In this document: positions 1 through 64,000 of the stretch, one piece after another
Position numbering within the stretch: the stretch's first letter is position 1
Layout: each line of letters starts with the position of its first letter
Assembly (NCBI GenBank): GCA_049693715.1
Contig: JBAVQC010000317.1
Coordinates: forward strand, 6,441 to 70,440
Direction: 5' to 3'
DNA length: 64,000 bases
Source of the DNA: Acidobacteriaceae bacterium
Lineage (GTDB): Bacteria; Acidobacteriota; Terriglobia; Terriglobales; Acidobacteriaceae
The notes under the pieces: model-generated
Seen by the model: the letters and a program-made list of their open reading frames with translations, nothing else
Databases searched by the model: none
What the model was told of the DNA's origin: nothing
Program-made: the position numbers and the translations under genes

Positions 1-1591
1 TTCCTGGCGTGGCCAAGCTGGGGGGCTGGTCTTTCGTTCGTGTCGCAAGTATGCGATCGGGAGCGATACCATCGACGACCCAACGATCCAGCGCCAGCAC
101 CACGTCGTGGTCCGCGTCCTGCGCCACGCCAGGGGCCGGAAAAACTTCATTCCCAAATGAGCCGGTCCCTGCGCCGCCCCAGCAATGACTCATTCCTGGC
201 ACCATGAAGAGCCGATAGAAGCTCTCGAGGGGTTTCGCGTTTTTATTCCGAGGATCGGGATAATCGGCAAGAAACTCACCCACCTTCGTATAGAAATTGA
301 TCGAATCCTGAGGGGCCACCGCCGCGTCTCCCCAGCCGTGATACTGAATCAACTTACCACCGGAATCGCGAAAGGTGCGCAGATCGGGGTCATAGGAATC
401 GACATAGGGCGCCACCTTCGCTTCAGTAAGTAGCAAGTCATCATGCAGATTGCTGGTATGCCAGTTCCACGTGGCGTTCTCATAGGTGGCGTCGGAGAAA
501 TTGCTGTCGCCAAAATCTGCCTGCCTGCCGTTCAAAATCCAGTCTTTCCACGAAGCGTCTTCTGCTTCCGTACCGGGTTCGTATCCGGGATAAATCTGCT
601 CCCCAGTCTTCGGGTCCCTCGGACCGGAATATATGTTCTTTACTGCTTCGACCTGAGCCGCCGTCAGACAATCCGGCTGGTCTCCGTCTTGACACTGTAG
701 TACGGCAGGATCAAAATGGCATGCGCGAGGATCCTCAATCAGGCCATCCCGCAGGCCGTCCAGGCCATCGCAGGCATTGATCGCTGCACGCTCCAGCAAC
801 GGTAGTTTCTCTGCAGGCAGAACGTTCTTGCCTGAGGAAAAGAGTGCCCGCTCATTCCAGATGAAGCCGGTGAACTGACGGGTCCAGTCGTTGGCGGGGG
901 CGCCCGCCACTACGCCATCAAAATCCTCCGGGAATCGTTCCACCTGCATAAGAGCCTCACGCCCACCTTCAGAACACCCGACAAAATAGGCGTGCTGTTG
1001 TGGCTTGCCGTAAAAGGCATTGAGAATCACGCGCGCCTGCAGAGACGTCTCATGAATCGCGCGATACCCGAAGTCGATCAGCTTTTCCGGATGGCCCATG
1101 GTGAACTTACCTGTGCCATCCTTCGTCCCGTCGTGGCCGTCGTCGGTCGAAGCGACAGCGTAACCACGATTGAGAGGAGTGACCATTCCTGGGGTGCTGA
1201 TGGTACCCCCCCAGCCTCCGCTTCCAATCTGCATATACTTCCCATTCCACGCGGAGGGCAGAGGCAACCACAATTCAAAGTGGATCTCCGAGTCAGTGGT
1301 GGGTGTAGCGACCCCTTTCACTTCGCAGTGCGCTGCCGCCATATGAGTGACGTTCAGGGGCCTCTCACTCCCGGCGGAAGCGTGGTCCGCTGCCGATACC
1401 GTGGCGGCAGAAACAACTTTAGCTCTTTCTAACTGTAGGTCCGTAAGGCTGCTGCAGCTTGACTGAGCCTGGAGATCTACGACCGCGGGAACGCTCTGGA
1501 TCCAGACGCATAGAATAACCCAGGAAATACGCCACACAGACAAGCAAGAAAGTGACAGACCATGATACTTCTGAAAGCGGTACCTCGGCAT
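1..1591 (-). CDS. Secreted tannase/feruloyl esterase family alpha/beta-hydrolase (C-terminal end cut by left window edge)
   Basis: Absent from the ORF track because the frame runs off nt 1. Hand translation from ATG 1591 stays open to nt 1 (about 530 codons). It has an N-terminal hydrophobic signal-like segment, a GCSEGG nucleophile motif (nt 962-979) and a PGMSHCWGG motif (nt ~180-210). Both motifs are typical of the tannase/feruloyl esterase family. Confidence 0.8.
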   Translation of the reverse strand, partial: MPRYRFQKYHGLSLSCLSVWRISWVILCVWIQSVPAVVDLQAQSSCSSLTDLQLERAKVVSAATVSAADHASAGSERPLNVTHMAAAHCEVKGVATPTTDSEIHFELWLPLPSAWNGKYMQIGSGGWGGTISTPGMVTPLNRGYAVASTDDGHDGTKDGTGKFTMGHPEKLIDFGYRAIHETSLQARVILNAFYGKPQQHAYFVGCSEGGREALMQVERFPEDFDGVVAGAPANDWTRQFTGFIWNERALFSSGKNVLPAEKLPLLERAAINACDGLDGLRDGLIEDPRACHFDPAVLQCQDGDQPDCLTAAQVEAVKNIYSGPRDPKTGEQIYPGYEPGTEAEDASWKDWILNGRQADFGDSNFSDATYENATWNWHTSNLHDDLLLTEAKVAPYVDSYDPDLRTFRDSGGKLIQYHGWGDAAVAPQDSINFYTKVGEFLADYPDPRNKNAKPLESFYRLFMVPGMSHCWGGAGTGSFGNEVFPAPGVAQDADHDVVLALDRWVVDGIAPDRILATRTKDQPPSLATPG

Positions 1592-1844
1592 ATAGTGGAA
1601 ACTCCGGCTAAATGGCGCGGCTGGTTCTGCCAATGGGATTGGTAAATCTCGGCTTCGAAATAGAGTGGTCAGAAATCACGGTGCGTTGTACTTTCTTGAG
1701 TTCACAGGCGAACTGTGCACTGTCGCTGAACTCTTCCGGGGGACGTCCGCGGTTGCCGGGCCAGCTCAACTGTCAGCAGCAACCGCAGCGGCGACTCTGT
1801 CAGTTCTGGTTCATGGTCGCCGAATCGGAAGAATCCAGCCCACC

Positions 1845-4800
1845 CTAAAAGTTGATTTTGAGCGCCAGTTGCAGCTCTCTGGGAGTATTCGCCGTGCTTG
1901 TGACTACCCCGAAATTGGGAGCATTGATCACATTGTTAGGAGTCCCGAACACGGCGGTGTTGGTTAAATTGAATGCCTCTACGCGAAACTCCAAATTGAC
2001 TCTCTCGAAAACGGGGAACGTTCGAAAGAGCGACAGATCCAAATTTCTATTCCAATTGGAACGCAATGAGTTTCTGCCCTCGGTGCCAAAAGTGTAAGGA
2101 GCAGGCGTGGCGAACGCGTTGGGATCGATCCACTCTGCGGGAGTACGCTGCAGCGGGGTTGGATTCCCCACAACATTCACCTTCACAAACGTGTTACCGA
2201 TATTTGCCAGGTCACCGCTGTACGTCACGTAATAGGGAGTTCCGGAGTTTAGGTTGACGATGGCATTGATTTGCCATCCACCGACGGCATAATTAGCGGC
2301 CGAATTGCCTAGGCTAAAGGACTTGCCTTTGCCAAAAGGCAGCTCGTACACAACACTTCCGGAGAATATGTTGGTAAGGTCAAATCCAGAGACACTTCTG
2401 TCCGCCTTTGCATCGTAAGGGTTCTGAATGGAGCAGCCCTCCACGCCGAAGCTGCCTGAGCAGCCCAGGTCAATTGATTTCGACCATGTATACGAGATGA
2501 GGTAGGTCAGCCCGCTGTGGGTGTTGTTGCTGAGCCGGGTCTGCAACGCGTTGTAGTTACTATTGCCGGTGCTATCGTCATAGTTCGTTGGCGTTATATA
2601 TGGATAAGGTTGCCGGCTGGCGACCACGGCGGCATCGCCCGGCCCCGGAGAGGTGGCGGTGTTGTTGATGCCGCCGTTATCGAGTCGGACGTCATGGGAA
2701 CCAACGTAAGCGAGCGAGAATATTGTCGACCGGCCAAGTTGTTGGTCGATGCCGAGGTTCCACTGGTCCACAAGGGGCGTCTTGATGTTCGGATTATAGA
2801 AAAAGCTCGCATTGGTGAGCGGTGTGGCAGAAGGGTAGAAGACCGCACCCTCTCCAAGGCTAAGCGGATCGCCGATATTGGTAGTCGGGATCGCGACGTT
2901 CTGCGAGTTGATGTTGAAAGAGCCTACCGAGGGCCAGGTGCCGCCAAGGTTCTGCGAAATTTGCGTCAGACCGCTCCACTCGTCATAGAAGCGGCTGTAG
3001 CCGGCGCGAACGGATGTGCTTTCGGTGGCGCGATACGCCAGGCCAACACGGCCCTGCCAGTTGCCGGTATCAGTGTTGTGTATTCCGTGATTTGAATTCT
3101 TGGTCACAACTACGTTCGCCGGCAATGTCCCCCCAGGAATGCAGGGGGCGCCCGTGGTAGTCGAACAGGCTCCGGGAACGCCACTGAGGATATAAGTGCC
3201 ATTGTTTAGATCTATGTCACCCAGGTAGCCTTGACCGTTACTGAAGTAGCCGTAGACCGGCCAAAACGCGACGTCATACCGCACGCCCAAATTGAGTGAC
3301 AGGCGGGGCGTTATCTTGAACTGATCTTGTACGTAGGCTCCTTGTACCGATCCTCCGTGAAGTTGTTCGAGGTCATCTCTGCGATACGAGCTGTTGGGCA
3401 CACCGAGGAGAAATGACGCGAGAGCGTCGCCTGTTCCCTTACCGCTGGGGCCGGTGGGGTTTTCTAGGTTTGAAGTCTGGAATGCGGTAGTTCCTTCGCC
3501 CGACCCGACATTCGGCCCATAGTAGTTATCACTCTGGTAGCTATAACCCACTTTAAATGTATGCCTTCCAAAAATCTTGGTAAAATCGCCACCGAACTCA
3601 TAGGTGTTCGCAATTTGCGTGCCCTGAATGTTGCTGCCACCGGTGGACGTATAACCTGCGATCGTTATCAGCGGGACAAGAGCTCCGGGTACGGACGAAA
3701 AGCTGGAGATGTACTTGCTGGAGAATCCGGCATTGATCAAAGATGTAGCGAAATTGTCCGGCGCTCGGCTGAAGGCCACTGTCGTTGTGTCATTGCCAAG
3801 GTTGCGGCCAAAGTGGAGATCGAGAATGTTATTTGCGCCGAACACGTGCGACTCATGCACAGCGGCGTTCCACCCACTGATGGAGATCTGACTCAGTGCT
3901 CCGGGGTAACCCGCCGAGCTGCTGGAGGGCTGGTTGAAATGAGAGATACGACCGAACAGGATGTCGCGTGTGCCGAGATTCTCGTCGATGCGTCCGGTAA
4001 AGTTGTCCTGATTCGTGAGCGCCTTGGTTGTGTCGTGAAGATTTCCACCCGAGATAGGCGATCCACCAACCGGCAACAGCGTTGTGGCATACAGCTGAGC
4101 CGCCGGCGAAATATATTGTGAAATATTGTTCCCCGGGAACGGGTCACGCAGGTACTCACCGGGATTGGCGGGATCCGGCCGCGTGCTGAAGGGGTTGTAC
4201 AGTTGGATTCCCTGTCCCAGCAGGGCGCTGAAATCGCCATTCAGCTCGGCCGTCGTCGGCGCCAGCACGATGCTTTGCGCAGCTTGGCTTAGGCGGAACC
4301 CTTCATAGCCGAAGAAAAAGAAGGTCCTTTCTTTCCCGCTGTAGATGCGTGGGAAAAGCACGGGCCCGCCCAACGTGACGCCAAACTGATTCTGCCGCAG
4401 GGGATTGCGGCTAGTCTGGAAGTAGTTGCGTCCGTCGAACTGCTCATTGCGCAGGAATTCAAATGCCGATCCGTGGAACGTGTTGGTGCCGCCTTTTGTA
4501 GCCACATTGATGATGCCGCCATTAACTTGTCCAAACTCGGCCAGGTCATTGTGGGACTGTACCTTGAATTCCTGTATGTCATCGATGATCGGTGCGTAGT
4601 TGTAGTTGCCGATAAACGCAAGATCATTTACGCCGTCCAAGAGAAATATATTGCTGCGATTTCTTTGCCCGTTGATGGACGGAAACGTGAACGAGCCCAG
4701 CGCATTACCGGCAAAGCCGCCACCGCCGCCAGCATTCTGCGCGACGCTGATCGGACTTACGCCTGGAGTCAGGGTCAAGAGCTGAGTAAAATTGCGCCCG

Positions 4801-5300
4801 TTCAAAGGAAGGTCATTGACCGGCACAGTAGAGATCACAGTTCCCAGCTCCGCAGTAGAAGACTCAACCGCGGTGAGTTCGCTGTGGACCGTAACCGTCT
4901 GCGTCGAGGAACCCGGAGCCAGACTAAAGTCCAGTGTAGCCGTCTGATTCACCTGCAGGACGACCCCTGGTCTCTCAACCGAGGCGAAGGCCGCTTTAGA
5001 GGCTTGCACGGAATAGTTACCGGGACGGATATTGATGATTGAATAACTTCCCGTCGATCCGGTCTTGGTCTGTTGCTGAGTTCCTGTGTCGGCGTTCGTC
5101 AGCGTCACATTCGCATCGGGAATTACCGCCCCGCTCCTGTCGGTGATCGTCCCGCTAAGCGCTGCCGAGGTGGACTGCGCCCGCCCCTGGAGTGGAGTGA
5201 CGGTGATGGCTGTTGAAATGAGAGCTGCGAGCAGAGCTGAGAGTGAAAACCTTAGAAGTCTCTGACATTGGTTTCCGGAAATGATCATTTTTGCTGTCAC
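1845..5300 (-). CDS. TonB-dependent outer-membrane receptor with N-terminal carboxypeptidase-regulatory-like domain
   Basis: 1151-aa ORF with a signal peptide and a CarboxypepD_reg-like segment (GTITDRSGAVIPDANVTLTNADTG...YSIINIRPGNYSV). It continues with a plug-like region and a long Gly/Asn/Tyr-rich beta-barrel. The terminal aromatic residue (..ALKINF) is typical of OM barrels. Confidence 0.85.
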   Translation of the reverse strand: MTAKMIISGNQCQRLLRFSLSALLAALISTAITVTPLQGRAQSTSAALSGTITDRSGAVIPDANVTLTNADTGTQQQTKTGSTGSYSIINIRPGNYSVQASKAAFASVERPGVVLQVNQTATLDFSLAPGSSTQTVTVHSELTAVESSTAELGTVISTVPVNDLPLNGRNFTQLLTLTPGVSPISVAQNAGGGGGFAGNALGSFTFPSINGQRNRSNIFLLDGVNDLAFIGNYNYAPIIDDIQEFKVQSHNDLAEFGQVNGGIINVATKGGTNTFHGSAFEFLRNEQFDGRNYFQTSRNPLRQNQFGVTLGGPVLFPRIYSGKERTFFFFGYEGFRLSQAAQSIVLAPTTAELNGDFSALLGQGIQLYNPFSTRPDPANPGEYLRDPFPGNNISQYISPAAQLYATTLLPVGGSPISGGNLHDTTKALTNQDNFTGRIDENLGTRDILFGRISHFNQPSSSSAGYPGALSQISISGWNAAVHESHVFGANNILDLHFGRNLGNDTTTVAFSRAPDNFATSLINAGFSSKYISSFSSVPGALVPLITIAGYTSTGGSNIQGTQIANTYEFGGDFTKIFGRHTFKVGYSYQSDNYYGPNVGSGEGTTAFQTSNLENPTGPSGKGTGDALASFLLGVPNSSYRRDDLEQLHGGSVQGAYVQDQFKITPRLSLNLGVRYDVAFWPVYGYFSNGQGYLGDIDLNNGTYILSGVPGACSTTTGAPCIPGGTLPANVVVTKNSNHGIHNTDTGNWQGRVGLAYRATESTSVRAGYSRFYDEWSGLTQISQNLGGTWPSVGSFNINSQNVAIPTTNIGDPLSLGEGAVFYPSATPLTNASFFYNPNIKTPLVDQWNLGIDQQLGRSTIFSLAYVGSHDVRLDNGGINNTATSPGPGDAAVVASRQPYPYITPTNYDDSTGNSNYNALQTRLSNNTHSGLTYLISYTWSKSIDLGCSGSFGVEGCSIQNPYDAKADRSVSGFDLTNIFSGSVVYELPFGKGKSFSLGNSAANYAVGGWQINAIVNLNSGTPYYVTYSGDLANIGNTFVKVNVVGNPTPLQRTPAEWIDPNAFATPAPYTFGTEGRNSLRSNWNRNLDLSLFRTFPVFERVNLEFRVEAFNLTNTAVFGTPNNVINAPNFGVVTSTANTPRELQLALKINF

Positions 5301-5947
5301 CTCACTGGCAACATGTTGAAAACCAATTCCACACTGTATCTCTCTGTCTTACGCGAGCCGGGCTTGGTCGAACTCTGCAAACCAAGAAACCACGCGGCAT
5401 CGACCTTTGAGAGAAGCTGGGACTGGATTGGAACGTCTTTGCAATCCATTGTTCTGATCTATGGTTCTTTTAATCATAAATACCGAGTTTTAATAGCGAA
5501 ACAACGCTAATAACGGACAAGGCCGCTTGTCAAGCAATAAATTTGCCGGGAAATTGCCGTACCTTTTTCCCGGTCTGCCGGAGGTAGCTGCTGGGTTGGA
5601 GCGCCAAAAAGCGACTCAGCTGGCTTTAACTCAACCGCCTGCGATTCGGTTCCAAACTCAATCGTGGATCCGTCTTCACGGGGTGACGCGGCTGGTTCTA
5701 CTCATAGGGATGAAATCCTTGTAGCCAAACGTCGTCTGCAGGCCACAGGTCGCGATCTCGTGCTTGAATTCCGTCGTTCCCTGCAAGTGCATTTCCCGCC
5801 GATACCGCTCCTTTGGAAGCCTGTGAAGCTCAGTCCATAGTTTTATACGCGAAAGTATATTTTTATGGCTGGATAAAACTTTGTCTCATGGTCACCGATC
5901 GGGGTTACAATTTTTGCTGGTAAAAGTCGAAGGAGCAGGATAGCCAT

Positions 5948-6742
5948 TTGTCTACCGGTAAACGAGAGTATCCTACCCCGGCCCTCGAAAAAGGGCTCGA
6001 CATTCTTGAACTGTTTACACGAGAGCCCGCTGGCTTGACCAAGAGCGATGTGGCGCGACGCCTCAATCGAACAGTCTCTGAAATTTTCCGGATGCTGCTT
6101 TGCCTGGAAGAGCGCGGATACATTGCGCGGGTCGATGACAACGACCGCTTCCGGCTGACGCTTAAAATGTTCCGCATGTCGCTTGAATCGCCCCCGACGA
6201 AGCGCTTGGTCTCCGAAGCCTTGCCCCTTATGCAGGAGGTGGCTCACGTGATCCGCCAATCCTGCCATCTCGGCGTGTTAGAGGCCGGGCAGGTAGTGAT
6301 TGTCGCCCAGGCCGATTCGCCCATTAGTCCAGGCTTCTACGTCAAGGCAGGCGCCATCGTCGACCTCATGCACGCTGCGACAGGGCATGCCATTCTCGCG
6401 CACTTACCGCTGGATGCCCGCCGGCGGGCAATCGAGGCCTGGCAACACCGCACCGGGAAACGCCCTCCCCGAGGTCTCAACGACCATCTCCAGAAAATTC
6501 AGGAATGGGGTTATGAAGAGCGCGCCAGCTATGAGGTTCGCGGCGTCATCAATATTACCTATCCCGTGCTGGATGAACGCGCTGATGCCGTGGCGGCGCT
6601 CACGGTGCCCTATCTGGCCCGGATCGAGGAGTCCATAACACCCAAACATGTTCACGCCGCCTTGCGAGAAGCCAGTGTAAAGTTGACCGAAGCAATCGGA
6701 GGCATTCCGCACCCTGCAACGGCGGATATAAGAAGACGTTGA
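5948..6742 (+). CDS. IclR family transcriptional regulator
   Basis: 264 aa with a TTG start preceded by AAGGAG. N-terminal winged HTH (LDILELFT..LTKSDVARRLNRTVSEIFRML) plus a C-terminal IclR-type effector domain pattern. Divergent from the receptor gene. Confidence 0.85.
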   Translation: MSTGKREYPTPALEKGLDILELFTREPAGLTKSDVARRLNRTVSEIFRMLLCLEERGYIARVDDNDRFRLTLKMFRMSLESPPTKRLVSEALPLMQEVAHVIRQSCHLGVLEAGQVVIVAQADSPISPGFYVKAGAIVDLMHAATGHAILAHLPLDARRRAIEAWQHRTGKRPPRGLNDHLQKIQEWGYEERASYEVRGVINITYPVLDERADAVAALTVPYLARIEESITPKHVHAALREASVKLTEAIGGIPHPATADIRRR

Positions 6743-6861
6743 AGCGCACAGCATCCAACTCAATAACTCTGGATGTGTGCGCACTTGGTTCTCTGTCTGC
6801 GGTTCTCCCTGACAGGTATGCAAACTAAGCGGTTCATAAAGTTCCGCCCGATCGCAGTTCC

Positions 6862-7734
6862 TTAAACCTGCAGGCTCTTCAGGTAAGGGACACTTTTCGC
6901 CATCAGGGAAGGGTCTTGTTCCAGTTCGACAAAGTAGTTTTCGATACCAGCCGTTTTGGCGGCGGTGAAGACCTTCTTCCAGTCCACGACGCCCTGACCG
7001 AGCGGCACCTGCTTCGCTTTACCGTCGGAGGTCATCACCCAGTCCTGGCAGTGCATAGAGATATAGCGGCGCGGATAGCGGGCGAAGTAATCGACCGGAT
7101 CGAACCCGTTCTGCATGGTGGAGACCTGAAACTGCAGTTTGACCGTCTTCGGGTCCAGCCGCTCGATTTCCATGTCATAAACCCGCTTACCGTCGATGCT
7201 GGTTGTTTCAAAGCCTTCGTTGTGCAGCACGGCAACTATGCCCGCAGCATGGGCCTTGGCCGCAAAGGTGTTGAAGAGCCCGGTGACGCGGTTCACGTCA
7301 TCCACGGTGGGTGGAGCATCTTTAGGCAGCGTGCCGAAGCCGAGGCTGGCTGTGGCCATCTGGGTCAGGCCAAGCTCCTTAGCCCATGCGATCCGCTCTT
7401 CCGCATGATTGAACAGCTCGTCCGTTTCAAAGTGCGCGCTGATACAGGTAAGACCGAAATCGTGCAGCATCCGCCGCAGATCCTGGGGCTTGTAATGCGC
7501 CAGGCTGGAGAACTCCTGATAGCCAAACGGCGAACAAAGCTCAATGGTCTGAAAGCCCGCGGCGGAAAGGCTCTTCATGGTCCCGGCGAAATCCGGGTTG
7601 ATCGAGGCGCGGACAGGATAGGTCTGGCAGCCGATAGGCAGCCCCAGCGGATCCGCCAGCAGAGACGGGGCTGTGGTCAAAGTGACAGCAGCGGCCGCTG
7701 CCTGCTGAAGGAAATGACGTCGGCTCATCGGCAT
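6862..7734 (-). CDS. Exported sugar phosphate isomerase/epimerase (xylose isomerase-like TIM barrel)
   Basis: 290 aa. It has a twin-arginine signal (MSRRHFLQQAAAAAVTL) followed by a TIM-barrel AP_endonuc_2-like pattern. Confidence 0.75.
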   Translation of the reverse strand: MPMSRRHFLQQAAAAAVTLTTAPSLLADPLGLPIGCQTYPVRASINPDFAGTMKSLSAAGFQTIELCSPFGYQEFSSLAHYKPQDLRRMLHDFGLTCISAHFETDELFNHAEERIAWAKELGLTQMATASLGFGTLPKDAPPTVDDVNRVTGLFNTFAAKAHAAGIVAVLHNEGFETTSIDGKRVYDMEIERLDPKTVKLQFQVSTMQNGFDPVDYFARYPRRYISMHCQDWVMTSDGKAKQVPLGQGVVDWKKVFTAAKTAGIENYFVELEQDPSLMAKSVPYLKSLQV

Positions 7735-7793
7735 ATTGTGTTCTCCTCGGGTGTCTTCCAGGAAAATTATGACAGCTCCCGATCAGCTTATCC

Positions 7794-8393
7794 TTATATC
7801 AGTTCCCTCACACGCTTCCGCAAAAGTGGCACCACGTGATCGGTAAACCACGGATTATCTCGAAGCCACCGCTGGTTTCGGGGGCTCGGATGCGGCGCGG
7901 GCAACAATCGGGGCCAATAACGCTCCCAGTCTGCGACGATATCAACCATGCGTTTGCCGGCAGCGCCGGCAATGTGCCAATCCGCGGCATAACGGCCAAT
8001 CACCAGGGTCAGTTCAACCTTGCGCAGCTGGGCCAACAGGCGCAACCGCCAGGCAGCCGCGCATTCCGGACGCGGCGGAGCGTCGCCGCCCGGGCCACTG
8101 CCCGGGTAGCAGAATCCCATCGGCAGAATCGCGATCTTTTTCGAGTCGTAGAATGTTTCTGAATCGACGCCCAGCCAGTCCCTGAGCCGATCACCGCTGG
8201 CATCGCTGAAAGGCACGCCGCTCTCGTGAGCGCGCCGGCCCGGTGCCTGTCCGGCAATTAGAATTCGAGCCTGGGCACCGACCTGCAGAACGGGCGCAGC
8301 CCCCAATGGCAGGTGAGGTTCGCACAAGCGGCAGGCCCTCACGTCTCTGAGCAACGACGGAAGGGTGGGCGCAGGTGCCAGCGGTTTCGTCAT
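7794..8393 (-). CDS. Uracil-DNA glycosylase superfamily protein
   Basis: 199 aa. It has UDG-superfamily motif A-like GQAPG (ILIAGQAPGRRAHESGVPFSDASGDRL) and motif B-like HPSPRN near the C-terminus. Confidence 0.7.
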   Translation of the reverse strand: MTKPLAPAPTLPSLLRDVRACRLCEPHLPLGAAPVLQVGAQARILIAGQAPGRRAHESGVPFSDASGDRLRDWLGVDSETFYDSKKIAILPMGFCYPGSGPGGDAPPRPECAAAWRLRLLAQLRKVELTLVIGRYAADWHIAGAAGKRMVDIVADWERYWPRLLPAPHPSPRNQRWLRDNPWFTDHVVPLLRKRVRELI

Positions 8394-8597
8394 GGCTTTT
8401 CCAGTCTCCGGTTCGTTTTCGTAAGTGCATGAGGTGCCGAAATTGTCGCAGCCATGGTTCGGTATCTCCGAGGCTTTTCAAAATAGGCGATCAGGTCACG
8501 GCGGTCCTGGGCGTCGCCGGCCGTACAGCCCATCTTCTTCTGACCATTGCAACCATGGCAGTGCGGGAGAACGCGACGCCGACACTTTTGTGACGGC

Positions 8598-8944
8598 CTA
8601 GGCCACGACGATAATGACGCCTTTCATTTGCGGATGGGACGTGCAGTGGTAAGCGAACTCGCCCAGTTGGTGCGTCATCACCAAGCGACCGGTAGCCTTG
8701 TTCTTCAGTAAACCGGTGTCCCATCTTTTGTTGTCTGCGGTCGCCGTAGCGGGGCAAAATCCCGATTGGTCCATTCGACGATATCTCCGGCGCGTACGTC
8801 AACTCGCGACGGCTCGAAGGCGAAGCCCTTGATCTCGACCCGATGGATCGCTCGAGCTGTCGTTTGGGCACGAAGCGGCGGGGCGTAAGCCCCAACCGCC
8901 AGTGCAAGCAGGAATTGTCGTCTGTCGAGCATGTTTGCTTTCAA
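8598..8944 (-). pseudogene. Cupredoxin (amicyanin/plastocyanin-like blue copper protein) interrupted by a 1-nt frameshift
   Basis: The track ORF 8705-8944 gives a Tat-like signal plus the cupredoxin N-terminal half (..VEIKGFAFEPSRVDVRAGDIVEWTNRDFAP). It then reads out of frame. Shifting frame at about nt 8746-8750 gives ..TATADNKRWDTGLLKNKATGRLVMTHQLGEFAYHCTSHPQMKGVIIVVA and a stop at 8598-8600. That stretch carries the Cys-x2-His-x2-Met copper-ligand motif. Confidence 0.6.
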
Positions 8945-8958
8945 ATGCGGTTCTCAAG

Positions 8959-9492
8959 TTACTTCAATGCAGAGACCATCTCGTTGGCGTGCTCTTCGTG
9001 CGCCCGGAAGGTTACGAGCGCCTGAGACAGGAAGTCCTTGAGTTCTCCGTTCTGAACAGTCGGAATCCAGGTCTCGCCGACGATCTTGTTTACCGTCTGG
9101 TGGTATGCCAGCTCGTTGGCGGCGTAGGCGCGGTCGAAGGCCACGCCATTGAGAGCGTTGAGTTCCTCTCTCTTGGCTTTGGCGCCGGTGTTCAACGCCT
9201 GGCTGAACGCATTGTCTTCGGGTTGAACCTTGAGCTTGGCCAGAAGCGCGGCCGCGCCCTCATTCACAGCCGAGTGGTCACGGACCATCAGTTCGGCGAA
9301 CTGGCGCACTTCCGGGTTCTTGGTCTTGTCGAGCGCGATCTTGGCGTACTCGATATCGATCACATCCGCAGTGTAGGCGGCATGCGCAATCTGGAGATCG
9401 TTCAGTCCGGCTTGGGCATGGGCGATGCCGGCGGCGAAGGCCAGCACGGCTGCCATCAATAGTGAGGTCTTTGATGTCTTCTGGTTAAACAT
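8959..9492 (-). CDS. Secreted DUF4142-like (ferritin-like helical) protein
   Basis: 177 aa with a signal peptide (LLMAAVLAFAAGIAHA) and an internally duplicated helical pattern resembling DUF4142. Confidence 0.7.
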   Translation of the reverse strand: MFNQKTSKTSLLMAAVLAFAAGIAHAQAGLNDLQIAHAAYTADVIDIEYAKIALDKTKNPEVRQFAELMVRDHSAVNEGAAALLAKLKVQPEDNAFSQALNTGAKAKREELNALNGVAFDRAYAANELAYHQTVNKIVGETWIPTVQNGELKDFLSQALVTFRAHEEHANEMVSALK

Positions 9493-9565
9493 GATCTGGT
9501 TCTCCTTGGTGGAAAGTAAATGGGGTCGGCGGCGCGATCAGCCTGGTGCGCAAACGCCGCGCGGG

Positions 9566-10114
9566 TCAAACCCGTGCTGACTCGGTGTTGACCAGCGGAA
9601 AATCGACCTCTGTACCGGCAATATGATTGAAGTAGTTCGTAAAAATATTGAGCGCCACATGGGCGACGACCTCGACCAGCGCCTCGTCGTCATATCCTGC
9701 GGCGCGGAAAGCGGCAAGGTCGGGGTCGCTGATTCTGCCGCGCTCTTTAACGATGAGACGGGCGAACGCAAGCAGGCTGGCGGCTTTCGGGTCACTCGAC
9801 TGCCCGGTGAGGTTGCAGCGCATCTCATCGGTGGAGAGCTTGGCACCCTGGCCAAGTGCGGTATGCACGGAAGCACAGTAGTCGCAGGCGTTGGCTCCGG
9901 CCACCGCAAGAGCAATCTGCTCACGCAGAGCGGGCGCCAAGCTGCCCTTGGCGAGCGCACCCGCAAAACCGAGATAGCCCTCAAGCGCGGCCCCCGACTG
10001 CGCCATGGTGGCCAGAATGTTGGGCACGCCTCCCATTTGCTTGGTTACCGCCTCAAGCAGGTTTTCGGTTTTCTCAGGCGCATTTGCGGTGTTGAGGGCA
10101 GGGATACGTTGCAT
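9566..10114 (-). CDS. Carboxymuconolactone decarboxylase (AhpD-like) family protein
   Basis: 182 aa with an AhpD/CMD-type helical fold pattern and a CDYCASVH (CxxC..H) motif. Confidence 0.8.
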   Translation of the reverse strand: MQRIPALNTANAPEKTENLLEAVTKQMGGVPNILATMAQSGAALEGYLGFAGALAKGSLAPALREQIALAVAGANACDYCASVHTALGQGAKLSTDEMRCNLTGQSSDPKAASLLAFARLIVKERGRISDPDLAAFRAAGYDDEALVEVVAHVALNIFTNYFNHIAGTEVDFPLVNTESARV

Positions 10115-10241
10115 GAATAAGTCTCCTTGACGGCGAGGTCTTTCGTCGTAAGACCATTATGTGCATGCCGTGGGAGTGTGAGCAACGTTATGCAATTAGA
10201 TTGGGATAATCGATCAATAAAATGGGATGCTAAGCAATGTT

Positions 10242-11171
10242 TTAAAAAGATTGCGATCTGCGGACCTTAGGGGAGTGTCTGAATTTCTGTGCATAGGCGC
10301 GGCTGAAAGCCGCTGGGGACTTGTATCCAGTGCGGGATGCGACGCTCTTCACGGAAGCACCCGGCCTGCCCAGCAGCAGACGTGCCCGCTGCAGACGCCA
10401 TTCGGTCAAGTATCCCATCGGCCCTGAGCCCACGAGATCACGAAACCGTTCGGCAAATCGGCTGCGTGACATCCCGACTTCTGATGCGAGGCTATCCACC
10501 GTCCAATCCTGATCAAGGCGATCATGTATAACGCTCAGAGCCTTGCCAATCTGCGGATCATGGACGGACGAAAATAAGCGCTCCAACTCCGGCACGCGGT
10601 CAATCCCGGCGCGTAATACCTCGATATAGAGCACTTCCGACAAGCGGCTGATTGAGGCTGCCGTGCCCGGAGCATCCTGAAAAATGCGGCGCACCACGAG
10701 CCGCAGCACATCGTCGAGTATTGGCTGGCGCGCTCTATCCGCTGCCGTAAGGTGAAGGGTCGCGGGCAGGGCGTGCAGCAAGGGATGGTCGGCGCCACTG
10801 GCGAACGTGAAGTGGCCACAGACCATCTGGGTCGATGCGTTTGGATCTCCTGAGCCGATGACGAATGCGCCTTCGCCTGTGTAACCAGTGCTCGCCACGA
10901 TGTCTTCCAACGGGATGCCCGTCTGTCCGGGCGTGTCAGCCAACGTATGGGCGCTGCCATAGGGCACCAGTATGAGGTCGCCAGGCCCGAGCAACACTTC
11001 CACGCCGCCCGGCGCCGTCACGTGGCAACGCCCCTGCACCACAAGATGGAATCGAGCGGCCTGCTCATAAGCGGGGACCCTGATCGCGAACGGCGGCGAG
11101 AAGTCGGTGCGGAAATAGAGCGCCCCTTTCAGTTCTACGGTATCCAAAATGTCACTTAGCACGTCTTTCAT
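10242..11171 (-). CDS. AraC family transcriptional regulator with N-terminal cupin-like sensor
   Basis: C-terminal double HTH (WTVDSLASEVGMSRSRFAERFRDLVG.. and ..SVASRTGYKSPAAFSRAYAQKF). I placed the start at ATG 11171 (MKDVLSDILD..), which fits the usual N-terminus of cupin-AraC proteins. The track ORF extends to 11309. Confidence 0.8.
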   Translation of the reverse strand: MKDVLSDILDTVELKGALYFRTDFSPPFAIRVPAYEQAARFHLVVQGRCHVTAPGGVEVLLGPGDLILVPYGSAHTLADTPGQTGIPLEDIVASTGYTGEGAFVIGSGDPNASTQMVCGHFTFASGADHPLLHALPATLHLTAADRARQPILDDVLRLVVRRIFQDAPGTAASISRLSEVLYIEVLRAGIDRVPELERLFSSVHDPQIGKALSVIHDRLDQDWTVDSLASEVGMSRSRFAERFRDLVGSGPMGYLTEWRLQRARLLLGRPGASVKSVASRTGYKSPAAFSRAYAQKFRHSPKVRRSQSF

Positions 11172-11469
11172 GCAGATCATCCTATTCCATGGGACGATCT
11201 TGCACAAAGTTGGACTGCTATCGAAGATCTGCACAGGCCTTGATGTGAGCGGGCACCTTCCTGCCGCCGAAACGACATACGGGCGGGTATTTGCCCTGCG
11301 CTTCTGCAATTGTTGACAACAAGGTTAAAAGGGATCGAAGGATAAGGTGCCCTGACTAAAGCGTTTTCGCAAGGACGTCCGAGACCGTCACTTGCATCAA
11401 TGATCAAATCGACCGCTTTTTCTTAAAGCCGCTCCAACCGCCTCTGTGAATCCCCGAATTGCTCAAGTT

Positions 11470-12210
11470 TCACCCTGGCGGGAGGGAGTTCAGAAAGGCG
11501 AGTAAATGAATCCAATTCTCGGGTGCGCCTTTCGGATCCCGTGCTTGGATTAGCGTTGAAGCTCCATGCACACCAAATTGCGGCACGTACTGCGTCTTAG
11601 CTCCTGCTGGCGATGCACTGATGATGACTCGCGCAGCTTGAACTTCTTCAGCAGAAGGGGACGATGTGACATAGATCGGCGCACGTATGCGCGCAGCCGC
11701 ACGAGCTACCGATTTGTCATCCCCAAGGTATTCGCCAGGTGAAAATGCGATGACGGCACTGACGTCTGCAGCGTGCTCGGCCGCAACCTCGAAGACCAGG
11801 GCAGCGGAGTAGCTGCTGCCCCAGAGGATGACTGGCAAATGCTGTTTTACGCCCCACTCAAGGGACGCGACGAGATCGGGTTTTGCTTGTTCATAGGTTG
11901 CCGGATGTGCGAGCTGATCTGCCGTTTCGTTCGGCCCAAACAAGGAGCCTCCCGACCGTTGGTCAATTGCCAGAGCAGTGAAACCTGCAGACGCAAGTCG
12001 CGGAGCAATGGTCGCGTATTCCGCTTTGCTGGAACCCGCTTGATGAAAGAGTAGCACTACAGCTTTCGGTTGTTCCGCAGGATAGACTAGCCCAGAGATG
12101 GATACGCCATCACTTGTCCGCAACGTGATTGGATTTGGCTTCGTTTGACAATGTGACGCTGTAGACCCTCCGAGTACGACACCTATCAAAATTAGCCACT
12201 TTCGCAACAT
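11470..12210 (-). CDS. Secreted alpha/beta-hydrolase (dienelactone hydrolase-like)
   Basis: 246 aa with a signal peptide and an alpha/beta-hydrolase pattern. The nucleophile elbow is LWGSSYSAAL. Confidence 0.65.
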   Translation of the reverse strand: MLRKWLILIGVVLGGSTASHCQTKPNPITLRTSDGVSISGLVYPAEQPKAVVLLFHQAGSSKAEYATIAPRLASAGFTALAIDQRSGGSLFGPNETADQLAHPATYEQAKPDLVASLEWGVKQHLPVILWGSSYSAALVFEVAAEHAADVSAVIAFSPGEYLGDDKSVARAAARIRAPIYVTSSPSAEEVQAARVIISASPAGAKTQYVPQFGVHGASTLIQARDPKGAPENWIHLLAFLNSLPPG

Positions 12211-12297
12211 GTTTTGCTCGCCTTCGATCTAGCCTAAATGCAGCTCCGTGCGAGTATGAGAGACATACACTGCTTGTTTGGTTACAGCTTGAATTGG

Positions 12298-12439
12298 TCA
12301 TGGTGCTAGTTCTCTCGAAGTCCATCGCCTGCGGCCAAGCAGGTGTTGGAGATCGTCGGTGGGGCGGCGCGACGTCGGGGTGAAAGAGCACCGGGCCTCG
12401 TGGGCCCGGTACTCCTTCGGGAAGTGTGATGTGTGGCAT
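12298..12439 (-). pseudogene. Decayed remnant of a third peroxidase-related CMD paralog
   Basis: ATG at 12439 opens MPHITLPEGVPGPRGPVLFHPD.., which matches the N-terminus of the next gene (MPHITLPDGLPGITGPLAFRPE..). Similarity then continues only after a frame change (..DDLQHLLGRR..) and is lost before the hydrolase gene. Confidence 0.45.
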
Positions 12440-12469
12440 GGAAGATTCTTCTGATCGGATGTTTTCAGG

Positions 12470-13054
12470 CTAGACAGGGACGGCTTCCGGATGCGGCGCT
12501 GGAGGGGCGACATAGCCTTCGTGCGCCATGTGCGCGCCCACGGGAATATAAGCTTCCTGCTCTTGCGGAGCCCAGGTAGCAAGACCGTCAACGTAGCGGT
12601 TGTACATGCAGAAGGCCGCAGCGATCAGGACAGTGTCGTGAATCTCGGTGTCAGTTGCGCCTTCCTTCCGAGCACGCGCGATGTCTTCGGTGGTGACACG
12701 CTTGCCGCCTTGCTGGACGTGTCCGGCGATGTTCAGGAGCGCTTTGAGCTTCACCGAAATAGGAGCGGATTCGAAGTCCCGTTTGATTTCGGAGATCAGG
12801 GCGAAATTGCTCGCGAGTTCCGACGGGCCGCCTAAGTGGTGAGCAGCGGCGGCGCCATGACTTGCCTGGCAGAAATGACAATCGTTCTGGCTGGAGGTGT
12901 AGGTGGCGATGATTTCGCGGTCCGCGCTGGAAAGTGTGTTGGCTCCGCGCAGGAGGAATTCGGCCAGGGCGCGCATGGGCTTGGCTGTTTCCGGGCGAAA
13001 GGCAAGGGGTCCGGTGATTCCTGGAAGTCCGTCTGGAAGCGTGATGTGGGGCAT
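12470..13054 (-). CDS. Peroxidase-related CMD-domain protein (AhpD-like), paralog B
   Basis: 194 aa with a CMD fold pattern and an NDCHFCQASH motif. It is similar along its length to the adjacent gene. Confidence 0.8.
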   Translation of the reverse strand: MPHITLPDGLPGITGPLAFRPETAKPMRALAEFLLRGANTLSSADREIIATYTSSQNDCHFCQASHGAAAAHHLGGPSELASNFALISEIKRDFESAPISVKLKALLNIAGHVQQGGKRVTTEDIARARKEGATDTEIHDTVLIAAAFCMYNRYVDGLATWAPQEQEAYIPVGAHMAHEGYVAPPAPHPEAVPV

Positions 13055-13120
13055 TGGATTCTCCTTTTGCTATCTTCGTAGCGTGAATGACGCGCTTGAG
13101 GCTGGCCGAAAAGGTAGACC

Positions 13121-13705
13121 TCAACGGTGCAGCGTGGCAATCGCTGCCGCGGTCACTCCGGTATAACCGTGCTCGACGATCTGGGCCGCTCTCTCGCGAT
13201 AGATACCAGTGTCCTCAGGAGCCCAGGTCCCCAGACCATCGACATAGCGATTGCACATGCAGAAGACCGCGGCAATCAGGACTGTGTCGTGAATTTCCAA
13301 GTCCGTCGCGCCCAGATCACGCGCGGTGGCAATATCCTCAGAACTCACATGCTTCCCGCCAAGCTGCACCTTTCCGGCAATGTTCAGCAGCGCCTTGAGC
13401 TTGGGTGAGATTTTCGCTTCTGCCCAGTTTGTCTTTACTTTCTGGACCAGCGCTTCATCCTGCCCCAGTTGCGCCGCGGCCACTGCGCCATGAATCGTTT
13501 GGCAGAAGAAGCAATCGTTACGCCAGGAGACATGCGCGGCGATCATCTCGCGCTCACCACGCGATAGGGTGCTTTCTCCGCGCAAGAGCACATTCACCAA
13601 CTCGTTAAGAGGCGCTGCCGTCTCAGGACGAAACGTCATTGGGCCGAGGATACCGGGAAACTCTCTGCCGAGTTCCTCGGCAATTGGAAGTTGTATATAA
13701 GCCAT
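13121..13705 (-). CDS. Peroxidase-related CMD-domain protein (AhpD-like), paralog A
   Basis: 194 aa with an NDCFFCQTIH motif. It shares blocks with paralog B (KLKALLNIAG, EIHDTVLIAA, NRYVDGL.TWAP). Confidence 0.8.
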   Translation of the reverse strand: MAYIQLPIAEELGREFPGILGPMTFRPETAAPLNELVNVLLRGESTLSRGEREMIAAHVSWRNDCFFCQTIHGAVAAAQLGQDEALVQKVKTNWAEAKISPKLKALLNIAGKVQLGGKHVSSEDIATARDLGATDLEIHDTVLIAAVFCMCNRYVDGLGTWAPEDTGIYRERAAQIVEHGYTGVTAAAIATLHR

Positions 13706-13971
13706 CGATGAAACTCCTTTTCAAGGGAATACAGCGTTGCCCCACAGGCACAACGCGCTGTGACTAGCGGGACGCGACCATCCTACGCGGAGTCGCGAGT
13801 TGTGCGCCTCCATCCAAAGATGGAGGGGTTCCCACCGAGCCATTTCGCGTGCGGCCGGTGCGCCCGTCAATCCTGCGAATGCGCTTGCCCAATGCGCCGG
13901 GCCATGGTGGCAAGCAGCTTCGGCCGGACAGTGGGCCGGGTGAACGGACAAATTGTCTCCGGGATTGCGAC

Positions 13972-16125
13972 TCACGCGGCCGTTGCAACCGCGGAGTGCC
14001 GCTCGATTGTCAGCACGGTGATGTCGTCCTCCTGGCCAAATTTCCTGGCTGCTTCCACGATGTCGGCTGCGGGCTGGGTGGAGATGTCTCGGGCGCGATC
14101 GAAGCCGAAGAGTTCGCCTTGCTGATTTTGCGCTTCAATCACGCCGTCTGAGTAGAACGTCAGCCGGCTGCCGGGTGCAAGATAAAACTGGGTGGTTTCA
14201 TAGCGTGCGCCGCTCATTACGCCGAGAGGGAGCGCGCCGGGCAGTTCCACTTCTGTTCCGTCGAGGTACGGCGACAAATGGCCGGCGTTCGCGACAGTCA
14301 CCTCGCCATTGGCGCTGATGTGCGCGACCAGCGCGGTCGAGAAGCTTCCGCCGCCGCGGCCGACGAGGCGCTGGTTTAGGCTGGCCAGCAGTTCGGCGGG
14401 ACCGACTGTGTATTCAGCGACGCCGCGAATGGAGCCCACCAGCTCTGAGACCAGCATGGCCGCGGGCAATCCCTTGCCGGCCACGTCGCCAAGCACCACC
14501 AGCAAACCGCCTTCGCCTGCGGGCAGAATCTGAAAGAAGTCTCCGCCTACCTGCTGCGCGGGCTGATAGACCGACTCCACTTGAAACCCTGGTACATTCT
14601 CGACTTGTTCCGGCAACAGAACCTGCTGCACCTGCTGCGCGGCGGCGAGTTCACCTTCAAGAATGGCCTGGCGGCGGCTCATCTTGGTGGAGCGGAGAAG
14701 CATGATGAGGGCCAGCGCCAGCGTGGAGAGGATTGCCGACACGTTGTCGAGCGAGATGGAGAATGGGCCGGCGGGAAAGCGGTCGATGAGATTCAATCCG
14801 CGCAATGCCTGGCCGCGCAGGCCGCCAAATTGGAAGAGGATTTCAAATCCGATTTCAGCATAGATATAAACGCTGAACAGGACTGCAGGAATAAGCAGAA
14901 TGCCGGCCTCGCGATTGCCGCGACGCCAGTGGATGGCCAGGACGACCGGAATGACCACGGAGAGTAGGACGATAAAGGGAAGATTGCTGAGGAATTGCAC
15001 GGTCAGTGGCAAGACCAGGTAGAGGCCCTGAATGGCGCTGAAGGCGTTCATGATACCGGCGATGATGAGAATGGCGCGCCAACGCCAGCCGATCCGCTGC
15101 TGAACGAAGGAGAAATACAACGAGACCCAGAGAAACGGTGAGACCACGCGAAGTGTGTCCCCAAGAGCCTCCCAATAGAGTGGAAAATTGTGGAAAGCGG
15201 AAATGACAGGCTCTATGGATTCGACGAACGTGAAAACTCCCAGTGCGGCGATCCATAGATATTCAGTCTGCCGGCGCTGTGCGGCGAAGAGCACCAGCGC
15301 GACCAGTCCGAGACAGGCAAGGAGCAGATGATCGAGCCATCTACAGGAGTATTCGCCGATCACGTCAAGCCAGTCGAAGCGCTGGAGCGTGGCTTGCTGC
15401 CCGATGGTCAAATTGCCGGCGGAGTAGCCTGGACTTTGCCCGGTCCATTCGTTGGGAGATATATGCACGCGCAGTGCTACCACGATCGAGCCCGAGGCCA
15501 GCAGGCGGTCAGGAATCGACTCGATGACCTTCGCGTTCCAGGTGTATGGGATGTAGGGAGCGATCTGGCCTTCGGCGATCAGGCGCTCGCCATTGACGTA
15601 GACTTCAAAGGCGCGGGCGATATTTGCTTCGCGCAGCGCCAGGCCGGCCTGGCCGGGGCTGACCTTAACCCGTAGCCGGTACCAGACCACCTGGGGACGA
15701 TTGGTCTTGAAGACGGAGTTGATGTCTCCATGGGGGTCGAAGAGCGCCCATTGGGAGTCGTCGAAGCCGGGGCGGGCGTAGGCTGGGTCGTCCCCCGCGC
15801 GCATGAGCCAGGGGGAATCGAGGTCAGCGGGCTCGCGGAGCTTGGTCGCATCAAAGATCGCCTGGCTGGCTTGAGATGCGTTGCCCTGCGCGTGGCCATA
15901 TGGCCCGCACTTGATCAGGACCACGCAAGCGGCAATGACCACAAAGCGAGTGAGCGAAAAATGCCGGTGGAATTGGTGGGCGGATTCTCGGAGATTGGCA
16001 GAGTTTGGGAAAGAGCCAGGCAAGCGGCCTCCGTAAGACTCCGTTCCACCGTACCATTCCCACCGCCTGCATTCCAGAGCTTGCTTGCTGAGAAGTGTCT
16101 CGAAGTTTCGGGTCACGTAGCTCAA
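13972..16125 (-). CDS. 7TM-DISM receptor fused to SpoIIE/PP2C serine phosphatase
   Basis: 717 aa with a TTG start. It has an N-terminal periplasmic 7TMR-DISMED2-like domain and about seven hydrophobic helices (aa ~270-480). The C-terminal SpoIIE motifs are GGDFF, GDVAGKG, NAGH, YSDGV and EDDITV. Confidence 0.8.
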   Translation of the reverse strand: MSYVTRNFETLLSKQALECRRWEWYGGTESYGGRLPGSFPNSANLRESAHQFHRHFSLTRFVVIAACVVLIKCGPYGHAQGNASQASQAIFDATKLREPADLDSPWLMRAGDDPAYARPGFDDSQWALFDPHGDINSVFKTNRPQVVWYRLRVKVSPGQAGLALREANIARAFEVYVNGERLIAEGQIAPYIPYTWNAKVIESIPDRLLASGSIVVALRVHISPNEWTGQSPGYSAGNLTIGQQATLQRFDWLDVIGEYSCRWLDHLLLACLGLVALVLFAAQRRQTEYLWIAALGVFTFVESIEPVISAFHNFPLYWEALGDTLRVVSPFLWVSLYFSFVQQRIGWRWRAILIIAGIMNAFSAIQGLYLVLPLTVQFLSNLPFIVLLSVVIPVVLAIHWRRGNREAGILLIPAVLFSVYIYAEIGFEILFQFGGLRGQALRGLNLIDRFPAGPFSISLDNVSAILSTLALALIMLLRSTKMSRRQAILEGELAAAQQVQQVLLPEQVENVPGFQVESVYQPAQQVGGDFFQILPAGEGGLLVVLGDVAGKGLPAAMLVSELVGSIRGVAEYTVGPAELLASLNQRLVGRGGGSFSTALVAHISANGEVTVANAGHLSPYLDGTEVELPGALPLGVMSGARYETTQFYLAPGSRLTFYSDGVIEAQNQQGELFGFDRARDISTQPAADIVEAARKFGQEDDITVLTIERHSAVATAA

Positions 16126-16954
16126 CCCCCATCCGAATTTGAGGAGAAATCCGGTGCTAACGGAACACCCTCATGCATAGTCGCGCTGGTAATGACAAAC
16201 TCCTTACAATTGCATGACACAACCAACAACAGCATGTGGTGAACTGGTTTCACCGTCGCTAGGAAACCTGGGGACGGGCGGGACCTTTACGTAATAATTA
16301 CTGTTTCATTATGGGGGTGAACATCCCATCTGTCACTGCCTCCCCGCATATGGATGTCTGTCCACGCTGCCTCTGCATTGGTCCAAGCAAAAGATCGAGG
16401 ACAGTTCGAACGATAATTGTCTGCCCACTCGGAGAATCCCTTCCGCCAAGTCAATGGGAACCTCCGTCTGCCATGGACATTTACCCATCATGGATGTCCA
16501 CGAAATGACCCAAGACCTTGTAACTAATGCCGGTGAACCAAGTCTTATTGGCAGTAGTAAGAACCAAAGAGGGCATCTCGTGGACAAGGCACTTCGTGGA
16601 CAACCGGGACTACCGCCTTCGCGATTGCGTGAGGCCCTAAGTGCCAGTTTCGTCTCCCCAAAGACTCCCACAAACTCCTCCGTCCAATATCCTATGGCAC
16701 ACTCTTCCCAGTTTCCGCTCGGAGCTCTGGCTTCGACGCGAACTGTCTACTTGAAATTCACGACGAACGTATCGACTTCCACCTTTGACCCCAGGAGTAA
16801 CTTGATGTCCACCCCAGCACGTGTTCCTGAGCAAGTGTCTTCTTCAGCGCCAGACCGCCGGTCATTTCTCCGGAGGACGGCTTCTGACCCAAATGATTTT
16901 GTGAAGGGCACGTCGATTGCTGGATCCACTGCAGAAAGGATCCGGTGAACCGCG

Positions 16955-17266
16955 ATGCTTAGGATCACAGTTGTCGATTTGTCTGATAGCGTCGTAGTTC
17001 TTCGGGTAGAGGGCCGGATCACGGGTTGGTGGGTCGAGGAACTCCGCAGAACATGCGCTGCACATGCTTTCGCTGCGCATACTTTCGCTGCCCATACTTT
17101 CGCCGATGAGATTCAGTTATCCCTGGAGTTGTCGAGTGTTTCATTCGCCGATGCGGCTGGGATTGCGCTCCTCAAAGAACTGCGGAGTCGCGGGGCCGAT
17201 CTTATCCGCCCCACCCCATTCGTGGCCGAACAACTCAGGGATTGGCCATCATCCGGCGCAGCCTAA
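16955..17266 (+). CDS. STAS-domain protein (anti-sigma-factor-antagonist-like), atypical
   Basis: 103 aa with a STAS pattern (VVVLRVEGRITG.., ..LELSSVSFADAAGIALLKEL..). The canonical DSSG phospho-site reads DAAG. The gene contains an in-frame pentapeptide repeat. Confidence 0.65.
   Translation: MLRITVVDLSDSVVVLRVEGRITGWWVEELRRTCAAHAFAAHTFAAHTFADEIQLSLELSSVSFADAAGIALLKELRSRGADLIRPTPFVAEQLRDWPSSGAA
17057..17101 (+). repeat. In-frame 15-bp tandem repeat x3 inside the STAS gene
   Basis: The units are gctgcacatgctttc / gctgcgcatactttc / gctgcccatactttc, encoding AAHAF-AAHTF-AAHTF. Confidence 0.9.
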
Positions 17267-17406
17267 AGGTACTGAGGTTCGCGTACAGACGGAGCTGGCA
17301 TTTTCACGAAACAACCCGAGGGTGCATTGTGATGGCACCTTATAAGACAATGATTCTGCAAATCGAAAATGGCGCGCCATCGTTAGCGAATTCTCGCGCC
17401 TCGAGA

Positions 17407-17826
17407 CTATGTGTCCATCCGTTCGACCAATCGAGCGCGCCATGCGGGAGCGGGGAACGGATCCGCAAAGTACTGTGTTTCCCGCGCAACCTTGTCGTCC
17501 CTGAACTCCATGATGCTCACGGTGTAGGACGGCTTGCCGTCATATGTCAGGATGAATTCAGTGACCCAAAGATCACCGCCGCCAATGATTCGCCGGATAG
17601 TGAACCGCTTGTTGCTCGGCTGACTAGCCCGTTGATTCTGTATGTTGCGTCGACCGCGGGTTCGCTCGCCTGACTGCGGGTATTCCAGCACCGCGTCCTC
17701 GTGATAGATGCGGTGCTCCGTTTCAAAATCGTTGGCATCCGACGCCGCCCAATGCTGATCCAGTGCCGCGCGGATCTCTTGATCCCGCAGTCCGGAATAC
17801 TGCCCCTTCGTTTGTTGATCGTCCAT
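17407..17826 (-). CDS. SnoaL/NTF2-like fold protein
   Basis: Start taken at ATG 17826 (MDDQQTKGQ..). The ~139-aa product has a SnoaL-like pattern (..HWAASDANDFETEHRIYHEDAVLEYPQSGE..GGGDLWVTEF..). Confidence 0.55.
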   Translation of the reverse strand: MDDQQTKGQYSGLRDQEIRAALDQHWAASDANDFETEHRIYHEDAVLEYPQSGERTRGRRNIQNQRASQPSNKRFTIRRIIGGGDLWVTEFILTYDGKPSYTVSIMEFRDDKVARETQYFADPFPAPAWRARLVERMDT

Positions 17827-17951
17827 CTTGATCCTTGAATTTGACAAGAAGCTAATGCCTTGGCGGAAACAGGTGGGCCGTCCCAGGCACACAGTCGTCT
17901 ATCAGTCCTCGGCTCGAGCGCCGATGGTAAGCCTGGATGCTTGGGGGCCGG

Positions 17952-18203
17952 TTAAGGTTGGAACCCGTCCGCCATCCACTTGGCGAATAGTTCAATCCGA
18001 GATTGCTGCCAGGGACCTTCTCCTTTTGGTGGTGGGGGCGGCATTACGGCGCCGCCGATTCCACGAATGCGATCGTAGATGGCGCCGGCGTGCTTTTTGA
18101 CGTCATCGTAACTTCCCAGGTTGAAAGCCTTGCTCATGCCTTGAATGTCTCGCTCCGTAAAGAGCGGGCGAATGTCCATTTGAAAGCTCGTCGTTTTCGT
18201 CAT
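17952..18203 (-). CDS. Small conserved hypothetical protein
   Basis: 83-aa ORF (..DIRPLFTERDIQGM..YDDVKKHAGAIYDRI..MPPPPP..W..FAKWMADGF). It has coding-like composition. I do not recognise a function. Confidence 0.45.
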   Translation of the reverse strand: MTKTTSFQMDIRPLFTERDIQGMSKAFNLGSYDDVKKHAGAIYDRIRGIGGAVMPPPPPKGEGPWQQSRIELFAKWMADGFQP

Positions 18204-18333
18204 AGCGCCTCACAGGTATTGGATGTCGTTCGGGTGACACAAACCACGCGGTGGCATAAAGCTGTCACCATTCAGCCAGAACGAAGTTGTAGCCTGTAAT
18301 CCGGCACAGTTCGTTCCCGGGGGGGTACCGATC

Positions 18334-19137
18334 ATGTCCCTGCGCAAACGGTTTCTGTTCGCAACGTTATTCACGATCGTTGCCTTGGCAGCGGCCGGAA
18401 GCGTGAGCGTTTACAACGCGGAAGTTGATCTGCCGAAGCCGAATACGTGGTCGCGCGCTCCGGTATCTGTGCCTGCCGCGTTGCCTTGGTACCACAGCCA
18501 GTTTCTTCCGATTCAGTTCAAGCGCCCTCAGGATTTGGGTGTTGGGAGGTTGCTGGTGGCGAGTCGCAGCCTCGGCGACCCGGACTTCGCAAGAACAGTC
18601 GTCCTGCTGGTTCACTACGATGAACAAGGCGTACTCGGACTGATTCTCAACCGGCGTACCAATGTCCCGCTTTCTCAAGTTCTTGATCTCGACGTCGCGA
18701 AAGACCGCTCCGACTCAGTCTATCTCGGGGGCCCCGTGGCTCCTTCGGCCGCGTTTGCATTGCTTAAGTCCTCGGCCAAGGTTGAAAAGGCTGAAAACAT
18801 CATCGGCGGGGTTTATTTCATCTCCGGCAAAGCGCTCTTCGAACAAACAATCTCCGCCCGGCCTGACCCTGGCGTTCTTCGCGTTTACCTGGGATATGCC
18901 GGATGGACGCAAGATCAATTGCGGACCGAAGTGCAATTGGGCGGCTGGTTCGTTTTTCCGGCAGACGCCGCCACGATATTCAATGCCGATCCCGATTCCT
19001 TGTGGTTGCAGATGATTCAGAAGGCAGAATTGCAATTGGCGAAGACCGAACCCTTGGCGGAAACCTCCATGAGTTCCATGCCCGTAAGATTCAGCCTGTT
19101 GGAACTAAACCTTGACATTCACAAACAAGGGCTTTAA
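18334..19137 (+). CDS. YqgE/AlgH (UPF0301) family protein with N-terminal membrane/signal segment
   Basis: The core LLVASRSLGDPDFARTVVLLVHYDEQGVLGLILNRRT..YLGGPV..GYAGWTQDQL is typical of YqgE/AlgH. An extra ~70-aa N-terminus carries a hydrophobic helix (FLFATLFTIVALAAAGSVSVY). Confidence 0.75.
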   Translation: MSLRKRFLFATLFTIVALAAAGSVSVYNAEVDLPKPNTWSRAPVSVPAALPWYHSQFLPIQFKRPQDLGVGRLLVASRSLGDPDFARTVVLLVHYDEQGVLGLILNRRTNVPLSQVLDLDVAKDRSDSVYLGGPVAPSAAFALLKSSAKVEKAENIIGGVYFISGKALFEQTISARPDPGVLRVYLGYAGWTQDQLRTEVQLGGWFVFPADAATIFNADPDSLWLQMIQKAELQLAKTEPLAETSMSSMPVRFSLLELNLDIHKQGL

Positions 19138-19406
19138 GCTCTCTTTTCGCAACAACTAGAGGCTTGGAGTGACGGCGGCTGCCAGTCCTGACGCTAAAAC
19201 CAGCGCCTGGGCATGGAGGCCTCTGCCAATTTCCGGGCTAATTGCACTACCGCAGGGCACCACCCCCCCAAAAACCCTGGATTTTGCATTGACCCCGCTT
19301 TTGGCACTACGTTATGAAGAAACCACCGGCCAGGACGCTGCAAAGTAAGGTGAACAAGCAATCTTTGCGTTCCACATTGAATACGTCATTTAAGGGGAAG
19401 AACAAC

Positions 19407-20030
19407 ATGGCTGCAAAACCGGAATTAGCACCGACCATCACTGCGCAGACGATCAAAGCAGCGCAGGAAGCACTTAACAACGCACCGTCCATGGGCGACG
19501 CGCCGGGAGTCGATAAAATCCGCGAGTTGCTTTTCGGTAATCAGATGCAGGACTACGACCGCCGTTTCTCGGTGATGGAAGAGCGTTTTCTACAAAAGGT
19601 GCGCGATCTGGAAGCAGAATCCTCCCGCGCCGTTCAGAGCGTGGAATCCTCGGTGAAGAAACAGCTGGAATCGCTAGCCAGCCAGATTCGCCAGGAACAG
19701 GATCTTCGCGCCGAGGCAGACAAGGAGTTGGGCCGCGGCCTTCGCGAACAGATCCAGGGATTGGAGAAGCATCTCAGCAAGGTTGCCGACCAACTCGCCA
19801 GCCAGGACCGGGACTTCACCGAGAGATTGGCCCACGAATCGCAAACCTTGCGCGAAGAGAGCCGGCGCCGGACCGACGACACTCGGGCTGCCATAGAGCG
19901 GATGCTTGCTGAGCTGATGAATGTCAAAACCGACCGTAGCCTGCTGGCCGGTCTATTCGTCGAAATTGCCCGATGCCTGAATCAGGACGTGACGGCGAAG
20001 TCGAATGGAGCCGGGGCCCAGCGATCCTGA
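19407..20030 (+). CDS. Coiled-coil protein (first gene of the GTPase module)
   Basis: ATG 19407 is preceded by AAGGGGA; an alternative upstream ATG lies at 19314. The 207-aa product is heptad-rich and charged (..QKVRDLEAESSRAVQSVESSVKKQLESLASQIRQEQDLRAEADKEL..). Confidence 0.6.
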   Translation: MAAKPELAPTITAQTIKAAQEALNNAPSMGDAPGVDKIRELLFGNQMQDYDRRFSVMEERFLQKVRDLEAESSRAVQSVESSVKKQLESLASQIRQEQDLRAEADKELGRGLREQIQGLEKHLSKVADQLASQDRDFTERLAHESQTLREESRRRTDDTRAAIERMLAELMNVKTDRSLLAGLFVEIARCLNQDVTAKSNGAGAQRS

Positions 20031-21948
20031 ACTGAATGGGCCGCACGACACCGGTTTTGAAAGGATTATAGCGATCGGAGACACCGTGATTTCCAGTGTT
20101 TCCCTGCTCGACAGGGACAGTTCGGATCCCCCGTTCTTACAGCCCGATGATGCCCGCTCCAAACGGCTCGCCGTGCTGCTGTTTGAGGTAGCGCGAAGCC
20201 TGGATCGCGATCTGGCGACGGCGCTCCCCAGGCTCGAAGGGGATCCGAAACTGGAGGCGCTGCGCAGCTTGATTCTCGAGCAGGATCGAGCCGCGATCGC
20301 AAAGCTGCAGCAGAAATTTGATGATCCGCGGCAGTTCGCTGAAGCCATCAGCTCCGTGCTGGCCGATGCCTTTGCCCTTGCCGGAGCGAGAGACGATCAA
20401 CTCGCAAAGGTGCTGGCGCCAATCCTGGAGCTGGCGACCCAGGCTTCGATCCGCAAAAATCCAGGCACCTTGGTGGGCATCCTCTACCCCCTCATGGGAT
20501 CGGTGGTCCGTAAATCCATCTCCGAGTCTCTGGACGGTACGCTGCAACGCATGAACCAGGCGTTCAAGCACAGCTTCTCATGGCAGGGATTGCGGTGGCG
20601 GCTGGAGGCGTTGCGCAGCGGAAGCAGCTTCGCCGACGTGGTGCTCAAACACACGGTGCAGTTCCGCGTCGAGCACGTCTTCTTAATTCATCGCAAGACC
20701 GGCCTTCTCATCGAGCACGTGGCGGCGCCGGAGGCGACGGCACAGGATCCTCAGTTGGTGTCCGGCATGCTGTCGGCCATCCAGGACTTCGTGCGCGACT
20801 CGTTCGAGGGAACCAATAAGAGCGGGGGAAGCGGCATCGATACCCTGCGGCTTGGCGACCTGCTGTTATGGTGCGAAGAGGGACCATTCGCGTTCCTGGC
20901 CGCCGTCATTCGGGGCAATCCGCCCGAATCGCTGCATGCGGTACTGCGCGAAACACTGACCAACATTCACGACCAATACCGGAGTTCGCTGGAAGAATTC
21001 CAAGGTGACTCCGCGACTCTGGGGGACTTGGCCACGCCACTGGCACTTGACCTGCAGCAACAGGAACGGCCGCGTGAAACGAAGTTGTCACCCTGGCTAT
21101 GGGGCATACCCCTGGTGTTGTTGCTTCTCGCCGGCGCCTGGGTGATACAGCGGACAATTGTCCGGCATCGTGTCGACGCGTATGTCGAGCGGCTGCGTGA
21201 GGAGCCAGGCATCGTGGTTGCCAGCTCCGAATTGCGCAACGGAAAATGGCAAATCTCCGGCTTGCGTGACCCCCTGGCCGCCGATCCCGCCGTAGTGCTC
21301 TCGCAGTCGGGTTTGGATCCTAAACGTGTCGCCGGTCACTGGGAGTCGTACCAGGCACTGAACCCGGCGATCGTTCTCCGGCGTCTTGCCGCCAGTCTGA
21401 ATCCTCCGCCCTCAGTCTCGTTGTCATTGAAGGGCGACACGGTAGAAGTCAGTGGCAGCGTTCCCCAGTACTGGACCGAGCGGGCCAGAGTGCTGGTCGC
21501 GGCGCTACCTGCGGGTTCTCCCAAAGTCGATTTCAGTGGACTCAAGGATATTCAGGATCCGGAATTTATTCGCCTGCGCGATGCTATCCAGGGGCATGTT
21601 ATTGCGTTCGATTCAAATGCAGACAGGCCTGCGCGGGGGCAGGACGCTACGCTGGATGTTGTTGCCGACGAGTTCCACCAACTGATGCGCGTGACCAGGC
21701 GTCTTGGCTTCACTGCCCGCATGATGATTTCCGGCCATGCGGATGCCATCGGCAACGAAACGGCGAACCTATCCCTAAGCGCGGCTCGAGCCGAGGTCGT
21801 CCGCTCCATGCTCAAAGCGCGGGGCATCGCTCCGGAACTGCTGGCCGTGCGCAGCGCCGGTCCACTCGAACCCATGTCGGCTCCCAACGGCAAACCAACC
21901 GCCGCGATGAATCGGAGAGCGACCTTCACCGTGATTGCCAGCGAGTGA
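20005..21948 (+). CDS. Single-pass membrane protein with a large cytoplasmic region (Roadblock/longin-like segment) and a periplasmic OmpA/MotB-type peptidoglycan-binding domain
   Basis: 647 aa. One TM helix at aa 362-381 (LSPWLWGIPLVLLLLAGAWVI). C-terminal OmpA-like motifs are ISGHADAIGNETANLSLSAARAEVVRSML..NRRATFTV. The start overlaps the upstream gene by 26 nt; an alternative GTG lies at 20086. Confidence 0.8.
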   Translation: MEPGPSDPELNGPHDTGFERIIAIGDTVISSVSLLDRDSSDPPFLQPDDARSKRLAVLLFEVARSLDRDLATALPRLEGDPKLEALRSLILEQDRAAIAKLQQKFDDPRQFAEAISSVLADAFALAGARDDQLAKVLAPILELATQASIRKNPGTLVGILYPLMGSVVRKSISESLDGTLQRMNQAFKHSFSWQGLRWRLEALRSGSSFADVVLKHTVQFRVEHVFLIHRKTGLLIEHVAAPEATAQDPQLVSGMLSAIQDFVRDSFEGTNKSGGSGIDTLRLGDLLLWCEEGPFAFLAAVIRGNPPESLHAVLRETLTNIHDQYRSSLEEFQGDSATLGDLATPLALDLQQQERPRETKLSPWLWGIPLVLLLLAGAWVIQRTIVRHRVDAYVERLREEPGIVVASSELRNGKWQISGLRDPLAADPAVVLSQSGLDPKRVAGHWESYQALNPAIVLRRLAASLNPPPSVSLSLKGDTVEVSGSVPQYWTERARVLVAALPAGSPKVDFSGLKDIQDPEFIRLRDAIQGHVIAFDSNADRPARGQDATLDVVADEFHQLMRVTRRLGFTARMMISGHADAIGNETANLSLSAARAEVVRSMLKARGIAPELLAVRSAGPLEPMSAPNGKPTAAMNRRATFTVIASE

Positions 21949-21955
21949 GATCTTA

Positions 21956-22450
21956 ATGCTTCAGAAGAAAGTTTGTCTGTTAGGGGGCTTCGGAGTCGGT
22001 AAGACCAGCCTGGTTCGGCGCTATGTTCAAAGCATCTTTTCGGACGCATACTTAACCACCGTCGGGGTCAAGATCGAGAAGAGGATGGTGAACGTCGGCG
22101 CCGCAGAGGTCGCTCTTATTCTCTGGGATATTGCGGGCGAGGACGACATAACTGGAATACGTATGAGCTATCTTCGGGGCGCTGCGGGATATCTCCTGGT
22201 CGTCGATGTTACGCGGGGGGAAACCCTCGAAGTCGCCAAGTCGATACAGGCTCGGGTAACTTCGGAAATAGGTTCGGTTCCGTTTCTGTTCCTTTTCAAC
22301 AAGTCGGATCTGAAGGAGAACTGGGACATCCCGGAACAGTCCGCCGAAGACTTGACGGAAGCGGGACACGTAGTTCTCCGGACCAGCGCCAAGACCGGCG
22401 AAGGCGTCGAAGAAGCATTTCAGGTACTAGCGAAGCGCATGGTGTCGTGA
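21956..22450 (+). CDS. Ras-superfamily (Rab-like) small GTPase
   Basis: 164 aa from ATG 21956, which puts the P-loop at the canonical position. Motifs: G1 GGFGVGKT, switch I YLTTVGV, G3 WDIAGED, G4 NKSD, G5 TSAK. There is no C-terminal Cys. Confidence 0.85.
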   Translation: MLQKKVCLLGGFGVGKTSLVRRYVQSIFSDAYLTTVGVKIEKRMVNVGAAEVALILWDIAGEDDITGIRMSYLRGAAGYLLVVDVTRGETLEVAKSIQARVTSEIGSVPFLFLFNKSDLKENWDIPEQSAEDLTEAGHVVLRTSAKTGEGVEEAFQVLAKRMVS

Positions 22451-22454
22451 CCAG

Positions 22455-23669
22455 ATGCTGAATATTTCGGACCGCATTTCAGAATGGCTCCTGCTCCTGG
22501 TTAAGTCCCAGCGTTCCATAGCCCATCTTCTCATCGACAAGGAAATGATCCTGATCAAGGCAGGCGGAGATCTGGGGTACTACGGACTGGCTGATCTAAA
22601 GCACCTGCATTCCGCCTCCGATCAATTGCCATTCCTGGAAGGTCTGCTGCCCTTGGCGGAAACACCTTTTGTTTTACAGTCCGTGGGCATGCCTGGCGGA
22701 AGTGTGGCGGACGTTCATCTTTTTGCCGAAGAAGATATGACGTGGGTCGTGCTCCTCGACGTGACCGCGGAACATGACCATACCAGGAAAGTTCAGCAGA
22801 AGGCGTACGACATGACGCTGTTGAGCCAGCGCGAGGCACGCCTCATTGCAAAGCTCGAGGCCGCGCACAAGGAGCTGACGGCGGCTCACCGCGACCTGGC
22901 CGAATCCCGTGATGAGCTTCTACGGACCCACAACCGGCTGCGGCAGGAATTGCACGATGCCGAGCGCTATGTTCTTGCCATCTTGCCGGAGCCCGTCGCG
23001 GAGCCGGTCGCAGTTGACTGGCTCTTCGTTCCTTCCACGGAGCTTGGAGGAGATTCCTTCGGTTATCACTGGATCGATGCTGAGCACTTTGCCCTTTACC
23101 TGCTCGACGTCTGCGGACACGGTGTCGGTTCGGCGTTGCTGTCGATCACGGCGGCGAATGCGCTCCGGTCCGGCGCCTTGCAGAACACCGATTTCCGTAT
23201 GCCTGAAGCAGTGCTGGACTCGTTGAATCGGGCTTTCCAGATGGAAAATCAAAACGGTCTCTATTTCACCATGTGGTACGGCGTCTACCATCGGCCTACA
23301 GGAAGGCTGCGCTATGCAAGCGCCGGGCATCCACCACCCATTCTGGTGAGCGGCCGAGGAGAACAGCGCGGCGAAGCGAAGGCGCTGCCGGGCTTTGGTT
23401 GTCCTGTGGGTATTTTGCCCGACGCCGAGTACGAGAGCCAGGAGTGTACTCTGGCGGGCCCTGCGCGCCTGTTCCTCTTCAGCGACGGCGTTTACGAAAT
23501 CATGCGGCCGGACGGGGAGATGCTGGAATTCGAAGCTTTCGAAGAAGTCCTCACCCGCGCAGTTCCGGAAGGCGCAAGGGAAGTGGAAGAACTCCTCCGT
23601 TTCGTTCGAGACTTCGGCGGCTCGGAAGAACTGGATGATGATTTTTCAATCGTCAAGATGACCATCTAG
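22455..23669 (+). CDS. SpoIIE/PP2C-type serine phosphatase with unassigned N-terminal domain and coiled-coil linker
   Basis: 404 aa. SpoIIE motifs are LGGDSFGY, LLDVCGHGVGSALL, SAGHPPP, FSDGVYE and DDDFSIV. The start lies 4 nt after the GTPase stop codon. Confidence 0.85.
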   Translation: MLNISDRISEWLLLLVKSQRSIAHLLIDKEMILIKAGGDLGYYGLADLKHLHSASDQLPFLEGLLPLAETPFVLQSVGMPGGSVADVHLFAEEDMTWVVLLDVTAEHDHTRKVQQKAYDMTLLSQREARLIAKLEAAHKELTAAHRDLAESRDELLRTHNRLRQELHDAERYVLAILPEPVAEPVAVDWLFVPSTELGGDSFGYHWIDAEHFALYLLDVCGHGVGSALLSITAANALRSGALQNTDFRMPEAVLDSLNRAFQMENQNGLYFTMWYGVYHRPTGRLRYASAGHPPPILVSGRGEQRGEAKALPGFGCPVGILPDAEYESQECTLAGPARLFLFSDGVYEIMRPDGEMLEFEAFEEVLTRAVPEGAREVEELLRFVRDFGGSEELDDDFSIVKMTI

Positions 23670-23943
23670 CCGGCGCGGTACCCTCATCGCGGGGAAATGC
23701 GCAACAGTGAGTGAGAACGATCATCTCAAAATCGAGTCCCTGCGGAACTCGTTTTGCAATCCGAAGGCTCTCACACGCTCTTTAGCCCCTATTCGTACTA
23801 CAAGCCCTCCGTCGGGCGATTTCCCCCGCCCCAGCGATCCAGTTACCCGTCGCAGCAACGGGAAACGCTATAATCCAAAGAATCGACAGATTCAATGGCC
23901 AAGCGGCAGACCTTCCGCGCTGGCATAGGCGATCGAAAGTCTC

Positions 23944-24798
23944 ATGAGCGAACAGGCAGGAAATCTTGAGCAAACCCAGGTAGTCGCCGAACCGACGAAT
24001 CCAGCGTGGATTAAGACTGAACTGGCGCGTCACCCACAGCGGCCCTACCCCATGGATTTCATCCAACGCATCTTTACCGACTTTTCGGAGATCCACGGTG
24101 ACCGCGCCTTCGGCGACGACCTCGCGATGGCTTGCGGTATGGCCCGCTTCCATGGCGAAGAAGTCATGGCCATCGGCAACCTGAAAGGGCGGGGAACCAA
24201 GGAAAAGGTACGCCGCAATTTCGGCATGCCCAATCCGGAAGGCTATCGTAAAGCACTGCGGGCCATGAAAATCGCTGAAAAATTCAATCGGCCCGTATTT
24301 ACCTTCATCGATCTCACCGGCGCCAATCCGGGCATCGCCGCCGAGGAACGCGGCCAGGCAGAGGCCATCGCGCGCAATCTGCGCGAAATGGCTCGCTTAC
24401 GCGTGCCCACCATCGCCACCATTACCGGCGAAGGTGGTTCGGGCGGCGCCTTGGCGTTGGCTGTCGCCGATCGCGTCCTCATGATGGAAAATGCCGTCTA
24501 CTCCGTCATTGCGCCGGAAGCTTGCGGTTCCATTATGTGGCGCGATGCCGGCAAACGCGCCCAAGCCGCGGCTGCCCTGAAAATCACGTCCGAAGATGTA
24601 AGCCGTTTGGGTTGCGTGGACGATGTGGTACGGGAACCCTCCGGGGGAGCTCAGGACGATCCGGTGGCGGCGGCCACCATGCTCGACGAGAAACTTGCCT
24701 GGCATCTCAATGAATTAAAAGCCATGACGGTCGAGGATCGCGTCGCGCGCCGCCTGGCTAAGTTCCGGGAAATTGCCCGGTTCTATATCAACGCCTGA
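23944..24798 (+). CDS. accA: Acetyl-CoA carboxylase carboxyltransferase subunit alpha
   Basis: 284 aa with strongly AccA-like blocks (ARHPQRPY, FIDLTGANPGIAAEERGQAEAIARNL, TGEGGSGGALA). Confidence 0.95.
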   Translation: MSEQAGNLEQTQVVAEPTNPAWIKTELARHPQRPYPMDFIQRIFTDFSEIHGDRAFGDDLAMACGMARFHGEEVMAIGNLKGRGTKEKVRRNFGMPNPEGYRKALRAMKIAEKFNRPVFTFIDLTGANPGIAAEERGQAEAIARNLREMARLRVPTIATITGEGGSGGALALAVADRVLMMENAVYSVIAPEACGSIMWRDAGKRAQAAAALKITSEDVSRLGCVDDVVREPSGGAQDDPVAAATMLDEKLAWHLNELKAMTVEDRVARRLAKFREIARFYINA

Positions 24799-24819
24799 AA
24801 CATCTATGCCGACAGGGGC

Positions 24820-25848
24820 ATGCGCTTGACCCAATTCACAGCCGCCGATCGAGTGCGTGCCTTCGGCCACGTCATCATCGCCGGAATTTACTTCTACATC
24901 GCCCAGAGCATCTCGGTCCATGCAGCCAACGGCTTGGCGAGCGGCGCGTGGGTTCCCCTCGTCGATCGCAGCATCTTGCTCTTTCTTCTGGTGGTGGGCT
25001 TCGCCGCCATGGGCCGGGTATTCAATCGCCAGCGCGAGCCCATCCGTGCCATGGGTCTGGTCGTCCGTCCAGGATGGAAACGCGAGTTTGGCCTGGGCGC
25101 CGCGTTGGGCTGGGGGATGTTGCTGGTCAGCATTCTGCCCCTGGTTCTTAGCGGCGGACTCATCATTACCTTCTGGACCATTCCCCGCCAGTTCGGGATT
25201 CTCCTCATTGATCTGCTGATCCTAGCCGTGGCTGCCCTGGCGGAAGAAGTCGCCTTCCGCGGATACCCCTTCCAGCGCCTGATCGATGCCATGGGACCGA
25301 CGATGGCGACCATCGTTTTATCTTTCGTCTTTGCCGGCGTGCACATGTTTAATCCCTCGGCCAGCCGCGCCAGCTTCATAGTCACTGTCTTCAGCAGCTG
25401 GCTGTTGTCGGTAGCGTATCTCCGCACCCGGGCGCTCTGGGTCTGCTGGGGCTGGCATTTTGCCTGGAACGCCAGCATGTGTCTGCTGTTTGGATTACCG
25501 GTGAGTGGCATCACGCAGTTTTCCCCGGTCATTCAAAGCAATACGGTTGGCCCCCTATGGATGACCGGCGGCGACTACGGACCCGAGGCGAGCACGGTAA
25601 CCGCGATCGTTCTACTGATCGGCCTGTTCGTCGTCTATCGCGCCACCCGTAACCTGGCTTATCTTTATACGCAACCGGTCATTGTGGCCGCCGGCCTCCC
25701 GGTTGACCTTGACGCCATGAGCAGCACGCTGGCTCCGCATCATCCGGTCGCTTCCCAATCCTTGCCGGCGGGGCAAACGCTGGTGCAAATCGAAGCCGCT
25801 CCCGGGCCGCCGCCACCTCGAACCCAACCTCCAGAGCCGCCCGAATGA
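24820..25848 (+). CDS. CPBP family intramembrane glutamic endopeptidase (CAAX protease/Abi-like)
   Basis: Polytopic membrane protein with EEVAFRGY (EExxxR) and downstream FAGVH / HFAWN motifs. Confidence 0.8.
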   Translation: MRLTQFTAADRVRAFGHVIIAGIYFYIAQSISVHAANGLASGAWVPLVDRSILLFLLVVGFAAMGRVFNRQREPIRAMGLVVRPGWKREFGLGAALGWGMLLVSILPLVLSGGLIITFWTIPRQFGILLIDLLILAVAALAEEVAFRGYPFQRLIDAMGPTMATIVLSFVFAGVHMFNPSASRASFIVTVFSSWLLSVAYLRTRALWVCWGWHFAWNASMCLLFGLPVSGITQFSPVIQSNTVGPLWMTGGDYGPEASTVTAIVLLIGLFVVYRATRNLAYLYTQPVIVAAGLPVDLDAMSSTLAPHHPVASQSLPAGQTLVQIEAAPGPPPPRTQPPEPPE

Positions 25849-25982
25849 ACAGATCCACTTGAATAAAGGCTGTTTCCGCGCGCCCGATTTGCTGCCCTCA
25901 AACTTCCTTCCCATGGCGCACGAAACGTTACTTGCAAATCACCTGCAAAAGGGCCCATTATTGGCGTGATGAGGGAATTGCC

Positions 25983-27143
25983 ATGGTCGGGCTTACCACC
26001 AAAGAATTCTTCCCCGCCGCTGCTTTCCTGGCAGTCACTGCGATCTGCAGTTGCACTCTAGGCCATGCACAAGTGTTCACCGTGCAACGGGAACACCTCG
26101 GTCCAAAAGAGGCGAACCTCACCTCCGTTCAACCCACGACGGTCGCGCTGGATACCAAGCCGCTGAAAGAGCGGACAAAGCAGCAGCTCATTCGCACCTT
26201 CCAGGCAGACGAAGCCTTCGCTGTCCGGCCTCTTCCCCTGGGCACAAAAGGCATCGTGCTCCATGCCAACGGGCAGCTGACGCCTTCAGGAAGTGGCTAT
26301 GCCGAGGAATTGGAGAAGTACGGTGTTTCCGCGAAACCCGGTGACCGGGTAGTCATCACCAAATTCGAGGTGAAGCCGGACCGGATCGTGTTCGAGTTTA
26401 ACGACGGACCGGAGAAGCATCATCACTTCCTGCAACATATCGAAGTGGGAGCCGGGGGCGGGGTGGCGCCGCTGGCTCAGGATGACGGCCATGTTCCCGT
26501 GGGCGCCCGCATGCAGCTGGTCTTCACCAAGTTTGTCCCCGAGATCACGGCTTCCGATGTGCGCAAGCTGATCGCTCCCATGATCGACTTTTCGCTCAAG
26601 ACACCGGTCGAAGCCTTCGCCGATACCTTGCCTCCGAAACTAAAAGCGTCAGTGCTGAACCACGAAGTACTGGTCGGCATGAATCGCGAGATGGTGCTTA
26701 AAGCCGTAGGCCAGCCCGATCAGAAAGTGCGCGAACTGGATGGGCAGACTCCTTTCGAGGAATGGATCTATGGTCAGCCACCTCATGAAGTCCAGTTTGT
26801 TCGCTTCAATGGCAATCGTGTGATCCGGTTGGAGATTGCCGATGTAGGCCAGCCGCCCGTGATTCGTGACAAGGATGAAACGGACGGCTATTTCGCCGGG
26901 CAATTCGTCCGCCAGGTTCGTTTGGGCGATGCGCCCCCCACTGCCCCTAATCAGGAGCACGGTCCGACCGCTGCCCCCTCATTGCGTCAACCAGGGGAAG
27001 CGGCGCCGGATGCCGTCGACAAGGATCACCAGTTGAAGCCGGTGCAGTTCCCGGATGATGAGAAGCCGAAGCCGATTCCGCCCCCGCCCGGTTCCGCTCC
27101 CTCGCAATTGCTGAACGTGTCCGATGCCCGTGGAGTGAACTAG
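25983..27143 (+). CDS. Secreted hypothetical protein with BamE/SmpA_OmlA-like segment and Pro-rich tail
   Basis: Start taken at ATG 25983 (MVGLTTKEFFPAAAFLAVTAICSC.., a signal-like segment). The segment VLVGMNREMVLKAVGQPD..EEWIYGQ..VQFVRFNGNRVIRLE resembles BamE-type domains. The function is not otherwise recognisable. Confidence 0.5.
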   Translation: MVGLTTKEFFPAAAFLAVTAICSCTLGHAQVFTVQREHLGPKEANLTSVQPTTVALDTKPLKERTKQQLIRTFQADEAFAVRPLPLGTKGIVLHANGQLTPSGSGYAEELEKYGVSAKPGDRVVITKFEVKPDRIVFEFNDGPEKHHHFLQHIEVGAGGGVAPLAQDDGHVPVGARMQLVFTKFVPEITASDVRKLIAPMIDFSLKTPVEAFADTLPPKLKASVLNHEVLVGMNREMVLKAVGQPDQKVRELDGQTPFEEWIYGQPPHEVQFVRFNGNRVIRLEIADVGQPPVIRDKDETDGYFAGQFVRQVRLGDAPPTAPNQEHGPTAAPSLRQPGEAAPDAVDKDHQLKPVQFPDDEKPKPIPPPPGSAPSQLLNVSDARGVN

Positions 27144-27262
27144 AGCGACAAATCGTATAAAATAATTGATTAGCAGCGCCTTCTGTTTCGCCCCAGACGA
27201 AACCCCGTGTAGGCCAGAGGTTTAGGCGGAAGTGCGAGCCTGTTAGAGGAGAGTTTAAGACC

Positions 27263-27442
27263 ATGGCAAAAATAGCCAAGACCGCCGACCGTTCCAAAAT
27301 GATGGACACGACCAAGGGTGTTGAATGTCCCAAATGCACTAAGGCAACGCGCATTGTCAAACGGGTAAAGGATCGGGAGCGCGGAGTTCCCGGAGGGGTT
27401 TACATTTCCTGTTCAGTTTGCGATTTCTACGAGAAGCTCTAA
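27263..27442 (+). CDS. 59-aa zinc-ribbon protein (below the ORF-track length cutoff)
   Basis: ATG 27263 is preceded by GAGGAGAG. The translation is MAKIAKTADRSKMMDTTKGVECPKCTKATRIVKRVKDRERGVPGGVYISCSVCDFYEKL, with CxxC...CxxC. The stop at 27440-27442 overlaps the pyrF stop on the other strand. Confidence 0.5.
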   Translation: MAKIAKTADRSKMMDTTKGVECPKCTKATRIVKRVKDRERGVPGGVYISCSVCDFYEKL

Positions 27443-28197
27443 GCCGAACCGATTCCAATTCCTGATCGCATTTCCTCGAAGATAGCTCTTGCGGCAGCTT
27501 CCGGGTCTTCCGCTCGGGTAATCGGACGCCCTACCACCAGGTAACTTGCTCCGGATGCGATCGCGGCGGCTGGCGTGGCCACCCTCCGCTGGTCGCCGAT
27601 GTCCACCCCTTCGGGGCGAATCCCCGGGACCACCAGCAAGGGTTCGCTGCCCAACCGATTCCGCAAGCTCGCCACCTCGTTCGGGGAGCAGACGAATCCG
27701 CCAACCCCACAGGCCAGGGCCAGGGCGGCCAGCCGGTCGACTTGCGCCGCCGGAGTTCCGGCCACGCCAGTTGCTTCCATCTGATCGGCATCCAAGCTGG
27801 TCAAAACAGTCACCGCGAGCAGGGTGAGTCGTGACTCCGCCGCAGCGACAGCAGCGGTGAGCATTTCCGGTCCACCCGCGGCGTGTACCGTCAGCATATC
27901 CACACCAAGATGGGTTGCGGCCCGGACGGCCGAGGCCACCGTGTTGGGAATGTCGTGCAGCTTCAGGTCAAGGAATATCGAATACCCACGCCGCTTCAAC
28001 TCCGCGACCAGGGAATTTCCCTCAGCAATATAAAGCTCGAGGCCAACTTTCAGCCAGCGCGTGGCGCCTTGTAACCGATCCACCAGGGCGAGCGCCGCTC
28101 TGGTGTCCGGGAAATCCAGCGCAACAATCAGCCGATCCGACGGAAGACGATCAGTCGGGGCCCTATGCAACCCGTCTCTGATCATCTCCGGAATCAT
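27439..28197 (-). CDS. pyrF: Orotidine 5'-phosphate decarboxylase
   Basis: It has the FLDLKLHDIPNTV motif and an overall PyrF pattern. There is a 4-nt ATGA-type overlap with the upstream rlpA-like gene. Confidence 0.9.
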   Translation of the reverse strand: MIPEMIRDGLHRAPTDRLPSDRLIVALDFPDTRAALALVDRLQGATRWLKVGLELYIAEGNSLVAELKRRGYSIFLDLKLHDIPNTVASAVRAATHLGVDMLTVHAAGGPEMLTAAVAAAESRLTLLAVTVLTSLDADQMEATGVAGTPAAQVDRLAALALACGVGGFVCSPNEVASLRNRLGSEPLLVVPGIRPEGVDIGDQRRVATPAAAIASGASYLVVGRPITRAEDPEAAARAIFEEMRSGIGIGSA

Positions 28198-28700
28198 CTC
28201 TGAAATTGCGCCGGCCAGCTGAGTTCTGAGATTTGCGTCGGGCTAAGCGATGCGGGATCTACCAGGTCGAGCCGCACTGGGGCGACGCCGCGGAACCCCA
28301 AAATTCTCGCCGCTGCGTACGAAAGATCGATCACCCGGTTTTGAGGTACAGGGCCTCGGTCGTTGACGCGGACCAGGACTGACCGATGGTTGCGTAGATT
28401 AGTAACCAGCACCGTGGCACCGAGAGGCAGGCTGCGGTGCGCGCATGTCATGGAGTTCATGTCGAAGGGTTCGCCGCTCGCGGTTGCCTGCCCTTGAAAC
28501 TGACCACCGTACCAGGATGCTCTTCCTAGTTGATGCCAGTTTCGGTGAGGAGGGGTCGCAGTGGCGGCTTGCGTATTTGCCTGGGGGACGCCCGGTTGAG
28601 CCTGGGTGGAACCGGGACTGATACAGATAGCCGATAATACAGCGCCGGCAAGAAGGGCGGGCCCAAAGGGCCAATGAGATTGGGTTGCGATAGTGGACAT
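28194..28700 (-). CDS. rlpA: Septal ring lytic transglycosylase RlpA family protein (DPBB domain)
   Basis: 168 aa with a signal peptide. The DPBB block is ASWYGGQFQGQATASGEPFDMNSMTCAHRSLPLGATVLVTNLRNHRSVLVRVNDRGP. Confidence 0.85.
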   Translation of the reverse strand: MSTIATQSHWPFGPALLAGAVLSAICISPGSTQAQPGVPQANTQAATATPPHRNWHQLGRASWYGGQFQGQATASGEPFDMNSMTCAHRSLPLGATVLVTNLRNHRSVLVRVNDRGPVPQNRVIDLSYAAARILGFRGVAPVRLDLVDPASLSPTQISELSWPAQFQR

Positions 28701-28940
28701 TGTTCTCCTGTCGTCATTGTATGGAGCGCTTCTGGCCTAAGTCAAATATTGTCAATTACTTATTGGCTTTTTCCTCCGGGTGAGAGAGCTGTTTTGCCCT
28801 CGTCTATTAGACGCCAACCGGGCGCCTCGTGTTGTGGGAAAGAAGGAGATTTCCTCACCAAAGTCATTCGTGACCCGAAAATCCCTATCGGCGGAGCATA
28901 CACTGGCAAAACGGTTTCTGCCCGGAAATGAGTCAAAACT

Positions 28941-29792
28941 GTGGAAAATATACGAAGAAATCGGTTGCATTCCGAAAAATGCACCACTCCTGTAGCACTT
29001 ACCATCGCCGGCTTCGATCCGGGTTCGGGGGCCGGGGTAACCGCTGACCTGAAAACCTTCGCCGCTCACAGCATTTATGGGGTGGCTTGCATCTCGGCCA
29101 TGACCGTGCAATCAACCCAGGGTGTCCGTGCGGTCGAGCCATTGTCGGCCGGCCTGGTACGCGCGACGCTCGACTGCCTGGTCGATGACGTTGCCTTATC
29201 CGGAATAAAGATCGGGATGTTGGGAACCTCTGCCGTGGCGGCCGAAGTCGCCTCCTTTTTGCGGGCTCAATCCACCAGGATTCCGAGGGAGCGGATTGTG
29301 CTCGATCCGGTGCTTCGTTCGACTTCGGGGACTCCTCTCATCGATGCAAATGGGGTGCGCGTTATCCGCGACGAACTGCTCCATTGCGTTGGATGGATCA
29401 CGCCGAATCTCCACGAATTGGCAATTCTTGTCGGCGATGATTTGGAAACTTTGAGTCGCGATCAATTCCCGGCCGCCGCTGCTCGACTAAGGGAAGGGAA
29501 TGCGGAGTTAGGAGTGGTCGTTACCGGCGGTCATTTGGCTCAGCCGGATGACTTTCTGTTTTCCCCTTCCGGAGAAGAGGCGTGGCTGCCGGGTGAGAGG
29601 ATCGCCACCAACTCGACGCACGGTACCGGCTGCGCCTTCTCGACCGCAATGCTATGCGGGCTAATCTCCGGCCTGAATCCGAAAGACGCTGTCGCATCCG
29701 CGAAGGCATACGTCACGGAAGCACTCCGCGCAGCCTATCCGATTGGCGAAGGCAAAGGCCCCATGAACCACCTGTTTCGCTTTGACCATTAA
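28941..29792 (+). CDS. thiD: Bifunctional hydroxymethylpyrimidine/phosphomethylpyrimidine kinase
   Basis: ALTIAGFDPGSGAGVTADLKTF plus ribokinase-like C-terminal motifs (VVTGGH.., THGTGCAFS). The start is uncertain; an in-frame TTG about 24 nt downstream would give a more typical N-terminus. Confidence 0.9.
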   Translation: MENIRRNRLHSEKCTTPVALTIAGFDPGSGAGVTADLKTFAAHSIYGVACISAMTVQSTQGVRAVEPLSAGLVRATLDCLVDDVALSGIKIGMLGTSAVAAEVASFLRAQSTRIPRERIVLDPVLRSTSGTPLIDANGVRVIRDELLHCVGWITPNLHELAILVGDDLETLSRDQFPAAAARLREGNAELGVVVTGGHLAQPDDFLFSPSGEEAWLPGERIATNSTHGTGCAFSTAMLCGLISGLNPKDAVASAKAYVTEALRAAYPIGEGKGPMNHLFRFDH

Positions 29793-29894
29793 CAAACCTG
29801 CTTAGGAAATGAACTCTGCCGTTTGCCATTCCCCGTCGTCGCAAGCGCCGGAGGAAATCGGACGGGCGCCCCTTCTATTTATCACTAAACCGGT

Positions 29895-29921
29895 CCGGCC
29901 CCACGCGTCGCGTGGGGCCGG
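29895..29921. terminator. GC-rich palindromic hairpin between convergent genes (possible bidirectional terminator)
   Basis: The sequence ccggccccacgcg-t-cgcgtggggccgg is a perfect 13/13 palindrome. On the minus strand it is followed by accggttt. No strong U-tract on the plus strand. Confidence 0.4.
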
Positions 29922-29985
29922 ATGATTGTGTGGGGGAGGTTTTGCTATTTAAACTTCTCTCACGCTAACAACGAAAGGCGGGCGC

Positions 29986-31320
29986 CTACCGTTGGGCGAG
30001 TTCAATTTCCAGACGTGTATTCTTGGCGAACACAACCTCGTGTCCCCGCGCGATCCAGGTGTCGAATACCACCTTTCCGACCTCATAATAAGCAAACCCC
30101 GAAATCAGGCCGCCACTCCCCGACGCGGTTCCGATAACCCGGGTCAGAAGGTCGAGTCCGTTGCTGGTCATCGCTTCCTTGACCAGGCCGGCGCCCGTGC
30201 CGTCGGATACCGCAGCCAGCGCACCGAGGGTAATGGGCGCCAGGAAACGGTTCGAGCTGTTGGCCTTGATCTGACCTTCGTTGTCGATCTGTACCCGGTC
30301 GCTCCGAACGCTCTCGACGCCGATCACGCGGCCGTGCACAACCCGCTCGTCGCCGGCGGGCAATTCCGCTTTGCGGAAGGTCAAGCGAAGGCTGCCGTTG
30401 TGTCCAAACATGCCAGCGGGCTTGGCCGCGACCACGCTGCCGATCAGGTGCGTGCCCTCGGGCAGTAACAACTTTCCGTGGACCTCGGTCCCAGCCGGAG
30501 CCGTCGCGTCCGCCACCTGCACCGTGGTTGACGGCTCGGTTTCGAAGAGAGGTTGGGTCAGCACTGCCTCAACCGGCATTCCCGCAGTCGCGGTGTTTGA
30601 ATCCACGGGATCAATCAGCCGAGCTTCGATGTTGCCCGTAAGCTTGAGTTCGTTGAGATCCGCAGCCTCAGCCGGCGCCGGTACGTTCTGTCCCGTTAGC
30701 TCCAATGGCTGCTTCAGTTCCGCGTCGTACTGCGTACCGGCCCACAGTTCCTGGGGATGAACCGGAACCTGCGCATAAAGTGTCTGCTTTGCGGTGTCCC
30801 ACTTATTCGGCGCCGCGAATGCAGCAACAGTCTCCCGCTTGGTCCAACGGAAGGCTGCAGCGATGCGTTGTCCCAGGGAGTGGCGGGGAGCCTGCTCGGG
30901 GGCGGCCATGCGCACGAGCTTAGAGGTGCGCTCGGTAGCATCGGTATCAATGTTGAAATGCCGGCCATCCGGCGTCTCCAGGTCGTTAAAGGTCACATCC
31001 GCATTCTTAAGCGGCGTCAGGTCGCCGTTGAACATCGCTGCCGTACGCACCTGGCGGCTGACCGAGTGCTTGCTGGTAATGGTCCCGTATACCTTCGAAT
31101 CCGCCGGGATCGCCACGTGGTCGATCAGGTAGACGGCCTCAGTCAGATGGCCCTGGATCCGGGTTCCGACGTGAAGGGGATAGCTCTTGTCGAGCTCCAC
31201 CCGCAACGGAACACCTGCCGGGACAAGCTCCGCAGTTTGTGGCGCCAGATCCTGAGCAAATGCTGATCCCGTGGTTGTGGCCACAGTTGCGGCGAACAAT
31301 GCTGCGAGAGCTATTTTCAT
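29986..31320 (-). CDS. Secreted hypothetical protein
   Basis: Start taken at ATG 31320 (MKIALAALFAATVATTTGSAFAQ, a clear signal peptide). About 444 aa, beta-rich, with two internally similar segments. No recognisable family. Confidence 0.55.
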   Translation of the reverse strand: MKIALAALFAATVATTTGSAFAQDLAPQTAELVPAGVPLRVELDKSYPLHVGTRIQGHLTEAVYLIDHVAIPADSKVYGTITSKHSVSRQVRTAAMFNGDLTPLKNADVTFNDLETPDGRHFNIDTDATERTSKLVRMAAPEQAPRHSLGQRIAAAFRWTKRETVAAFAAPNKWDTAKQTLYAQVPVHPQELWAGTQYDAELKQPLELTGQNVPAPAEAADLNELKLTGNIEARLIDPVDSNTATAGMPVEAVLTQPLFETEPSTTVQVADATAPAGTEVHGKLLLPEGTHLIGSVVAAKPAGMFGHNGSLRLTFRKAELPAGDERVVHGRVIGVESVRSDRVQIDNEGQIKANSSNRFLAPITLGALAAVSDGTGAGLVKEAMTSNGLDLLTRVIGTASGSGGLISGFAYYEVGKVVFDTWIARGHEVVFAKNTRLEIELAQR

Positions 31321-31600
31321 GGATGGACCCCCCGGCGTAAGTGTGGATGCACTACGCGTCGCATTTCGCTTGACGACACCGAAAGCCATGTCTTCTGATA
31401 CCGTGACTTGGGGGAGGAAGGAAATGCGGTTGTGTCGAAACAGGCGGGCGGGAAACAGGGTTGCGGTGGATTACCGCGACTTGGCTTGCCGGACGACCAT
31501 TCCTCTACCGATTTCTATGTCCGAGAGTAGGCCGTCCAGAAGCGGGAGTATATCACTCGTTGGTTGCAAAAGTGTCCCAAAAAAAATCACCAGAAGGTAA

Positions 31601-32023
31601 CTAAGAAGCGACACTTTTCGATGGTTGTACGTCTCCTTCAATGACGAGAAAACGTCGAATGTAGCGAAGCGGCTCGTCGTGAGCCGCCATTTCACGCAGG
31701 TGATATTTCCATACGTCGGCTTTCAAGGTCCGGCGGGTAAAGGGTTTGCGGGTCACGGTAACGATGCGTCCATCCTTATCCCGCCGCGTGTAACTGGCCG
31801 CGGGTACCAGGAAGCTGATCTGAGAACCCTGCTTCCAGAAACTTCGGGCAAATTCGTGAGCGAAAAGGAGGGCGTAGTAGCGGCGCCCCTGGGCAAGCAG
31901 CTCGACCGCATCGTCAAAACTGCTCCAGGATGGGTCGACGGCGGTCTGAAACCATCTGCGGAACGGGAATCCATTGGTGCGTGCCTGGCGAATGACGATG
32001 CGAAGAAGTTCCTGCCTGGTCAT
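31601..32023 (-). CDS. Hypothetical protein
   Basis: 140-aa ORF with coding-like composition. No recognisable motifs. Confidence 0.45.
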   Translation of the reverse strand: MTRQELLRIVIRQARTNGFPFRRWFQTAVDPSWSSFDDAVELLAQGRRYYALLFAHEFARSFWKQGSQISFLVPAASYTRRDKDGRIVTVTRKPFTRRTLKADVWKYHLREMAAHDEPLRYIRRFLVIEGDVQPSKSVAS

Positions 32024-32149
32024 AGCGTCTTTTCGTTGCCCCAGATACTTTAAAGGAGGCTCTTATACCTGGTGTCGAACGTCCTCCAGATTTCTTCACC
32101 CTTTAGTTACTTATTTAGCGCCAAAGAGTCACCGGATTGCTACTAGTTA

Positions 32150-33475
32150 ATGAAATTTAATGGAAAAACTCGAAGGCTTCGCACCCCTGGCGGCGGCCCG
32201 GCTTCGGCTCGGTCGGCCCGAGTTAAGTCCAGCGCTATCAGTCGCTTTCGCCAAATTCGGCGGAAGCCAGTTATCTATCTGGCCATTCTGGTGCTGCTGT
32301 TTCCGGCATTGGGGCGCGGCGCGGTTACCACACCATCCGGGGTGGATACCAACCCGCTCAATCTCGATCCCCTGGTGCGTCAGGCCTTTGAACGCTTCTA
32401 TATCCTCGACTACGACGGCGCTCTGGCGCGTTTCGAAAAGGTGCAGGAGAAGAACCCTGACAGCCCGCTCGCCGCAGACTACGTATTGTATACCGTCATC
32501 TTCCGCGAGCTCTATCGTCTCGATCTGCTCGACACCACCTTCTACGCCCATGACGGATTTTTGGCCGGCAAGCACGCCGTGGTGGCCGCCCCCGGTGTCG
32601 CTGGGCAAGTTAACTCCTTATTTACCATCGCTATGGCACTTTCTGAGCAACAGCTGGACAAGCGGCCGGAGGACGTGGACGCGCTCTTTGCGCGAGGTTG
32701 GGCCCGCAGCCTGCGCGCGGTGTACATCGGTCTCATCCAACGGAGCTTCATTTCCGCGCTTCACTTCGCTTTGCAGGCGCGCGGCGACAACGAGAAGGTT
32801 TTAAAGCTTGACCCTCGCTACGTCGACGCCAAACTTGTGGTCGGGGTGCACCAGTATGTGACCGGCAGTTTGCCGTTCGGGATTAAAATGCTTGCCGGTG
32901 TCGCCGGTATTACTGGATCTAAGTCGAAGGGAATAGAAGACTTACGCGATGCCGGGGCGCATGGTGTGATCTCCTCGGTCGAGGCCCGGACGGCGTTGGG
33001 GCTGTTCCTGCGCCGGGAAGCAAGGTATGACGAGGCAATTGCCGTGACCCGAACCCTGACCGAGCAATTCCCACGCGACTTCCTGTTCCGGCTGGAACTG
33101 GCCAACCTGACCAAAGACGTCGGCGAGGGCCCAGCCGCCATAACGCAATATCAGCAGCTTATCGAGCAAGCAAAGAAACCAGGTTATTTCCCGTCGGCCC
33201 GCCTGGAACTTGCCTGGTTCGGGCTTGCCGATACGCTGCAGGGACAGAAGCATTACTCGGAAGCGGCCGATGCCTACAATGAGGCGACCATTCAACCGAC
33301 CATCAGCGTGGACCTCAAAGGCCGCTGCGATCTCAACTCGGGCAAGATGTACGATCTTTTAAATGAACGAGATATGGCGCTCAAACAGTACGAGGCGGTG
33401 CTCCGCCAGGACGGCGACTCGGCCCAGGCAGAGTCGGCGCGGAAATACCTGAAATCTCCCTTTACTCTGCACTAG
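32150..33475 (+). CDS. Membrane-anchored TPR-repeat protein
   Basis: 441 aa with a basic N-terminus and a TM helix (VIYLAILVLLFPALG). TPR-like helical repeats occupy the C-terminal half (..YDEAIAV..,..YSEAADAYNEA..,..RDMALKQYEAVL). Confidence 0.65.
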   Translation: MKFNGKTRRLRTPGGGPASARSARVKSSAISRFRQIRRKPVIYLAILVLLFPALGRGAVTTPSGVDTNPLNLDPLVRQAFERFYILDYDGALARFEKVQEKNPDSPLAADYVLYTVIFRELYRLDLLDTTFYAHDGFLAGKHAVVAAPGVAGQVNSLFTIAMALSEQQLDKRPEDVDALFARGWARSLRAVYIGLIQRSFISALHFALQARGDNEKVLKLDPRYVDAKLVVGVHQYVTGSLPFGIKMLAGVAGITGSKSKGIEDLRDAGAHGVISSVEARTALGLFLRREARYDEAIAVTRTLTEQFPRDFLFRLELANLTKDVGEGPAAITQYQQLIEQAKKPGYFPSARLELAWFGLADTLQGQKHYSEAADAYNEATIQPTISVDLKGRCDLNSGKMYDLLNERDMALKQYEAVLRQDGDSAQAESARKYLKSPFTLH

Positions 33476-33496
33476 AATGGTCCGGAGAGGTGTCGA

Positions 33497-33841
33497 ATGG
33501 CTTCGTATTGTTCTGCCTGTGGCGTCTCGCTCCCCGGGGGAGCACGCTTTTGCTCAGCCTGCGGCAAGCCGGTTACCGTGCCCGGAGTTGCCAATTCTAC
33601 CCAATCTGACTGGTCGCGGCTCTCGGTCCGGCCGCGCGCCGGAAGAAAGCTGGCCGGCGTTTGCCGGGGTCTCGCCAACCAATATGGCTGGGATGTCACC
33701 TTGACCAGAGTCATCGCCGTCGTGCTGGCGATCATGGTGTTTCCCGTCGGCCTTGTCGCCTATGGGTTGCTGTGGCTCATGATGCCCGACGAGCCCCTTG
33801 CCCTCCCGGCCACCACGCAACATCTGGATACAGCCACCTAG
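33497..33841 (+). CDS. Zinc-ribbon plus PspC-domain membrane protein
   Basis: CSACG..x9..CSACG zinc ribbon followed by a PspC block (RPRAGRKLAGVCRGLANQYGWDVTLTRVIAVVLAI) and a TM helix. Confidence 0.75.
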   Translation: MASYCSACGVSLPGGARFCSACGKPVTVPGVANSTQSDWSRLSVRPRAGRKLAGVCRGLANQYGWDVTLTRVIAVVLAIMVFPVGLVAYGLLWLMMPDEPLALPATTQHLDTAT

Positions 33842-33905
33842 ACAAATCAACGGCTGATCCGCAAATAGAAATCCTTACTGAGTTCCATCAGGAGGCCTCT
33901 GGCTT

Positions 33906-35204
33906 TTGAAATATAAGACCGGACTTACCAGCCGTCCCTTTCACTATCCCAAACGCAAATCGACATTGTATTGTGAGCAGGTTTCCCTGCCGTCGCTAGC
34001 GGTGAAATACGGGACCCCCCTCTATGTCTATTCAGCGGGGCAGATACTCGACCGTTATCAGCTTTTCTCGAATGCCTTTGCTCATCGCGATCACCTCATT
34101 TGCTATTCCGTAAAGGCGAATTCCAATCTCTCTATCCTCAAGCTGCTGGCAGCTCGCGGTTCGGGATTTGATATTGTCTCCGGGGGAGAACTTCAGCGCC
34201 TCCTCAGCGTGAATAAGAAAGCCGCTCACCGAGTGGTCTTTTCGGGTGTGGGCAAGACAGCCGCGGAGCTCGATCTTGCCCTGGCTGCCGGCATCTTGAT
34301 CTTCAATGTGGAGAGTGAATCTGAGGCCGCCTTGTTGGCCGAGCGGGCGAGCAAGCGTCGTATCCGGGCCCGGGTCGCCCTCCGGGTCAACCCGGATGTT
34401 TTCGCGGAAACCCATCCTTATATATCGACCGGCCTGCGCGAGCACAAGTTCGGTATCGACATCAAGTCCGCCCGGTCGGTCTATCAGGAAATCAAACGAT
34501 CGCGATACCTCGATCCGGTCGGCATCAGCGTCCACATCGGATCCCAGATCCAGACCGCCGAGCCATTTGGGGCCGCGCTCGCGGGAGTAGCCGAGCTGAT
34601 CCGCGAACTCGAAGCGGACGGCATCCAGATCAAGTTCGTAGACGCCGGCGGTGGCCTGGGCATCGACTACCGCGGTGGAGTCCCTAGCTTCGATCCTGCT
34701 GCGGCGATGGCAAAGTATGCGGCCGCGGTCGAACGGTCTCTCGATGGGCTTCAGGTTCGCCTGCTGCTCGAGCCCGGCCGCTTCTTGATTGCCCAAGCCG
34801 GGGCCTTGCTGGCCAGGGTTCTGGTGGTCAAGCGCAATGGCAGTAAGACTTTCGTAATCACCGACGCCGGGATGAACGACCTCATCCGGCCGGCCCTATA
34901 CCAAGCCCACCATGAGATTCTGCCCGTGATCCAAAATCCGAAGGCGCGACCCGCCGTGGTAGATATCGTCGGCCCGGTGTGTGAGACGGGAGACTTCTTT
35001 GCCCGGGATCGGGAAATGCCGGAGGTAAAGGAAGGAGACCTGGTGGCGATTCTGGACGCCGGTGCCTACGGCATGTCCTTGAGCTCCAATTACAACTCCC
35101 GGCCCCGCCCCGCGGAAGTTCTGGTCAAGGGCAAGCGAGCCCGGCTGGTCCGCCGCCGGGAAACCATCCGCGACCTGATAAAGCAGGAAAAACGGCTCGC
35201 CTAA
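33906..35204 (+). CDS. lysA: Diaminopimelate decarboxylase
   Basis: 432 aa with a TTG start preceded by AGGAGG. The PLP-lysine context is CYSVKANSN. Overall it shows an Orn/DAP/Arg decarboxylase pattern (GTPLYVY, EPGR, CETGD). Confidence 0.95.
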   Translation: MKYKTGLTSRPFHYPKRKSTLYCEQVSLPSLAVKYGTPLYVYSAGQILDRYQLFSNAFAHRDHLICYSVKANSNLSILKLLAARGSGFDIVSGGELQRLLSVNKKAAHRVVFSGVGKTAAELDLALAAGILIFNVESESEAALLAERASKRRIRARVALRVNPDVFAETHPYISTGLREHKFGIDIKSARSVYQEIKRSRYLDPVGISVHIGSQIQTAEPFGAALAGVAELIRELEADGIQIKFVDAGGGLGIDYRGGVPSFDPAAAMAKYAAAVERSLDGLQVRLLLEPGRFLIAQAGALLARVLVVKRNGSKTFVITDAGMNDLIRPALYQAHHEILPVIQNPKARPAVVDIVGPVCETGDFFARDREMPEVKEGDLVAILDAGAYGMSLSSNYNSRPRPAEVLVKGKRARLVRRRETIRDLIKQEKRLA

Positions 35205-35210
35205 TTGGCT

Positions 35211-35575
35211 TTTTGAAGGGTACGGGCTTCACGCTCAGTTGCTGGAAACGGCGCCAAAAACCGTACCTCAGGGACCTCAGGGGCTAAAGCCCATCGTAGT
35301 TTCAAGCAGTTGCGGCACGACTAAAGTCGTGCCCTGATACAAAGCGGATTTTTTCAGCAACCTGTAAAGCCGTGTCTATCCGAATAATTTATGGCACGGC
35401 TGAATCCGTGCCCTTCGTACAAGGCATTTTTCCGCAGCCTGTTTAGCCCGTGTGTGAAAAACCTTAGAATTTCAAAATCGAGTCCCGTAGGGACGACTGG
35501 AAGTTACCCGATAATTTTTTCAGCCGTCCCCATTCGACAAGCTCAGGGCAGGCTCTACGGGACTCGATTTTGAGA
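35211..35575. repeat. Composite array of short hairpin (REP-like) units
   Basis: Hairpins ggcacgac-taaa-gtcgtgcc (35313-35332) and ggcacgg-ctgaat-ccgtgcc (35392-35411). Duplicated motif ttttcagcaacctgtaaagccgtg / tttttccgcagcctgtttagcccgtg. Units of the GTCCC-GTA-GGGAC type are also present. Inverted copies aaaatcgagtcccgtag.. / ..ctacgggactcgatttt flank the last part. Confidence 0.75.
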
Positions 35576-35681
35576 TGTTCCCATAAATAAACCCGGGACG
35601 ATCATTGGGCCTTTTTTCACCCCCACAAAAGCAACCGGCGGGCATGTGCCCGAGCCGGTTGCTTCAACTGCAGCAATCGAT

Positions 35682-36164
35682 CTACTGCGAAAGGGAGTGA
35701 ACCGAGGCCAGTGTATTCTCCGCCGGCTCAGTAGACTGCGCCTGCGTCGTGAGTTCCTCTGGTTGAGCGGAAGAGCCGGATAGGGTGCGGCCAATCGCTG
35801 AATCCTGCGTGTGGTTAGGTCCCAGTCCCAAACTAATCAGGGCTCGACTGTCGGGAGTTAGCTTAGTCTGCCAGCCGTGGTCCGACTGATACTGCCGCAT
35901 TGCCACCTGTGTTTGTGAGTCCCATTGTCCCGTGGGTGCGCCCGCCAGGTATTTCTGGCGGATCAATGCGGTCTGAATCTCAGTCGCGCGACCGGAATCA
36001 ATGGCACGCTGACCGTGGATACGATTGACCCTCTTGCCCTTTTTAGAGGATGTCACCCTGGAATGACCGGAGGTGGGTGCGCGGTGGGTTCGGCTGCCAA
36101 ATGCGGGAGTGATAGCCAGTGTGCACAGCAACAAAAAAGCCTGGCTTGCTCGAAGAGACGGCAT
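35682..36164 (-). CDS. Secreted protein with peptidoglycan-binding (PG_binding_1-like) domain
   Basis: 160 aa with a signal peptide. The PG_binding_1-type block is TEIQTALIRQKYLAGAPTGQWDSQTQVAMRQYQSDHGW. Confidence 0.6.
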   Translation of the reverse strand: MPSLRASQAFLLLCTLAITPAFGSRTHRAPTSGHSRVTSSKKGKRVNRIHGQRAIDSGRATEIQTALIRQKYLAGAPTGQWDSQTQVAMRQYQSDHGWQTKLTPDSRALISLGLGPNHTQDSAIGRTLSGSSAQPEELTTQAQSTEPAENTLASVHSLSQ

Positions 36165-36364
36165 GCTTACCTCGACTAGGGGAGTTTCTTGCTTCTCGTC
36201 ACATTATAAGGAGAACGGCAGGATTGCAATGGCTACCAATCCCGGCGGCACGATATTTCTCGCCGCCGGTAATGGTTACCATGTAAATTGTCCAACTTTA
36301 CCGGATGAGGTGTCCCAGTACATTACTTTCTGGTGAGATAAGTTAACCCATCCGGGCAAATTAT

Positions 36365-37993
36365 CTACGGAAGTGTTCCTCCGAGATAGGTTCCACCACC
36401 CGATGGATTGCGCGAGTCCACCACCCGGAAGCCCACATCCTGCCCTGCCTTCAACCCGGAAACCAGGGACTGGAATTGCTCCAGGGTGGTGACCGGCTGC
36501 CGGTTGATTTCCGTGATGACCATGCCTACAGCCAATCCGGACTCGTCGGCAAAAGACCCCGGCTTCACCTGGGTTACCAGAACACCATGGAGCCCCTTGC
36601 TGGCCAGAGGCCCAGGAACAGCTTCCACCGTGACACCAAGTTTGCCTTCGGACGCATTCGGCGCACTTTCCGGTCCATTCTCTCCACTTTGCGAGGCGGG
36701 TTGGGCCGCGTACAGCTTGGCACGGTCAGCAATGGTGAGGGTAGCCGTCGAAGTCTGCCCGGCGCGAACGTAACCCAAATGAACCGAGCTTCCGGGCCTA
36801 CGAGCTGCAATATCGGTTACCAGCGCATCGCCATCCTTTATAGGCTTGCCATCCACGGTAGTAATAATGTCACCAGCTTTCATGCCGGCCTGATCCGCAG
36901 GTCCCTTCGGACTCACCTGATTGACCAGCACTCCAGACTTGAACCCGTAGACACGCTGCACCGCCGGATTCAGGCTGGCCTGGAACTGAACGCCGATGGA
37001 ACCCCGGATCACCTTGTGCTCCGGTCCAATCAGGTCGTTGTAGACGCCGATCACAGTGTTGGACGGCATGGCGAAGCCGATCCCCTCATAACCGGCTGAT
37101 TGGGTCAGGATCGCTGTATTGACCCCAATGACCTGGTCAGCCATATTGACCAGCGGTCCTCCCGAATTGCCAGGGTTGATGGCCGCATCGGTCTGAATGA
37201 AGTGCTGGAACTGGCCGGCGGCTCCTTTTTCGATGGTACGGTTCTTGGCCGAGACGATCCCCGCCGTGACCGTCTGGGTGAGGGCAAAGGGGCTGCCGAT
37301 GGCAATGACCCAGTCACCTACCTGGCCGGAATCGGAATTGCCCATCTTTACCGTGGGTAGGGGCTCAGTGGCGGTGATCTTCACGACTGCCAGATCCGTA
37401 TCCTTATCTACACCCACTACCTTGCCGGGCCGGCCCTGAAAGCCTTCGGGGTCAGTAGAAAGCTTGACGAAAATCTTGTCGGCCTTCTCCACCACGTGGT
37501 TGTTGGTGATGATGTAACCGCGGGCGTCCACAATGAAGCCCGAGCCGAGAGACTCGCGGACCTGGTCACCCTGTTCAGGCGCGCCGCCGCCACCACCCTG
37601 GCCGCCGAAGAATCGGTTGAAGAAATCCTGAAAGTTCTGGTCGGGGCCCTGACCGTCCCCACCGTCATCATCACCGCCACCCGGAGGAACCGCGGGCTGT
37701 GCGTGAGGGTTTCGGCGCCGCGGGCGGGACGACTCTTCCTGAGGCAGGGTTTCTGTATTGATGTTCACCACCGCCGGGCCGACATTCTTGGCGATTTGGG
37801 TAAACGTGGTCGACAGGGTGATCGGATCGGGAATCTTCAGCGGGGTAGCGTCGGTGCTATCGGTCTGCGTTTCATTTCCGCGAACACCATGGACCGCAAC
37901 AGACCCAATCAAAATGCCGGCTGAAAGCGTGCCGAGAATCGTAAATGTTGAAGCGAGACGGCTTGCGCGAAGCCGTTCGAGCAGGGGTTTCAT
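36365..37993 (-). CDS. degP: Do/HtrA-family periplasmic serine endopeptidase with two PDZ domains
   Basis: 542 aa with trypsin-like motifs (TNNHVV, D..DLAV, GNSGGPL) followed by two PDZ-like segments. Confidence 0.9.
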   Translation of the reverse strand: MKPLLERLRASRLASTFTILGTLSAGILIGSVAVHGVRGNETQTDSTDATPLKIPDPITLSTTFTQIAKNVGPAVVNINTETLPQEESSRPRRRNPHAQPAVPPGGGDDDGGDGQGPDQNFQDFFNRFFGGQGGGGGAPEQGDQVRESLGSGFIVDARGYIITNNHVVEKADKIFVKLSTDPEGFQGRPGKVVGVDKDTDLAVVKITATEPLPTVKMGNSDSGQVGDWVIAIGSPFALTQTVTAGIVSAKNRTIEKGAAGQFQHFIQTDAAINPGNSGGPLVNMADQVIGVNTAILTQSAGYEGIGFAMPSNTVIGVYNDLIGPEHKVIRGSIGVQFQASLNPAVQRVYGFKSGVLVNQVSPKGPADQAGMKAGDIITTVDGKPIKDGDALVTDIAARRPGSSVHLGYVRAGQTSTATLTIADRAKLYAAQPASQSGENGPESAPNASEGKLGVTVEAVPGPLASKGLHGVLVTQVKPGSFADESGLAVGMVITEINRQPVTTLEQFQSLVSGLKAGQDVGFRVVDSRNPSGGGTYLGGTLP

Positions 37994-38244
37994 CTGGGTC
38001 TAACCTCGTCGGTTGGGAAGCATACAAGGGCTGGCGGCTCTATGGAGGATGGCACCACTGTGTGCTCTCATCAGTATAGCCAAAACCCGGCGGTTGAAAC
38101 GGCGCGCTGTTGCAGTGATTGGTGCCGCAGCAACATTACTAACTATTAGACGCTGACAATTCAGCATCGGTCACAGAATGGACCTTAATCCCAACAGCTG
38201 TGTTTCGTATCGGTCCTGAATCAGTGGATGTTACCTAGGTAACG

Positions 38245-39948
38245 TTACCTCTGGGGATTACCCACGGGTGCCTGATAGACAGTCTGTCCATCGACCACCG
38301 TCCGCAATACGCGCGCCTTGAGAATCTCACGCGCGCCCACGGTCGTCAGATCGCGATCAAGAACCACGAAGTCGGCTACAAATCCCGCGGCCAGCCTACC
38401 TTTATATGTATCCGAAAATTCCGCATACGCCGAGCCCTGGGTATAAGCCAACAGGACCTGACCGATGGTCAGCTTGTCCTGTGGAAAGTAGCTGCGGTTG
38501 CCGGCCTCGTTGCTGCGGGTGACTCCGGCATAAATGCCGCGGAAGGGGTTAATGGGTTCGACCGGGTAATCCGTCCCGAAGGCCAGCGGCACACCAGCAT
38601 CCAAAAACGCCTTCCATGCATAGGCGTCGCGTGCCCGTTGCGGGCCGAGTCGCGCCTCCGCCCAGTTCATATCCGTAAGCAAGTGGCTGGGCTGCATGGA
38701 TGACACGACGCCCAGAGCTTTATAACGCGGGATATCCTGCGGCTCGACCACCTGGGAATGCTCGATTCGTTCGCGCCTGGCGGGAAAATCCGCAACATTC
38801 CGTGCTGCAGCGGCGAAGGCGTTAAGCGCCATCTCCACCGCCCGATCGCCAATAGCATGAAAGCCGATCTGAAATCCGGCGGCGACACGCTCCTTGGTCA
38901 TCGCATCGAGCTGAGCCTGCTGGTAACGCGGCAGTCCGCTGTTGCCGGGATCGTCGGCATACGGCGCCAGCAAAGCGGCGGTTCGCGAGCCGAGGGACCC
39001 ATCCATGAAACCCTTCAACATTCCCGTATGCAGCATGCGGTCGGCGGCCGGTTGAGCAGCGCGTTGTGCCTCAAGGAGCGTGACGGGATCCTCGAACCGC
39101 AACCACTCCGTAATCCGCACCTTCAATCTGCCTTCCCGCTCCAGTTCCTGATAGACCAGGAAATCATCCCAGCTGGAATTGTCCTGAACCGATGTAACGC
39201 CATGCGCGGCTGCATCGTCGATCGCCAACAGGATCGCCTGTCTGCGCATCTCGTGCGTGGGCGGAGGAACATGCTGCTGAATCAGATCCAAAGCCCGGCT
39301 CTCGCGGACTATCCCCGTCAGCTCGCCGTGGGCGTCATGATCGAACTGGCTGCCCGGCGGATCCGGAGTTTGCCTCGTCACCCCCGACATCGCGAGCGCC
39401 ACGGAATTGGCCACCGCGATATGCCCGTCCACGCGGACAAAAAATGCGGGGTGGCCATGGGAGACGGTATCGAGATCCTGCCTCGTGGGCAACGTCTGAC
39501 CGGCCCACAAAGTATGGTCCCAACCCCCGCCCAGCAGCCATTGTCCCGGTAGAGCGTGATCCGCGGCGGTGCTCACCCGTTTCAGCATGTCCGCCAGGGA
39601 AGTGGAACCGGTCAGATCGACCGCGAGCTTATTTTGCCCCGCATAGGCCATGTGTACGTGGGCGTCGTTGATACCCGGCATCACGAAGCCGCCCTTCAAG
39701 TCAAAGAGCCTGGTCCCAGATTGCTTTTGCCGCAGGACCGTTGCATCGTTTCCCACGGCGACAATTTCATGTGCTCCGACTGCGATGGCGGTCGCCCTCT
39801 GTCCGTGCGCTTGACCCAGACCCACACCGGTAAGCACGTTACCGTGGTAATAGATCGCGACCACCGGAGGTGGCGTGGCTGCGAGCAGAGGAGCCGCCAC
39901 CAAGAGGCAACAGAATGACCAGCTTGGGGTCCAATGAAAACGGATCAT
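38245..39948 (-). CDS. Secreted amidohydrolase family protein (Amidohydro_3/YtcJ-like)
   Basis: 567 aa with a signal peptide and the metal motif INDAHVHMAYAG. C-terminal amidohydrolase blocks include FGTDYPVEP. Confidence 0.8.
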   Translation of the reverse strand: MIRFHWTPSWSFCCLLVAAPLLAATPPPVVAIYYHGNVLTGVGLGQAHGQRATAIAVGAHEIVAVGNDATVLRQKQSGTRLFDLKGGFVMPGINDAHVHMAYAGQNKLAVDLTGSTSLADMLKRVSTAADHALPGQWLLGGGWDHTLWAGQTLPTRQDLDTVSHGHPAFFVRVDGHIAVANSVALAMSGVTRQTPDPPGSQFDHDAHGELTGIVRESRALDLIQQHVPPPTHEMRRQAILLAIDDAAAHGVTSVQDNSSWDDFLVYQELEREGRLKVRITEWLRFEDPVTLLEAQRAAQPAADRMLHTGMLKGFMDGSLGSRTAALLAPYADDPGNSGLPRYQQAQLDAMTKERVAAGFQIGFHAIGDRAVEMALNAFAAAARNVADFPARRERIEHSQVVEPQDIPRYKALGVVSSMQPSHLLTDMNWAEARLGPQRARDAYAWKAFLDAGVPLAFGTDYPVEPINPFRGIYAGVTRSNEAGNRSYFPQDKLTIGQVLLAYTQGSAYAEFSDTYKGRLAAGFVADFVVLDRDLTTVGAREILKARVLRTVVDGQTVYQAPVGNPQR

Positions 39949-41294
39949 GCTTTGCCGGCCGCTCCAAGGGAGGGAGCAACGTGATCCAAAGCCAGCAACA
40001 GGAGAAGAAGGATGCGCTTCAGCGCCAGCTCGCGGCCGCTGGCGTCATACCACTCTCCGCGCGTGTGGATGCCTCCACCGTCACCGCCGGCGCCGATGCT
40101 GAGCGCCGGGATACCCAGGGACAAGGGAATATTTGCGTCGGTGGAGGCGACCCGCTGCTCGGTCCGAATACCCAGGTGGCGGTCTACGGCATGCAGGGCC
40201 TCAAGCAGCGGGGAATTATCAGCCAGGCGCCCGGCGGGGCGATCCCCAATGCGGTCGATCAGGAACTGAAGCGGTCCAGGACTTGATGCAGAATTTCCAC
40301 TCGATCCGGAATTCGGGGCGCTCAACCCACGACCGGCGGTGGAACCCGCTCCCGTTGCTCTATTTTGGGTGGTCCGCCCGGACGCATTGGCGAGCAGCAC
40401 TGCATCTTCCACCGCGCGATGCAGTTCCACTTCCAGCCGGACTAACTGCTCCGCTTCCAGGCTGCGCAAGTCAAAGCGGGCGGTGGCGAATTCAGGAATT
40501 GAGTTGACGGAGCTGCCACCTTCAATCGTGCCGATGTTCAGCGTAGTGCGTGGCGACGGGGGCAAAGCAACTTCGCTCAGGGCCGCGATCGCCCGGCTCA
40601 GGACCACAATTGGATTCGGAACGCCGGCATCCGTCCACGAATGGCCACCCGGACCCTTCATGGTGACCAGGAAACGGCGGCTGCCGAGAGCCTGGGTGAC
40701 CACGACCTCGCTTCCCGCGCCATCCAGCACCACATTGGCGCCGATGCGTTCCCGCCACGGGGAGGCACCGTAGAGGTAGCGCATGCCGCGAAGATCGCCT
40801 TCGCCTTCTTCGCCTACATTGCCGGCAAAGAGCAAGTCACAGGGAAGCTCGATGCCACAGCTTTCCAACGCAGCGGCCGTGGCCAATAGGCCGGCTACCC
40901 CCGCGCCGTTATCGCATGCCCCGGGCGCTTGCAGACGATTGTGCTCCAGCAACGGGGCAATCGGAGTGTGAAGGGGAAATACTGTGTCGATGTGAGCCGA
41001 CAGCATGACGCCTCGCTGTCCGGCTCGCGATCGATTGCCCGGATAACAACCGAGTACATTACCGACAGAGTCGATCTCGACCTGCTGCAGCCCGAGTTCG
41101 CGGAAACGCTCGGCCAACCACTCTGCGCGTCTGCTCTCGCCGAACGGGGGCGCCGCGATCGACACCAGTTCCTGCTGCCACTGCATCATCCGCCGCTCAT
41201 GCAAGTGGAACCACTGGAACGCCGCATGAACGCGCGGCAGCGAAGCCAGTTGGCCGATGCGGGAAAAAGCTGAGTGGGTAACGGCGCCGGACAT
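39945..41294 (-). CDS. M20 family metallopeptidase
   Basis: 449 aa with HIDTVFP, GACDNGAG and EEGEGD metal-ligand contexts. The stop overlaps the amidohydrolase start by 4 nt. Confidence 0.8.
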   Translation of the reverse strand: MSGAVTHSAFSRIGQLASLPRVHAAFQWFHLHERRMMQWQQELVSIAAPPFGESRRAEWLAERFRELGLQQVEIDSVGNVLGCYPGNRSRAGQRGVMLSAHIDTVFPLHTPIAPLLEHNRLQAPGACDNGAGVAGLLATAAALESCGIELPCDLLFAGNVGEEGEGDLRGMRYLYGASPWRERIGANVVLDGAGSEVVVTQALGSRRFLVTMKGPGGHSWTDAGVPNPIVVLSRAIAALSEVALPPSPRTTLNIGTIEGGSSVNSIPEFATARFDLRSLEAEQLVRLEVELHRAVEDAVLLANASGRTTQNRATGAGSTAGRGLSAPNSGSSGNSASSPGPLQFLIDRIGDRPAGRLADNSPLLEALHAVDRHLGIRTEQRVASTDANIPLSLGIPALSIGAGGDGGGIHTRGEWYDASGRELALKRILLLLLLALDHVAPSLGAAGKA

Positions 41295-41327
41295 AGCAGA
41301 CCCTCAGAGTAGCATTCTCTCTCGCGG

Positions 41328-42083
41328 TCAATGATTCAGGTAATCCACGTTGACCAGGAACAGCCCGTGTGCGGGAGCGGTCGGCCCGGCGTCATCGCGC
41401 GAGCGAGCGGCGAGGATGGCCGGAATTTCTGTTTCTGCACGATTTCCTCGACCCACTTCGAGAAAGGTTCCCACCAGGTTCCTCACCATGTGATGGAGGA
41501 AACCATTTCCACGCACCCGATAGACAAGCAAACCCGACTCGTCCACCCACTCCGAAGCATGGAGGCAGCGCACATTGCTGCCCGCGTCGGAATCGCTGGC
41601 GGCAAAGGAGGTGAAGTCGTGCTCGCCCAAAATCATCCGGGCGCAGCGTTGCATCGCATCGACATCCAGTCGTGTAGGCAACGCATATACATAACGTGCC
41701 TGCCAGGGAGGACAAATCTTTCCCCGAAAAATTTTATACTCGTAAGTTTTTGCCCGGGCGCTGTGTCGCGCGTGAAAATCGTTTGCCACCCGCGCAGCCT
41801 CGAGCACCCGAATTGCTGGCGGCAGAATGCGGTTCAGCGCGCGGACAAGATTGGCCTCGGGGATAGGCGCCGCGAGCGCGAACGATGCCACCTGGCCCAG
41901 GGCATGCACCCCCGCGTCGGTTCGGCCGGAGCCCTGGGGCAGCACGTGTTCGCCGCTGATGCGGGCGAGAGCATCACGCAACAGTCCTTGCACTGTCAGG
42001 CGGTCGGGTTGCACCTGCCAGCCATGAAAATCGGCGCCGTCGTAGGCCAGCACCAGCTTCCACATCCGGGCCTCAGTCTGCAT
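41328..42083 (-). CDS. truA: tRNA pseudouridine(38-40) synthase
   Basis: LAYDGADFHGWQ and SGRTDAGVHA motifs. Start taken at ATG 42083; ATG 42065 is an alternative. The track ORF extends to 42173. Confidence 0.9.
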   Translation of the reverse strand: MQTEARMWKLVLAYDGADFHGWQVQPDRLTVQGLLRDALARISGEHVLPQGSGRTDAGVHALGQVASFALAAPIPEANLVRALNRILPPAIRVLEAARVANDFHARHSARAKTYEYKIFRGKICPPWQARYVYALPTRLDVDAMQRCARMILGEHDFTSFAASDSDAGSNVRCLHASEWVDESGLLVYRVRGNGFLHHMVRNLVGTFLEVGRGNRAETEIPAILAARSRDDAGPTAPAHGLFLVNVDYLNH

Positions 42084-42358
42084 GGGAAGATTTCCGCCTG
42101 CCCGTGATCGCGGGCAGGGCATTTTGCAACCGGCGCTGCGATATACTCGCCAAGAGCCAGCGAGCGCCGGCAAATCTATGGAACGAATCGCCGGCCGGCA
42201 GCGTAAATGGTTTCATGCCAGGAAACCGTAGTTCATCCGGCCCCCAACGAGCGAAAACTAGAGTCATCGGGCGATCATGCCGCATCTGCCATGCTAGCTC
42301 CTAATTAGATTAGAACGGCGAGGGCCTGAGGCCTGACCCCCGAGATTTTGACCCTACG

Positions 42359-44620
42359 ATGAAAAATTCAGAATCCCGTCGCAATTATTATGGCCTTCCC
42401 AAGCTGCTCTCACGGTGGTGTCATCAGCATGGAAGACGGTCGTTCAGCAAACTTCAAGCATGTGTAGCCATCGCGTCCATGCTGAGCGCGTATTTGCCTC
42501 TGCCCGTCATGGCGCAACAAGCGCAGTCGCCTGCCGCCGCAGCGGCTCCGCCAGCACCGGGTCTTCCCCCGGCGCCGGCGCCGAATTACACCCCGCTGCT
42601 GTCCACTCGGTCGGGCGGTCGGGACTTCTCCAAGTCTCCCCGGGTTTTTCCCAACTACCTGAAGACCTGGGAGCCCATTACGCTCGCGGCGCCGGTGACC
42701 AGCAATTCCCAGCGTCTGGATGCCCTGGTGCACAGCGGAAAGATTTATCTGAGCCTGGCGGACGCCATCGTTCTAGGCCTCGAGAACAACTACGATATTG
42801 CCATCCAGCGCTACAACCTTGATATTGCGGACACTGAGCTGCTGCGGGCCCGCGCCGGTTCGAGTCTTCTGGGCGTCCCCGCCGGCCTGGTTCAGGGCAC
42901 GCTGGGTGGAACAGGGAATACCTCAAGCTCACTCACTTCCGGCGGTGGTCCAGGCGGCACATCGACTGCGACCGGTGGTGCTGCGGCCGGGGCGGGAGGT
43001 ATCAACGTCTCGACCAACGGCTCTGGTCCGGCACCGGAGGTGCTGGATCCGGTGCTTACGGGAACGCTTCAGCTGGAACGGACAACCACTCCGGAGCCGA
43101 CGCCTTTCGCCAGTGGTGCTCCGACCCTGAACCAGAACCAGAACACCTATAATTTCAACTACAACCAAGGCTTCGTCACTGGCACTCAGCTGCAGATCTC
43201 CTTTAATAATAGCCGCACCACCACCGACAGCATATTCAATGCCTACAGTCCCCAGTTGCAGTCGGCGTTCAGGGCGACGGTGACGCAGCATTTGTTAAAT
43301 GGATTTGGTCCCGGTATCAATGGCCGCTTCATCCTCGAAGCCAAGAACAACCGCCGCATCACCGATTCCGCGTTTCGTTTGCAGATTCTTTACACGATTA
43401 ACCAGATAGAGAACATTTACTGGGCCCTGGTGAGCGACTACGAGGATGTGCAGGCAAAACAGCGGGCTCTGGAGCAGTCCGCGCGCCTGGCTTCGGACAA
43501 TCGCAAACAGTTGCAGATCGGCACGCTGGCTCCGCTCGACGTTCTGAATGCGGACAACCAGGTGTCGACGGATACCCAGGCGCTGATCACGTCCCAGACC
43601 AGCCTTGAGTATCAGCAACTGATCATGAAACAAGCGATCAGCCGCGATTTGAGCGCTCCAGCCTTATCTGGCGCTCCGGTCATTCCCACCGACCGCGTTT
43701 CGCTGCTGGAGATGCCGGAAGAGCGAACTCCAGTCGAAGATCTGGTGCAAAAGGCGTATGCCAACCGTCCGGAGATCGAGCAGAACATCCTGAACCTCCG
43801 GAACGATGAGATCACGCTCCGCGCGACCAAAAATAATCTTTTACCATCGGTCGACTTATTCGGATTTTATGGCGCCTCGGGTCTGGGCGGTGCGAGGAGT
43901 CCGTTTTGTTCTACCCAGTTCTTCGGTGCTGCAGCCTGCGATGTTCCCACGATTGGCTATGGCACAGTATTCACGAATCTGTACAACAGCTCCGGGCCCG
44001 ATAAGGGAGGCGGCCTCAGTGTGAATATTCCCCTGCGCAATCGCACCGCGCAGTCGTTGCAGGCTCGCGCGCTGCTCGAATATCGGCAGGCGGAGATGCG
44101 GCTGCAGCAGCTCTATATCCAGGTGAGGATCCAGGTCATCAATGGTCAATATGCATTGACCAACGATCGAGCCGCGGTGCAAGCGGCACTGGCTGCGCGC
44201 GAATACAACTACCAGTCCTATCAAGCGGAAGTGAAGAAGCTGAGGTTGGGCGCGTCGACTACGGCGAATGTATTGCAACAGGAACGTAATCTCGCCACGG
44301 CGGAAAACAACGTTATTTCCACCGAGGCGACCTACGCGAAAGATCGCGCTTCGCTGGAACAGCTGCTGGCACAGACGCTTGACCAGTACGGGATTCAGCT
44401 CTCCGATGCGGTCAGCGGCACGGTAACCAAGGAACCGGTCATTCCCGGATTGGAACCCGCAAAAGCCGCGCCGGAAGCAAGTGTCCCCGGCCAGCAACAG
44501 CAACTGCAACATACGGAGGAGATGCCTCCCTTGCCGGTGATGCCGGTCCAACCCAAGCTGACGCCCGAAGAGCAGCAAAATCTGCCGCCGGATACACCCC
44601 CAGCGACACCGCCACAGTAG
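42359..44620 (+). CDS. TolC-family outer-membrane efflux protein with Pro-rich C-terminal tail
   Basis: 753 aa with a signal peptide and two TolC-type repeat halves (..LSLADAIVLGLENNYDI.., ..LVQKAYANRPEIEQ..). No adjacent pump or adaptor genes. Confidence 0.8.
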   Translation: MKNSESRRNYYGLPKLLSRWCHQHGRRSFSKLQACVAIASMLSAYLPLPVMAQQAQSPAAAAAPPAPGLPPAPAPNYTPLLSTRSGGRDFSKSPRVFPNYLKTWEPITLAAPVTSNSQRLDALVHSGKIYLSLADAIVLGLENNYDIAIQRYNLDIADTELLRARAGSSLLGVPAGLVQGTLGGTGNTSSSLTSGGGPGGTSTATGGAAAGAGGINVSTNGSGPAPEVLDPVLTGTLQLERTTTPEPTPFASGAPTLNQNQNTYNFNYNQGFVTGTQLQISFNNSRTTTDSIFNAYSPQLQSAFRATVTQHLLNGFGPGINGRFILEAKNNRRITDSAFRLQILYTINQIENIYWALVSDYEDVQAKQRALEQSARLASDNRKQLQIGTLAPLDVLNADNQVSTDTQALITSQTSLEYQQLIMKQAISRDLSAPALSGAPVIPTDRVSLLEMPEERTPVEDLVQKAYANRPEIEQNILNLRNDEITLRATKNNLLPSVDLFGFYGASGLGGARSPFCSTQFFGAAACDVPTIGYGTVFTNLYNSSGPDKGGGLSVNIPLRNRTAQSLQARALLEYRQAEMRLQQLYIQVRIQVINGQYALTNDRAAVQAALAAREYNYQSYQAEVKKLRLGASTTANVLQQERNLATAENNVISTEATYAKDRASLEQLLAQTLDQYGIQLSDAVSGTVTKEPVIPGLEPAKAAPEASVPGQQQQLQHTEEMPPLPVMPVQPKLTPEEQQNLPPDTPPATPPQ

Positions 44621-44636
44621 CGGTTGCCTACATTCT

Positions 44637-44665
44637 CTATCTGACACCTTCGTGGTGTCAGATAG
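44637..44665. terminator. 12-bp stem hairpin just after the tolC-like stop (weak terminator candidate)
   Basis: The sequence is ctatctgacacc-ttcgt-ggtgtcagatag. No clear U-tract follows. Confidence 0.3.
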
Positions 44666-44695
44666 GGTCCGGCATCTTCCACGACGGTTAGTAGT

Positions 44696-44886
44696 CCTGG
44701 ACGGGTGCCCCTCGCCTCAGCGTACATGGGCCGGAAAAGATGGGGCGCAGCCCCCTTCCAATGCTTTGCTACAGACTGGAAGGTGCGGCCAAGAGCAAGA
44801 GTCCTTGCCCATTGAGTGAAAGCATTTGAAGAATTCATTTTCGGCCCATGTACGCTTTGGCGAACATTGATTGGCACCCGTCCAGG
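44696..44886. other. 191-nt long-range imperfect hairpin (candidate structured ncRNA or miniature inverted-repeat element)
   Basis: Three nested helices. 44696-44709 pairs with 44873-44886 (14/14). 44720-44738 pairs with 44838-44855 (18 bp, 1 bulge). 44755-44767 pairs with 44819-44831 (12 pairs, 1 internal mismatch). A side hairpin ggggc-gca-gcccc is also present. The overlapping track ORF 44395-45093 looks spurious. Confidence 0.35.
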
Positions 44887-45025
44887 GAAGAGGGCTTCGT
44901 TCTTTAGCTCCACCTCTGGCGCCGAACGAAAGGCGCGATTCGTCCCTTGTCGTTCGCCGAAAGATCGCTTGGTGCATACGCTGCGCGATAGCCAACGCCG
45001 CGATGCCGCGCCACCGGTAACATGA

Positions 45026-46339
45026 CTAACGTTCCGTGACCTGGTCGAGCAAAGCAAAGAACTCGGGAAAGGAAATGCCCGCGGCATCCGCACCCTGAAT
45101 CAGCGTGTCGCCCTCCGCCCGCAGGGCGGCTATCGCAAATGCCATCGCGATACGATGATCGCCATCCGAATCCACGACTCCGCCGTGCAGCCGCTGGCCG
45201 CCCGGCACATCGAGGCCGTCGTCGAATTCCTCTACTTCGGCGCCCATGGCGCGCAGATTTCTCGCCACCAGGGCGATGCGGTCGCTCTCCTTCACCCTCA
45301 GCTCGCGGGCATCGCGGATGCGAATACCGCCGCGGGTGTACGGTGCAATCGCAGCCAGTACCGGCAGCTCATCAATCAATTGTGCTGCCAGAGAACCACG
45401 AATTTCCGTACTGCCCAAGCCCTGGGACGGGGAAGTCAACTGCACGCTGCCAATTAACTCCCCCTGGTTCTCTTCCAGGTTCAGCACGTGAATCTTCGCG
45501 CCCAAACCGGTCAACACATCGAGCAGAGTCGCCCGGGTAGGATTCATCCCCAGCTGATCAAACACCAGGCTCGACTCCGGGAACAGCGCAGCCGCACACA
45601 AGAAGAACGCCGCCGAAGACATGTCGCCCGGTACCGTGGCCTCGATCCCGTGAAGCGTTTGCCCGCCCGCGATGGTAACGGTATCAGTGGTTCGCTGAAT
45701 CTCGCCGCCAAACGCGCGCAACGCCAGTTCGCCGTGATCGCGCGTGCGCACCGCCTCGCTTATCGTGGTTGTGCCCTCGGCCTGCAACCCGGCAAACAGC
45801 AATGCCGTCTTCACCTGGGCGCTGGGTACCGGCGTACGATAAGCAAGCCCGCGCAGCTTCGCACCCTCAATCTCAACCGGCGCATGACCATGCTGCAGAT
45901 GGATCGACGCTCCCATCTCGAGCAACGGCTTCCTCACCCGCTCCATGGGTCTGCGGTTGAGAGAAGCGTCGCCCTCCAGCGTGAACGCGCCGGCCTGTGG
46001 GGCCAGCAATCCGCTCAACATGCGCATGGTGGAACCGGAATTTCCGCAGTCCAGCACCACGCCCGGCGGAGTAAACGTGCCCGCGCAGCCCTGCACCTCC
46101 ACGGTATCTCCGGTACGAGTGATTTTGGCGCCCAGCTGCGCCATGCACTGCAAGCTGCTGGCGCAATCCGCGCCGGTAGAAAAATTATGAAAGCGGCTGG
46201 ATCCTGCGGCCATTGCCGACAGCATGGCGTATCGGTGGGAGATGCTTTTGTCACCCGGCAGGCGCAGCGTACCGAGCAGGTTGCGCACCGGATGAATGGT
46301 TCTTTCCGTGGTCTTTTCGATTTTCAGCGTGTCAGTCAA
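45026..46339 (-). CDS. aroA: 3-phosphoshikimate 1-carboxyvinyltransferase (EPSP synthase)
   Basis: 437 aa with the LPGDKSISHR motif and a typical EPSP synthase pattern throughout. Confidence 0.95.
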   Translation of the reverse strand: MTDTLKIEKTTERTIHPVRNLLGTLRLPGDKSISHRYAMLSAMAAGSSRFHNFSTGADCASSLQCMAQLGAKITRTGDTVEVQGCAGTFTPPGVVLDCGNSGSTMRMLSGLLAPQAGAFTLEGDASLNRRPMERVRKPLLEMGASIHLQHGHAPVEIEGAKLRGLAYRTPVPSAQVKTALLFAGLQAEGTTTISEAVRTRDHGELALRAFGGEIQRTTDTVTIAGGQTLHGIEATVPGDMSSAAFFLCAAALFPESSLVFDQLGMNPTRATLLDVLTGLGAKIHVLNLEENQGELIGSVQLTSPSQGLGSTEIRGSLAAQLIDELPVLAAIAPYTRGGIRIRDARELRVKESDRIALVARNLRAMGAEVEEFDDGLDVPGGQRLHGGVVDSDGDHRIAMAFAIAALRAEGDTLIQGADAAGISFPEFFALLDQVTER

Positions 46340-46359
46340 TAGAAACTCCCACGCTTATC

Positions 46360-48216
46360 CTAACCCGGGCCGGGGAGCACCTTCAGCACAATGACCGTTT
46401 CGTCGTCGAAGCGCTCGATTCCACCCTGGAAGGTGGAGAGCTCCTTGTAGATCGCGTCCACCATCTCCTGCGCAGTGCTCTTGACGTGGCTGGTGACCAG
46501 TGCAGTCAGCCGCGCGTCGCCGAACATTTCTTCCTTGTCATTCACCGCGTCCACGATTCCGTCGCTGAAGAAGATGACTGCGTCGCCGGGGCGGGTCGAG
46601 AGGGTAAATTCCTCGTAGTTGACGTCCTTAAACATGCCTAGCGGAAATCCCTCGGCCTGCACCGTCTCCACCTGTCCTCCGCGGCAAAACAGAGGCTGGA
46701 CTGCGCCCGCATTGGCGATCTGCAGCGTCTGCTTCTCATCGTTCCACACGGCGAAAACCATGGTTACGTATTGCGCATCCATCTTTCGTTCCTGCAGAGA
46801 GTCGTTGAGCTGCTTCAACATGGCTGCAGGAGAAAGCGCCTGGCTGGTGGCGGCGCGCATAATGCCGCTGATCAGCGCCGCATAGAGCGCCGCGGGAGCC
46901 GCCTTGCCGCTGACATCCCCCATGGCGATGCCGGTCCGTTCGTCGTCGTAGGGCAGAAAGTCGTAGAGGTCTCCGCCGATGGTCCGCGCAGGCAGAAACC
47001 TGGTGGCGAACTCAGCGTGCGGCTTGCGCGCAGGCGTTGGTGGCAGCAGACGCAGCTGTACTTCGCGCGCCATGTCGAGATCATGCTCCAGACGCTGTTC
47101 CTGCTGCGCCACCCGGCTATACAGCCGCGCGTTTTCGATCGCCACCGCAATCTGTGAGGTGAGCGTTACCAGGGTCCGCTGGTGATCCTCGTTGAAGTAG
47201 TTGACCTTAACGTGCTCCAGGTCGAGCACCCCGATCACCTTGCCCTTATAGAGCAGAGGCACCGCCATCTCCGAGCGAGTCTCCGGATTCACCATGTAGT
47301 AGCGCGCATCTTTACGCACATCTCCGGAGTAAATCAGCCGCCGCTCGCGCACCGCCGTTCCCACCAGGCCTCGATCCAGCGGGACGGTCTCGGAAGGCGC
47401 CACCAGGTGTCCAAAGCGCACGGCGTACTGAATCTCCAGCACTTGCTCCCGCTCATTTACCAGCAGGATGCTGAACATCTGGTAGTCGATGATGCGCCGC
47501 AGGAGCTCTCCGACGCGCTCCAGCAGGGGATCGAGATCGAGGATCGAAGTGACTTCCCGCGAGATTTCATTTAGCACCGCGAGGGTTTGCGCCTGCCGGG
47601 CCACGCGGGTGTAAAGGCGGGCATTCTCGATTGCCTGGGCCACGCGCGAGGCGGTCAATTCCAACAAACGGCGGTGTTCCGGTTGAAAGTAGCCAACCTG
47701 CTCCGATTGGAGGTCGATGACCCCGATCACACGATTCTTGACGATCAGGGGCACCGCCAATTCGGAGCGAACGTCGGGATTGGCGCTGATGTAGTTGTCG
47801 TCCTGGGTCACATCCTGCAGCAGAATGGATTCGCGGTGTTCGGCGGCCCGGCCGACGACGCCTTTGCCCACGCGGATCCGCAAGCGCTCGGCCTCTGGGG
47901 TATGTCCGATTTGAAACCGCATGCGCAGGTCGTTGGTCCGCTCGTTGAGCAGCAGGATGGCGAAGATCCTGTAGTCAATGACCGCGCGCACCAGGTCCGC
48001 GGTACGGTGCAGCAGGGTTTGGAGATCCAGGGTGGTGTTGAGGGCGTTCGCCAGCCGGATGAGGAACTCCGTTTGCAGCGGATCCACTTTGATTGAGCTG
48101 GGCAGGGGGAGAGCCTCTGAGCTGGGGCGGTAATCGCCTTCAAACGATTGCGTAGCAAGAGTTTGCGCCGGTTTTTTACCGGCCTCGGCATCGTCCTGGT
48201 CGCGTGGAGGAGTCAT
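46360..48216 (-). CDS. GAF-GAF-SpoIIE/PP2C serine phosphatase (RsbU-like)
   Basis: 618 aa with two GAF-like repeats (..VGRAAEHRESILLQDV.. and ..VGTAVRERRLIYSGDV..). SpoIIE motifs are IGGDLYDF, GDVSGKAAPAAL, NAGA, FSDGIVD and DDETVIVL. Confidence 0.85.
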   Translation of the reverse strand: MTPPRDQDDAEAGKKPAQTLATQSFEGDYRPSSEALPLPSSIKVDPLQTEFLIRLANALNTTLDLQTLLHRTADLVRAVIDYRIFAILLLNERTNDLRMRFQIGHTPEAERLRIRVGKGVVGRAAEHRESILLQDVTQDDNYISANPDVRSELAVPLIVKNRVIGVIDLQSEQVGYFQPEHRRLLELTASRVAQAIENARLYTRVARQAQTLAVLNEISREVTSILDLDPLLERVGELLRRIIDYQMFSILLVNEREQVLEIQYAVRFGHLVAPSETVPLDRGLVGTAVRERRLIYSGDVRKDARYYMVNPETRSEMAVPLLYKGKVIGVLDLEHVKVNYFNEDHQRTLVTLTSQIAVAIENARLYSRVAQQEQRLEHDLDMAREVQLRLLPPTPARKPHAEFATRFLPARTIGGDLYDFLPYDDERTGIAMGDVSGKAAPAALYAALISGIMRAATSQALSPAAMLKQLNDSLQERKMDAQYVTMVFAVWNDEKQTLQIANAGAVQPLFCRGGQVETVQAEGFPLGMFKDVNYEEFTLSTRPGDAVIFFSDGIVDAVNDKEEMFGDARLTALVTSHVKSTAQEMVDAIYKELSTFQGGIERFDDETVIVLKVLPGPG

Positions 48217-48279
48217 ACAAATATCGAGTCATCATAGAGCATTTGGTCGCGAAACTGGTTTACGGTGAACGGCGCCGGT

Positions 48280-48477
48280 GAGTCCCGTAGGGACGGATGA
48301 ACTTAGCCCAGGCAGTCCTGGGTATGACGAGGAACATGATTAAAGTCCCGAAGGGACGGCTGAAGCTTGTCCAGGGTTGCACAGCGGCATATTTCAGCCG
48401 TCCCTGCGGGACTTTTCGTCCTTCGAATTTCTACCCAGGACTGCGTCCTGGGCTAAGTTCAGCCGTCCCTGCGGGAC
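48280..48477. repeat. ~200-bp nested-palindrome element, copy 1
   Basis: Outer arms 48280-48324 and 48432-48477 are reverse complements. Each holds a GTCCC-NNN-GGGAC unit plus a CCCAGG..CCTGGG unit. Inner arms 48343-48364 and 48393-48414 match 21/22. It has the same architecture as 62020-62211. Confidence 0.8.
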
Positions 48478-48488
48478 GCAGGATGGAT

Positions 48489-49241
48489 TTACGCTTCGTC
48501 CTGGTACTGGCGGAGAATCGCGACGCTGGCGCTGGCCCCAATCCGGGTGGCCCCTGCCTCCAGCATGGCGCGCGCATCACTGAAAGTACGGATCCCTCCG
48601 GAAGCTTTGACTCCGCACCGATTTCCGGCCACCCCGCGCAAAATGGCCACATCGGCCGGAGTAGCGCCCCCGGTAGAAAACCCCGTGCTGGTCTTAAGAA
48701 AGTCGGCCCCGGCGGCCAGGCCAAGCTCGGAGGCGAGCAGCTTCTCTTCCACGCTGAGCAGCGAAGTCTCCAGAATCACCTTCACTACCGCACCCGCGTC
48801 GTGGGCTACCTGCACCACCCCGCGAATATCCTGTTCCACCAGCGCCCTCATCCCGGACTTGAGCAGGCCAAGATTCATGACCATGTCCACATCGTGCGCG
48901 CCGAGCTTAATCAGGGACAGAGCCTCTTCCCGCTTGGTGGTCGTCAGACTGGCGCCCAGCGGGAATCCAACCACCACGCCGACCGGAACGCCGCTGCCCA
49001 CCATGACGGAATGGGCCAGCGACACCCAGACGGGGTTCACCATGGCGCAGGCAAAGCGATGGGTCGCCGCCTCCTCACACAGCTTTACCACTTGATCGTG
49101 CGTCGCTTCCGGCTTCAACAAAGTGTGATCGAAAACCGCGGCCAGGGCAGAGGCGTTCGCCAGCGCGGCCGAAGCAAATCCAGCGACGTCGAAATATCCG
49201 GAGTCGGGCTCGATCTCCGGTTGCAGCAGCTTGGTGGTCAT
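48489..49241 (-). CDS. deoC: Deoxyribose-phosphate aldolase
   Basis: 250 aa with DHTLLKPEAT and the Schiff-base lysine context FLKTSTGF. Confidence 0.9.
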   Translation of the reverse strand: MTTKLLQPEIEPDSGYFDVAGFASAALANASALAAVFDHTLLKPEATHDQVVKLCEEAATHRFACAMVNPVWVSLAHSVMVGSGVPVGVVVGFPLGASLTTTKREEALSLIKLGAHDVDMVMNLGLLKSGMRALVEQDIRGVVQVAHDAGAVVKVILETSLLSVEEKLLASELGLAAGADFLKTSTGFSTGGATPADVAILRGVAGNRCGVKASGGIRTFSDARAMLEAGATRIGASASVAILRQYQDEA

Positions 49242-49304
49242 GAAACAGGCTCCCTTTGCATGGTGAGGCTCCGGTGGGACTCTATGCTCTTATCGTGGCA
49301 AAGA

Positions 49305-49859
49305 TCAATGTGAATTTGGTGCCTCATCCGGATTAAATATCCGGATGTCGGGAAGGTTACGAAAGCGTTCCTGGTAATCCATCCCATATCCGACCACAAA
49401 ATGGTTGGGTATGGTAAAGGCGACGTAATCGGCGTCAATCTTCTCCAGCCGCCGGGCCGGTTTGTCCAGGCAAGTGGCAATCCTGAGGGTCTTGGGTTTG
49501 TGTTGCAGCAACAGTTTGCGCAGGAAAACGAGGGTCAGACCGGTATCCAGGATGTCCTCGACCAGGATCACGTTTCGACCCCCGATCGGGGTATCCAGGT
49601 CCTTGATCAATCTTACCGCACCGCTGGTCTTGACCCCCTTGTAGCTGGAGATGGCTACGAAGTCGAACGTGGTTTCGACGGAGATACTTCGCGCCAGGTC
49701 GGCGAGAAAAACCGCGGCGCCCTTCAATACCCCTACCAGCAGGATGGCTTCTCCCGCAAAATCGCGGCTGATCTGCGCGCCGATTTCCGCCACCCGGACG
49801 GCAATCTCCTCGCGACGAAACAACATGTCGTGCTCGTGCTCTCTCATGGGCTCTGTCAT
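49305..49859 (-). CDS. hpt: Hypoxanthine phosphoribosyltransferase
   Basis: 184 aa from ATG 49859. The PRPP motif is VILVEDILDTGLTL, with FVVGYGMDY near the C-terminus. The 366-aa track ORF is an upstream over-extension running antisense to lgt. Confidence 0.9.
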   Translation of the reverse strand: MTEPMREHEHDMLFRREEIAVRVAEIGAQISRDFAGEAILLVGVLKGAAVFLADLARSISVETTFDFVAISSYKGVKTSGAVRLIKDLDTPIGGRNVILVEDILDTGLTLVFLRKLLLQHKPKTLRIATCLDKPARRLEKIDADYVAFTIPNHFVVGYGMDYQERFRNLPDIRIFNPDEAPNSH

Positions 49860-49919
49860 TCTTCCACGGATTCCTGTCAAGAGAAAGCACCCGGCTATAC
49901 TGTAAGAACAGACGCCGGC

Positions 49920-50711
49920 ATGTACCCCTTCATTCACATCGGACACTTTTCCATTGGCACTTTTGGCCTCTGCCTGTGGTTGGCGTCGGTATGTGCCTGC
50001 TGGACGCTTTATAAGAATTTTCAACGCCACGGGATCGACGCGGATGCGGTCGGGGTGGCGGCGTATACCACGGTCGGCGGCGTGGTCGGAGCCAAACTGT
50101 GGCATGTACTGGAAGATCCCACGTTGCTCATGCATCAGCCGCTCCAGGTTCTTTTTGACCGTGCTGGATTCGCCTGGTTTGGCGGGTTGCTGGTGGGGAT
50201 AGCGGTGCTGGTGTGGCAAGGACGCCAGGCGAAAATTGGCGGCTTGGCGATGCTCGACCTGGCGGCCCCGGCGGTCGCGGTCGGCTACGGCGTGGGGCGG
50301 TTGGGATGTCTGATCTCGGGGGATGGCGACTACGGCATTCCCACCAGCCTGCCCTGGGGCATGAGCTTTCCTAATGGGCTGGTGCCGACCGCCCAGAGGG
50401 TTCATCCGACGCCCATCTACGAGTTATTGGTCGCTTTGCTGATTGCTGCCTGGTTGTGGCGGCGGGGAACGAAATCCGGTACGTTTTCCGCCGGCCGGCT
50501 CACGGGCGAATACCTGGTGCTGAGTGGTGCGGCGCGCTTCCTGGTCGAGTTCATCCGCATCAATCCCCGCATCTATTGGGGAATGAGCAATGCACAGGTC
50601 GCCAGCCTGGGCTCGATCGTGGCCGGTATTTTGCTTATGCTCTGGGCCCGGCGCCACAGCGCAGCGAGGGCAGCCGAGGTGATGCCGATCGAAGCTACAT
50701 CCCGGCGCTAG
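49920..50711 (+). CDS. lgt: Prolipoprotein diacylglyceryl transferase
   Basis: 263 aa from ATG 49920. Polytopic membrane protein with Lgt-type blocks (GRLGCLISGD..LPWG, HPTPIYE). The track ORF start at 49401 is an antisense over-extension across hpt. Confidence 0.85.
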   Translation: MYPFIHIGHFSIGTFGLCLWLASVCACWTLYKNFQRHGIDADAVGVAAYTTVGGVVGAKLWHVLEDPTLLMHQPLQVLFDRAGFAWFGGLLVGIAVLVWQGRQAKIGGLAMLDLAAPAVAVGYGVGRLGCLISGDGDYGIPTSLPWGMSFPNGLVPTAQRVHPTPIYELLVALLIAAWLWRRGTKSGTFSAGRLTGEYLVLSGAARFLVEFIRINPRIYWGMSNAQVASLGSIVAGILLMLWARRHSAARAAEVMPIEATSRR

Positions 50712-50803
50712 GAGGCTGGGGAAAAATGTGAGGGCTTCCGCGGCCTGCTAGACATTTTCCCCGTAAGCCCCAACCATCGCCCGCATAGAAGAAGAGGTGA
50801 ACC

Positions 50804-51100
50804 ATGGCCCAATCCGATCAACTCCGCGTTCCCGAACCAGCCCGAACTGACGCCAAATCCTTTGAACTCCTGCGCGTTTGGATCGCGCACCAGGATCAGC
50901 ACATCAGTATGCGTGTTGGCGTGTGGAAGGAACCCGAAGCCTGGGGCATGATGCTGGCGGACCTCGCCCGCCACATCGCCGCCGCCTTCGAGCAGGCCGA
51001 GAAGCGCGACCCCATGGAGATGCTGGCCCGCATCAAAGCTGGTTTTGAAACCGAGATTGAATCTCCTACGGAGGAGGTCCACGGCGAGGTCGCCGGTTGA
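50804..51100 (+). CDS. Small DUF5076-like protein
   Basis: 98-aa ORF (..ELLRVWIAHQDQHISMRVGVW..PEAWGMMLADLARHIA..). The stop lies 4 nt before the likely uvrA start. Confidence 0.55.
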   Translation: MAQSDQLRVPEPARTDAKSFELLRVWIAHQDQHISMRVGVWKEPEAWGMMLADLARHIAAAFEQAEKRDPMEMLARIKAGFETEIESPTEEVHGEVAG

Positions 51101-51104
51101 GACA

Positions 51105-54014
51105 TTGAACGATCAGATCACCATTCGTGGCGCACGAACCCACAACCTGAAGAATATCGACTGCGATCTGACCCACGGTCTGCTTACGGTGGTCTCCGGC
51201 GTTTCAGGCTCGGGCAAATCCTCGCTCGCTTTCGACACTATTTACGCGGAAGGGCAGCGCCGCTACGTTGAATCTCTCTCCGCGTATGCACGGCAGTTTT
51301 TGGAGCGCATCGAGAAGCCTGACGTGGACCTGATCGACGGCCTGGCGCCGGCCATTGCCATCAAACAGAAGAACACCACCCGCAATCCGCGGTCGACGGT
51401 GGCCACGGCGACCGAGATTTACGACTATCTGCGGCTGCTCTTCGCCCGCTGCGGCACCGCACACTGCATCGTTTGCGGTGGAGTTGTCAGGCGCGACACG
51501 GTGGATGAAATTGCCGCATCCATCCTCGCGCTGGGCGAGGACACCCGTCTCTATGCACTGTTTCCCGTAAAGCCCGCGGTAGTGCCTGATGCGGAGCCCA
51601 AAAAACGAAAGAAGGCGAAGGCCCCTGCCAACCCCGCGCTTCCTAGCGATGGATTGAAAGAGCGGCTCAATGAACTGCGCACGCGCGGATTCAACCGCCT
51701 CTACCAGAATGGAAAAATCGTGGAGTTCTCCACTCCCGAGTCTCTCCTCGACCTGGACTTCGGCCAGGCGCTCTATGCGCTGGTCGATCGCCTGGTGGTC
51801 TCCTTAGAGAACCGGGCCCGTATCGTCGATGCCGCAGAGATTGGCTTCCGCGAGTCGGGAGAGATTGTTTACGAAACTGTCCCGCGCGATGAAGAAACAG
51901 AGCCTCGGAGGTTGCGTTTTTCTCAGGCATTTGAGTGCAAGCTCTGCCATCGCATCTATCGCGAACCAGAACCCCGGCTATTTTCGTTCAACAATCCGTA
52001 CGGTGCCTGCGAGCGTTGCCAGGGGTTCGGTAACACCATCGATTTCGATATCAACCTGATCATTCCCGACAAGAACAAGACGCTGAACGAGGGAGCGATC
52101 GATCCCTGGACACGCCCCAAGTACCGCCCCTACCAATCAGAGCTCAGGAAAGCCGCGATGCAGCATAGTATTCCGCTGGACACACCGTGGAGAGAGTTGA
52201 CGCCTGCGCAGCAGGCCTTGGTGCTGGATGGACATGAATCTTTCCTCGGGGTCCACGGCTTCTTCGCTCTTTTGGAGCGCAAGAAGTACAAGCTGCATGT
52301 GCGCGTGATGCTGAGCAAGTACCGGGGGTACGCCGAGTGTCCGGATTGCAAAGGAACCCGTTTGCGGGCCGAAGCCCGCGCGGTGCGCATCAACGGGCTC
52401 AACATCTGCGAGGTTTCCGCACTCACCATCCGCGAGGCGCACCGCCTGTTTGAGAATCTTCGCTTGACCCCGCAGCAGCAGGAGATCGCCGGCGGCATCC
52501 TGGTAGAAATACAACAGCGGTTACATTTTCTCGATGCGGTCGGGTTGGAGTACATCACCCTCGACCGGCTTGCTTCTACTCTTTCCGGAGGCGAAGCACA
52601 GCGCATCCAGCTGGCGACTTCGCTCGGGTCCCGCCTGGTGGGAGCGCTCTACGTGCTGGACGAACCATCCATCGGATTGCACAGCCGGGATACGGCCAAG
52701 CTGATTCGTATCCTCGAAGAACTGCGCGATCTGGGCAATACGATCCTGGTTGTCGAGCACGACCCGGACGTGATTCGCGCGGCCGATTGGCTGGTCGATC
52801 TTGGCCCCGGCGCCGGGGAATTGGGTGGCCGCATTCTGGCTTCGGGCACGGTGGACGAGGTGGAGAGAAATCCCGACTCGTTGACCGGCCGCTATTTGAG
52901 CGGGCAGCTCACGATTCCCATTCCTACCCGGCGGCGGGAGCCGATGCGGGAGAAGCTGGTATTGCGGGGTGCGCGGATTCACAACCTGAACGGGCTCGAT
53001 GTCGAGATTCCCATGGGCATGCTGGTCTGCATCACCGGTGTTTCGGGTTCCGGCAAGTCCACCCTGGTGCACGACGTGCTTTACCCTGCGGTGTCGCACG
53101 CCCTGGGCAAGAATGAGGGTGGCGATCCCTCGCATCTTTACCGTGAACTCAAGGGAGCAGAGCGGCTGAACGATATCGTTCTCGTCGACCAGGCGCCCAT
53201 CGGGCGGACACCGCGTTCTAACCCGGTTACCTACATCAAGGCCTTCGACTCGATCCGGGAGCTCTTCGCGGCCCAGCCCGAGGCCCAGCGCAGAGGATAC
53301 GCGGCAGGCCACTTTTCTTTCAACGTGCCTGGCGGCCGGTGCGACGTATGCGAGGGCGACGGTACCGTTACCGTGGAGATGCAATTCCTTGCCGACGTGG
53401 AGCTGCCGTGCGAGGAATGCAATGGAACCCGCTACAAAGCGAGCGTTCTGGAGATCAAGTACCGGGGGAAGAACATCCACGAGGTGCTTAGCCTGACGGT
53501 GAAGGAGGCTCTCCGCTTCTTCACCGGTCAGACCCGCATTCTGGACAAGCTGGCGGTCCTGGACGAGGTGGGATTGGGATACGTTCGCCTGGGCCAGTCG
53601 GCGACCACGCTCTCGGGCGGGGAAGCGCAAAGGGTCAAACTGGCGGCGCACCTTTCTCAGGGCCGCAGCGCCATGGGACGAGCCGCCAACAACGGGGCGG
53701 CCAAGGCGGGTAGCCGGGTGCTCTACATCCTGGATGAGCCGACCACCGGATTGCATTTTGACGATGTGAGTAAGCTCCTGACCGCATTCAAGCGGCTGAT
53801 CGACGCCGGCGGTTCGTTGATAGTAATCGAGCACAACCTGGACGTAATCAAGTCTGCGGACTGGGTGATCGATCTGGGCCCGGAGGCGGGTGCAGGGGGC
53901 GGCCAGGTGATAGCGGCGGGCACACCGGAGCAGGTGGCGCAGACCCCCGGCTCGCACACGGGACATTGGCTTGCGCTTGCCCTGGCGGCGCAAGAGGCGC
54001 GGGCTGCACAATGA
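51105..54014 (+). CDS. uvrA: Excinuclease ABC subunit A
   Basis: [47 protein letters not shown], zinc-finger Cys clusters and two ABC ATPase modules. The TTG start at 51105 gives the canonical N-terminal spacing. The track ORF begins at an upstream TTG (51045) inside the preceding gene. Confidence 0.95.
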
Positions 54015-55333
54015 GGCCGCTATCCTACCTTCTGGCCGCGGCGTTATTGCCGATGCTGGCACAGGCCCAGAACCAACTCCCGCCCGGAACCCAGGCGCCG
54101 GACAGCGTAAGTCAACCGGCGCACCCGCCCCAGAGGGACGAGGCAGAAAACAAGATCGATCAGAAGGATTTTGAGGGCGCCCGGCCCCTGCTGATGAAGT
54201 ACCTCAGCCAAAACCCGGGCGACGCCCGCGCGCTGTTTGATCTCGGCTATGTCGAGGATGCCGGCAACCACCAGGATGCGGCCGCCACCGACTATCGCCA
54301 AGCCATAGCCGCCAACCCAAAGCAGTTCGAAGCACGCCTGGCGCTGGGGCTCCTGCTGGCTCACCAGGGCAAGTACGACGAAGCCCGGGAACAGATTCAA
54401 CAGGCAACCTTGCTGACGCCGGAGCCACCCAGCCCCATTGCGCAGGCGGAGGCCTTCCGGACCCTGGCCAAGCTGGATCGCACCGCCGATCCTTCGGCTG
54501 CGCGCGATGCCTTGGTGGCCGCGCTAAAACTCAGCCCCGAGGCCCCAGCCGACTTGCTCCTGACCGCTCAGATTGCCGAAGCCAATGGCGACACGGAACT
54601 GGCGCAGGCGGCGTACCAGCGGCTGCTCTCAGGCCATCCGGCGCCCTCAGCCAGCGACGCGGCCGCCGCTACGGGCGGGTTGGCTCAGCTGATGATTAAA
54701 GAGAAGAAATACTCCGACGCCGAGCCGCTGCTCAAAAGCGCCTTGGAGCGGGACCCCCGTGATCCGGTGCTGAATGCCCAGTTGGCCACGACCCTGCTTG
54801 CCCAGGGGAAAAATGACGAGGCGTTGCCGATGCTCGAAACCCTGAGGCAGTTAGAGCCGAATAATGGCGCCGTCGACCACATGCTGGCCGACGCTTATTC
54901 CCAATCCGGCCATCCTGACAAGGCAGACCCGATTTACGCCAAGCTGGTCGCTAGTAACCCGGGGGACGAGGAAATCCTTGTCGCGCAGGGGGAGAACCTG
55001 GTCCGGGAGCGGCTCTATACCCAGGCCCAGGACGTGTTTGAGCGATCGGTCAAGCTTAAGCCAGACGACGGAGACGCATGGAGCGGACTTGCCTTCACCG
55101 CATCCGAGAACAAGCAGTATCAAGTCACACTGAACGCTCTTTTGATGCGATCAAAATATCTTTCGGAGACTCCAGCTACTTACTTCCTTTGGGCAACCTC
55201 ATACGATAGCCTGCATCTGTCGAAACAAGCGCAGGATTACTACCGCAAGTTCCTCACTGCTGCCGACGGAAAATTGCCCGACCAGGAATGGCAAGCCAAG
55301 CATCGACTCGTTGCTCTTGGTGGAAGTCATTAA
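54011..55333 (+). CDS. Secreted TPR-repeat protein
   Basis: ATG 54011 overlaps the uvrA stop (ATGA). It has a signal peptide ([20 protein letters not shown]) and multiple TPR-like repeats. Confidence 0.7.
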   Translation: MRPLSYLLAAALLPMLAQAQNQLPPGTQAPDSVSQPAHPPQRDEAENKIDQKDFEGARPLLMKYLSQNPGDARALFDLGYVEDAGNHQDAAATDYRQAIAANPKQFEARLALGLLLAHQGKYDEAREQIQQATLLTPEPPSPIAQAEAFRTLAKLDRTADPSAARDALVAALKLSPEAPADLLLTAQIAEANGDTELAQAAYQRLLSGHPAPSASDAAAATGGLAQLMIKEKKYSDAEPLLKSALERDPRDPVLNAQLATTLLAQGKNDEALPMLETLRQLEPNNGAVDHMLADAYSQSGHPDKADPIYAKLVASNPGDEEILVAQGENLVRERLYTQAQDVFERSVKLKPDDGDAWSGLAFTASENKQYQVTLNALLMRSKYLSETPATYFLWATSYDSLHLSKQAQDYYRKFLTAADGKLPDQEWQAKHRLVALGGSH

Positions 55334-55369
55334 CGTAAGACGTTCCGTAAGCCCTCCGAGAGGTGCCCT

Positions 55370-55828
55370 ATGCGGTTCGTGGCCCCGACCATCGCCGTCA
55401 CTGCTCTATTCTTCAGCCTGACCTGTGCCCGCGCCTTCGCCGTCGACGACCGCATCGTCGATGCCCAGGCTATGGCGGCGCTCATGGCGAAGGCTGATCA
55501 GGCCCAGCCCAGGGAACAATGCTTTCTCTATGCCGAACTGGTTCACGACATGACTGAATTGGCGGGGCAGCAATTCAAATCCGGTGACGAAGATCATGCA
55601 TCGGCCACGCTGCATTTGGTGCAGAAGTATGCGGAGAAGATCCACATGGGCGTCGCCGCAGATGGCAAGAAGATGAAGAACGCGGAAGAGTTGATGCGGC
55701 ACACTTCGTTTCGTCTGGCCGGCATCCTCAATGCCGCTTCTTATGACGATCGGCAGGTCTTGCAGGCTACCTTGAAACAGCTGGAGCAGGTGCAGACCGA
55801 ACTGATGATGCAGGTCTTCAAGAAATAA
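55370..55828 (+). CDS. Secreted helical hypothetical protein
   Basis: 152 aa with a signal peptide (..FFSLTCARAFA) and a helical, charged composition. Confidence 0.5.
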   Translation: MRFVAPTIAVTALFFSLTCARAFAVDDRIVDAQAMAALMAKADQAQPREQCFLYAELVHDMTELAGQQFKSGDEDHASATLHLVQKYAEKIHMGVAADGKKMKNAEELMRHTSFRLAGILNAASYDDRQVLQATLKQLEQVQTELMMQVFKK

Positions 55829-55831
55829 GTC

Positions 55832-56368
55832 TTGAAGCGATCGGTACCCATCACGGCCGTTTTAATGGTGCTGGCCATGGTGCCGGCATTTGCCCAGTCC
55901 AGGAAAGATCCCTTAACCGAGCAGCAAGCCGAAGCGGTCCGCGAGGCTGGAGACCAGCCCTTGGACAGGGTGAAGCTATTCGAGGGCTACGTCGACGACC
56001 GCGCCAAGGAGATCCATACTGTCAACGCGGATCCCATCGCGCAGAACAAGACCGCGCGCATCCACAACCTTCTGGACGAGTTCACGCGCCTCTCCGACGA
56101 TCTTCAGGACAACATGGACCAGTACGACGAGCAGCACGCCGATTTGCGCAAGGTGCTGAAAGAAATCATTACCAAGACCGACGAATGGGCCAAAATCCTC
56201 GCCGAGCCCAAACCGAGCAACCAATACGATTTTGTGCGCAAGACGGCCATCGACTCCAACCAGAGTGCGCATGAGACGGCCGTAAAGATGTTGGCTGACG
56301 AAGAAAAATACATCGCCGAAAAGAAGAAAGAAGAAAAGGAACGAGAGAAGGAAGAACAAAAAAGGTAA
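55832..56368 (+). CDS. Secreted helical hypothetical protein with Lys/Glu-rich tail
   Basis: 178 aa with a TTG start 3 nt after the previous stop. It has a signal peptide (..MVPAFAQ) and the tail KKKEEKEREKEEQKR. Confidence 0.5.
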   Translation: MKRSVPITAVLMVLAMVPAFAQSRKDPLTEQQAEAVREAGDQPLDRVKLFEGYVDDRAKEIHTVNADPIAQNKTARIHNLLDEFTRLSDDLQDNMDQYDEQHADLRKVLKEIITKTDEWAKILAEPKPSNQYDFVRKTAIDSNQSAHETAVKMLADEEKYIAEKKKEEKEREKEEQKR

Positions 56369-56499
56369 CGGTTTAAAGCAGTTTCTCAATTACGTGGCCT
56401 GATTAAAGATCGCGAGGAGTGGTTTTTCCTTGGCAGAAAACCACGAAAAGGCCTATCGCTTCGGTCTGAACGCATTTCGAAACTGCTCGAGGGCGCCAA

Positions 56500-57207
56500 G
56501 TGCTGCTAGGCTTGAAGGCGGTGATTTCCGAATTGCACTTGATGTTTGCGGAAGAGTACCGGGCCCTTCGGCCGCGCGCTCCGATGCCTATTCTTGACGT
56601 TCGTTTCCGTCGTTTTACCAGCCTGAACACCACCATCCGCTTACGCGAAGGGCGGATGCATGTGCATTTGTCCGATTTGCTGGAGGGTGCGCCGGAAAGT
56701 GTTCTGCGCGCCATCGCGCACATTTTGCTCGCGAAGCTATACCGTAAGCCGCTGAACTCCGTACAGACCAATCGTTATCGCAGGTTTGCCTCGAGCGAAG
56801 CAGTGATCCGGCAAACGGAGTTGATCCGTCAGTCGCGCGGCCGCAAGAAGATGCTCGGGCCCCAGGGCCAGCACTACAACCTGGACGAGATTTTCGAGAG
56901 CCTGAACTGCCGCTTTTTCCACGGGTTGATGGGCCGGCCGCTGCTGACCTGGAGTGGGCACGTCGCCAAACGCAGCCTGGGTCACTACGATCCGGCGCAC
57001 AACACGATTGTGGTAAGTAGAGTTTTCGACCGCAAGAATACGCCGCGCTACGCCGTGGAGTATTTGCTCTACCACGAGATGCTGCATTTGAAGCATCCGG
57101 TAAAGGTGCGTGGCGGGCGGCGCTGCGTGCACCCGCGCGAGTTTCAGCTAGAAGAGCGCCTCTTCCCGGAATGGGATAAAGCCAAGGAATATCTAAAGAC
57201 GCTGTGA
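56500..57207 (+). CDS. SprT-like / DUF45 (YgjP-like) zinc metallopeptidase
   Basis: 235 aa with the HExxH motif in YHEMLHLKH, followed by ..VHPREFQLEERLFPEW... This resembles SprT/DUF45-type metalloproteases. Confidence 0.6.
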   Translation: MLLGLKAVISELHLMFAEEYRALRPRAPMPILDVRFRRFTSLNTTIRLREGRMHVHLSDLLEGAPESVLRAIAHILLAKLYRKPLNSVQTNRYRRFASSEAVIRQTELIRQSRGRKKMLGPQGQHYNLDEIFESLNCRFFHGLMGRPLLTWSGHVAKRSLGHYDPAHNTIVVSRVFDRKNTPRYAVEYLLYHEMLHLKHPVKVRGGRRCVHPREFQLEERLFPEWDKAKEYLKTL

Positions 57208-57229
57208 CCTAAGCCTTCCCGGTAAGGAA

Positions 57230-57395
57230 GGGCGCACTGCAGATCCCTGGGCTTTTTGTCATCCCGAGCCGATGACCTCGCCTGCGGCGAGGTCATGAAA
57301 CCAATGAACAAAACGCGGCCCAAATCTGCTGTTGATTCTATGTGGTTTAACATTTTGTACATAGGTAGCGTAGCCGAGGGACCTGCAGTGCGCCC
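57230..57395. mobile_element. 166-bp MITE-like element with 23-bp terminal inverted repeats
   Basis: The left end gggcgcactgcagatccctgggc (57230-57252) matches the reverse complement of the right end (57373-57395) at 21/23 positions. An internal hairpin atgacctcgcc-tgc-ggcgaggtcat lies at 57272-57296. No coding capacity. Confidence 0.5.
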
Positions 57396-57425
57396 GTCCC
57401 GGTCCCGCAAGCCTTGGGTTACCGC

Positions 57426-57959
57426 TTATCCGTGATGGTTACGAATTGCCGGCTCACTCACCATCGCCTCTTCTTTGCCCATAAACAAGGCATCAAAGAA
57501 AAGCAAAATCCCGCCCACCACAATCGCCGAATCGGCAACATTAAAATCCGGCCAGTGATAGTGGATGATGTGTACCTCTAAAAAGTCGATCACAAACCCA
57601 AACCGCATGCGGTCCCAGGCATTCCCCAGTGCGCCCCCGAGAATCAGCGCCAGCGCCACCGTGGTAGCCGAAACCCGGCGGCCCAGCTTCAGCAAAGCCA
57701 CCAGAACCGCCACCGCCGCCACCAGGGAAAACACCAGCAACATCCAGCGCACGCGATCCGGAGAACTCGAATCGTTAAACAAGCTGAAAGCCGCACCCGG
57801 ATTTTCGACATGACTGATGGCAAACACGTGGGGAATCACCACCACGTGATCGCCGAGCTCAATGCGCGTCGCCGCTAACCATTTCGTTACCCGATCGGCA
57901 ACCACCACGATCAGCGAAAGTAACAAAAGCCAACCTCTGGAACCTCTAATATTCATCAA
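57426..57959 (-). CDS. lspA: Lipoprotein signal peptidase II
   Basis: 177 aa with NPGAAFS, GGALGNAWDR and FNVADSAI motifs. There is a 4-nt overlap with ileS, which is the classical ileS-lspA arrangement. Confidence 0.9.
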   Translation of the reverse strand: MMNIRGSRGWLLLLSLIVVVADRVTKWLAATRIELGDHVVVIPHVFAISHVENPGAAFSLFNDSSSPDRVRWMLLVFSLVAAVAVLVALLKLGRRVSATTVALALILGGALGNAWDRMRFGFVIDFLEVHIIHYHWPDFNVADSAIVVGGILLFFDALFMGKEEAMVSEPAIRNHHG

Positions 57960-60784
57960 CTTTCTTCCGGAGGCTCACCCATCTGATCGAGCGCCGCCGA
58001 ACACCGCTCACAAACCGTTGGCCACCGCCAATCCTCACCCACGTGCACGGAGTAGTTCCAGCAGCGCTCGCATTTCTTGCCCTCAGCCGGCAGCGTAGTC
58101 GCGACCAGCTCGGTCCCCGTTCCAGGGACTACTTCCACCTGGGAAACATTCAACAGTTCCTTTAAGCTCCCCTGGTAACGTGCAAGCAGGTCACGCATTG
58201 ACTCCGGCGCCTCTAACACCAGCCGGGCATCGAGCGCTTTCCCAATCAGTTTTTCCTTGCGCGCTTCCTCCAGGCTCTTGAGAGCCTCGCCGCGCATCGC
58301 AAGCAAACTCTTCCAGTCGCTCATGAACTCCACATCGATGGTAGCCGCGAGACTCTCTGGCTTGGGGAAGAGCTCCAGATGCACGCTGGGCAGCCGGTTG
58401 CCGATCGGGGGCATGTAGCGCCAGATTTCGTCCGCGGTAAAACTTAGCAGCGGCGCGACCAGGCGTACAAGTGCCTCGGCGATCATCCACAGCACAGTCT
58501 GCGCAGACCGCCGCGCGGGATTGTCGGGCGCGGAGGTATAAATCCTGTCCTTGACCGCATCGATATACAACTGGCTCAGCTCGGCGACGGCAAATTCATT
58601 CAGCGCGTGATAAATGCGATGGAACTCAAAGTCCTCATACCATCCCAGGATCTTTTCCGTGAGCTCGCGCGTCCGCGTAAGCATGTACTGATCGAGCGAA
58701 AGCATCCGCTCCCAGGCGACCGCATGTTTCTCCGGCTCAAAGCCGTTGAGATTGCTCAGGAGGAACCGAAACGTGTTGCGCAACTTACGGTAAGTCTCGG
58801 AGACCCGCTGCATCAGGTTTTCGCTGCCCGCTACATCCTCACGGAAGTCGACCGAGGCCACCCAGAGACGAACAATCTCCGCCCCCAGCCGCTGCGAGAT
58901 GTCGACCGGATCCACGCCATTGCCCAGGCTCTTGGACATCGCGCGTCCCTGTTCATCCAGGGTCCAGCCGCAGGTCGCCGCCATGCGATAAGGCGCGGCG
59001 CCCCGAGCACCCACAGCGCAGAGCAGGGAAGACTGGAACCAGCCGCGATGCTGATCTCCGCCTTCGATATAGAGGTCCGCGGGCCAGGGAAGATCTTTCT
59101 CTCTGCCCAGAACAGCCGCCTGGCTGGCGCCGCTCTCGAACCACACATCGAGAATGTCCATCTCCTTCTTGAACTCGGCCGTGCCGCAGGAGCTGCAGGT
59201 AGTACCCGGAGGAAGGATTTCCGCCGCGTCGCGTACATACCAGGCGTCAGCCCCCTCTTTCGCAAAGAGATCGACGATGCGTTGATTGACCGCCGGATCA
59301 TTCAGCGGCCGGCCGCATTGGACACAAAGAAGTACCGCGATCGGAACACCCCAGATCCGTTGGCGCGAGATGCACCAGTCCGGACGGCCAGAGACCATGT
59401 TGGTGATCCGCTCCTTGCCCCAGCCCGGATCCCATTTCACTCGATCGATCTCTTCCAAGGCTCGCCGGCGGAATGTGGTGACGGACCCGTCCGCATGAGG
59501 CATGGGCGTTTCCATGTTGATAAACCACTGCTCGGTTGCCCGAAAGATCACGGGACGATGGCAGCGCCAGCAATGAGGGTAGGAATGATGAATCTCCTGC
59601 CGTCCCATCAAAGCGCCACGTTCCTCGAGCAGAGCGATGATCGGGGCATTGGCCTTGAAAACGAACATCCCATCATATGCAGGCAGCCCGTTGCGTATGT
59701 GCCCGCCATCGTCCACGTCGCAAAGTTGGCTCAATCCATACCGTGCGCCGGTGGCAAAGTCATCCACGCCATGCGCGGGCGCGGTATGGACAGCCCCGGT
59801 TCCCTGGTCGGTAGTGACATAAGTGGCGGTCACGCCCAGAACGCTTCGATCCAGAAACGGGTGAGCAAAGGTAACCCGCTCCATACGCGCACCGGGAAAG
59901 CGTGCGATCTCGTGCGCCCGCTCCAGCCCGCAGGCGGCCTTGGTGGCGCCGGCAAGGGCCTCGGCCACGATGTACACTTGCCCATCCTGTTCCAGGGCTA
60001 CGTATTCGAAATCAGGGTGGAAGGCCACCGCCAGGGAAGCGGGTAGGGTCCAGGGCGTGGTGGTCCAGATGATGGTCGAGACTTGTTTTCCGGCCAACCG
60101 GGCATCCATCGCTTCCGGGGGACTGGTGAGCCGGTAGCGTACGTACACGCTGGGGCTGGTGTGCATATCGTACTCGACCTCGGCCTCGGCGAGCGCCGTG
60201 CGGTCATGCATGCACCACAAAACAGGCTTGAGTCCCTTGTAGACGAATCCCCTTTCGAGGAACTGAAAAAACGTCTCGATGATCTTCGACTCATACTCCG
60301 GGGTCATGGTGGAGTAGGGAAGTTCCCACCGCCCGAAAATGCCCAGGCGCTGAAACTGCGTCCGCTGCAGGTCAAGATACTTCTGGGCGTACTCGCGGCA
60401 GGCGCGGCGGACTGCGATCGCCGGCATCTCCAGCTTCTTGCGCCCTAGCTGTTCGTCGACCTTGATCTCAATAGGCAGGCCGTGGCAATCCCACCCCGGC
60501 ACGTAGGGGGCGTTAAAGCCTGCCATGGTCTTTGATTTGACCACGAAATCCTTAAGGCACTTGTTGAGCGCGTGGCCCAGATGAATGGGCCCGTTGGCGT
60601 AGGGCGGGCCATCGTGCAGCACGTAACTCGGAGCATCCTGCCGGATGGCGCGGATTTGTTCGTAGATCCCGTCCTGCCCCCAGGTAGCCAGCCGTTTCGG
60701 CTCGCTTTGGGGCAGATTCGCCTTCATAGGGAAGTCGGAGTGGGGTAGATTCAGTGTCGCCTTGAGTTCGGGCGGGGGTGGCAT
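57956..60784 (-). CDS. ileS: Isoleucine--tRNA ligase
   Basis: 942 aa with a HIGH-type motif (PYANGPIHLGHALN), a KMSKS-type motif (AMSKSLGN) and a C-terminal Cys4 zinc cluster (CERCWNY..CERC). Confidence 0.97.
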   Translation of the reverse strand: MPPPPELKATLNLPHSDFPMKANLPQSEPKRLATWGQDGIYEQIRAIRQDAPSYVLHDGPPYANGPIHLGHALNKCLKDFVVKSKTMAGFNAPYVPGWDCHGLPIEIKVDEQLGRKKLEMPAIAVRRACREYAQKYLDLQRTQFQRLGIFGRWELPYSTMTPEYESKIIETFFQFLERGFVYKGLKPVLWCMHDRTALAEAEVEYDMHTSPSVYVRYRLTSPPEAMDARLAGKQVSTIIWTTTPWTLPASLAVAFHPDFEYVALEQDGQVYIVAEALAGATKAACGLERAHEIARFPGARMERVTFAHPFLDRSVLGVTATYVTTDQGTGAVHTAPAHGVDDFATGARYGLSQLCDVDDGGHIRNGLPAYDGMFVFKANAPIIALLEERGALMGRQEIHHSYPHCWRCHRPVIFRATEQWFINMETPMPHADGSVTTFRRRALEEIDRVKWDPGWGKERITNMVSGRPDWCISRQRIWGVPIAVLLCVQCGRPLNDPAVNQRIVDLFAKEGADAWYVRDAAEILPPGTTCSSCGTAEFKKEMDILDVWFESGASQAAVLGREKDLPWPADLYIEGGDQHRGWFQSSLLCAVGARGAAPYRMAATCGWTLDEQGRAMSKSLGNGVDPVDISQRLGAEIVRLWVASVDFREDVAGSENLMQRVSETYRKLRNTFRFLLSNLNGFEPEKHAVAWERMLSLDQYMLTRTRELTEKILGWYEDFEFHRIYHALNEFAVAELSQLYIDAVKDRIYTSAPDNPARRSAQTVLWMIAEALVRLVAPLLSFTADEIWRYMPPIGNRLPSVHLELFPKPESLAATIDVEFMSDWKSLLAMRGEALKSLEEARKEKLIGKALDARLVLEAPESMRDLLARYQGSLKELLNVSQVEVVPGTGTELVATTLPAEGKKCERCWNYSVHVGEDWRWPTVCERCSAALDQMGEPPEES

Positions 60785-61004
60785 TGTCTCTCCAGTTGAA
60801 AACGACCAAAACTCTATTGTATCTTTGCCGCAAAAGTTGACACGCTGCTTACCTCCAGGCCAAAAAAGGTGTCTAATACTTTTTAATGGATCCTCAACCG
60901 ATCCAGGCTACGTATTCTTGGAGAGCGACAAACCAGACGCGAGTCGTTCATAATGGGGAGATAGGCGGAGAGAGGCTTACCAGCCCTCTTTTCTCACAAG
61001 TTCT

Positions 61005-61988
61005 ATGGCCAATCAGGTTTTGTTACCTCCGGAGTTGGATCAACGCGAGCCGTTAGAGCCTAAGCTGCTCGCCGAAATCATTGATGAGCCGGCGTGGAAG
61101 ACGATGGCCGGCAATATTTATGACCTCCTGTATCCCAGGAAACTCCCCCCGCTCGTACTAACGTCAACCCCCATCCCAGTCAAAGACCCGATGAAGGAGG
61201 ACCGCGGTAAGGCCTCCTCCATTATTTCCATCAGTACGCACGTGATCATTATCGCGTTGATCCTGTGGGCCTTCCTCGCGGTCAAGAAGGTGGTCACCAA
61301 TAAAAACCAGCTGCTCACCAACATCGATGTGCCGCAATTCATGCCTATTGCCCCCAAGGGGCCGCAGATGGGTGGCGGGGGTGGAGGTGGCGCCCACGAT
61401 ATTTTGCAGACGCCCAAAGGCAAGCTGCCGAAGTTCGAAGACAAGCAGATTGTTCCGCCGATGGTGCTCAAGAACGACAAGCCCAAGCTGGCCGTGGATC
61501 CTTCGATCGTGATGCCTAAGGACATTCAGTTGCCCACTAACAACCTGCCCAACCTGGGAGACCCGCGCACCAGCGTAGTGGGTCCGGCCTCAAACGGCAG
61601 TGGCAGCGGCTCCGGCCTGGGCACGGGCTCTGGTGGCGGCATCGGGTCAGGCAAAGGAGGCGGATACGGTCCCGGTGAGGGCGGCGGTTACGGTGGAGGC
61701 CTCTACCATGTGGGTGGCGGCGTTTCCGCTCCGCAACTGGTGTTTGCCCCGGATCCTGAGTTCTCGGACGAAGCCCGCCGGGCAAAGTACCAGGGCGTCT
61801 GCGTAGTTTCCTTGATCGTGGACGCACAAGGGAACCCGCAGCGGGTTCAGGCTGTGCGCCACCTGGGCATGGGTCTGGACGAGAAGGCCGTAGAAGCGGT
61901 GAGGCAGTACAAATTCAAGCCCGCGACGCTGCAGGGAAAACCAGTGCCCGTGGAAGTGAACATCGAAGTGAACTTCCGCATCTACTAG
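61005..61988 (+). CDS. TonB-family energy transducer with Gly-rich linker
   Basis: 327 aa with a single TM helix (IISISTHVIIIALILWAFLAV). The C-terminal TonB_C block is PEFSDEARRAKYQGVCVVSLIVDAQGNPQRVQAVR..LDEKAVEAVRQYKFKPATLQGKPV. Confidence 0.8.
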   Translation: MANQVLLPPELDQREPLEPKLLAEIIDEPAWKTMAGNIYDLLYPRKLPPLVLTSTPIPVKDPMKEDRGKASSIISISTHVIIIALILWAFLAVKKVVTNKNQLLTNIDVPQFMPIAPKGPQMGGGGGGGAHDILQTPKGKLPKFEDKQIVPPMVLKNDKPKLAVDPSIVMPKDIQLPTNNLPNLGDPRTSVVGPASNGSGSGSGLGTGSGGGIGSGKGGGYGPGEGGGYGGGLYHVGGGVSAPQLVFAPDPEFSDEARRAKYQGVCVVSLIVDAQGNPQRVQAVRHLGMGLDEKAVEAVRQYKFKPATLQGKPVPVEVNIEVNFRIY

Positions 61989-62019
61989 CAAAAATCGCAC
62001 ATGAAAAAATCGAGGGGGT

Positions 62020-62254
62020 GAGTCCCGAAGGGACGGCTGAACTTAGCCCAGGACGACAGTCCTGGGTTTGGCAAGGGCTATTGAAAAGTCCCGCAGGGAC
62101 GACTGAAAAGAGTTGTCGGGCAACTTCCAGTCGTCCCTACGGGACTTTTCGTCACTCGAATCGCTACCCAGGACTGCGTCCTGGCTAAGCTCAGCCGTCC
62201 CTTCGGGACTCAACGAGAGTTTTCCGCAGCCTGTAAAGGCCGTACCCTTCAAAA
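62020..62254. repeat. ~200-bp nested-palindrome element, copy 2, plus a terminal hairpin-family unit
   Basis: 62020-62211 has the same outer and inner arm architecture as 48280-48477, with long near-identical runs. 62219-62254 (ttttccgcagcctgtaaaggccgtacccttcaaaa) matches units of the 35.2-kb array and covers the ligD stop codon. Confidence 0.8.
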
Positions 62255-64000
62255 GAGTGAAGCCGGAATCTCCTGGTTACTCGTCAGCATCGCCTTCCAC
62301 GGATCCTTCCGTAGCCGTTCCTTCCACTCATCAAACCGGGCAATCAGATACTTCGGCGCCCTCAAACCCTTGAGTTCAGTCCACTCCAGCGGCAGCGCCG
62401 CAGCCATGCCCAGCCGGGCCCGGCTGGAGTAAGGAGCTACCGCCGTCGCCTCGCGTTCGTTCCGTAAGTAGTCCACAAAGATCTTGTTTGTCCGCGCCGC
62501 CTTGGTCATTTTGCTGATGTAAAGCTTGGGGTTGTCTTTCTCCATCTGCAATGTGAATTCGTGAGTCAGAGCCTTCACCTGCTCCCACTCGAGCGTGGGC
62601 TTGATGGGCGCCACCACGTGCAGGCCCTTACCGCCGGTGGTCTTTACAAAGCTCTCCAGACCCAGTTGCATCAACCGGTCCCGCACCTCCTGTGCGCTGT
62701 CACAAAGGGTTGGCCACGACACAGCCTCGTCCGGATCGAGATCGAAGATGATGCGGTCGGGATGCTCCAGATCGGCGTTGGTCGACTGCCACGGATGTAT
62801 CTCGAGCACGTTCATCTGGGCCAAACCGGCCAACGATTGTTCCCCTTCCACGGTGACGTAGGTCTCTGTGCGCTTGCCCTTTCGGTCGGGAATCTCCACG
62901 CCATCGATGCCCGGCGGCATACCCGGTCCCAGGTGTTTCTGATAAAAGCATTTCTGGCCGGCGCCGTTGGGGCAGCGGACCAGGGAAAGGGGTCTGCCGG
63001 TGACGTGGGGCAGCATGAGCGGCGCGACCGCCAAATAGTAGTCAACCAATGCCTGCTTGGTAACCCCCGTCTGCGGATCGAAAACCTTCTCCGGATGAGT
63101 AACCTTGAAACCAAGCCGCGTGGGAGCAGAAGCCTTCTCCGGTGCGGCTGTCTTGGGGCGCGGCACAGTCTTTTGCGCAAGTTTTGGATCCGGCATCTCG
63201 CGGCCCACCTCCGTCGCCTTCTTGTCTTCCCGCAGACCTTTGAAGCTGGCTTGCCGCACCAGCGCATCGGCAGTCCAGGTGCTGAACTGAACCTCCGCCA
63301 CCAGCTCAGGCCGCACCCAGATAGCACCGTTGGCGGCTGAGGCCGGCACGTCGACGAAGGGCATTTGGGTTTGCCGCATAGCTTCCAGTTGCTTACGCAA
63401 CTGGCGCGAGCTGACCTGGCTGAAACCGGTGCCCGTCCGCCCGGCGTAGATCAATTTCTTGTTATCGTAATAGCCCAACAACAGGGCTCCGATGCCATCG
63501 GTTCCGTTATTGGGCTTGGTGAAGCCACCCACGACAAACTCCTGCCGGCGAACGCACTTGATCTTGATCCATGACTTACTGCGGCCCGAGGTATACGGGC
63601 TGTCGGCGCGTTTGGAAACAATGCCTTCGGCTTCCAACTTGCAGGCCTCGGTAAAGATCGGCTTGCCTTCGGCGGCGATATGCTGGCCGTAGCGGACCGT
63701 TTCGTGCTCCACCAGGCTGTCGAGCATCTCGGCCAGTATTTGCTTGCGCCTGGTGAGCGGCTCCTGGCGAAGATTGTGCCCATTCAGGTGCAGCAGATCA
63801 AAGACAAAGTAGGTGAGCGGGTGTTTCGCTCCTTCCTCAAAGGCTGCCTGCAGGGCGGCAAAGCTGCTCTGTCCGTTGGCTTCGAGCACCACCACTTCTC
63901 CATCCAGGACGGCGCTCTCGACCGACAGCCGCCCGAGTTCGCGTGCGACCGCGGACATACGATGTGTCCAATCCAGCCCGCTCCGCGTGTAAAGGCGAAC
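62249..64000 (-). CDS. ligD: ATP-dependent DNA ligase LigD, ligase domain (C-terminal part) plus polymerase/primase domain; N-terminus beyond right window edge
   Basis: The frame is open from 64000 (..VRLYTRSGLDWTHRMSAV..). It has ligase OB-fold blocks and a Pro/Lys linker. The LigD polymerase domain follows (LVDYYLAVAPLMLPHVTGRPLSLVRCPNG..FYQKH, IIFDLDPDE, KTTGGKGLHVV, VDYLRN). Confidence 0.85.
   Translation of the reverse strand, partial: VRLYTRSGLDWTHRMSAVARELGRLSVESAVLDGEVVVLEANGQSSFAALQAAFEEGAKHPLTYFVFDLLHLNGHNLRQEPLTRRKQILAEMLDSLVEHETVRYGQHIAAEGKPIFTEACKLEAEGIVSKRADSPYTSGRSKSWIKIKCVRRQEFVVGGFTKPNNGTDGIGALLLGYYDNKKLIYAGRTGTGFSQVSSRQLRKQLEAMRQTQMPFVDVPASAANGAIWVRPELVAEVQFSTWTADALVRQASFKGLREDKKATEVGREMPDPKLAQKTVPRPKTAAPEKASAPTRLGFKVTHPEKVFDPQTGVTKQALVDYYLAVAPLMLPHVTGRPLSLVRCPNGAGQKCFYQKHLGPGMPPGIDGVEIPDRKGKRTETYVTVEGEQSLAGLAQMNVLEIHPWQSTNADLEHPDRIIFDLDPDEAVSWPTLCDSAQEVRDRLMQLGLESFVKTTGGKGLHVVAPIKPTLEWEQVKALTHEFTLQMEKDNPKLYISKMTKAARTNKIFVDYLRNEREATAVAPYSSRARLGMAAALPLEWTELKGLRAPKYLIARFDEWKERLRKDPWKAMLTSNQEIPASLF

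Follow-up and report, generated by a model that had tools for sequence, protein, structure and literature searches.

The closest described relatives of the locus analysed here are the gene neighbourhoods of the Group 1 Rup GTPases, which were described by comparative genomics (Wuichet and Søgaard-Andersen, 2014, Genome Biol Evol 7:57; PMC4316618). These neighbourhoods have the order DUFY>DUFX:OmpA>Rup> plus an output, whose N-terminal region contains an invariant Gln, and the GTPases comprise 158-181 aa with eukaryote-like G motifs from which the Gln of G3 is absent (PMC4316618). The outputs given for this group are GGDEF/EAL proteins and histidine kinases; Mesorhizobium is among the listed genera, while phosphatases and Acidobacteria are absent (PMC4316618).

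The window, a stretch of 64,000 nucleotides from an Acidobacteriaceae bacterium (contig JBAVQC010000317.1), contains a cassette with the same components in the same order: first a coiled-coil protein and a DUF-TM-OmpA protein, then a Ras-like GTPase that lacks the catalytic Gln and, as the output, a protein whose N-terminal region is conserved. Judging from these features, we consider it fairly probable that the cassette is a mobile, self-contained four-gene Group 1 Rup (“Rup1”) signalling unit with a PP2C output, acting through the mechanism proposed below.

Gene organisation and flanking regions

The four open reading frames, at 19314/19407-20030, 20005-21948, 21935/21956-22450 and 22455-23669, all lie on the plus strand, as do all features given below. 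With the start codons of the original prediction, they are joined by a 26-nt overlap, a 7-nt gap and a 4-nt gap, which bears out the co-directional, tightly spaced unit that had been claimed. The overlap between genes 1 and 2 holds if gene 2 starts at ATG 20005; since most database entries use GTG 20086, which has GGAG upstream, it may in fact be a gap of 55 nt. The non-coding DNA on each side, predicted at about 270 nt, measures 269 nt upstream (19138-19406) and 274 nt downstream, before accA (23670-23943). The upstream flank is the presumed promoter region and carries the Shine-Dalgarno sequence AAGGGG of gene 1; a consensus scan found no sigma-70-like promoter in it, and it matched no Rfam family. 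In the downstream flank, a consensus scan found no intrinsic terminator. Such a scan also revealed no promoter or terminator signals inside the four-gene unit, which, together with junctions of 4-7 nt, makes the cassette appear operon-like.

The four encoded proteins

Gene 1 (19407-20030) encodes a 207-aa cytoplasmic alpha-helical protein, corresponding to “DUFY” of the Group 1 Rup neighbourhood. An alternative start at ATG 19314 would give 238 aa, but ATG 19407 is preferred because of the Shine-Dalgarno sequence upstream of it and because distant homologues comprise 201-207 aa. The Pfam search returned no real family and only weak coiled-coil-type matches; Pro is absent from residues 46-200, where Glu, Arg, Gln, Leu and Ala are abundant, so that the long coiled coil originally proposed is probable. 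The protein is homologous, beyond a likeness of composition, to the first gene of distant cassettes in Mesorhizobium (55%, E 9e-55) and at loci L033 (36%, E 2e-32) and L026 (29%, E 1e-26).

Gene 2 (20005-21948) encodes the DUFX-TM-OmpA envelope protein of 647 aa (ATG 20005) or, more likely, 620 aa (GTG 20086). Its conserved cytoplasmic region (aa 80-351, 20242-21057) is made up of helices that lead into an alpha/beta core (aa 190-351), and its conservation extends to Treponema and Nostoc at 27-35% identity. Sequence searches of this region against the PDB and Pfam gave no match even at E 10, the AlphaFold model has low confidence here (pLDDT 27-65), and hhalign comparisons with the PAS-like N-domain of gene 4 and with MglB were not significant. 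A Roadblock/MglB-like fold of the core was considered but received no statistical support (hhalign probability 0.3%), and a GEF or GAP role of this domain thus has no basis in homology. The single transmembrane helix (aa 361-382, LSPWLWGIPLVLLLLAGAWVIQ, 21085-21150) was read from the sequence and forms part of an uninterrupted helix in the AlphaFold model. The periplasmic part (21151-21945), modelled at pLDDT 75-93, contains two small alpha/beta modules and then an OmpA-like peptidoglycan-binding domain (PF00691, aa 572-636, 21718-21912, E 3e-9, also matched by NCBIfam) with the peptidoglycan-binding motif NLSLSAARAEVV at aa 588. Foldseek matched this half to Rv0899 (BON plus OmpA-like), Pal, YfiB and OprF. 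The predicted architecture of a cytoplasmic part, one transmembrane helix and a periplasmic peptidoglycan-binding domain therefore stands, but the label “MotB-type” is better replaced by “OmpA-like peptidoglycan-binding domain”, because there is no MotA/ExbB partner and the transmembrane helix lacks acidic residues (no Asp).

Gene 3 (21956-22450) encodes the 164-aa Rup1 GTPase (Pfam Ras PF00071, E 2e-32). The Ras/Rab-like G domain is complete, as had been stated, with G1 GGFGVGKT (21983-22006, Phe at the Ras-Gly12 position), the Thr of G2 (22055-22069), G3 DIAGE (22127-22141, Glu at the Ras-Gln61 position), G4 NKSD (22298-22309) and G5 SAK (22385-22393), and there is no CaaX box. The closest solved structures are eukaryotic Rabs (Rab23, Rab2 and Rab14, E 1e-25). 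In a motif comparison of 10 homologues and H-Ras, all ten GTPases had Phe at the Gly12 position and Glu or Lys at the Gln61 position, and G1-G5 were otherwise canonical. The GTPase thus combines canonical nucleotide-binding motifs with a missing catalytic Gln and a bulky Phe in place of Gly12.

The product of gene 4 begins with the “N-term” region of Group 1 Rup outputs (aa 1-103, 22455-22763), which ends in the junction motif D-V-T-x-E. Its AlphaFold model (pLDDT 92, pTM 0.77) resembles, in Foldseek, the PAS domains of phytochromes, RHA05790, FlrB, Rv1364c and YF1 (E about 4e-4, TM about 0.5); on this modelled fold it is classified as a divergent PAS-like domain followed by a signalling helix. 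In the family of 484 clusters the domain is N-terminal in every case. The long signalling or linker helix (aa 104-185, 22764-23009), modelled at pLDDT above 90 over residues 104-134, contains the near-invariant pair Q114-Q115 (22794-22799), conserved in at least 90% of 85-107 diverse family members and predicted to occupy exposed b/c heptad positions, which were assigned by eye from the sequence. It leads to a SpoIIE/RsbU-type PP2C (PPM) phosphatase domain (aa 209-402, 23079-23660; SpoIIE PF07228, E 1e-43), in agreement with the SpoIIE-type PP2C originally placed behind an unassigned N-terminal domain and a coiled-coil linker. The metal-binding motifs are intact (GGD198-200, D218-x-x-GHG, D344-G and D394-396) and their residues are invariant among 20 homologues. 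The closest solved structures are P. aeruginosa RssB (3eq2, the closest, E 2e-19), Rv1364c (3ke6) and SiaA (6k4e).

Conservation of the cassette and diversity of its outputs

The four genes form a real, conserved operon-like cassette. With its PP2C output it is intact in about 20 Acidobacteriaceae, one Vicinamibacteraceae and two Variovorax; the gene order is identical at loci L001-L022, L025, L031 and L032, and the flanking genes differ and are unrelated. The co-occurrence and adjacency that the original prediction proposed to check were found in over 20 genomes, which represent the Betaproteobacteria and two classes of Acidobacteriota, and the arrangement is far beyond chance expectation. 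The non-conserved flanks and the Variovorax copy, which is 54-65% identical to the acidobacterial cassette, suggest horizontal transfer.

Homologous cassettes with other outputs (cyclase, HD-GYP or kinase) occur in Mesorhizobium, Treponema and metagenomes. All four proteins of the Mesorhizobium cassette are homologous (41-57% identity), and the output of the Treponema member is an HD-GYP domain. Among the 85 full-length members of the N-domain family, HATPase_c (32), class III cyclase (16) and SpoIIE (7) outputs were found, as well as one sigma-54 activator and one GGDEF+EAL protein. In all four additional contigs checked (L026, L027, L029 and L030) the N-domain gene lies directly downstream of a Ras-family gene. 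At L033, the N-domain and the DUFX-OmpA envelope protein are joined in one fusion protein, and a complete kinase plus a sigma-54 regulator are located after the GTPase. Sequence comparison thus shows the cassettes of many phyla to be homologous gene for gene; the sole variable element is the catalytic domain of the output protein, whose N-terminus is always formed by the PAS-like domain and its signalling helix.

Proposed mechanism and alternative explanations

An envelope-tethered G-protein switch controlling dephosphorylation had been proposed for this locus. This is reasonable, coincides in essence with the model put forward earlier for the gene family, and is supported as a hypothesis by the conserved cassette, the GTPase-linked PAS-like input domain and the modular outputs. 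On the assumption that the signal flows from the envelope to the output, an envelope-anchored sensor would set the state of the GTPase, which would be read by the PAS-like domain and passed on to the PP2C domain. The OmpA-like domain would fix the single-pass envelope protein to peptidoglycan, where it would form a membrane-proximal platform together with the coiled-coil protein, and the conserved cytoplasmic domain of this platform would set the nucleotide state of the GTPase as GEF and/or GAP. On the dimeric output protein, GTP-bound Rup would engage the PAS-like domain and alter the register or rigidity of the coiled-coil linker, so that the PP2C domain would become active in the manner of RsbT-RsbU and RsbQ-RsbP. 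The target would be a Ser/Thr phosphoprotein whose gene lies outside the cassette, a STAS-type partner-switching protein being the most plausible candidate; no substrate gene accompanies the cassette at the loci examined. A GTPase without the catalytic Gln61 is expected to obtain a hydrolysis-promoting residue from a partner, and Q114-Q115, exposed and near-invariant where the linker helix begins, may provide it and so complete the active site in trans, an idea drawn from their conservation and the by-eye heptad assignment. The effector would then double as GAP and time the signal. Alternatively, Q114/Q115 could pack against the PAS sheet instead of facing the GTPase.

The GTPase might instead govern where the phosphatase acts, as with Rab and MglA: the coiled-coil and wall-anchored proteins would mark a fixed envelope site, to which the GTP form would recruit the output via the PAS-like domain. 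The similarity of Rup1 to Rabs, which are recruitment switches, and the presence of a long helical protein beside a wall-anchored one are consistent with this, and the natural fusion at L033 shows that the PAS-like domain can work permanently membrane-tethered. However, all output domains are dimeric enzymes attached to a signalling helix with a PAS-type D-x-T junction at its start, which is the standard allosteric layout, and we give localisation roughly a one-in-five standing, well behind the allosteric switch. The signal could also run the other way, with the PAS-like protein as sensor and GAP and the GTPase acting on the envelope and coiled-coil proteins to alter the cell wall or outer membrane. 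A sensory role is typical of PAS domains, a GAP role fits the conserved Gln, and envelope architecture can have OmpA-like proteins as effectors. Nevertheless, the variable part of the fourth protein is a catalytic signalling domain (kinase, cyclase, phosphatase, HD-GYP or sigma-54 activator), which is the pattern of an output and not of an input; the PAS-like domain is small, highly conserved and has no sign of a ligand pocket, and the kinase and sigma-54 regulator after the GTPase at L033 point to a downstream transcriptional output. A reversed flow is therefore unlikely.

The signs of mobility noted above would also suit an anti-phage defence or conflict system, loosely Zorya-like, in which a mobile NTPase is combined with a coiled-coil and a peptidoglycan-binding membrane protein, and PADLOC weakly matched ZorA tails and the ZorB OmpA domain. 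With E-values between 4e-5 and 9e-3, these matches do not rise above noise; they are confined to generic coiled-coil and OmpA segments and include neither the GTPase nor the phosphatase. Nuclease, protease, pore-forming and NAD-degrading effectors are all absent from the cassette, its outputs are ordinary second-messenger and phospho-signalling domains, and no defence genes lie near it at the loci examined, which makes a defence function very improbable.

Comparison with known signalling systems

The actinobacterial conservon (CvnA-D; MfpA-E in mycobacteria), a proposed bacterial G-protein-coupled signalling unit, is likewise a multi-gene cassette with a small Ras-like GTPase and a membrane-associated sensor component. 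However, its GTPase is MglA-type with a GTPGQ G3, and its partner families, histidine-kinase-like CvnA, Roadblock CvnB and DUF742 CvnC, were not detected in the present cassette. The MglA/MglB switch, which sets polarity in Myxococcus and Thermus, also places a prokaryotic small GTPase under a dedicated adjacent partner, but MglA brings an intrinsic Arg finger as well as the catalytic Gln, and MglB, which serves as its GAP, is a dimer of Roadblock type, whereas G3 is DIAGE here and the gene 2 core has no significant similarity to MglB.

The output protein shares the PPM family and the succession of N-terminal regulatory domain, helical linker and PP2C with the phosphatases of RsbT-RsbU and RsbQ-RsbP and with P. 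aeruginosa RssB; RsbP and Rv1364c likewise have a PAS domain upstream of PP2C. In RsbU, a partner protein bound to the N-terminal module reportedly activates the enzyme via the linker. The activator proposed here is a Ras-like GTPase instead of the kinase-like RsbT, the hydrolase RsbQ or receiver-domain phosphorylation, and the cassette has no genes for a STAS protein or an anti-sigma kinase. Rap and other eukaryotic GTPases that are given a catalytic residue in trans also lack Gln61, but in RapGAP this residue is an Asn “thumb” provided by a dedicated GAP domain, whereas the candidate here is a Gln on the signalling helix of the effector. In the YfiB-YfiR-YfiN (TpbB) pathway from envelope stress to c-di-GMP, an OmpA-like peptidoglycan-bound protein similarly relays the state of the envelope to a cytoplasmic enzyme, but YfiB is an outer-membrane lipoprotein that sequesters periplasmic YfiR and the pathway contains no GTPase.

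The original view that the architecture is novel holds only in part: its core was published as Group 1 Rup, so the set is described, but experiments on such a cassette were not found in the literature searched, and the PP2C output is not in the paper (PMC4316618). In contrast to the published GGDEF/EAL and histidine kinase outputs, the output here is a SpoIIE/PP2C phosphatase, and the hosts, Acidobacteriota and Variovorax, are absent from the 27 published Group 1 rows (PMC4316618). New for Group 1 Rup are therefore the PP2C output and the Acidobacteriota and Betaproteobacteria as hosts, to which the present analysis adds the PAS-like assignment of the N-terminal region, the conserved Phe at the Gly12 position, the cyclase, HD-GYP and sigma-54 activator outputs, and the fusion of the N-domain to the envelope protein.

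Membership of the Group 1 Rup family

The architecture formed by the four co-directional genes on the + strand (19314/19407-20030, 20005-21948, 21935/21956-22450 and 22455-23669 in the ORF calls) is that of a published family, the Group 1 Rup GTPases (Rup1), which were defined together with three further conserved neighbour genes (Wuichet and Søgaard-Andersen, 2014, PMC4316618), and the new part is the PP2C output in new phyla. As described by these authors, the neighbours encode a predicted coiled-coil cytoplasmic protein, a protein with a conserved DUF, a TM helix and an OmpA domain, referred to as DUFX:OmpA, and an output protein that is "typically" a GGDEF/EAL protein or a histidine kinase and has an invariant Gln in its N-terminal region (PMC4316618). 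The GTPases are 158-181 aa long in their Table S2, where the loci are written as DUFY>DUFX:OmpA>Rup>, and are without the catalytic Gln of the G3 motif, which the authors speculate is supplied in trans (PMC4316618). Table S2 names Bacteroidetes, Chloroflexi, Cyanobacteria, Nitrospirae and Alpha-, Gamma-, Delta- and Epsilonproteobacteria as hosts, Mesorhizobium is present in the Group 1 list, the sole Acidobacteria entries in the paper are MglA, and the words phosphatase, PP2C and SpoIIE are absent from the paper and its supplements (PMC4316618).

Every defining feature of Rup1 that was examined is present in the window. Gene 1 is helical, Pro-free and without a Pfam family, as expected of DUFY; gene 2 is a DUFX:OmpA protein, and the gene order is identical to that of Table S2; gene 3 is a single-domain Ras-type GTPase with eukaryote-like G1-G5 motifs that is missing the catalytic Gln in G3; and gene 4 is an output protein with the invariant-Gln N-terminal region. 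The content claimed by the original prediction, namely a coiled-coil protein, a wall-anchored membrane protein, a Rab-like GTPase and a SpoIIE/PP2C phosphatase, was borne out by Pfam and NCBIfam. Its statement that this is not a characterised architecture stands in so far as no Rup protein had been characterised according to the authors (PMC4316618), but the neighbourhood itself had already been published as that of Group 1 Rup. In the later papers searched, Rup1 appears solely in phylogenetic contexts, where it clusters with eukaryotic Rab/Ras/Rho/Ran and Asgard RasL. The plasmid-borne cassette of Mesorhizobium sp. WSM1497, annotated as hypothetical, OmpA family, Rab family GTPase (the PGAP name) and adenylate cyclase, is homologous to that of the window in all four proteins, with identities of 55, 49, 57 and 41% for genes 1-4 in order, which ties the cassette of the window directly to the published family.

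Gene layout and flanking regions

With the start codons originally chosen, genes 1 and 2 overlap by 26 nt, and gaps of 7 and 4 nt separate genes 2 and 3 and genes 3 and 4. For gene 1, the 207-aa form is preferred, because ATG 19407 is preceded by a strong AAGGGG Shine-Dalgarno sequence and distant homologues are 201-207 aa long. In most database entries, gene 2 begins with a GTG equivalent to 20086 (620 aa), which has GGAG upstream, and the predicted 26-nt overlap may therefore be a 55-nt gap. The non-coding DNA around the cassette measures 269 nt on one side and 274 nt on the other, in agreement with the predicted flanks of about 270 nt. A scan for promoter- and terminator-like signals in the cassette revealed none above shuffled expectation, which agrees with a single operon of four genes and is not proof of it; the operon status is therefore based on spacing and synteny. 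The flanks gave no Rfam match to a regulatory RNA. The GC content is even throughout the region, and the window shows 100% identity to a protein of an Acidobacteriaceae MAG.

Two downstream genes deserve a remark of their own. The alignment of the accA ORF at 23944-24798 (+; 284 aa) to the Pfam ACCA profile begins at position 53 of 310, which leaves the ORF without the usual N-terminal segment, and no in-frame start was found upstream of it after the preceding stop codon. The gene at 24820-25848 (+), two genes downstream of cassette gene 3, encodes an Rce1-like protein of the CAAX protease family (CPBP). Its position near a Ras-like GTPase looks like coincidence, since the GTPase, which ends in KRMVS, is without a CaaX box and the CPBP neighbour is not conserved in relatives.

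Conservation of the cassette

Scanning genomes with the cytoplasmic part of gene 2 as query gave 24 loci, which were examined by tblastn with all four proteins. The full four-gene order was found in 20 Acidobacteriaceae-type genomes, one of which ends inside the GTPase gene at the contig end, in one Vicinamibacteraceae genome and two further long contigs, and, with 54-65% identity, in two cultured Variovorax (Betaproteobacteria), so that the four genes stay adjacent within Acidobacteriota and in Variovorax. The genes around the cassette are different in every lineage, including the algH-like and accA neighbours of the window, which are not conserved; the cassette therefore behaves as a self-contained unit. 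The whole PP2C-type cassette is present in Variovorax defluvii JCM 17804 and Variovorax sp. JS1663, where it is about as close to the acidobacterial one as cyclase- or kinase-output cassettes elsewhere, or closer. This degree of identity, taken with flanks that are not conserved, suggests that the whole unit was transferred horizontally.

The GTPase and the coiled-coil protein

Gene 3 encodes a Ras-family G domain (Pfam Ras, E 2e-32) with the motifs G1 GGFGVGKT, a G2 Thr, G3 DxxG (DIAGE), G4 NKSD and G5 SAK, and its nearest relatives in the PDB are Rabs. Ten cassette GTPases were aligned with H-Ras. The position of Ras-Gln61 is occupied by Glu or Lys in all ten, with Glu in gene 3, and the position of Ras-Gly12 by Phe without exception; this constant Phe is previously unreported. 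Gene 1 matches no real Pfam or NCBIfam family and gives only weak coiled-coil-type matches. Its residues 46-200 are Pro-free and rich in E/R/Q/L/A, and homologues of it stand first in the Mesorhizobium cassette and in two further related loci, L026 and L033, which are described below.

The envelope protein

Pfam and NCBIfam place the OmpA domain of gene 2 at aa 572-636. The periplasmic half is modelled well (pLDDT 75-93), contains the NxxLSxxRA motif and is matched in Foldseek by Rv0899 (BON plus OmpA-like), Pal, YfiB and OprF; with the full model as query, only the OmpA-like domain was matched. The model of the cytoplasmic part is of low confidence because the homologues used were 74-90% identical, and its conserved region aa 80-351 has no match in the PDB (profile search) or Pfam at E 10. 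By eye, this core shows a beta-beta-alpha-beta-beta-beta-alpha pattern reminiscent of a Roadblock/longin fold. However, hhalign of the DUFX core against an MglB alignment, built from 6h5b_B and 1j3w_A retrieved by bait sequence, gave a probability of 0.3% (E 0.18), the PDB profile search found nothing at E 10, and Pfam returned noise alone with no Robl_LC7 at E 10. The Roadblock idea is therefore unsupported and no fold is claimed. Homology of the core to the PAS-like domain of gene 4 was likewise rejected, as hhalign was not significant.

The "MotB-type" label given to gene 2 is valid only for its OmpA-like domain, which is all that is shared with the MotB/ExbD/TolR stators: the TM helix, LSPWLWGIPLVLLLLAGAWVIQ, contains neither Asp nor any other acidic residue, and no gene for a MotA/ExbB/TolQ-type channel partner was found near the cassette. 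Variation in this protein was observed at two other loci. In Mesorhizobium sp. WSM1497 (pWSM1497, 5949-7901 of the locus), the OmpA family protein has 1021 aa, and the first ~116 aa of the periplasmic region of the window match four consecutive stretches of it with 44-47% identity each, so that this part apparently occurs in four tandem copies before the OmpA-like domain. In an Acetobacteraceae MAG (40-1635 of the locus), two separate gene calls cover the cytoplasmic DUF part (407 aa) and the OmpA part (109 aa), owing either to a real split or to an assembly frameshift.

The PAS-like input domain of the output protein

The N-terminal domain of gene 4, predicted as an unassigned domain of ~110 aa, does exist and can now be assigned. 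Its AlphaFold model, based on an alignment of 107 sequences (pLDDT 92, pTM 0.77), shows a helix, two strands, short helices, three strands and a long helix from residue 104. In Foldseek it matches the PAS domains of bacteriophytochromes, RHA05790, FlrB, the LOV-kinase YF1 and the RsbU-like protein Rv1364c (E ~4e-4, TM ~0.5), and its C-terminal end reads D-V-T-x-E, the usual PAS-to-helix junction. It is therefore a divergent, PAS-like input module that continues into a signalling helix.

An exhaustive search with gene 4 residues 1-118 (E <= 1e-3) yielded a family of 484 clusters at 50% identity, and the cassette is far wider than the 27 loci first listed (PMC4316618). The domain lies at or near the N-terminus in 150/150 among the matches listed. 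The downstream domains in 85 full-length members were HATPase_c (32), class III cyclase (16), SpoIIE (7, including the window's own protein), sigma-54 activator (1) and GGDEF+EAL (1), and REC and PAS inserts also occur; a Treponema cassette has an HD-GYP-type output, and PP2C-type members are present in Gammaproteobacteria MAGs too. The same PAS-like domain is linked to kinases, cyclases, phosphatases, HD-GYP enzymes and sigma-54 activators. Near-invariant in the family are P5, G38, Y43, G44, L61, G63, P66, D86, W97, Q114 and Q115, the last (and Q114) being at least 90% conserved. In a heptad register that we assigned ourselves (V113 a, M120 a, L123 d, L130 d, L134 a), the exposed b/c positions would be occupied by Q114 and Q115.

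A word-indexed profile search with the domain returned mostly short fragments and was used only to look up gene neighbourhoods. Four additional unrelated contigs have the domain gene directly downstream of a Ras-family gene, which, where the contig permits, is preceded by an OmpA protein and a ~200-aa protein without a Pfam match. At L026, the domain makes up a 132-aa protein of its own, and a kinase comes next. At L033, it forms the N-terminal part of a fusion with the DUFX-OmpA protein, and a kinase and a sigma-54 response regulator come after the GTPase; such a natural fusion is an argument for the PAS-like domain, the envelope protein and the GTPase working together in one physical complex. 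The detached kinases of these loci (L033 8824-10035 and L026 5741-6874) share a conserved N-terminus of their own with the motif FPFLENF-x-IDAEEFW, which by eye resembles a second, divergent copy of the domain.

The phosphatase and its surroundings

The SpoIIE-type PP2C domain of gene 4 spans aa 209-402 (PF07228, E 1e-43), and 20 homologues show no variation in D200, D218-x-x-GHG, D344-G and D394-396. Among solved structures, P. aeruginosa RssB (3eq2), Rv1364c and SiaA are its closest relatives, and each of them has a regulatory module at its N-terminus as well as a helical linker.

The window contains a second SpoIIE-family phosphatase of 717 aa (13972-16125, PF07228 E 1.5e-36) with a large N-terminal part, encoded 3 kb upstream of the cassette on the opposite strand. 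In the region 16454-17266 (+), a 103-aa ORF (16955-17266) shows a weak STAS match (E 2.7e-4, below the Pfam cut-off) and is preceded by a 164-aa ORF without a Pfam match. By eye, it has DAAG instead of DSSG, with Ala where SpoIIAA/RsbV have the phosphorylatable Ser. It lies 2 kb upstream of the cassette in this window only and could be a partner-switching remnant; it is not conserved beside the cassette in other genomes, and a comparison of the flanks of relatives revealed no conserved adjoining STAS or anti-sigma kinase gene. On Nostoc flagelliforme plasmid pNFSY07, the genes that come after the cassette (hypothetical, OmpA family, Rab family GTPase, hypothetical, ATP-binding protein), at 9526-10597 of the locus, encode an anti-sigma regulatory factor and a SpoIIE family phosphatase, possibly a second link between Rup and partner switching, or a coincidence in a genome rich in such genes.

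Proposed mechanism and comparison with known systems

With the parts, their homology, conservation and modularity established, we infer the following mechanism. The wall-anchored envelope protein and the coiled-coil protein would set the nucleotide state of the GTPase, which in its GTP-bound form would bind the PAS-like domain, and the linker helix would pass this binding on to a dimeric PP2C, as in RsbU-/RsbP-type enzymes. The GTPase is without Gln61 or a small residue at position 12, and its active site may be completed by the exposed Gln pair. The PP2C substrate is not encoded with the cassette; no conserved substrate gene was found beside it, because the flanks differ in each lineage. Rival explanations are that the GTPase recruits the output enzyme rather than switching it allosterically, or that the signal flows in the reverse direction. 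That the cassette is a defence system is poorly supported, as the PADLOC matches are at noise level (E 4e-5 to 9e-3) and confined to coiled-coil and OmpA segments, while GTPase and phosphatase have none; the models specific to Zorya and other known defence systems gave no significant match.

The envelope-tethered G-protein switch of the original prediction is a sensible reading. A true bacterial "G-protein-coupled" trans-envelope pathway, with a peptidoglycan-bound single-pass receptor as exchange factor and a dedicated PAS-like effector that reads the GTP form of the GTPase, supplies the missing Gln and so also serves as GAP, is possible but rather doubtful. If true, the PP2C variant would couple the state of the cell wall to a partner-switching or general-stress phosphatase, and the pathway would be the closest bacterial model of pre-eukaryotic Ras-type effector signalling, because Rup1, the bacterial small GTPases closest to eukaryotic Rab/Ras/Rho/Ran, group with them in published trees. 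Phe12 and Glu61 of the GTPase and Q114/Q115 of the effector helix are offered for testing, and the culturable hosts Variovorax defluvii JCM 17804 and Variovorax sp. JS1663 (PP2C type) and Mesorhizobium sp. WSM1497 (cyclase type) are available; with the same variant in cultured Variovorax, the system is a good experimental target.

In the MglA/MglB system, MglA has the G3 motif TVPGQ/GTPGQ and the Roadblock-fold partner MglB, whereas the window has DIAGE and no Roadblock partner was found. The actinobacterial conservons combine a histidine-kinase-like sensor (CvnA), a Roadblock protein (CvnB), a DUF742 protein (CvnC) and an MglA-type GTPase (CvnD), and none of these families was detected by Pfam or NCBIfam in the four window proteins. 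With the PP2C variant, a small GTPase would join the known inputs of RsbU-type phosphatases. The variant differs from published Rup1 in its output, which is a PP2C phosphatase in gene 4 as opposed to GGDEF/EAL proteins and histidine kinases.

Follow-up and report, generated by a model that had tools for sequence, protein, structure and literature searches.

A predicted Roadblock-type fold in a peptidoglycan-anchored membrane protein encoded beside a Group 1 Rup GTPase

The Rup branch of Ras-like GTPases in bacteria was defined in 2014, and no regulator of it has become known since. The locus described here, which lies in a window of 64,000 nucleotides from an Acidobacteriaceae bacterium, encodes such a GTPase next to a membrane protein with a conserved domain, and it raises the question of what this domain is and whether it could serve the GTPase. 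The four-gene neighbourhood of Group 1 Rup GTPases was defined by genome comparison in 2014 (Wuichet and Sogaard-Andersen, Genome Biol Evol, PMC4316618), and the domain in question, that of gene 2, was left there as 'unknown function' with no fold assigned. Literature searches retrieved no published fold assignment for this domain and no experimental work on the Group 1 Rup system. For the domain of 'unknown function' in this known neighbourhood, structure modelling predicts a Roadblock-type fold.

All four genes of the module lie on the forward strand. Gene 1 (19,314–20,030 in the ORF list) encodes a cytoplasmic coiled-coil protein of 238 residues as listed, for which a later ATG at 19,407 is possible; it gives weak coiled-coil-type matches only (Pfam, NCBIfam) and is the counterpart of the 'coiled-coil cytoplasmic protein' in the published neighbourhood (PMC4316618). 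Gene 2 (20,005–21,948) encodes a bitopic membrane protein, as seen from the ORF list, Pfam, NCBIfam and hydropathy. Gene 3 (21,935–22,450) encodes a Ras/Rab-like small GTPase of the Group 1 Rup type (Pfam Ras, 2.6e-32). Specifically, its G1 motif GGFGVGKT has Phe at the Ras Gly12 position, its G3 motif WDIAGED has Glu at the Ras Gln61 position, and NKSD and SAK are also present. Across 72 GTPases (that of the window and 71 locus orthologues), Phe occurs in 68/72, Glu in 66/72 and Gln in 0/72. Gene 4 (22,455–23,669; Pfam SpoIIE, 1.3e-43) encodes the output protein, which consists of a PAS-like N-terminal domain (residues 1–103), a long helix starting at residue 104 and a PP2C/SpoIIE phosphatase domain (residues 209–402). 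Its Gln115 (22,797–22,799), which is located on the long helix, is invariant across 45 sequences. The locus therefore has the composition of a Group 1 Rup system: an adjacent Ras-superfamily GTPase without the catalytic Gln in G3, a gene that joins a conserved domain to a TM helix and then to an OmpA domain and that neighbours a coiled-coil gene, and a fourth gene for an output protein with an invariant Gln in its N-terminal region.

This arrangement is widely kept. Gene 1 is directly upstream of gene 2 in 80/80 related loci (tblastn), and the order coiled-coil protein, gene 2 protein, GTPase, output protein is found in 74 of the 75 related loci whose downstream DNA is long enough to show it, the exception being one locus (L080) with no GTPase between genes 2 and 4. 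The loci belong to Acidobacteriota, Alpha-, Beta- and Gammaproteobacteria, Myxococcaceae, Nitrospiraceae and Eisenbacteria. No Robl_LC7/MglB gene is detected by Pfam in this genome, which is 96.6% complete. Because the GTPase has no catalytic Gln and the genome has no Pfam Robl_LC7/MglB gene, a regulator of another kind is needed.

From its N to its C terminus, the gene 2 protein comprises a helical region, the Roadblock-like domain, one TM helix, a periplasmic linker and an OmpA-like domain. It counts 647 residues from ATG 20,005 and probably 620 from GTG 20,086, a start that is preceded by GGAG and favoured because most gene 2 homologues are called at 620 residues; with this start, all gene 2 residue numbers given here would shift down by 27. 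A preliminary description of this DNA had marked a domain at 20,662–20,979, and these limits are correct, as nt 20,662 is codon 220 and nt 20,979 ends codon 325 of the ORF 20,005–21,948.

The Kyte–Doolittle profile of the protein exceeds 1.6 in only one window, the TM helix at residues 362–381 (21,088–21,147, forward strand), exactly where the preliminary description had put it; this is the sole hydrophobic segment, and an N-terminal signal peptide is absent. The C-terminal OmpA-like peptidoglycan-binding domain, also described before, is borne out by Pfam, NCBIfam and PDB OmpA-like chains and lies in the periplasmic part (21,604–21,927, forward strand). Specifically, Pfam OmpA (PF00691) matches residues 572–636 with an E-value of 2.9e-9 and 37.6 bits against a cut-off of 27.2, NCBIfam models of the YiaD/Pal/YfiB type extend from residues 530–534 to residue 641, and the peptidoglycan motif N-x2-L-S-x2-R-A-x2-V is intact (NLSLSAARAEVV, residues 588–599). 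An OmpA ending is present in 7/10 longer family members scanned. Because there is no signal peptide and one hydrophobic segment, and because the OmpA-like domain must be periplasmic for peptidoglycan, residues 1–361 are predicted to be cytoplasmic, and the earlier placement of the domain on that side holds. Taken together, the sequence features predict that gene 2 encodes an inner-membrane protein with its domain in the cytoplasm and its C-terminal end fixed to peptidoglycan.

This layout, with the N terminus inside, a single TM helix and a periplasmic OmpA-like domain carrying the canonical motif, is common to MotB/Pal-type anchors, and the term 'MotB-like' used earlier is apt as far as topology is concerned. 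It does not go further, since no D or E is found within the TM helix (residues 362–381), where MotB has a conserved Asp, the 360-residue cytoplasmic part is without a MotB counterpart, and no MotA/ExbB/TolQ-type Pfam match is found among the other three genes of the module. A MotB-type stator is ruled out by the lack of an acidic residue in the helix and of a MotA-like gene among those three. PADLOC, run on the four module proteins, returns nothing over the gene 2 domain; it returns weak similarity confined to the coiled coil (ZorA tail) and OmpA (ZorB), and a defence-system reading was dropped on these grounds. The current database label of the gene 2 family is 'OmpA family protein' only.

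To describe the cytoplasmic domain, residues 195–350 were modelled with AlphaFold2 (AF2) from an alignment of 56 sequences, which is shallow because it was built from genome loci only, and secondary structure was assigned by DSSP. The model has a mean pLDDT of 69 (60–69 over five models), a pTM of 0.61 and 0 residues at or above 90, and its strands and main helices form blocks with mean pLDDT of about 70–82. The elements follow the order H-H-E-E-H-E-E-E-H (in model numbering H15–23, E26–35, E41–46, H55–75, E85–89, E92–98, E102–110 and H115–136). The Roadblock/longin-like core (20,662–20,994, forward strand, as for all elements) is made of β1 (residues 220–229; 20,662–20,691), β2 (235–240; 20,707–20,724), α2 (249–269; 20,749–20,811), β3 (279–283; 20,839–20,853), β4 (286–292; 20,860–20,880), β5 (296–304; 20,890–20,916) and α3 (309–330; 20,929–20,994). 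Ahead of β1, two further helices (20,590–20,655) are modelled: α0 (196–205; 20,590–20,619), which bears the conserved motif W-R-x-E-x-x-R-x-G, and α1 (209–217; 20,629–20,655), with which the Roadblock order α-ββ-α-βββ-α begins. By eye, residues 220–325 had been read as strand-strand/helix/strand-strand/helix; this order agrees with DSSP and the segment is real, but three strands rather than two follow the helix, and the fold unit begins upstream, with the helices at residues 196–205 and 209–217.

In a Foldseek search with this model, 50/50 listed PDB matches are Roadblock or longin domains, and no different fold appears, in agreement with the resemblance noticed by eye. The matches listed include Rag/Gtr C-terminal domains, MglB, MglC (7ct3), LAMTOR, Sec22b, Ykt6, Mon1-Ccz1, TRAPP, AP sigma subunits and Asgard Roadblock2 (9jq8), with modest E-values (8e-5 to 3e-3 over the listed PDB matches), as for Gtr (8fw5_D, 8e-5) and for MglB complexed with MglA (3t12_C, 2.3e-4). 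Superposition gives TM-scores of 0.62/0.74 for the longin domain of Sec22b (1ifq_A, rmsd 3.1), 0.56/0.63 for that of Ykt6 and 0.53/0.50 for Mon1-Ccz1 with Ypt7 (5ldd_E). The top matches in a viral fold library are giant-virus longin/synaptobrevin proteins, which adds minor support. Longin domains follow the order ββ-α-βββ-αα without a helix before β1, whereas the Roadblock order starts with a helix (Levine et al. 2013, PMC3747258). The highest TM-scores belong to the longin domains of Sec22b and Ykt6, yet the model has the Roadblock order, with the helix at residues 209–217 before β1 and a single long C-terminal helix.

The model rests on a close-knit alignment, in which identity to the query is 52–94% over 55 loci from several phyla and Neff is 2.2 (hhalign). 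With so shallow a basis (Neff about 2), together with the overall pLDDT and its spread over the five models, the predicted fold could be wrong and its Roadblock/longin resemblance an artefact of modelling. We consider this very unlikely, because the order of secondary structure read independently from the sequence agrees with the model, the strands and main helices are its better-scored blocks, and a random or wrong fold would not yield 50/50 matches in one superfamily. Taken together, these results predict with moderate confidence (pLDDT 69) that residues ~196–330 of gene 2 have a Roadblock-type fold, in the order α-ββ-α-βββ(-α) of the Roadblock/LC7 family, whose five antiparallel strands form a sheet flanked by helices. 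This architecture would be common to MglB, LAMTOR, Rag C-terminal domains and, by circular permutation, eukaryotic longin domains.

The fold has no echo in sequence families. Pfam gives no Robl_LC7 match for the gene 2 protein at E ≤ 1, and for 33 diverse domain sequences scanned at E ≤ 10 it gives no significant match and none to Robl_LC7 (PF03259). Longin profiles likewise match none of the 33 significantly, a single member (1/33) matching Fuz_longin_1 weakly and non-significantly at E = 0.13. An NCBIfam scan returns nothing over the Roadblock-like region, and PDB sequences searched with a profile of the domain yield no match. In hhalign, the domain profiles from the loci alignment (A2) and from a more diverse alignment (A1) reach a probability of <1% (E 0.15–0.25) against an MglB profile from 30 acidobacterial genomes; homology to MglB can therefore not be claimed from sequence. 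The domain family itself is very large, with 3851 clusters at 50% identity (E ≤ 1e-3), and it is without a Pfam or NCBIfam model.

This lack of sequence family membership linking the domain to MglB, and the occurrence of the β-β-α-β-β-β-α pattern alone in several α/β sandwich sensor folds, would also suit a small-molecule or signal-sensing α/β domain (PAS, GAF or profilin-like) that reads a cytoplasmic cue and has no direct relation to the GTPase. Against it, PAS or GAF domains make up 0/50 of the listed PDB matches. The fold search does separate PAS from Roadblock, because the same procedure gave PAS domains, not Roadblock, for the N-terminal domain of the neighbouring phosphatase (gene 4), which is also α/β and was modelled by AF2 with a pLDDT of 90.3. 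A sensor domain is thus highly improbable. The same control rules out the gene 4 N-terminal domain, PAS-like by AF2 and Foldseek, as a second Roadblock for a heterodimeric platform.

Within the gene 2 protein, conservation peaks in the Roadblock-like segment (52–94% identity versus 28–93% in the flanks, 55 loci). In the more distant loci L065–L080, no part of the module is better conserved than the domain (~52–57% identity) and the GTPase (49–57%), the other parts having 28–40%. Within the domain, α2 (S-x-M-L-x-A-I-Q-D-F-x-x-D-S-F) exceeds all other elements, with 8/21 positions in A1 and 12/21 in A2 conserved to at least 90%. Its exposed polar residues S253, Q260, D261, D265 and S266 reach at least 90% in A2, and S253, D265 and S266 do so in A1 too. 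Of the α0 motif residues, W198, R199 and R204 reach at least 90% in A1 and A2 alike, whereas E201 and G206 do so in A2 only. Roadblock/LC7 dimers are side-by-side pairs joined via β3 and the top helix; in the domain family β3, the usual dimer edge, is poorly conserved, which speaks neither for nor against an edge-strand dimer. In known Roadblock/longin platforms, the GTPase-binding face is a single 'top-face' helix (Levine et al. 2013, PMC3747258). By analogy, α2 of gene 2 would be the counterpart of this helix and the putative binding face.

Based on fold analogy and gene linkage, we propose, as the reading that we moderately favour, that the Roadblock-like domain of gene 2 is a membrane-fixed platform that docks and controls the adjacent Group 1 Rup GTPase. 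The domain, probably as a side-by-side dimer, would form the platform, and its conserved α2 face would bind the GTPase directly and control its nucleotide state or location, acting as GEF, as GAP or as a plain anchor, possibly in response to the envelope. The GTPase, without a catalytic Gln of its own, might then engage the PAS-like N-terminal domain of the gene 4 product, whose invariant Gln115 may complete the GTPase active site. Such completion would time the output enzyme, here the PP2C phosphatase. An indirect functional relation would explain the gene linkage just as well.

An alternative role for the same fold would be that of a mere dimerisation or scaffold module, for example one that couples gene 2 to the coiled-coil protein, with the GTPase regulated solely by the PAS-like domain of gene 4 and making no contact with the gene 2 domain. 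Dynein LC7, AP sigma and COPZ, which are plain dimerisation or adaptor modules, are among the Foldseek matches; the invariant Gln that might complete the GTPase site is in gene 4 rather than in gene 2 (PMC4316618), and the coiled-coil gene is linked as tightly as the GTPase gene. However, the exposed polar residues of α2 are conserved beyond the needs of a dimer edge, the domain and the GTPase are about equally conserved in distant loci, and Roadblock/longin dimers beside GTPases bind them as a rule in known systems (PMC3747258). We therefore regard a pure scaffold as rather unlikely.

A more far-reaching version of the platform proposal, which we put forward tentatively and hold to be doubtful, would make the module a transmembrane G-protein pathway of bacteria. 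The state of the envelope would be read by the periplasmic BON-like and OmpA part and sent via the TM helix to a dimeric Roadblock GEF, and the GTP-bound Rab-like GTPase would switch on an interchangeable output through the PAS-like domain. As this domain would also donate the Gln in trans, the effector would be the GAP too and would set the timer. If true, this would be a prokaryotic counterpart of membrane-tethered platforms of the Ragulator or Mon1-Ccz1 type, built on a Roadblock family invisible to sequence methods.

Among known systems, MglB, the Roadblock/LC7 GAP of MglA (PDB 3T12, 1J3W, 6IZW), has in common with the gene 2 model the order α-ββ-α-βββ-α with the C-terminal helix, is likewise encoded beside a Ras-like GTPase and is matched by Foldseek at E 2e-4 to 2e-3. 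Distinct from the gene 2 domain, which sits in a peptidoglycan-anchored membrane protein of 620–647 residues, MglB is a small soluble protein, and no sequence kinship between the two is detected by Pfam Robl_LC7 or hhalign. MglA carries its own Arg and Gln, both of which MglB repositions (PMC6785124); because the Gln and Gly12 positions of the Rup GTPase at this locus are occupied by Glu and Phe, respectively, this GAP mechanism cannot simply be presumed. The eukaryotic platforms (Sec22b, Ykt6, Mon1-Ccz1, TRAPP, Ragulator/LAMTOR and Rag C-terminal domains) give the best superpositions, and the proposed role of gene 2 resembles theirs, a platform tethered to the membrane that serves a Rab-like GTPase. 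Lipid anchoring of Ragulator is via p18, and no longin domains are known in prokaryotes (Levine et al., PMC3747258); the gene 2 model has a helix before β1, as in the Roadblock rather than the longin order, and the protein is held in the membrane by an integral TM helix together with a cell-wall anchor. Actinobacterial conservons (CvnA-D / Mfp) are operons too in which a Roadblock protein and a membrane sensor go together with a Ras-like GTPase, and G-protein-coupled-like signalling has been proposed for them. Their Roadblock protein (CvnB/MfpD), however, is separate, soluble and recognised by Pfam Robl_LC7, which the gene 2 domain is not, their membrane component is histidine-kinase-like, and their GTPase is of the MglA family rather than Rup.

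A Roadblock-type fold in the conserved domain of Rup's obligatory neighbour would offer a concrete candidate for the regulator and, with α2, a face to mutate. Because the family is large, outside Pfam and NCBIfam and labelled by its OmpA part, thousands of genomes carry an unrecognised candidate GTPase-partner domain. Under the platform proposal, the rule that Roadblock/longin dimers serve as GTPase platforms would come to include an integral membrane protein of bacteria with an anchor in the cell wall, and this bears on the origin of such platforms before eukaryotes.

The outputs of these systems vary. In Group 1 Rup systems they are typically a diguanylate cyclase/phosphodiesterase or a histidine kinase (PMC4316618), whereas the present module ends in a PP2C/SpoIIE phosphatase, and in loci related to it class III cyclases, PAS modules or a sigma-54 activator serve as outputs. 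In related loci, the gene 4 N-terminal domain is found fused to a cyclase, a histidine kinase, a sigma-54 activator or PAS modules. From locus to locus, one output enzyme takes the place of another while the rest of the gene order stays.

The four genes of the module are closely packed in the same direction, with the gene of the membrane protein second in order. Specifically, a coiled-coil protein of 238 aa (gene 1, 19314-20030, + strand) is followed by the 647-aa ORF that contains the Roadblock/longin-like domain (gene 2, 20005-21948, +), a Ras-like GTPase of 171 aa (gene 3, 21935-22450, +; Pfam Ras, 2.6e-32) and a PP2C/SpoIIE phosphatase of 404 aa (gene 4, 22455-23669, +; SpoIIE, 1.3e-43). 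Close homologues of the gene 2 product carry the public label "OmpA family protein" and are usually 620 aa long. Gene 2 could start at either of two codons: ATG 20005, with a 26-nt overlap with gene 1 and a weak ribosome-binding site, or GTG 20086, which has GGAG 5-9 nt upstream and agrees with the length of most homologues. Residues are counted here from ATG 20005, as in the preliminary description.

The segment at nt 20662-20979, confirmed as codons 220-325 of gene 2, shows the highest conservation within the gene 2 product, and a query with aa 195-350 retrieved 3851 clusters at E<=1e-3, 631 of them at E<=1e-30 (HMMER, 1.84 billion representative proteins). The >=50% consensus of a 146-sequence alignment, together with the consensus and >=90% columns of a diverse-set (A1) and a genome-loci (A2) alignment, yields the recurrent motifs W-R-x-E-x-x-R-x-G, V-E-x-V-F-L-I-H, D-x4-S-x-M-L-x-A-I-Q-D-F-x-x-D-S-F, W-x-E-x-G-P-x-A, V-I-R-G-x-x-P and F-x-G-D. 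The domain has no Pfam or NCBIfam match in a scan of the gene 2 product, and 33 diverse members gave no significant Pfam match; one member had a non-significant Fuz_longin_1 hit (E=0.13). Its profile found zero matches among PDB sequences, and comparison by hhalign with an MglB profile (30 acidobacterial proteins) returned a probability <1%; the forced alignment is colinear and places V-F-L-I-H-R-x-T-G-L over v-F-L-V-D-K-N-G-Q. Kinship to known families is thus unsupported by any sequence method used, so the domain forms a family of its own, with a predicted Roadblock-type fold and outside Pfam Robl_LC7.

The fold was predicted by AlphaFold2 from A2, which comprises the window's domain and 55 orthologous stretches from named genomes, giving a model with a mean pLDDT of 69 and a pTM of 0.61. 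In this model, DSSP assigns H2-11, H15-23, E26-35, E41-46, H55-75, E85-89, E92-98, E102-110 and H115-136 (model numbering), which in the gene 2 product correspond to α0 (aa 196-205), α1 (209-217), β1 (220-229), β2 (235-240), α2 (249-269), β3 (279-283), β4 (286-292), β5 (296-304) and α3 (309-330). The strand-strand/helix/strand-strand/helix pattern described earlier for residues ~220-325 broadly matches this assignment, but the central helix is followed by three strands rather than two, and the fold unit starts one helix before that range, resulting in the order α-ββ-α-βββ-α. This is the Roadblock order, of which the longin order, ββ-α-βββ-αα, is a circular permutation (Levine et al., PMC3747258). 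A Foldseek search of the PDB with the model gave 18 matches at E<=1e-3, and all 50 matches listed are Roadblock or longin domains, in line with the proposed resemblance. They include the Gtr/Rag C-terminal domains (8fw5_D, 8e-5), MglB, both free and MglA-bound (3t12, 3t1s, 1j3w), Sec22b (TM 0.62/0.74, rmsd 3.1 Å), COPZ1, LAMTOR subunits, AP sigma subunits, MglC, Asgard Roadblock2, Ykt6, Mon1-Ccz1 with Ypt7, TRAPP subunits and Ego3. Additionally, giant-virus synaptobrevin/longin proteins account for four of the five top-ranked matches with probability >=0.98 in a viral library. As far as the fold is concerned, the predicted model thus supports the Roadblock/longin reading.

As a control, gene 4 aa 1-140 (nt 22455-22874), a small α/β domain with a similar secondary-structure string, was modelled by the same procedure. 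The model (alignment A3, 45 sequences; pLDDT 90.3) confidently predicts a PAS-like domain followed by a long helix, and in Foldseek it matches PAS domains from phytochromes and from histidine kinases, plus a lone dynein LC7 chain at rank 46. Because this domain matched PAS domains, modelling with fold search tells PAS-like from Roadblock-like sandwiches. An arrangement in which genes 2 and 4 supply two Roadblock halves of one platform is ruled out by the PAS-like nature of the gene 4 N-domain.

In a Kyte-Doolittle scan, aa 362-381 (nt 21088-21147) are the sole hydrophobic segment of the gene 2 product, which lacks an N-terminal signal peptide; the Lys/Arg residues beside the TM helix (3 versus 4) are uninformative for orientation. 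The only recognised part is the OmpA-like domain (Pfam, aa 572-636; NCBIfam models, aa 530-534 to 641), which carries the canonical motif NLSLSAARAEVV at aa 588-599, and phmmer matches to PDB sequences are restricted to OmpA-like chains. Because the OmpA-like domain must reach peptidoglycan and a hydrophilic N-terminus of 360 residues that lacks a signal peptide remains cytoplasmic, N-in/C-out is the only reasonable reading. The single hydrophobic helix, the missing signal peptide and the canonical OmpA motif thereby bear out the cytoplasmic placement of the domain. The suggested MotB likeness holds for topology only, since the TM helix carries zero acidic residues. In some lineages (Mesorhizobium loci, e.g. 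L017, L024 and L027), the periplasmic TM-OmpA linker is several hundred residues longer. Two long forms of the protein, P0148 and P0185, have BON-domain matches; in the window's linker (aa 382-530), two BON-like strand motifs can be made out by eye, with no Pfam match.

Searching 185,579 species genomes yielded at least 592 confirmed relatives, and the best 80 loci were retained; they belong to Acidobacteriota, Alpha-, Beta- and Gammaproteobacteria, Myxococcaceae, Nitrospiraceae and Eisenbacteria. By tblastn with the proteins of the window as queries, all sufficiently long loci but one keep the order coiled-coil protein, gene 2 protein, GTPase and gene 4 N-domain protein. In the exception, L080 (Acidobacteriota MAG, 1744-4685), the output gene adjoins the membrane-protein gene with no GTPase gene between; because the contig ends soon after the output gene, the GTPase may sit elsewhere. 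Within the GTPase family, Phe occupies the Ras Gly12 position in 68 of 72 sequences, the window's included (21983-22006), and the Gln61 position holds Glu in 66 of 72 and Gln in none (window 22124-22144). By analogy with Ras G12 substitutions, a bulky side chain at the Gly12 position may hinder a classical arginine finger, which would suggest an unusual hydrolysis mechanism. The module matches exactly the "Group 1 Rup" gene neighbourhood described in 2014 by Wuichet and Sogaard-Andersen (PMC4316618), who proposed a conservon-like signalling complex. In the later literature, no paper was found that assigns a fold to the "unknown" domain or tests the module; the module is known from comparative genomics only.

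All structurally known Roadblock/longin domains pair side by side via β3 and a single "top" helix, and the top face of the dimer seats the GTPase (PMC3747258). In the present domain, α2, the top-helix counterpart, has the most >=90% conserved positions (8/21 in the diverse set and 12/21 in the loci set), including polar residues that are likely exposed, and α3 and β3 are variable in sequence. Because known dimers seat the GTPase on the top face and α2 is the most conserved element, we propose that the domain is a platform, fixed at the membrane, on which the Rup GTPase docks and is regulated, a plausible function. Such domains are platforms, with catalytic elements often coming from other parts (PMC3747258; for MglB, PMC6785124). 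The platform might promote exchange, promote hydrolysis or act through localisation alone, and in the output protein, the PAS-like domain would act as the effector and possibly donate the missing Gln.

The window's genome holds a single copy of the module, which is patchy in Acidobacteriota (4 of 61 genomes searched, this one counted). The window's domain shares 69-71% identity with Variovorax and Rhodanobacteraceae domains and 52-57% with most other Acidobacteriota domains among the loci; being nearer to proteobacterial copies, it suggests horizontal transfer of the module. No Pfam Robl_LC7/MglB-type Roadblock gene was found in the window's genome (96.6% complete), and 49 of the 61 Acidobacteriota genomes searched have a Robl_LC7 gene. 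Three copies of the domain, each preceded by a CARDB-like segment, occur in P0139, an acidic 2171-aa protein of the representative library whose end is DUF5915-like and in which no OmpA domain was detected. This protein looks archaeal, which would extend the domain beyond its bacterial, OmpA-linked setting.

On the output side, Gln115 (nt 22797-22799) is invariant and sits on the long helix after the PAS core, outside the core itself, and both the PAS-like N-domain and Gln115 are retained across loci while the catalytic part of gene 4 changes. In particular, the gene after the GTPase swaps its output between lineages (L011, L017, L021, L072, L074, L076, L077 and L070), the shared N-domain being joined to PP2C, class III adenylate/guanylate cyclase, hybrid histidine kinase with REC and Hpt, sigma-54 AAA+ activator or PAS modules. 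The outputs given in the 2014 Rup paper (PMC4316618), DGC/PDE or kinase, form a narrower set. A partner-switching cascade might take its input from the module's PP2C enzyme. A few kb upstream of the module lie a 717-aa multi-pass membrane SpoIIE-type phosphatase on the minus strand (13972-17266 region) and a small STAS-like protein (16955-17266).
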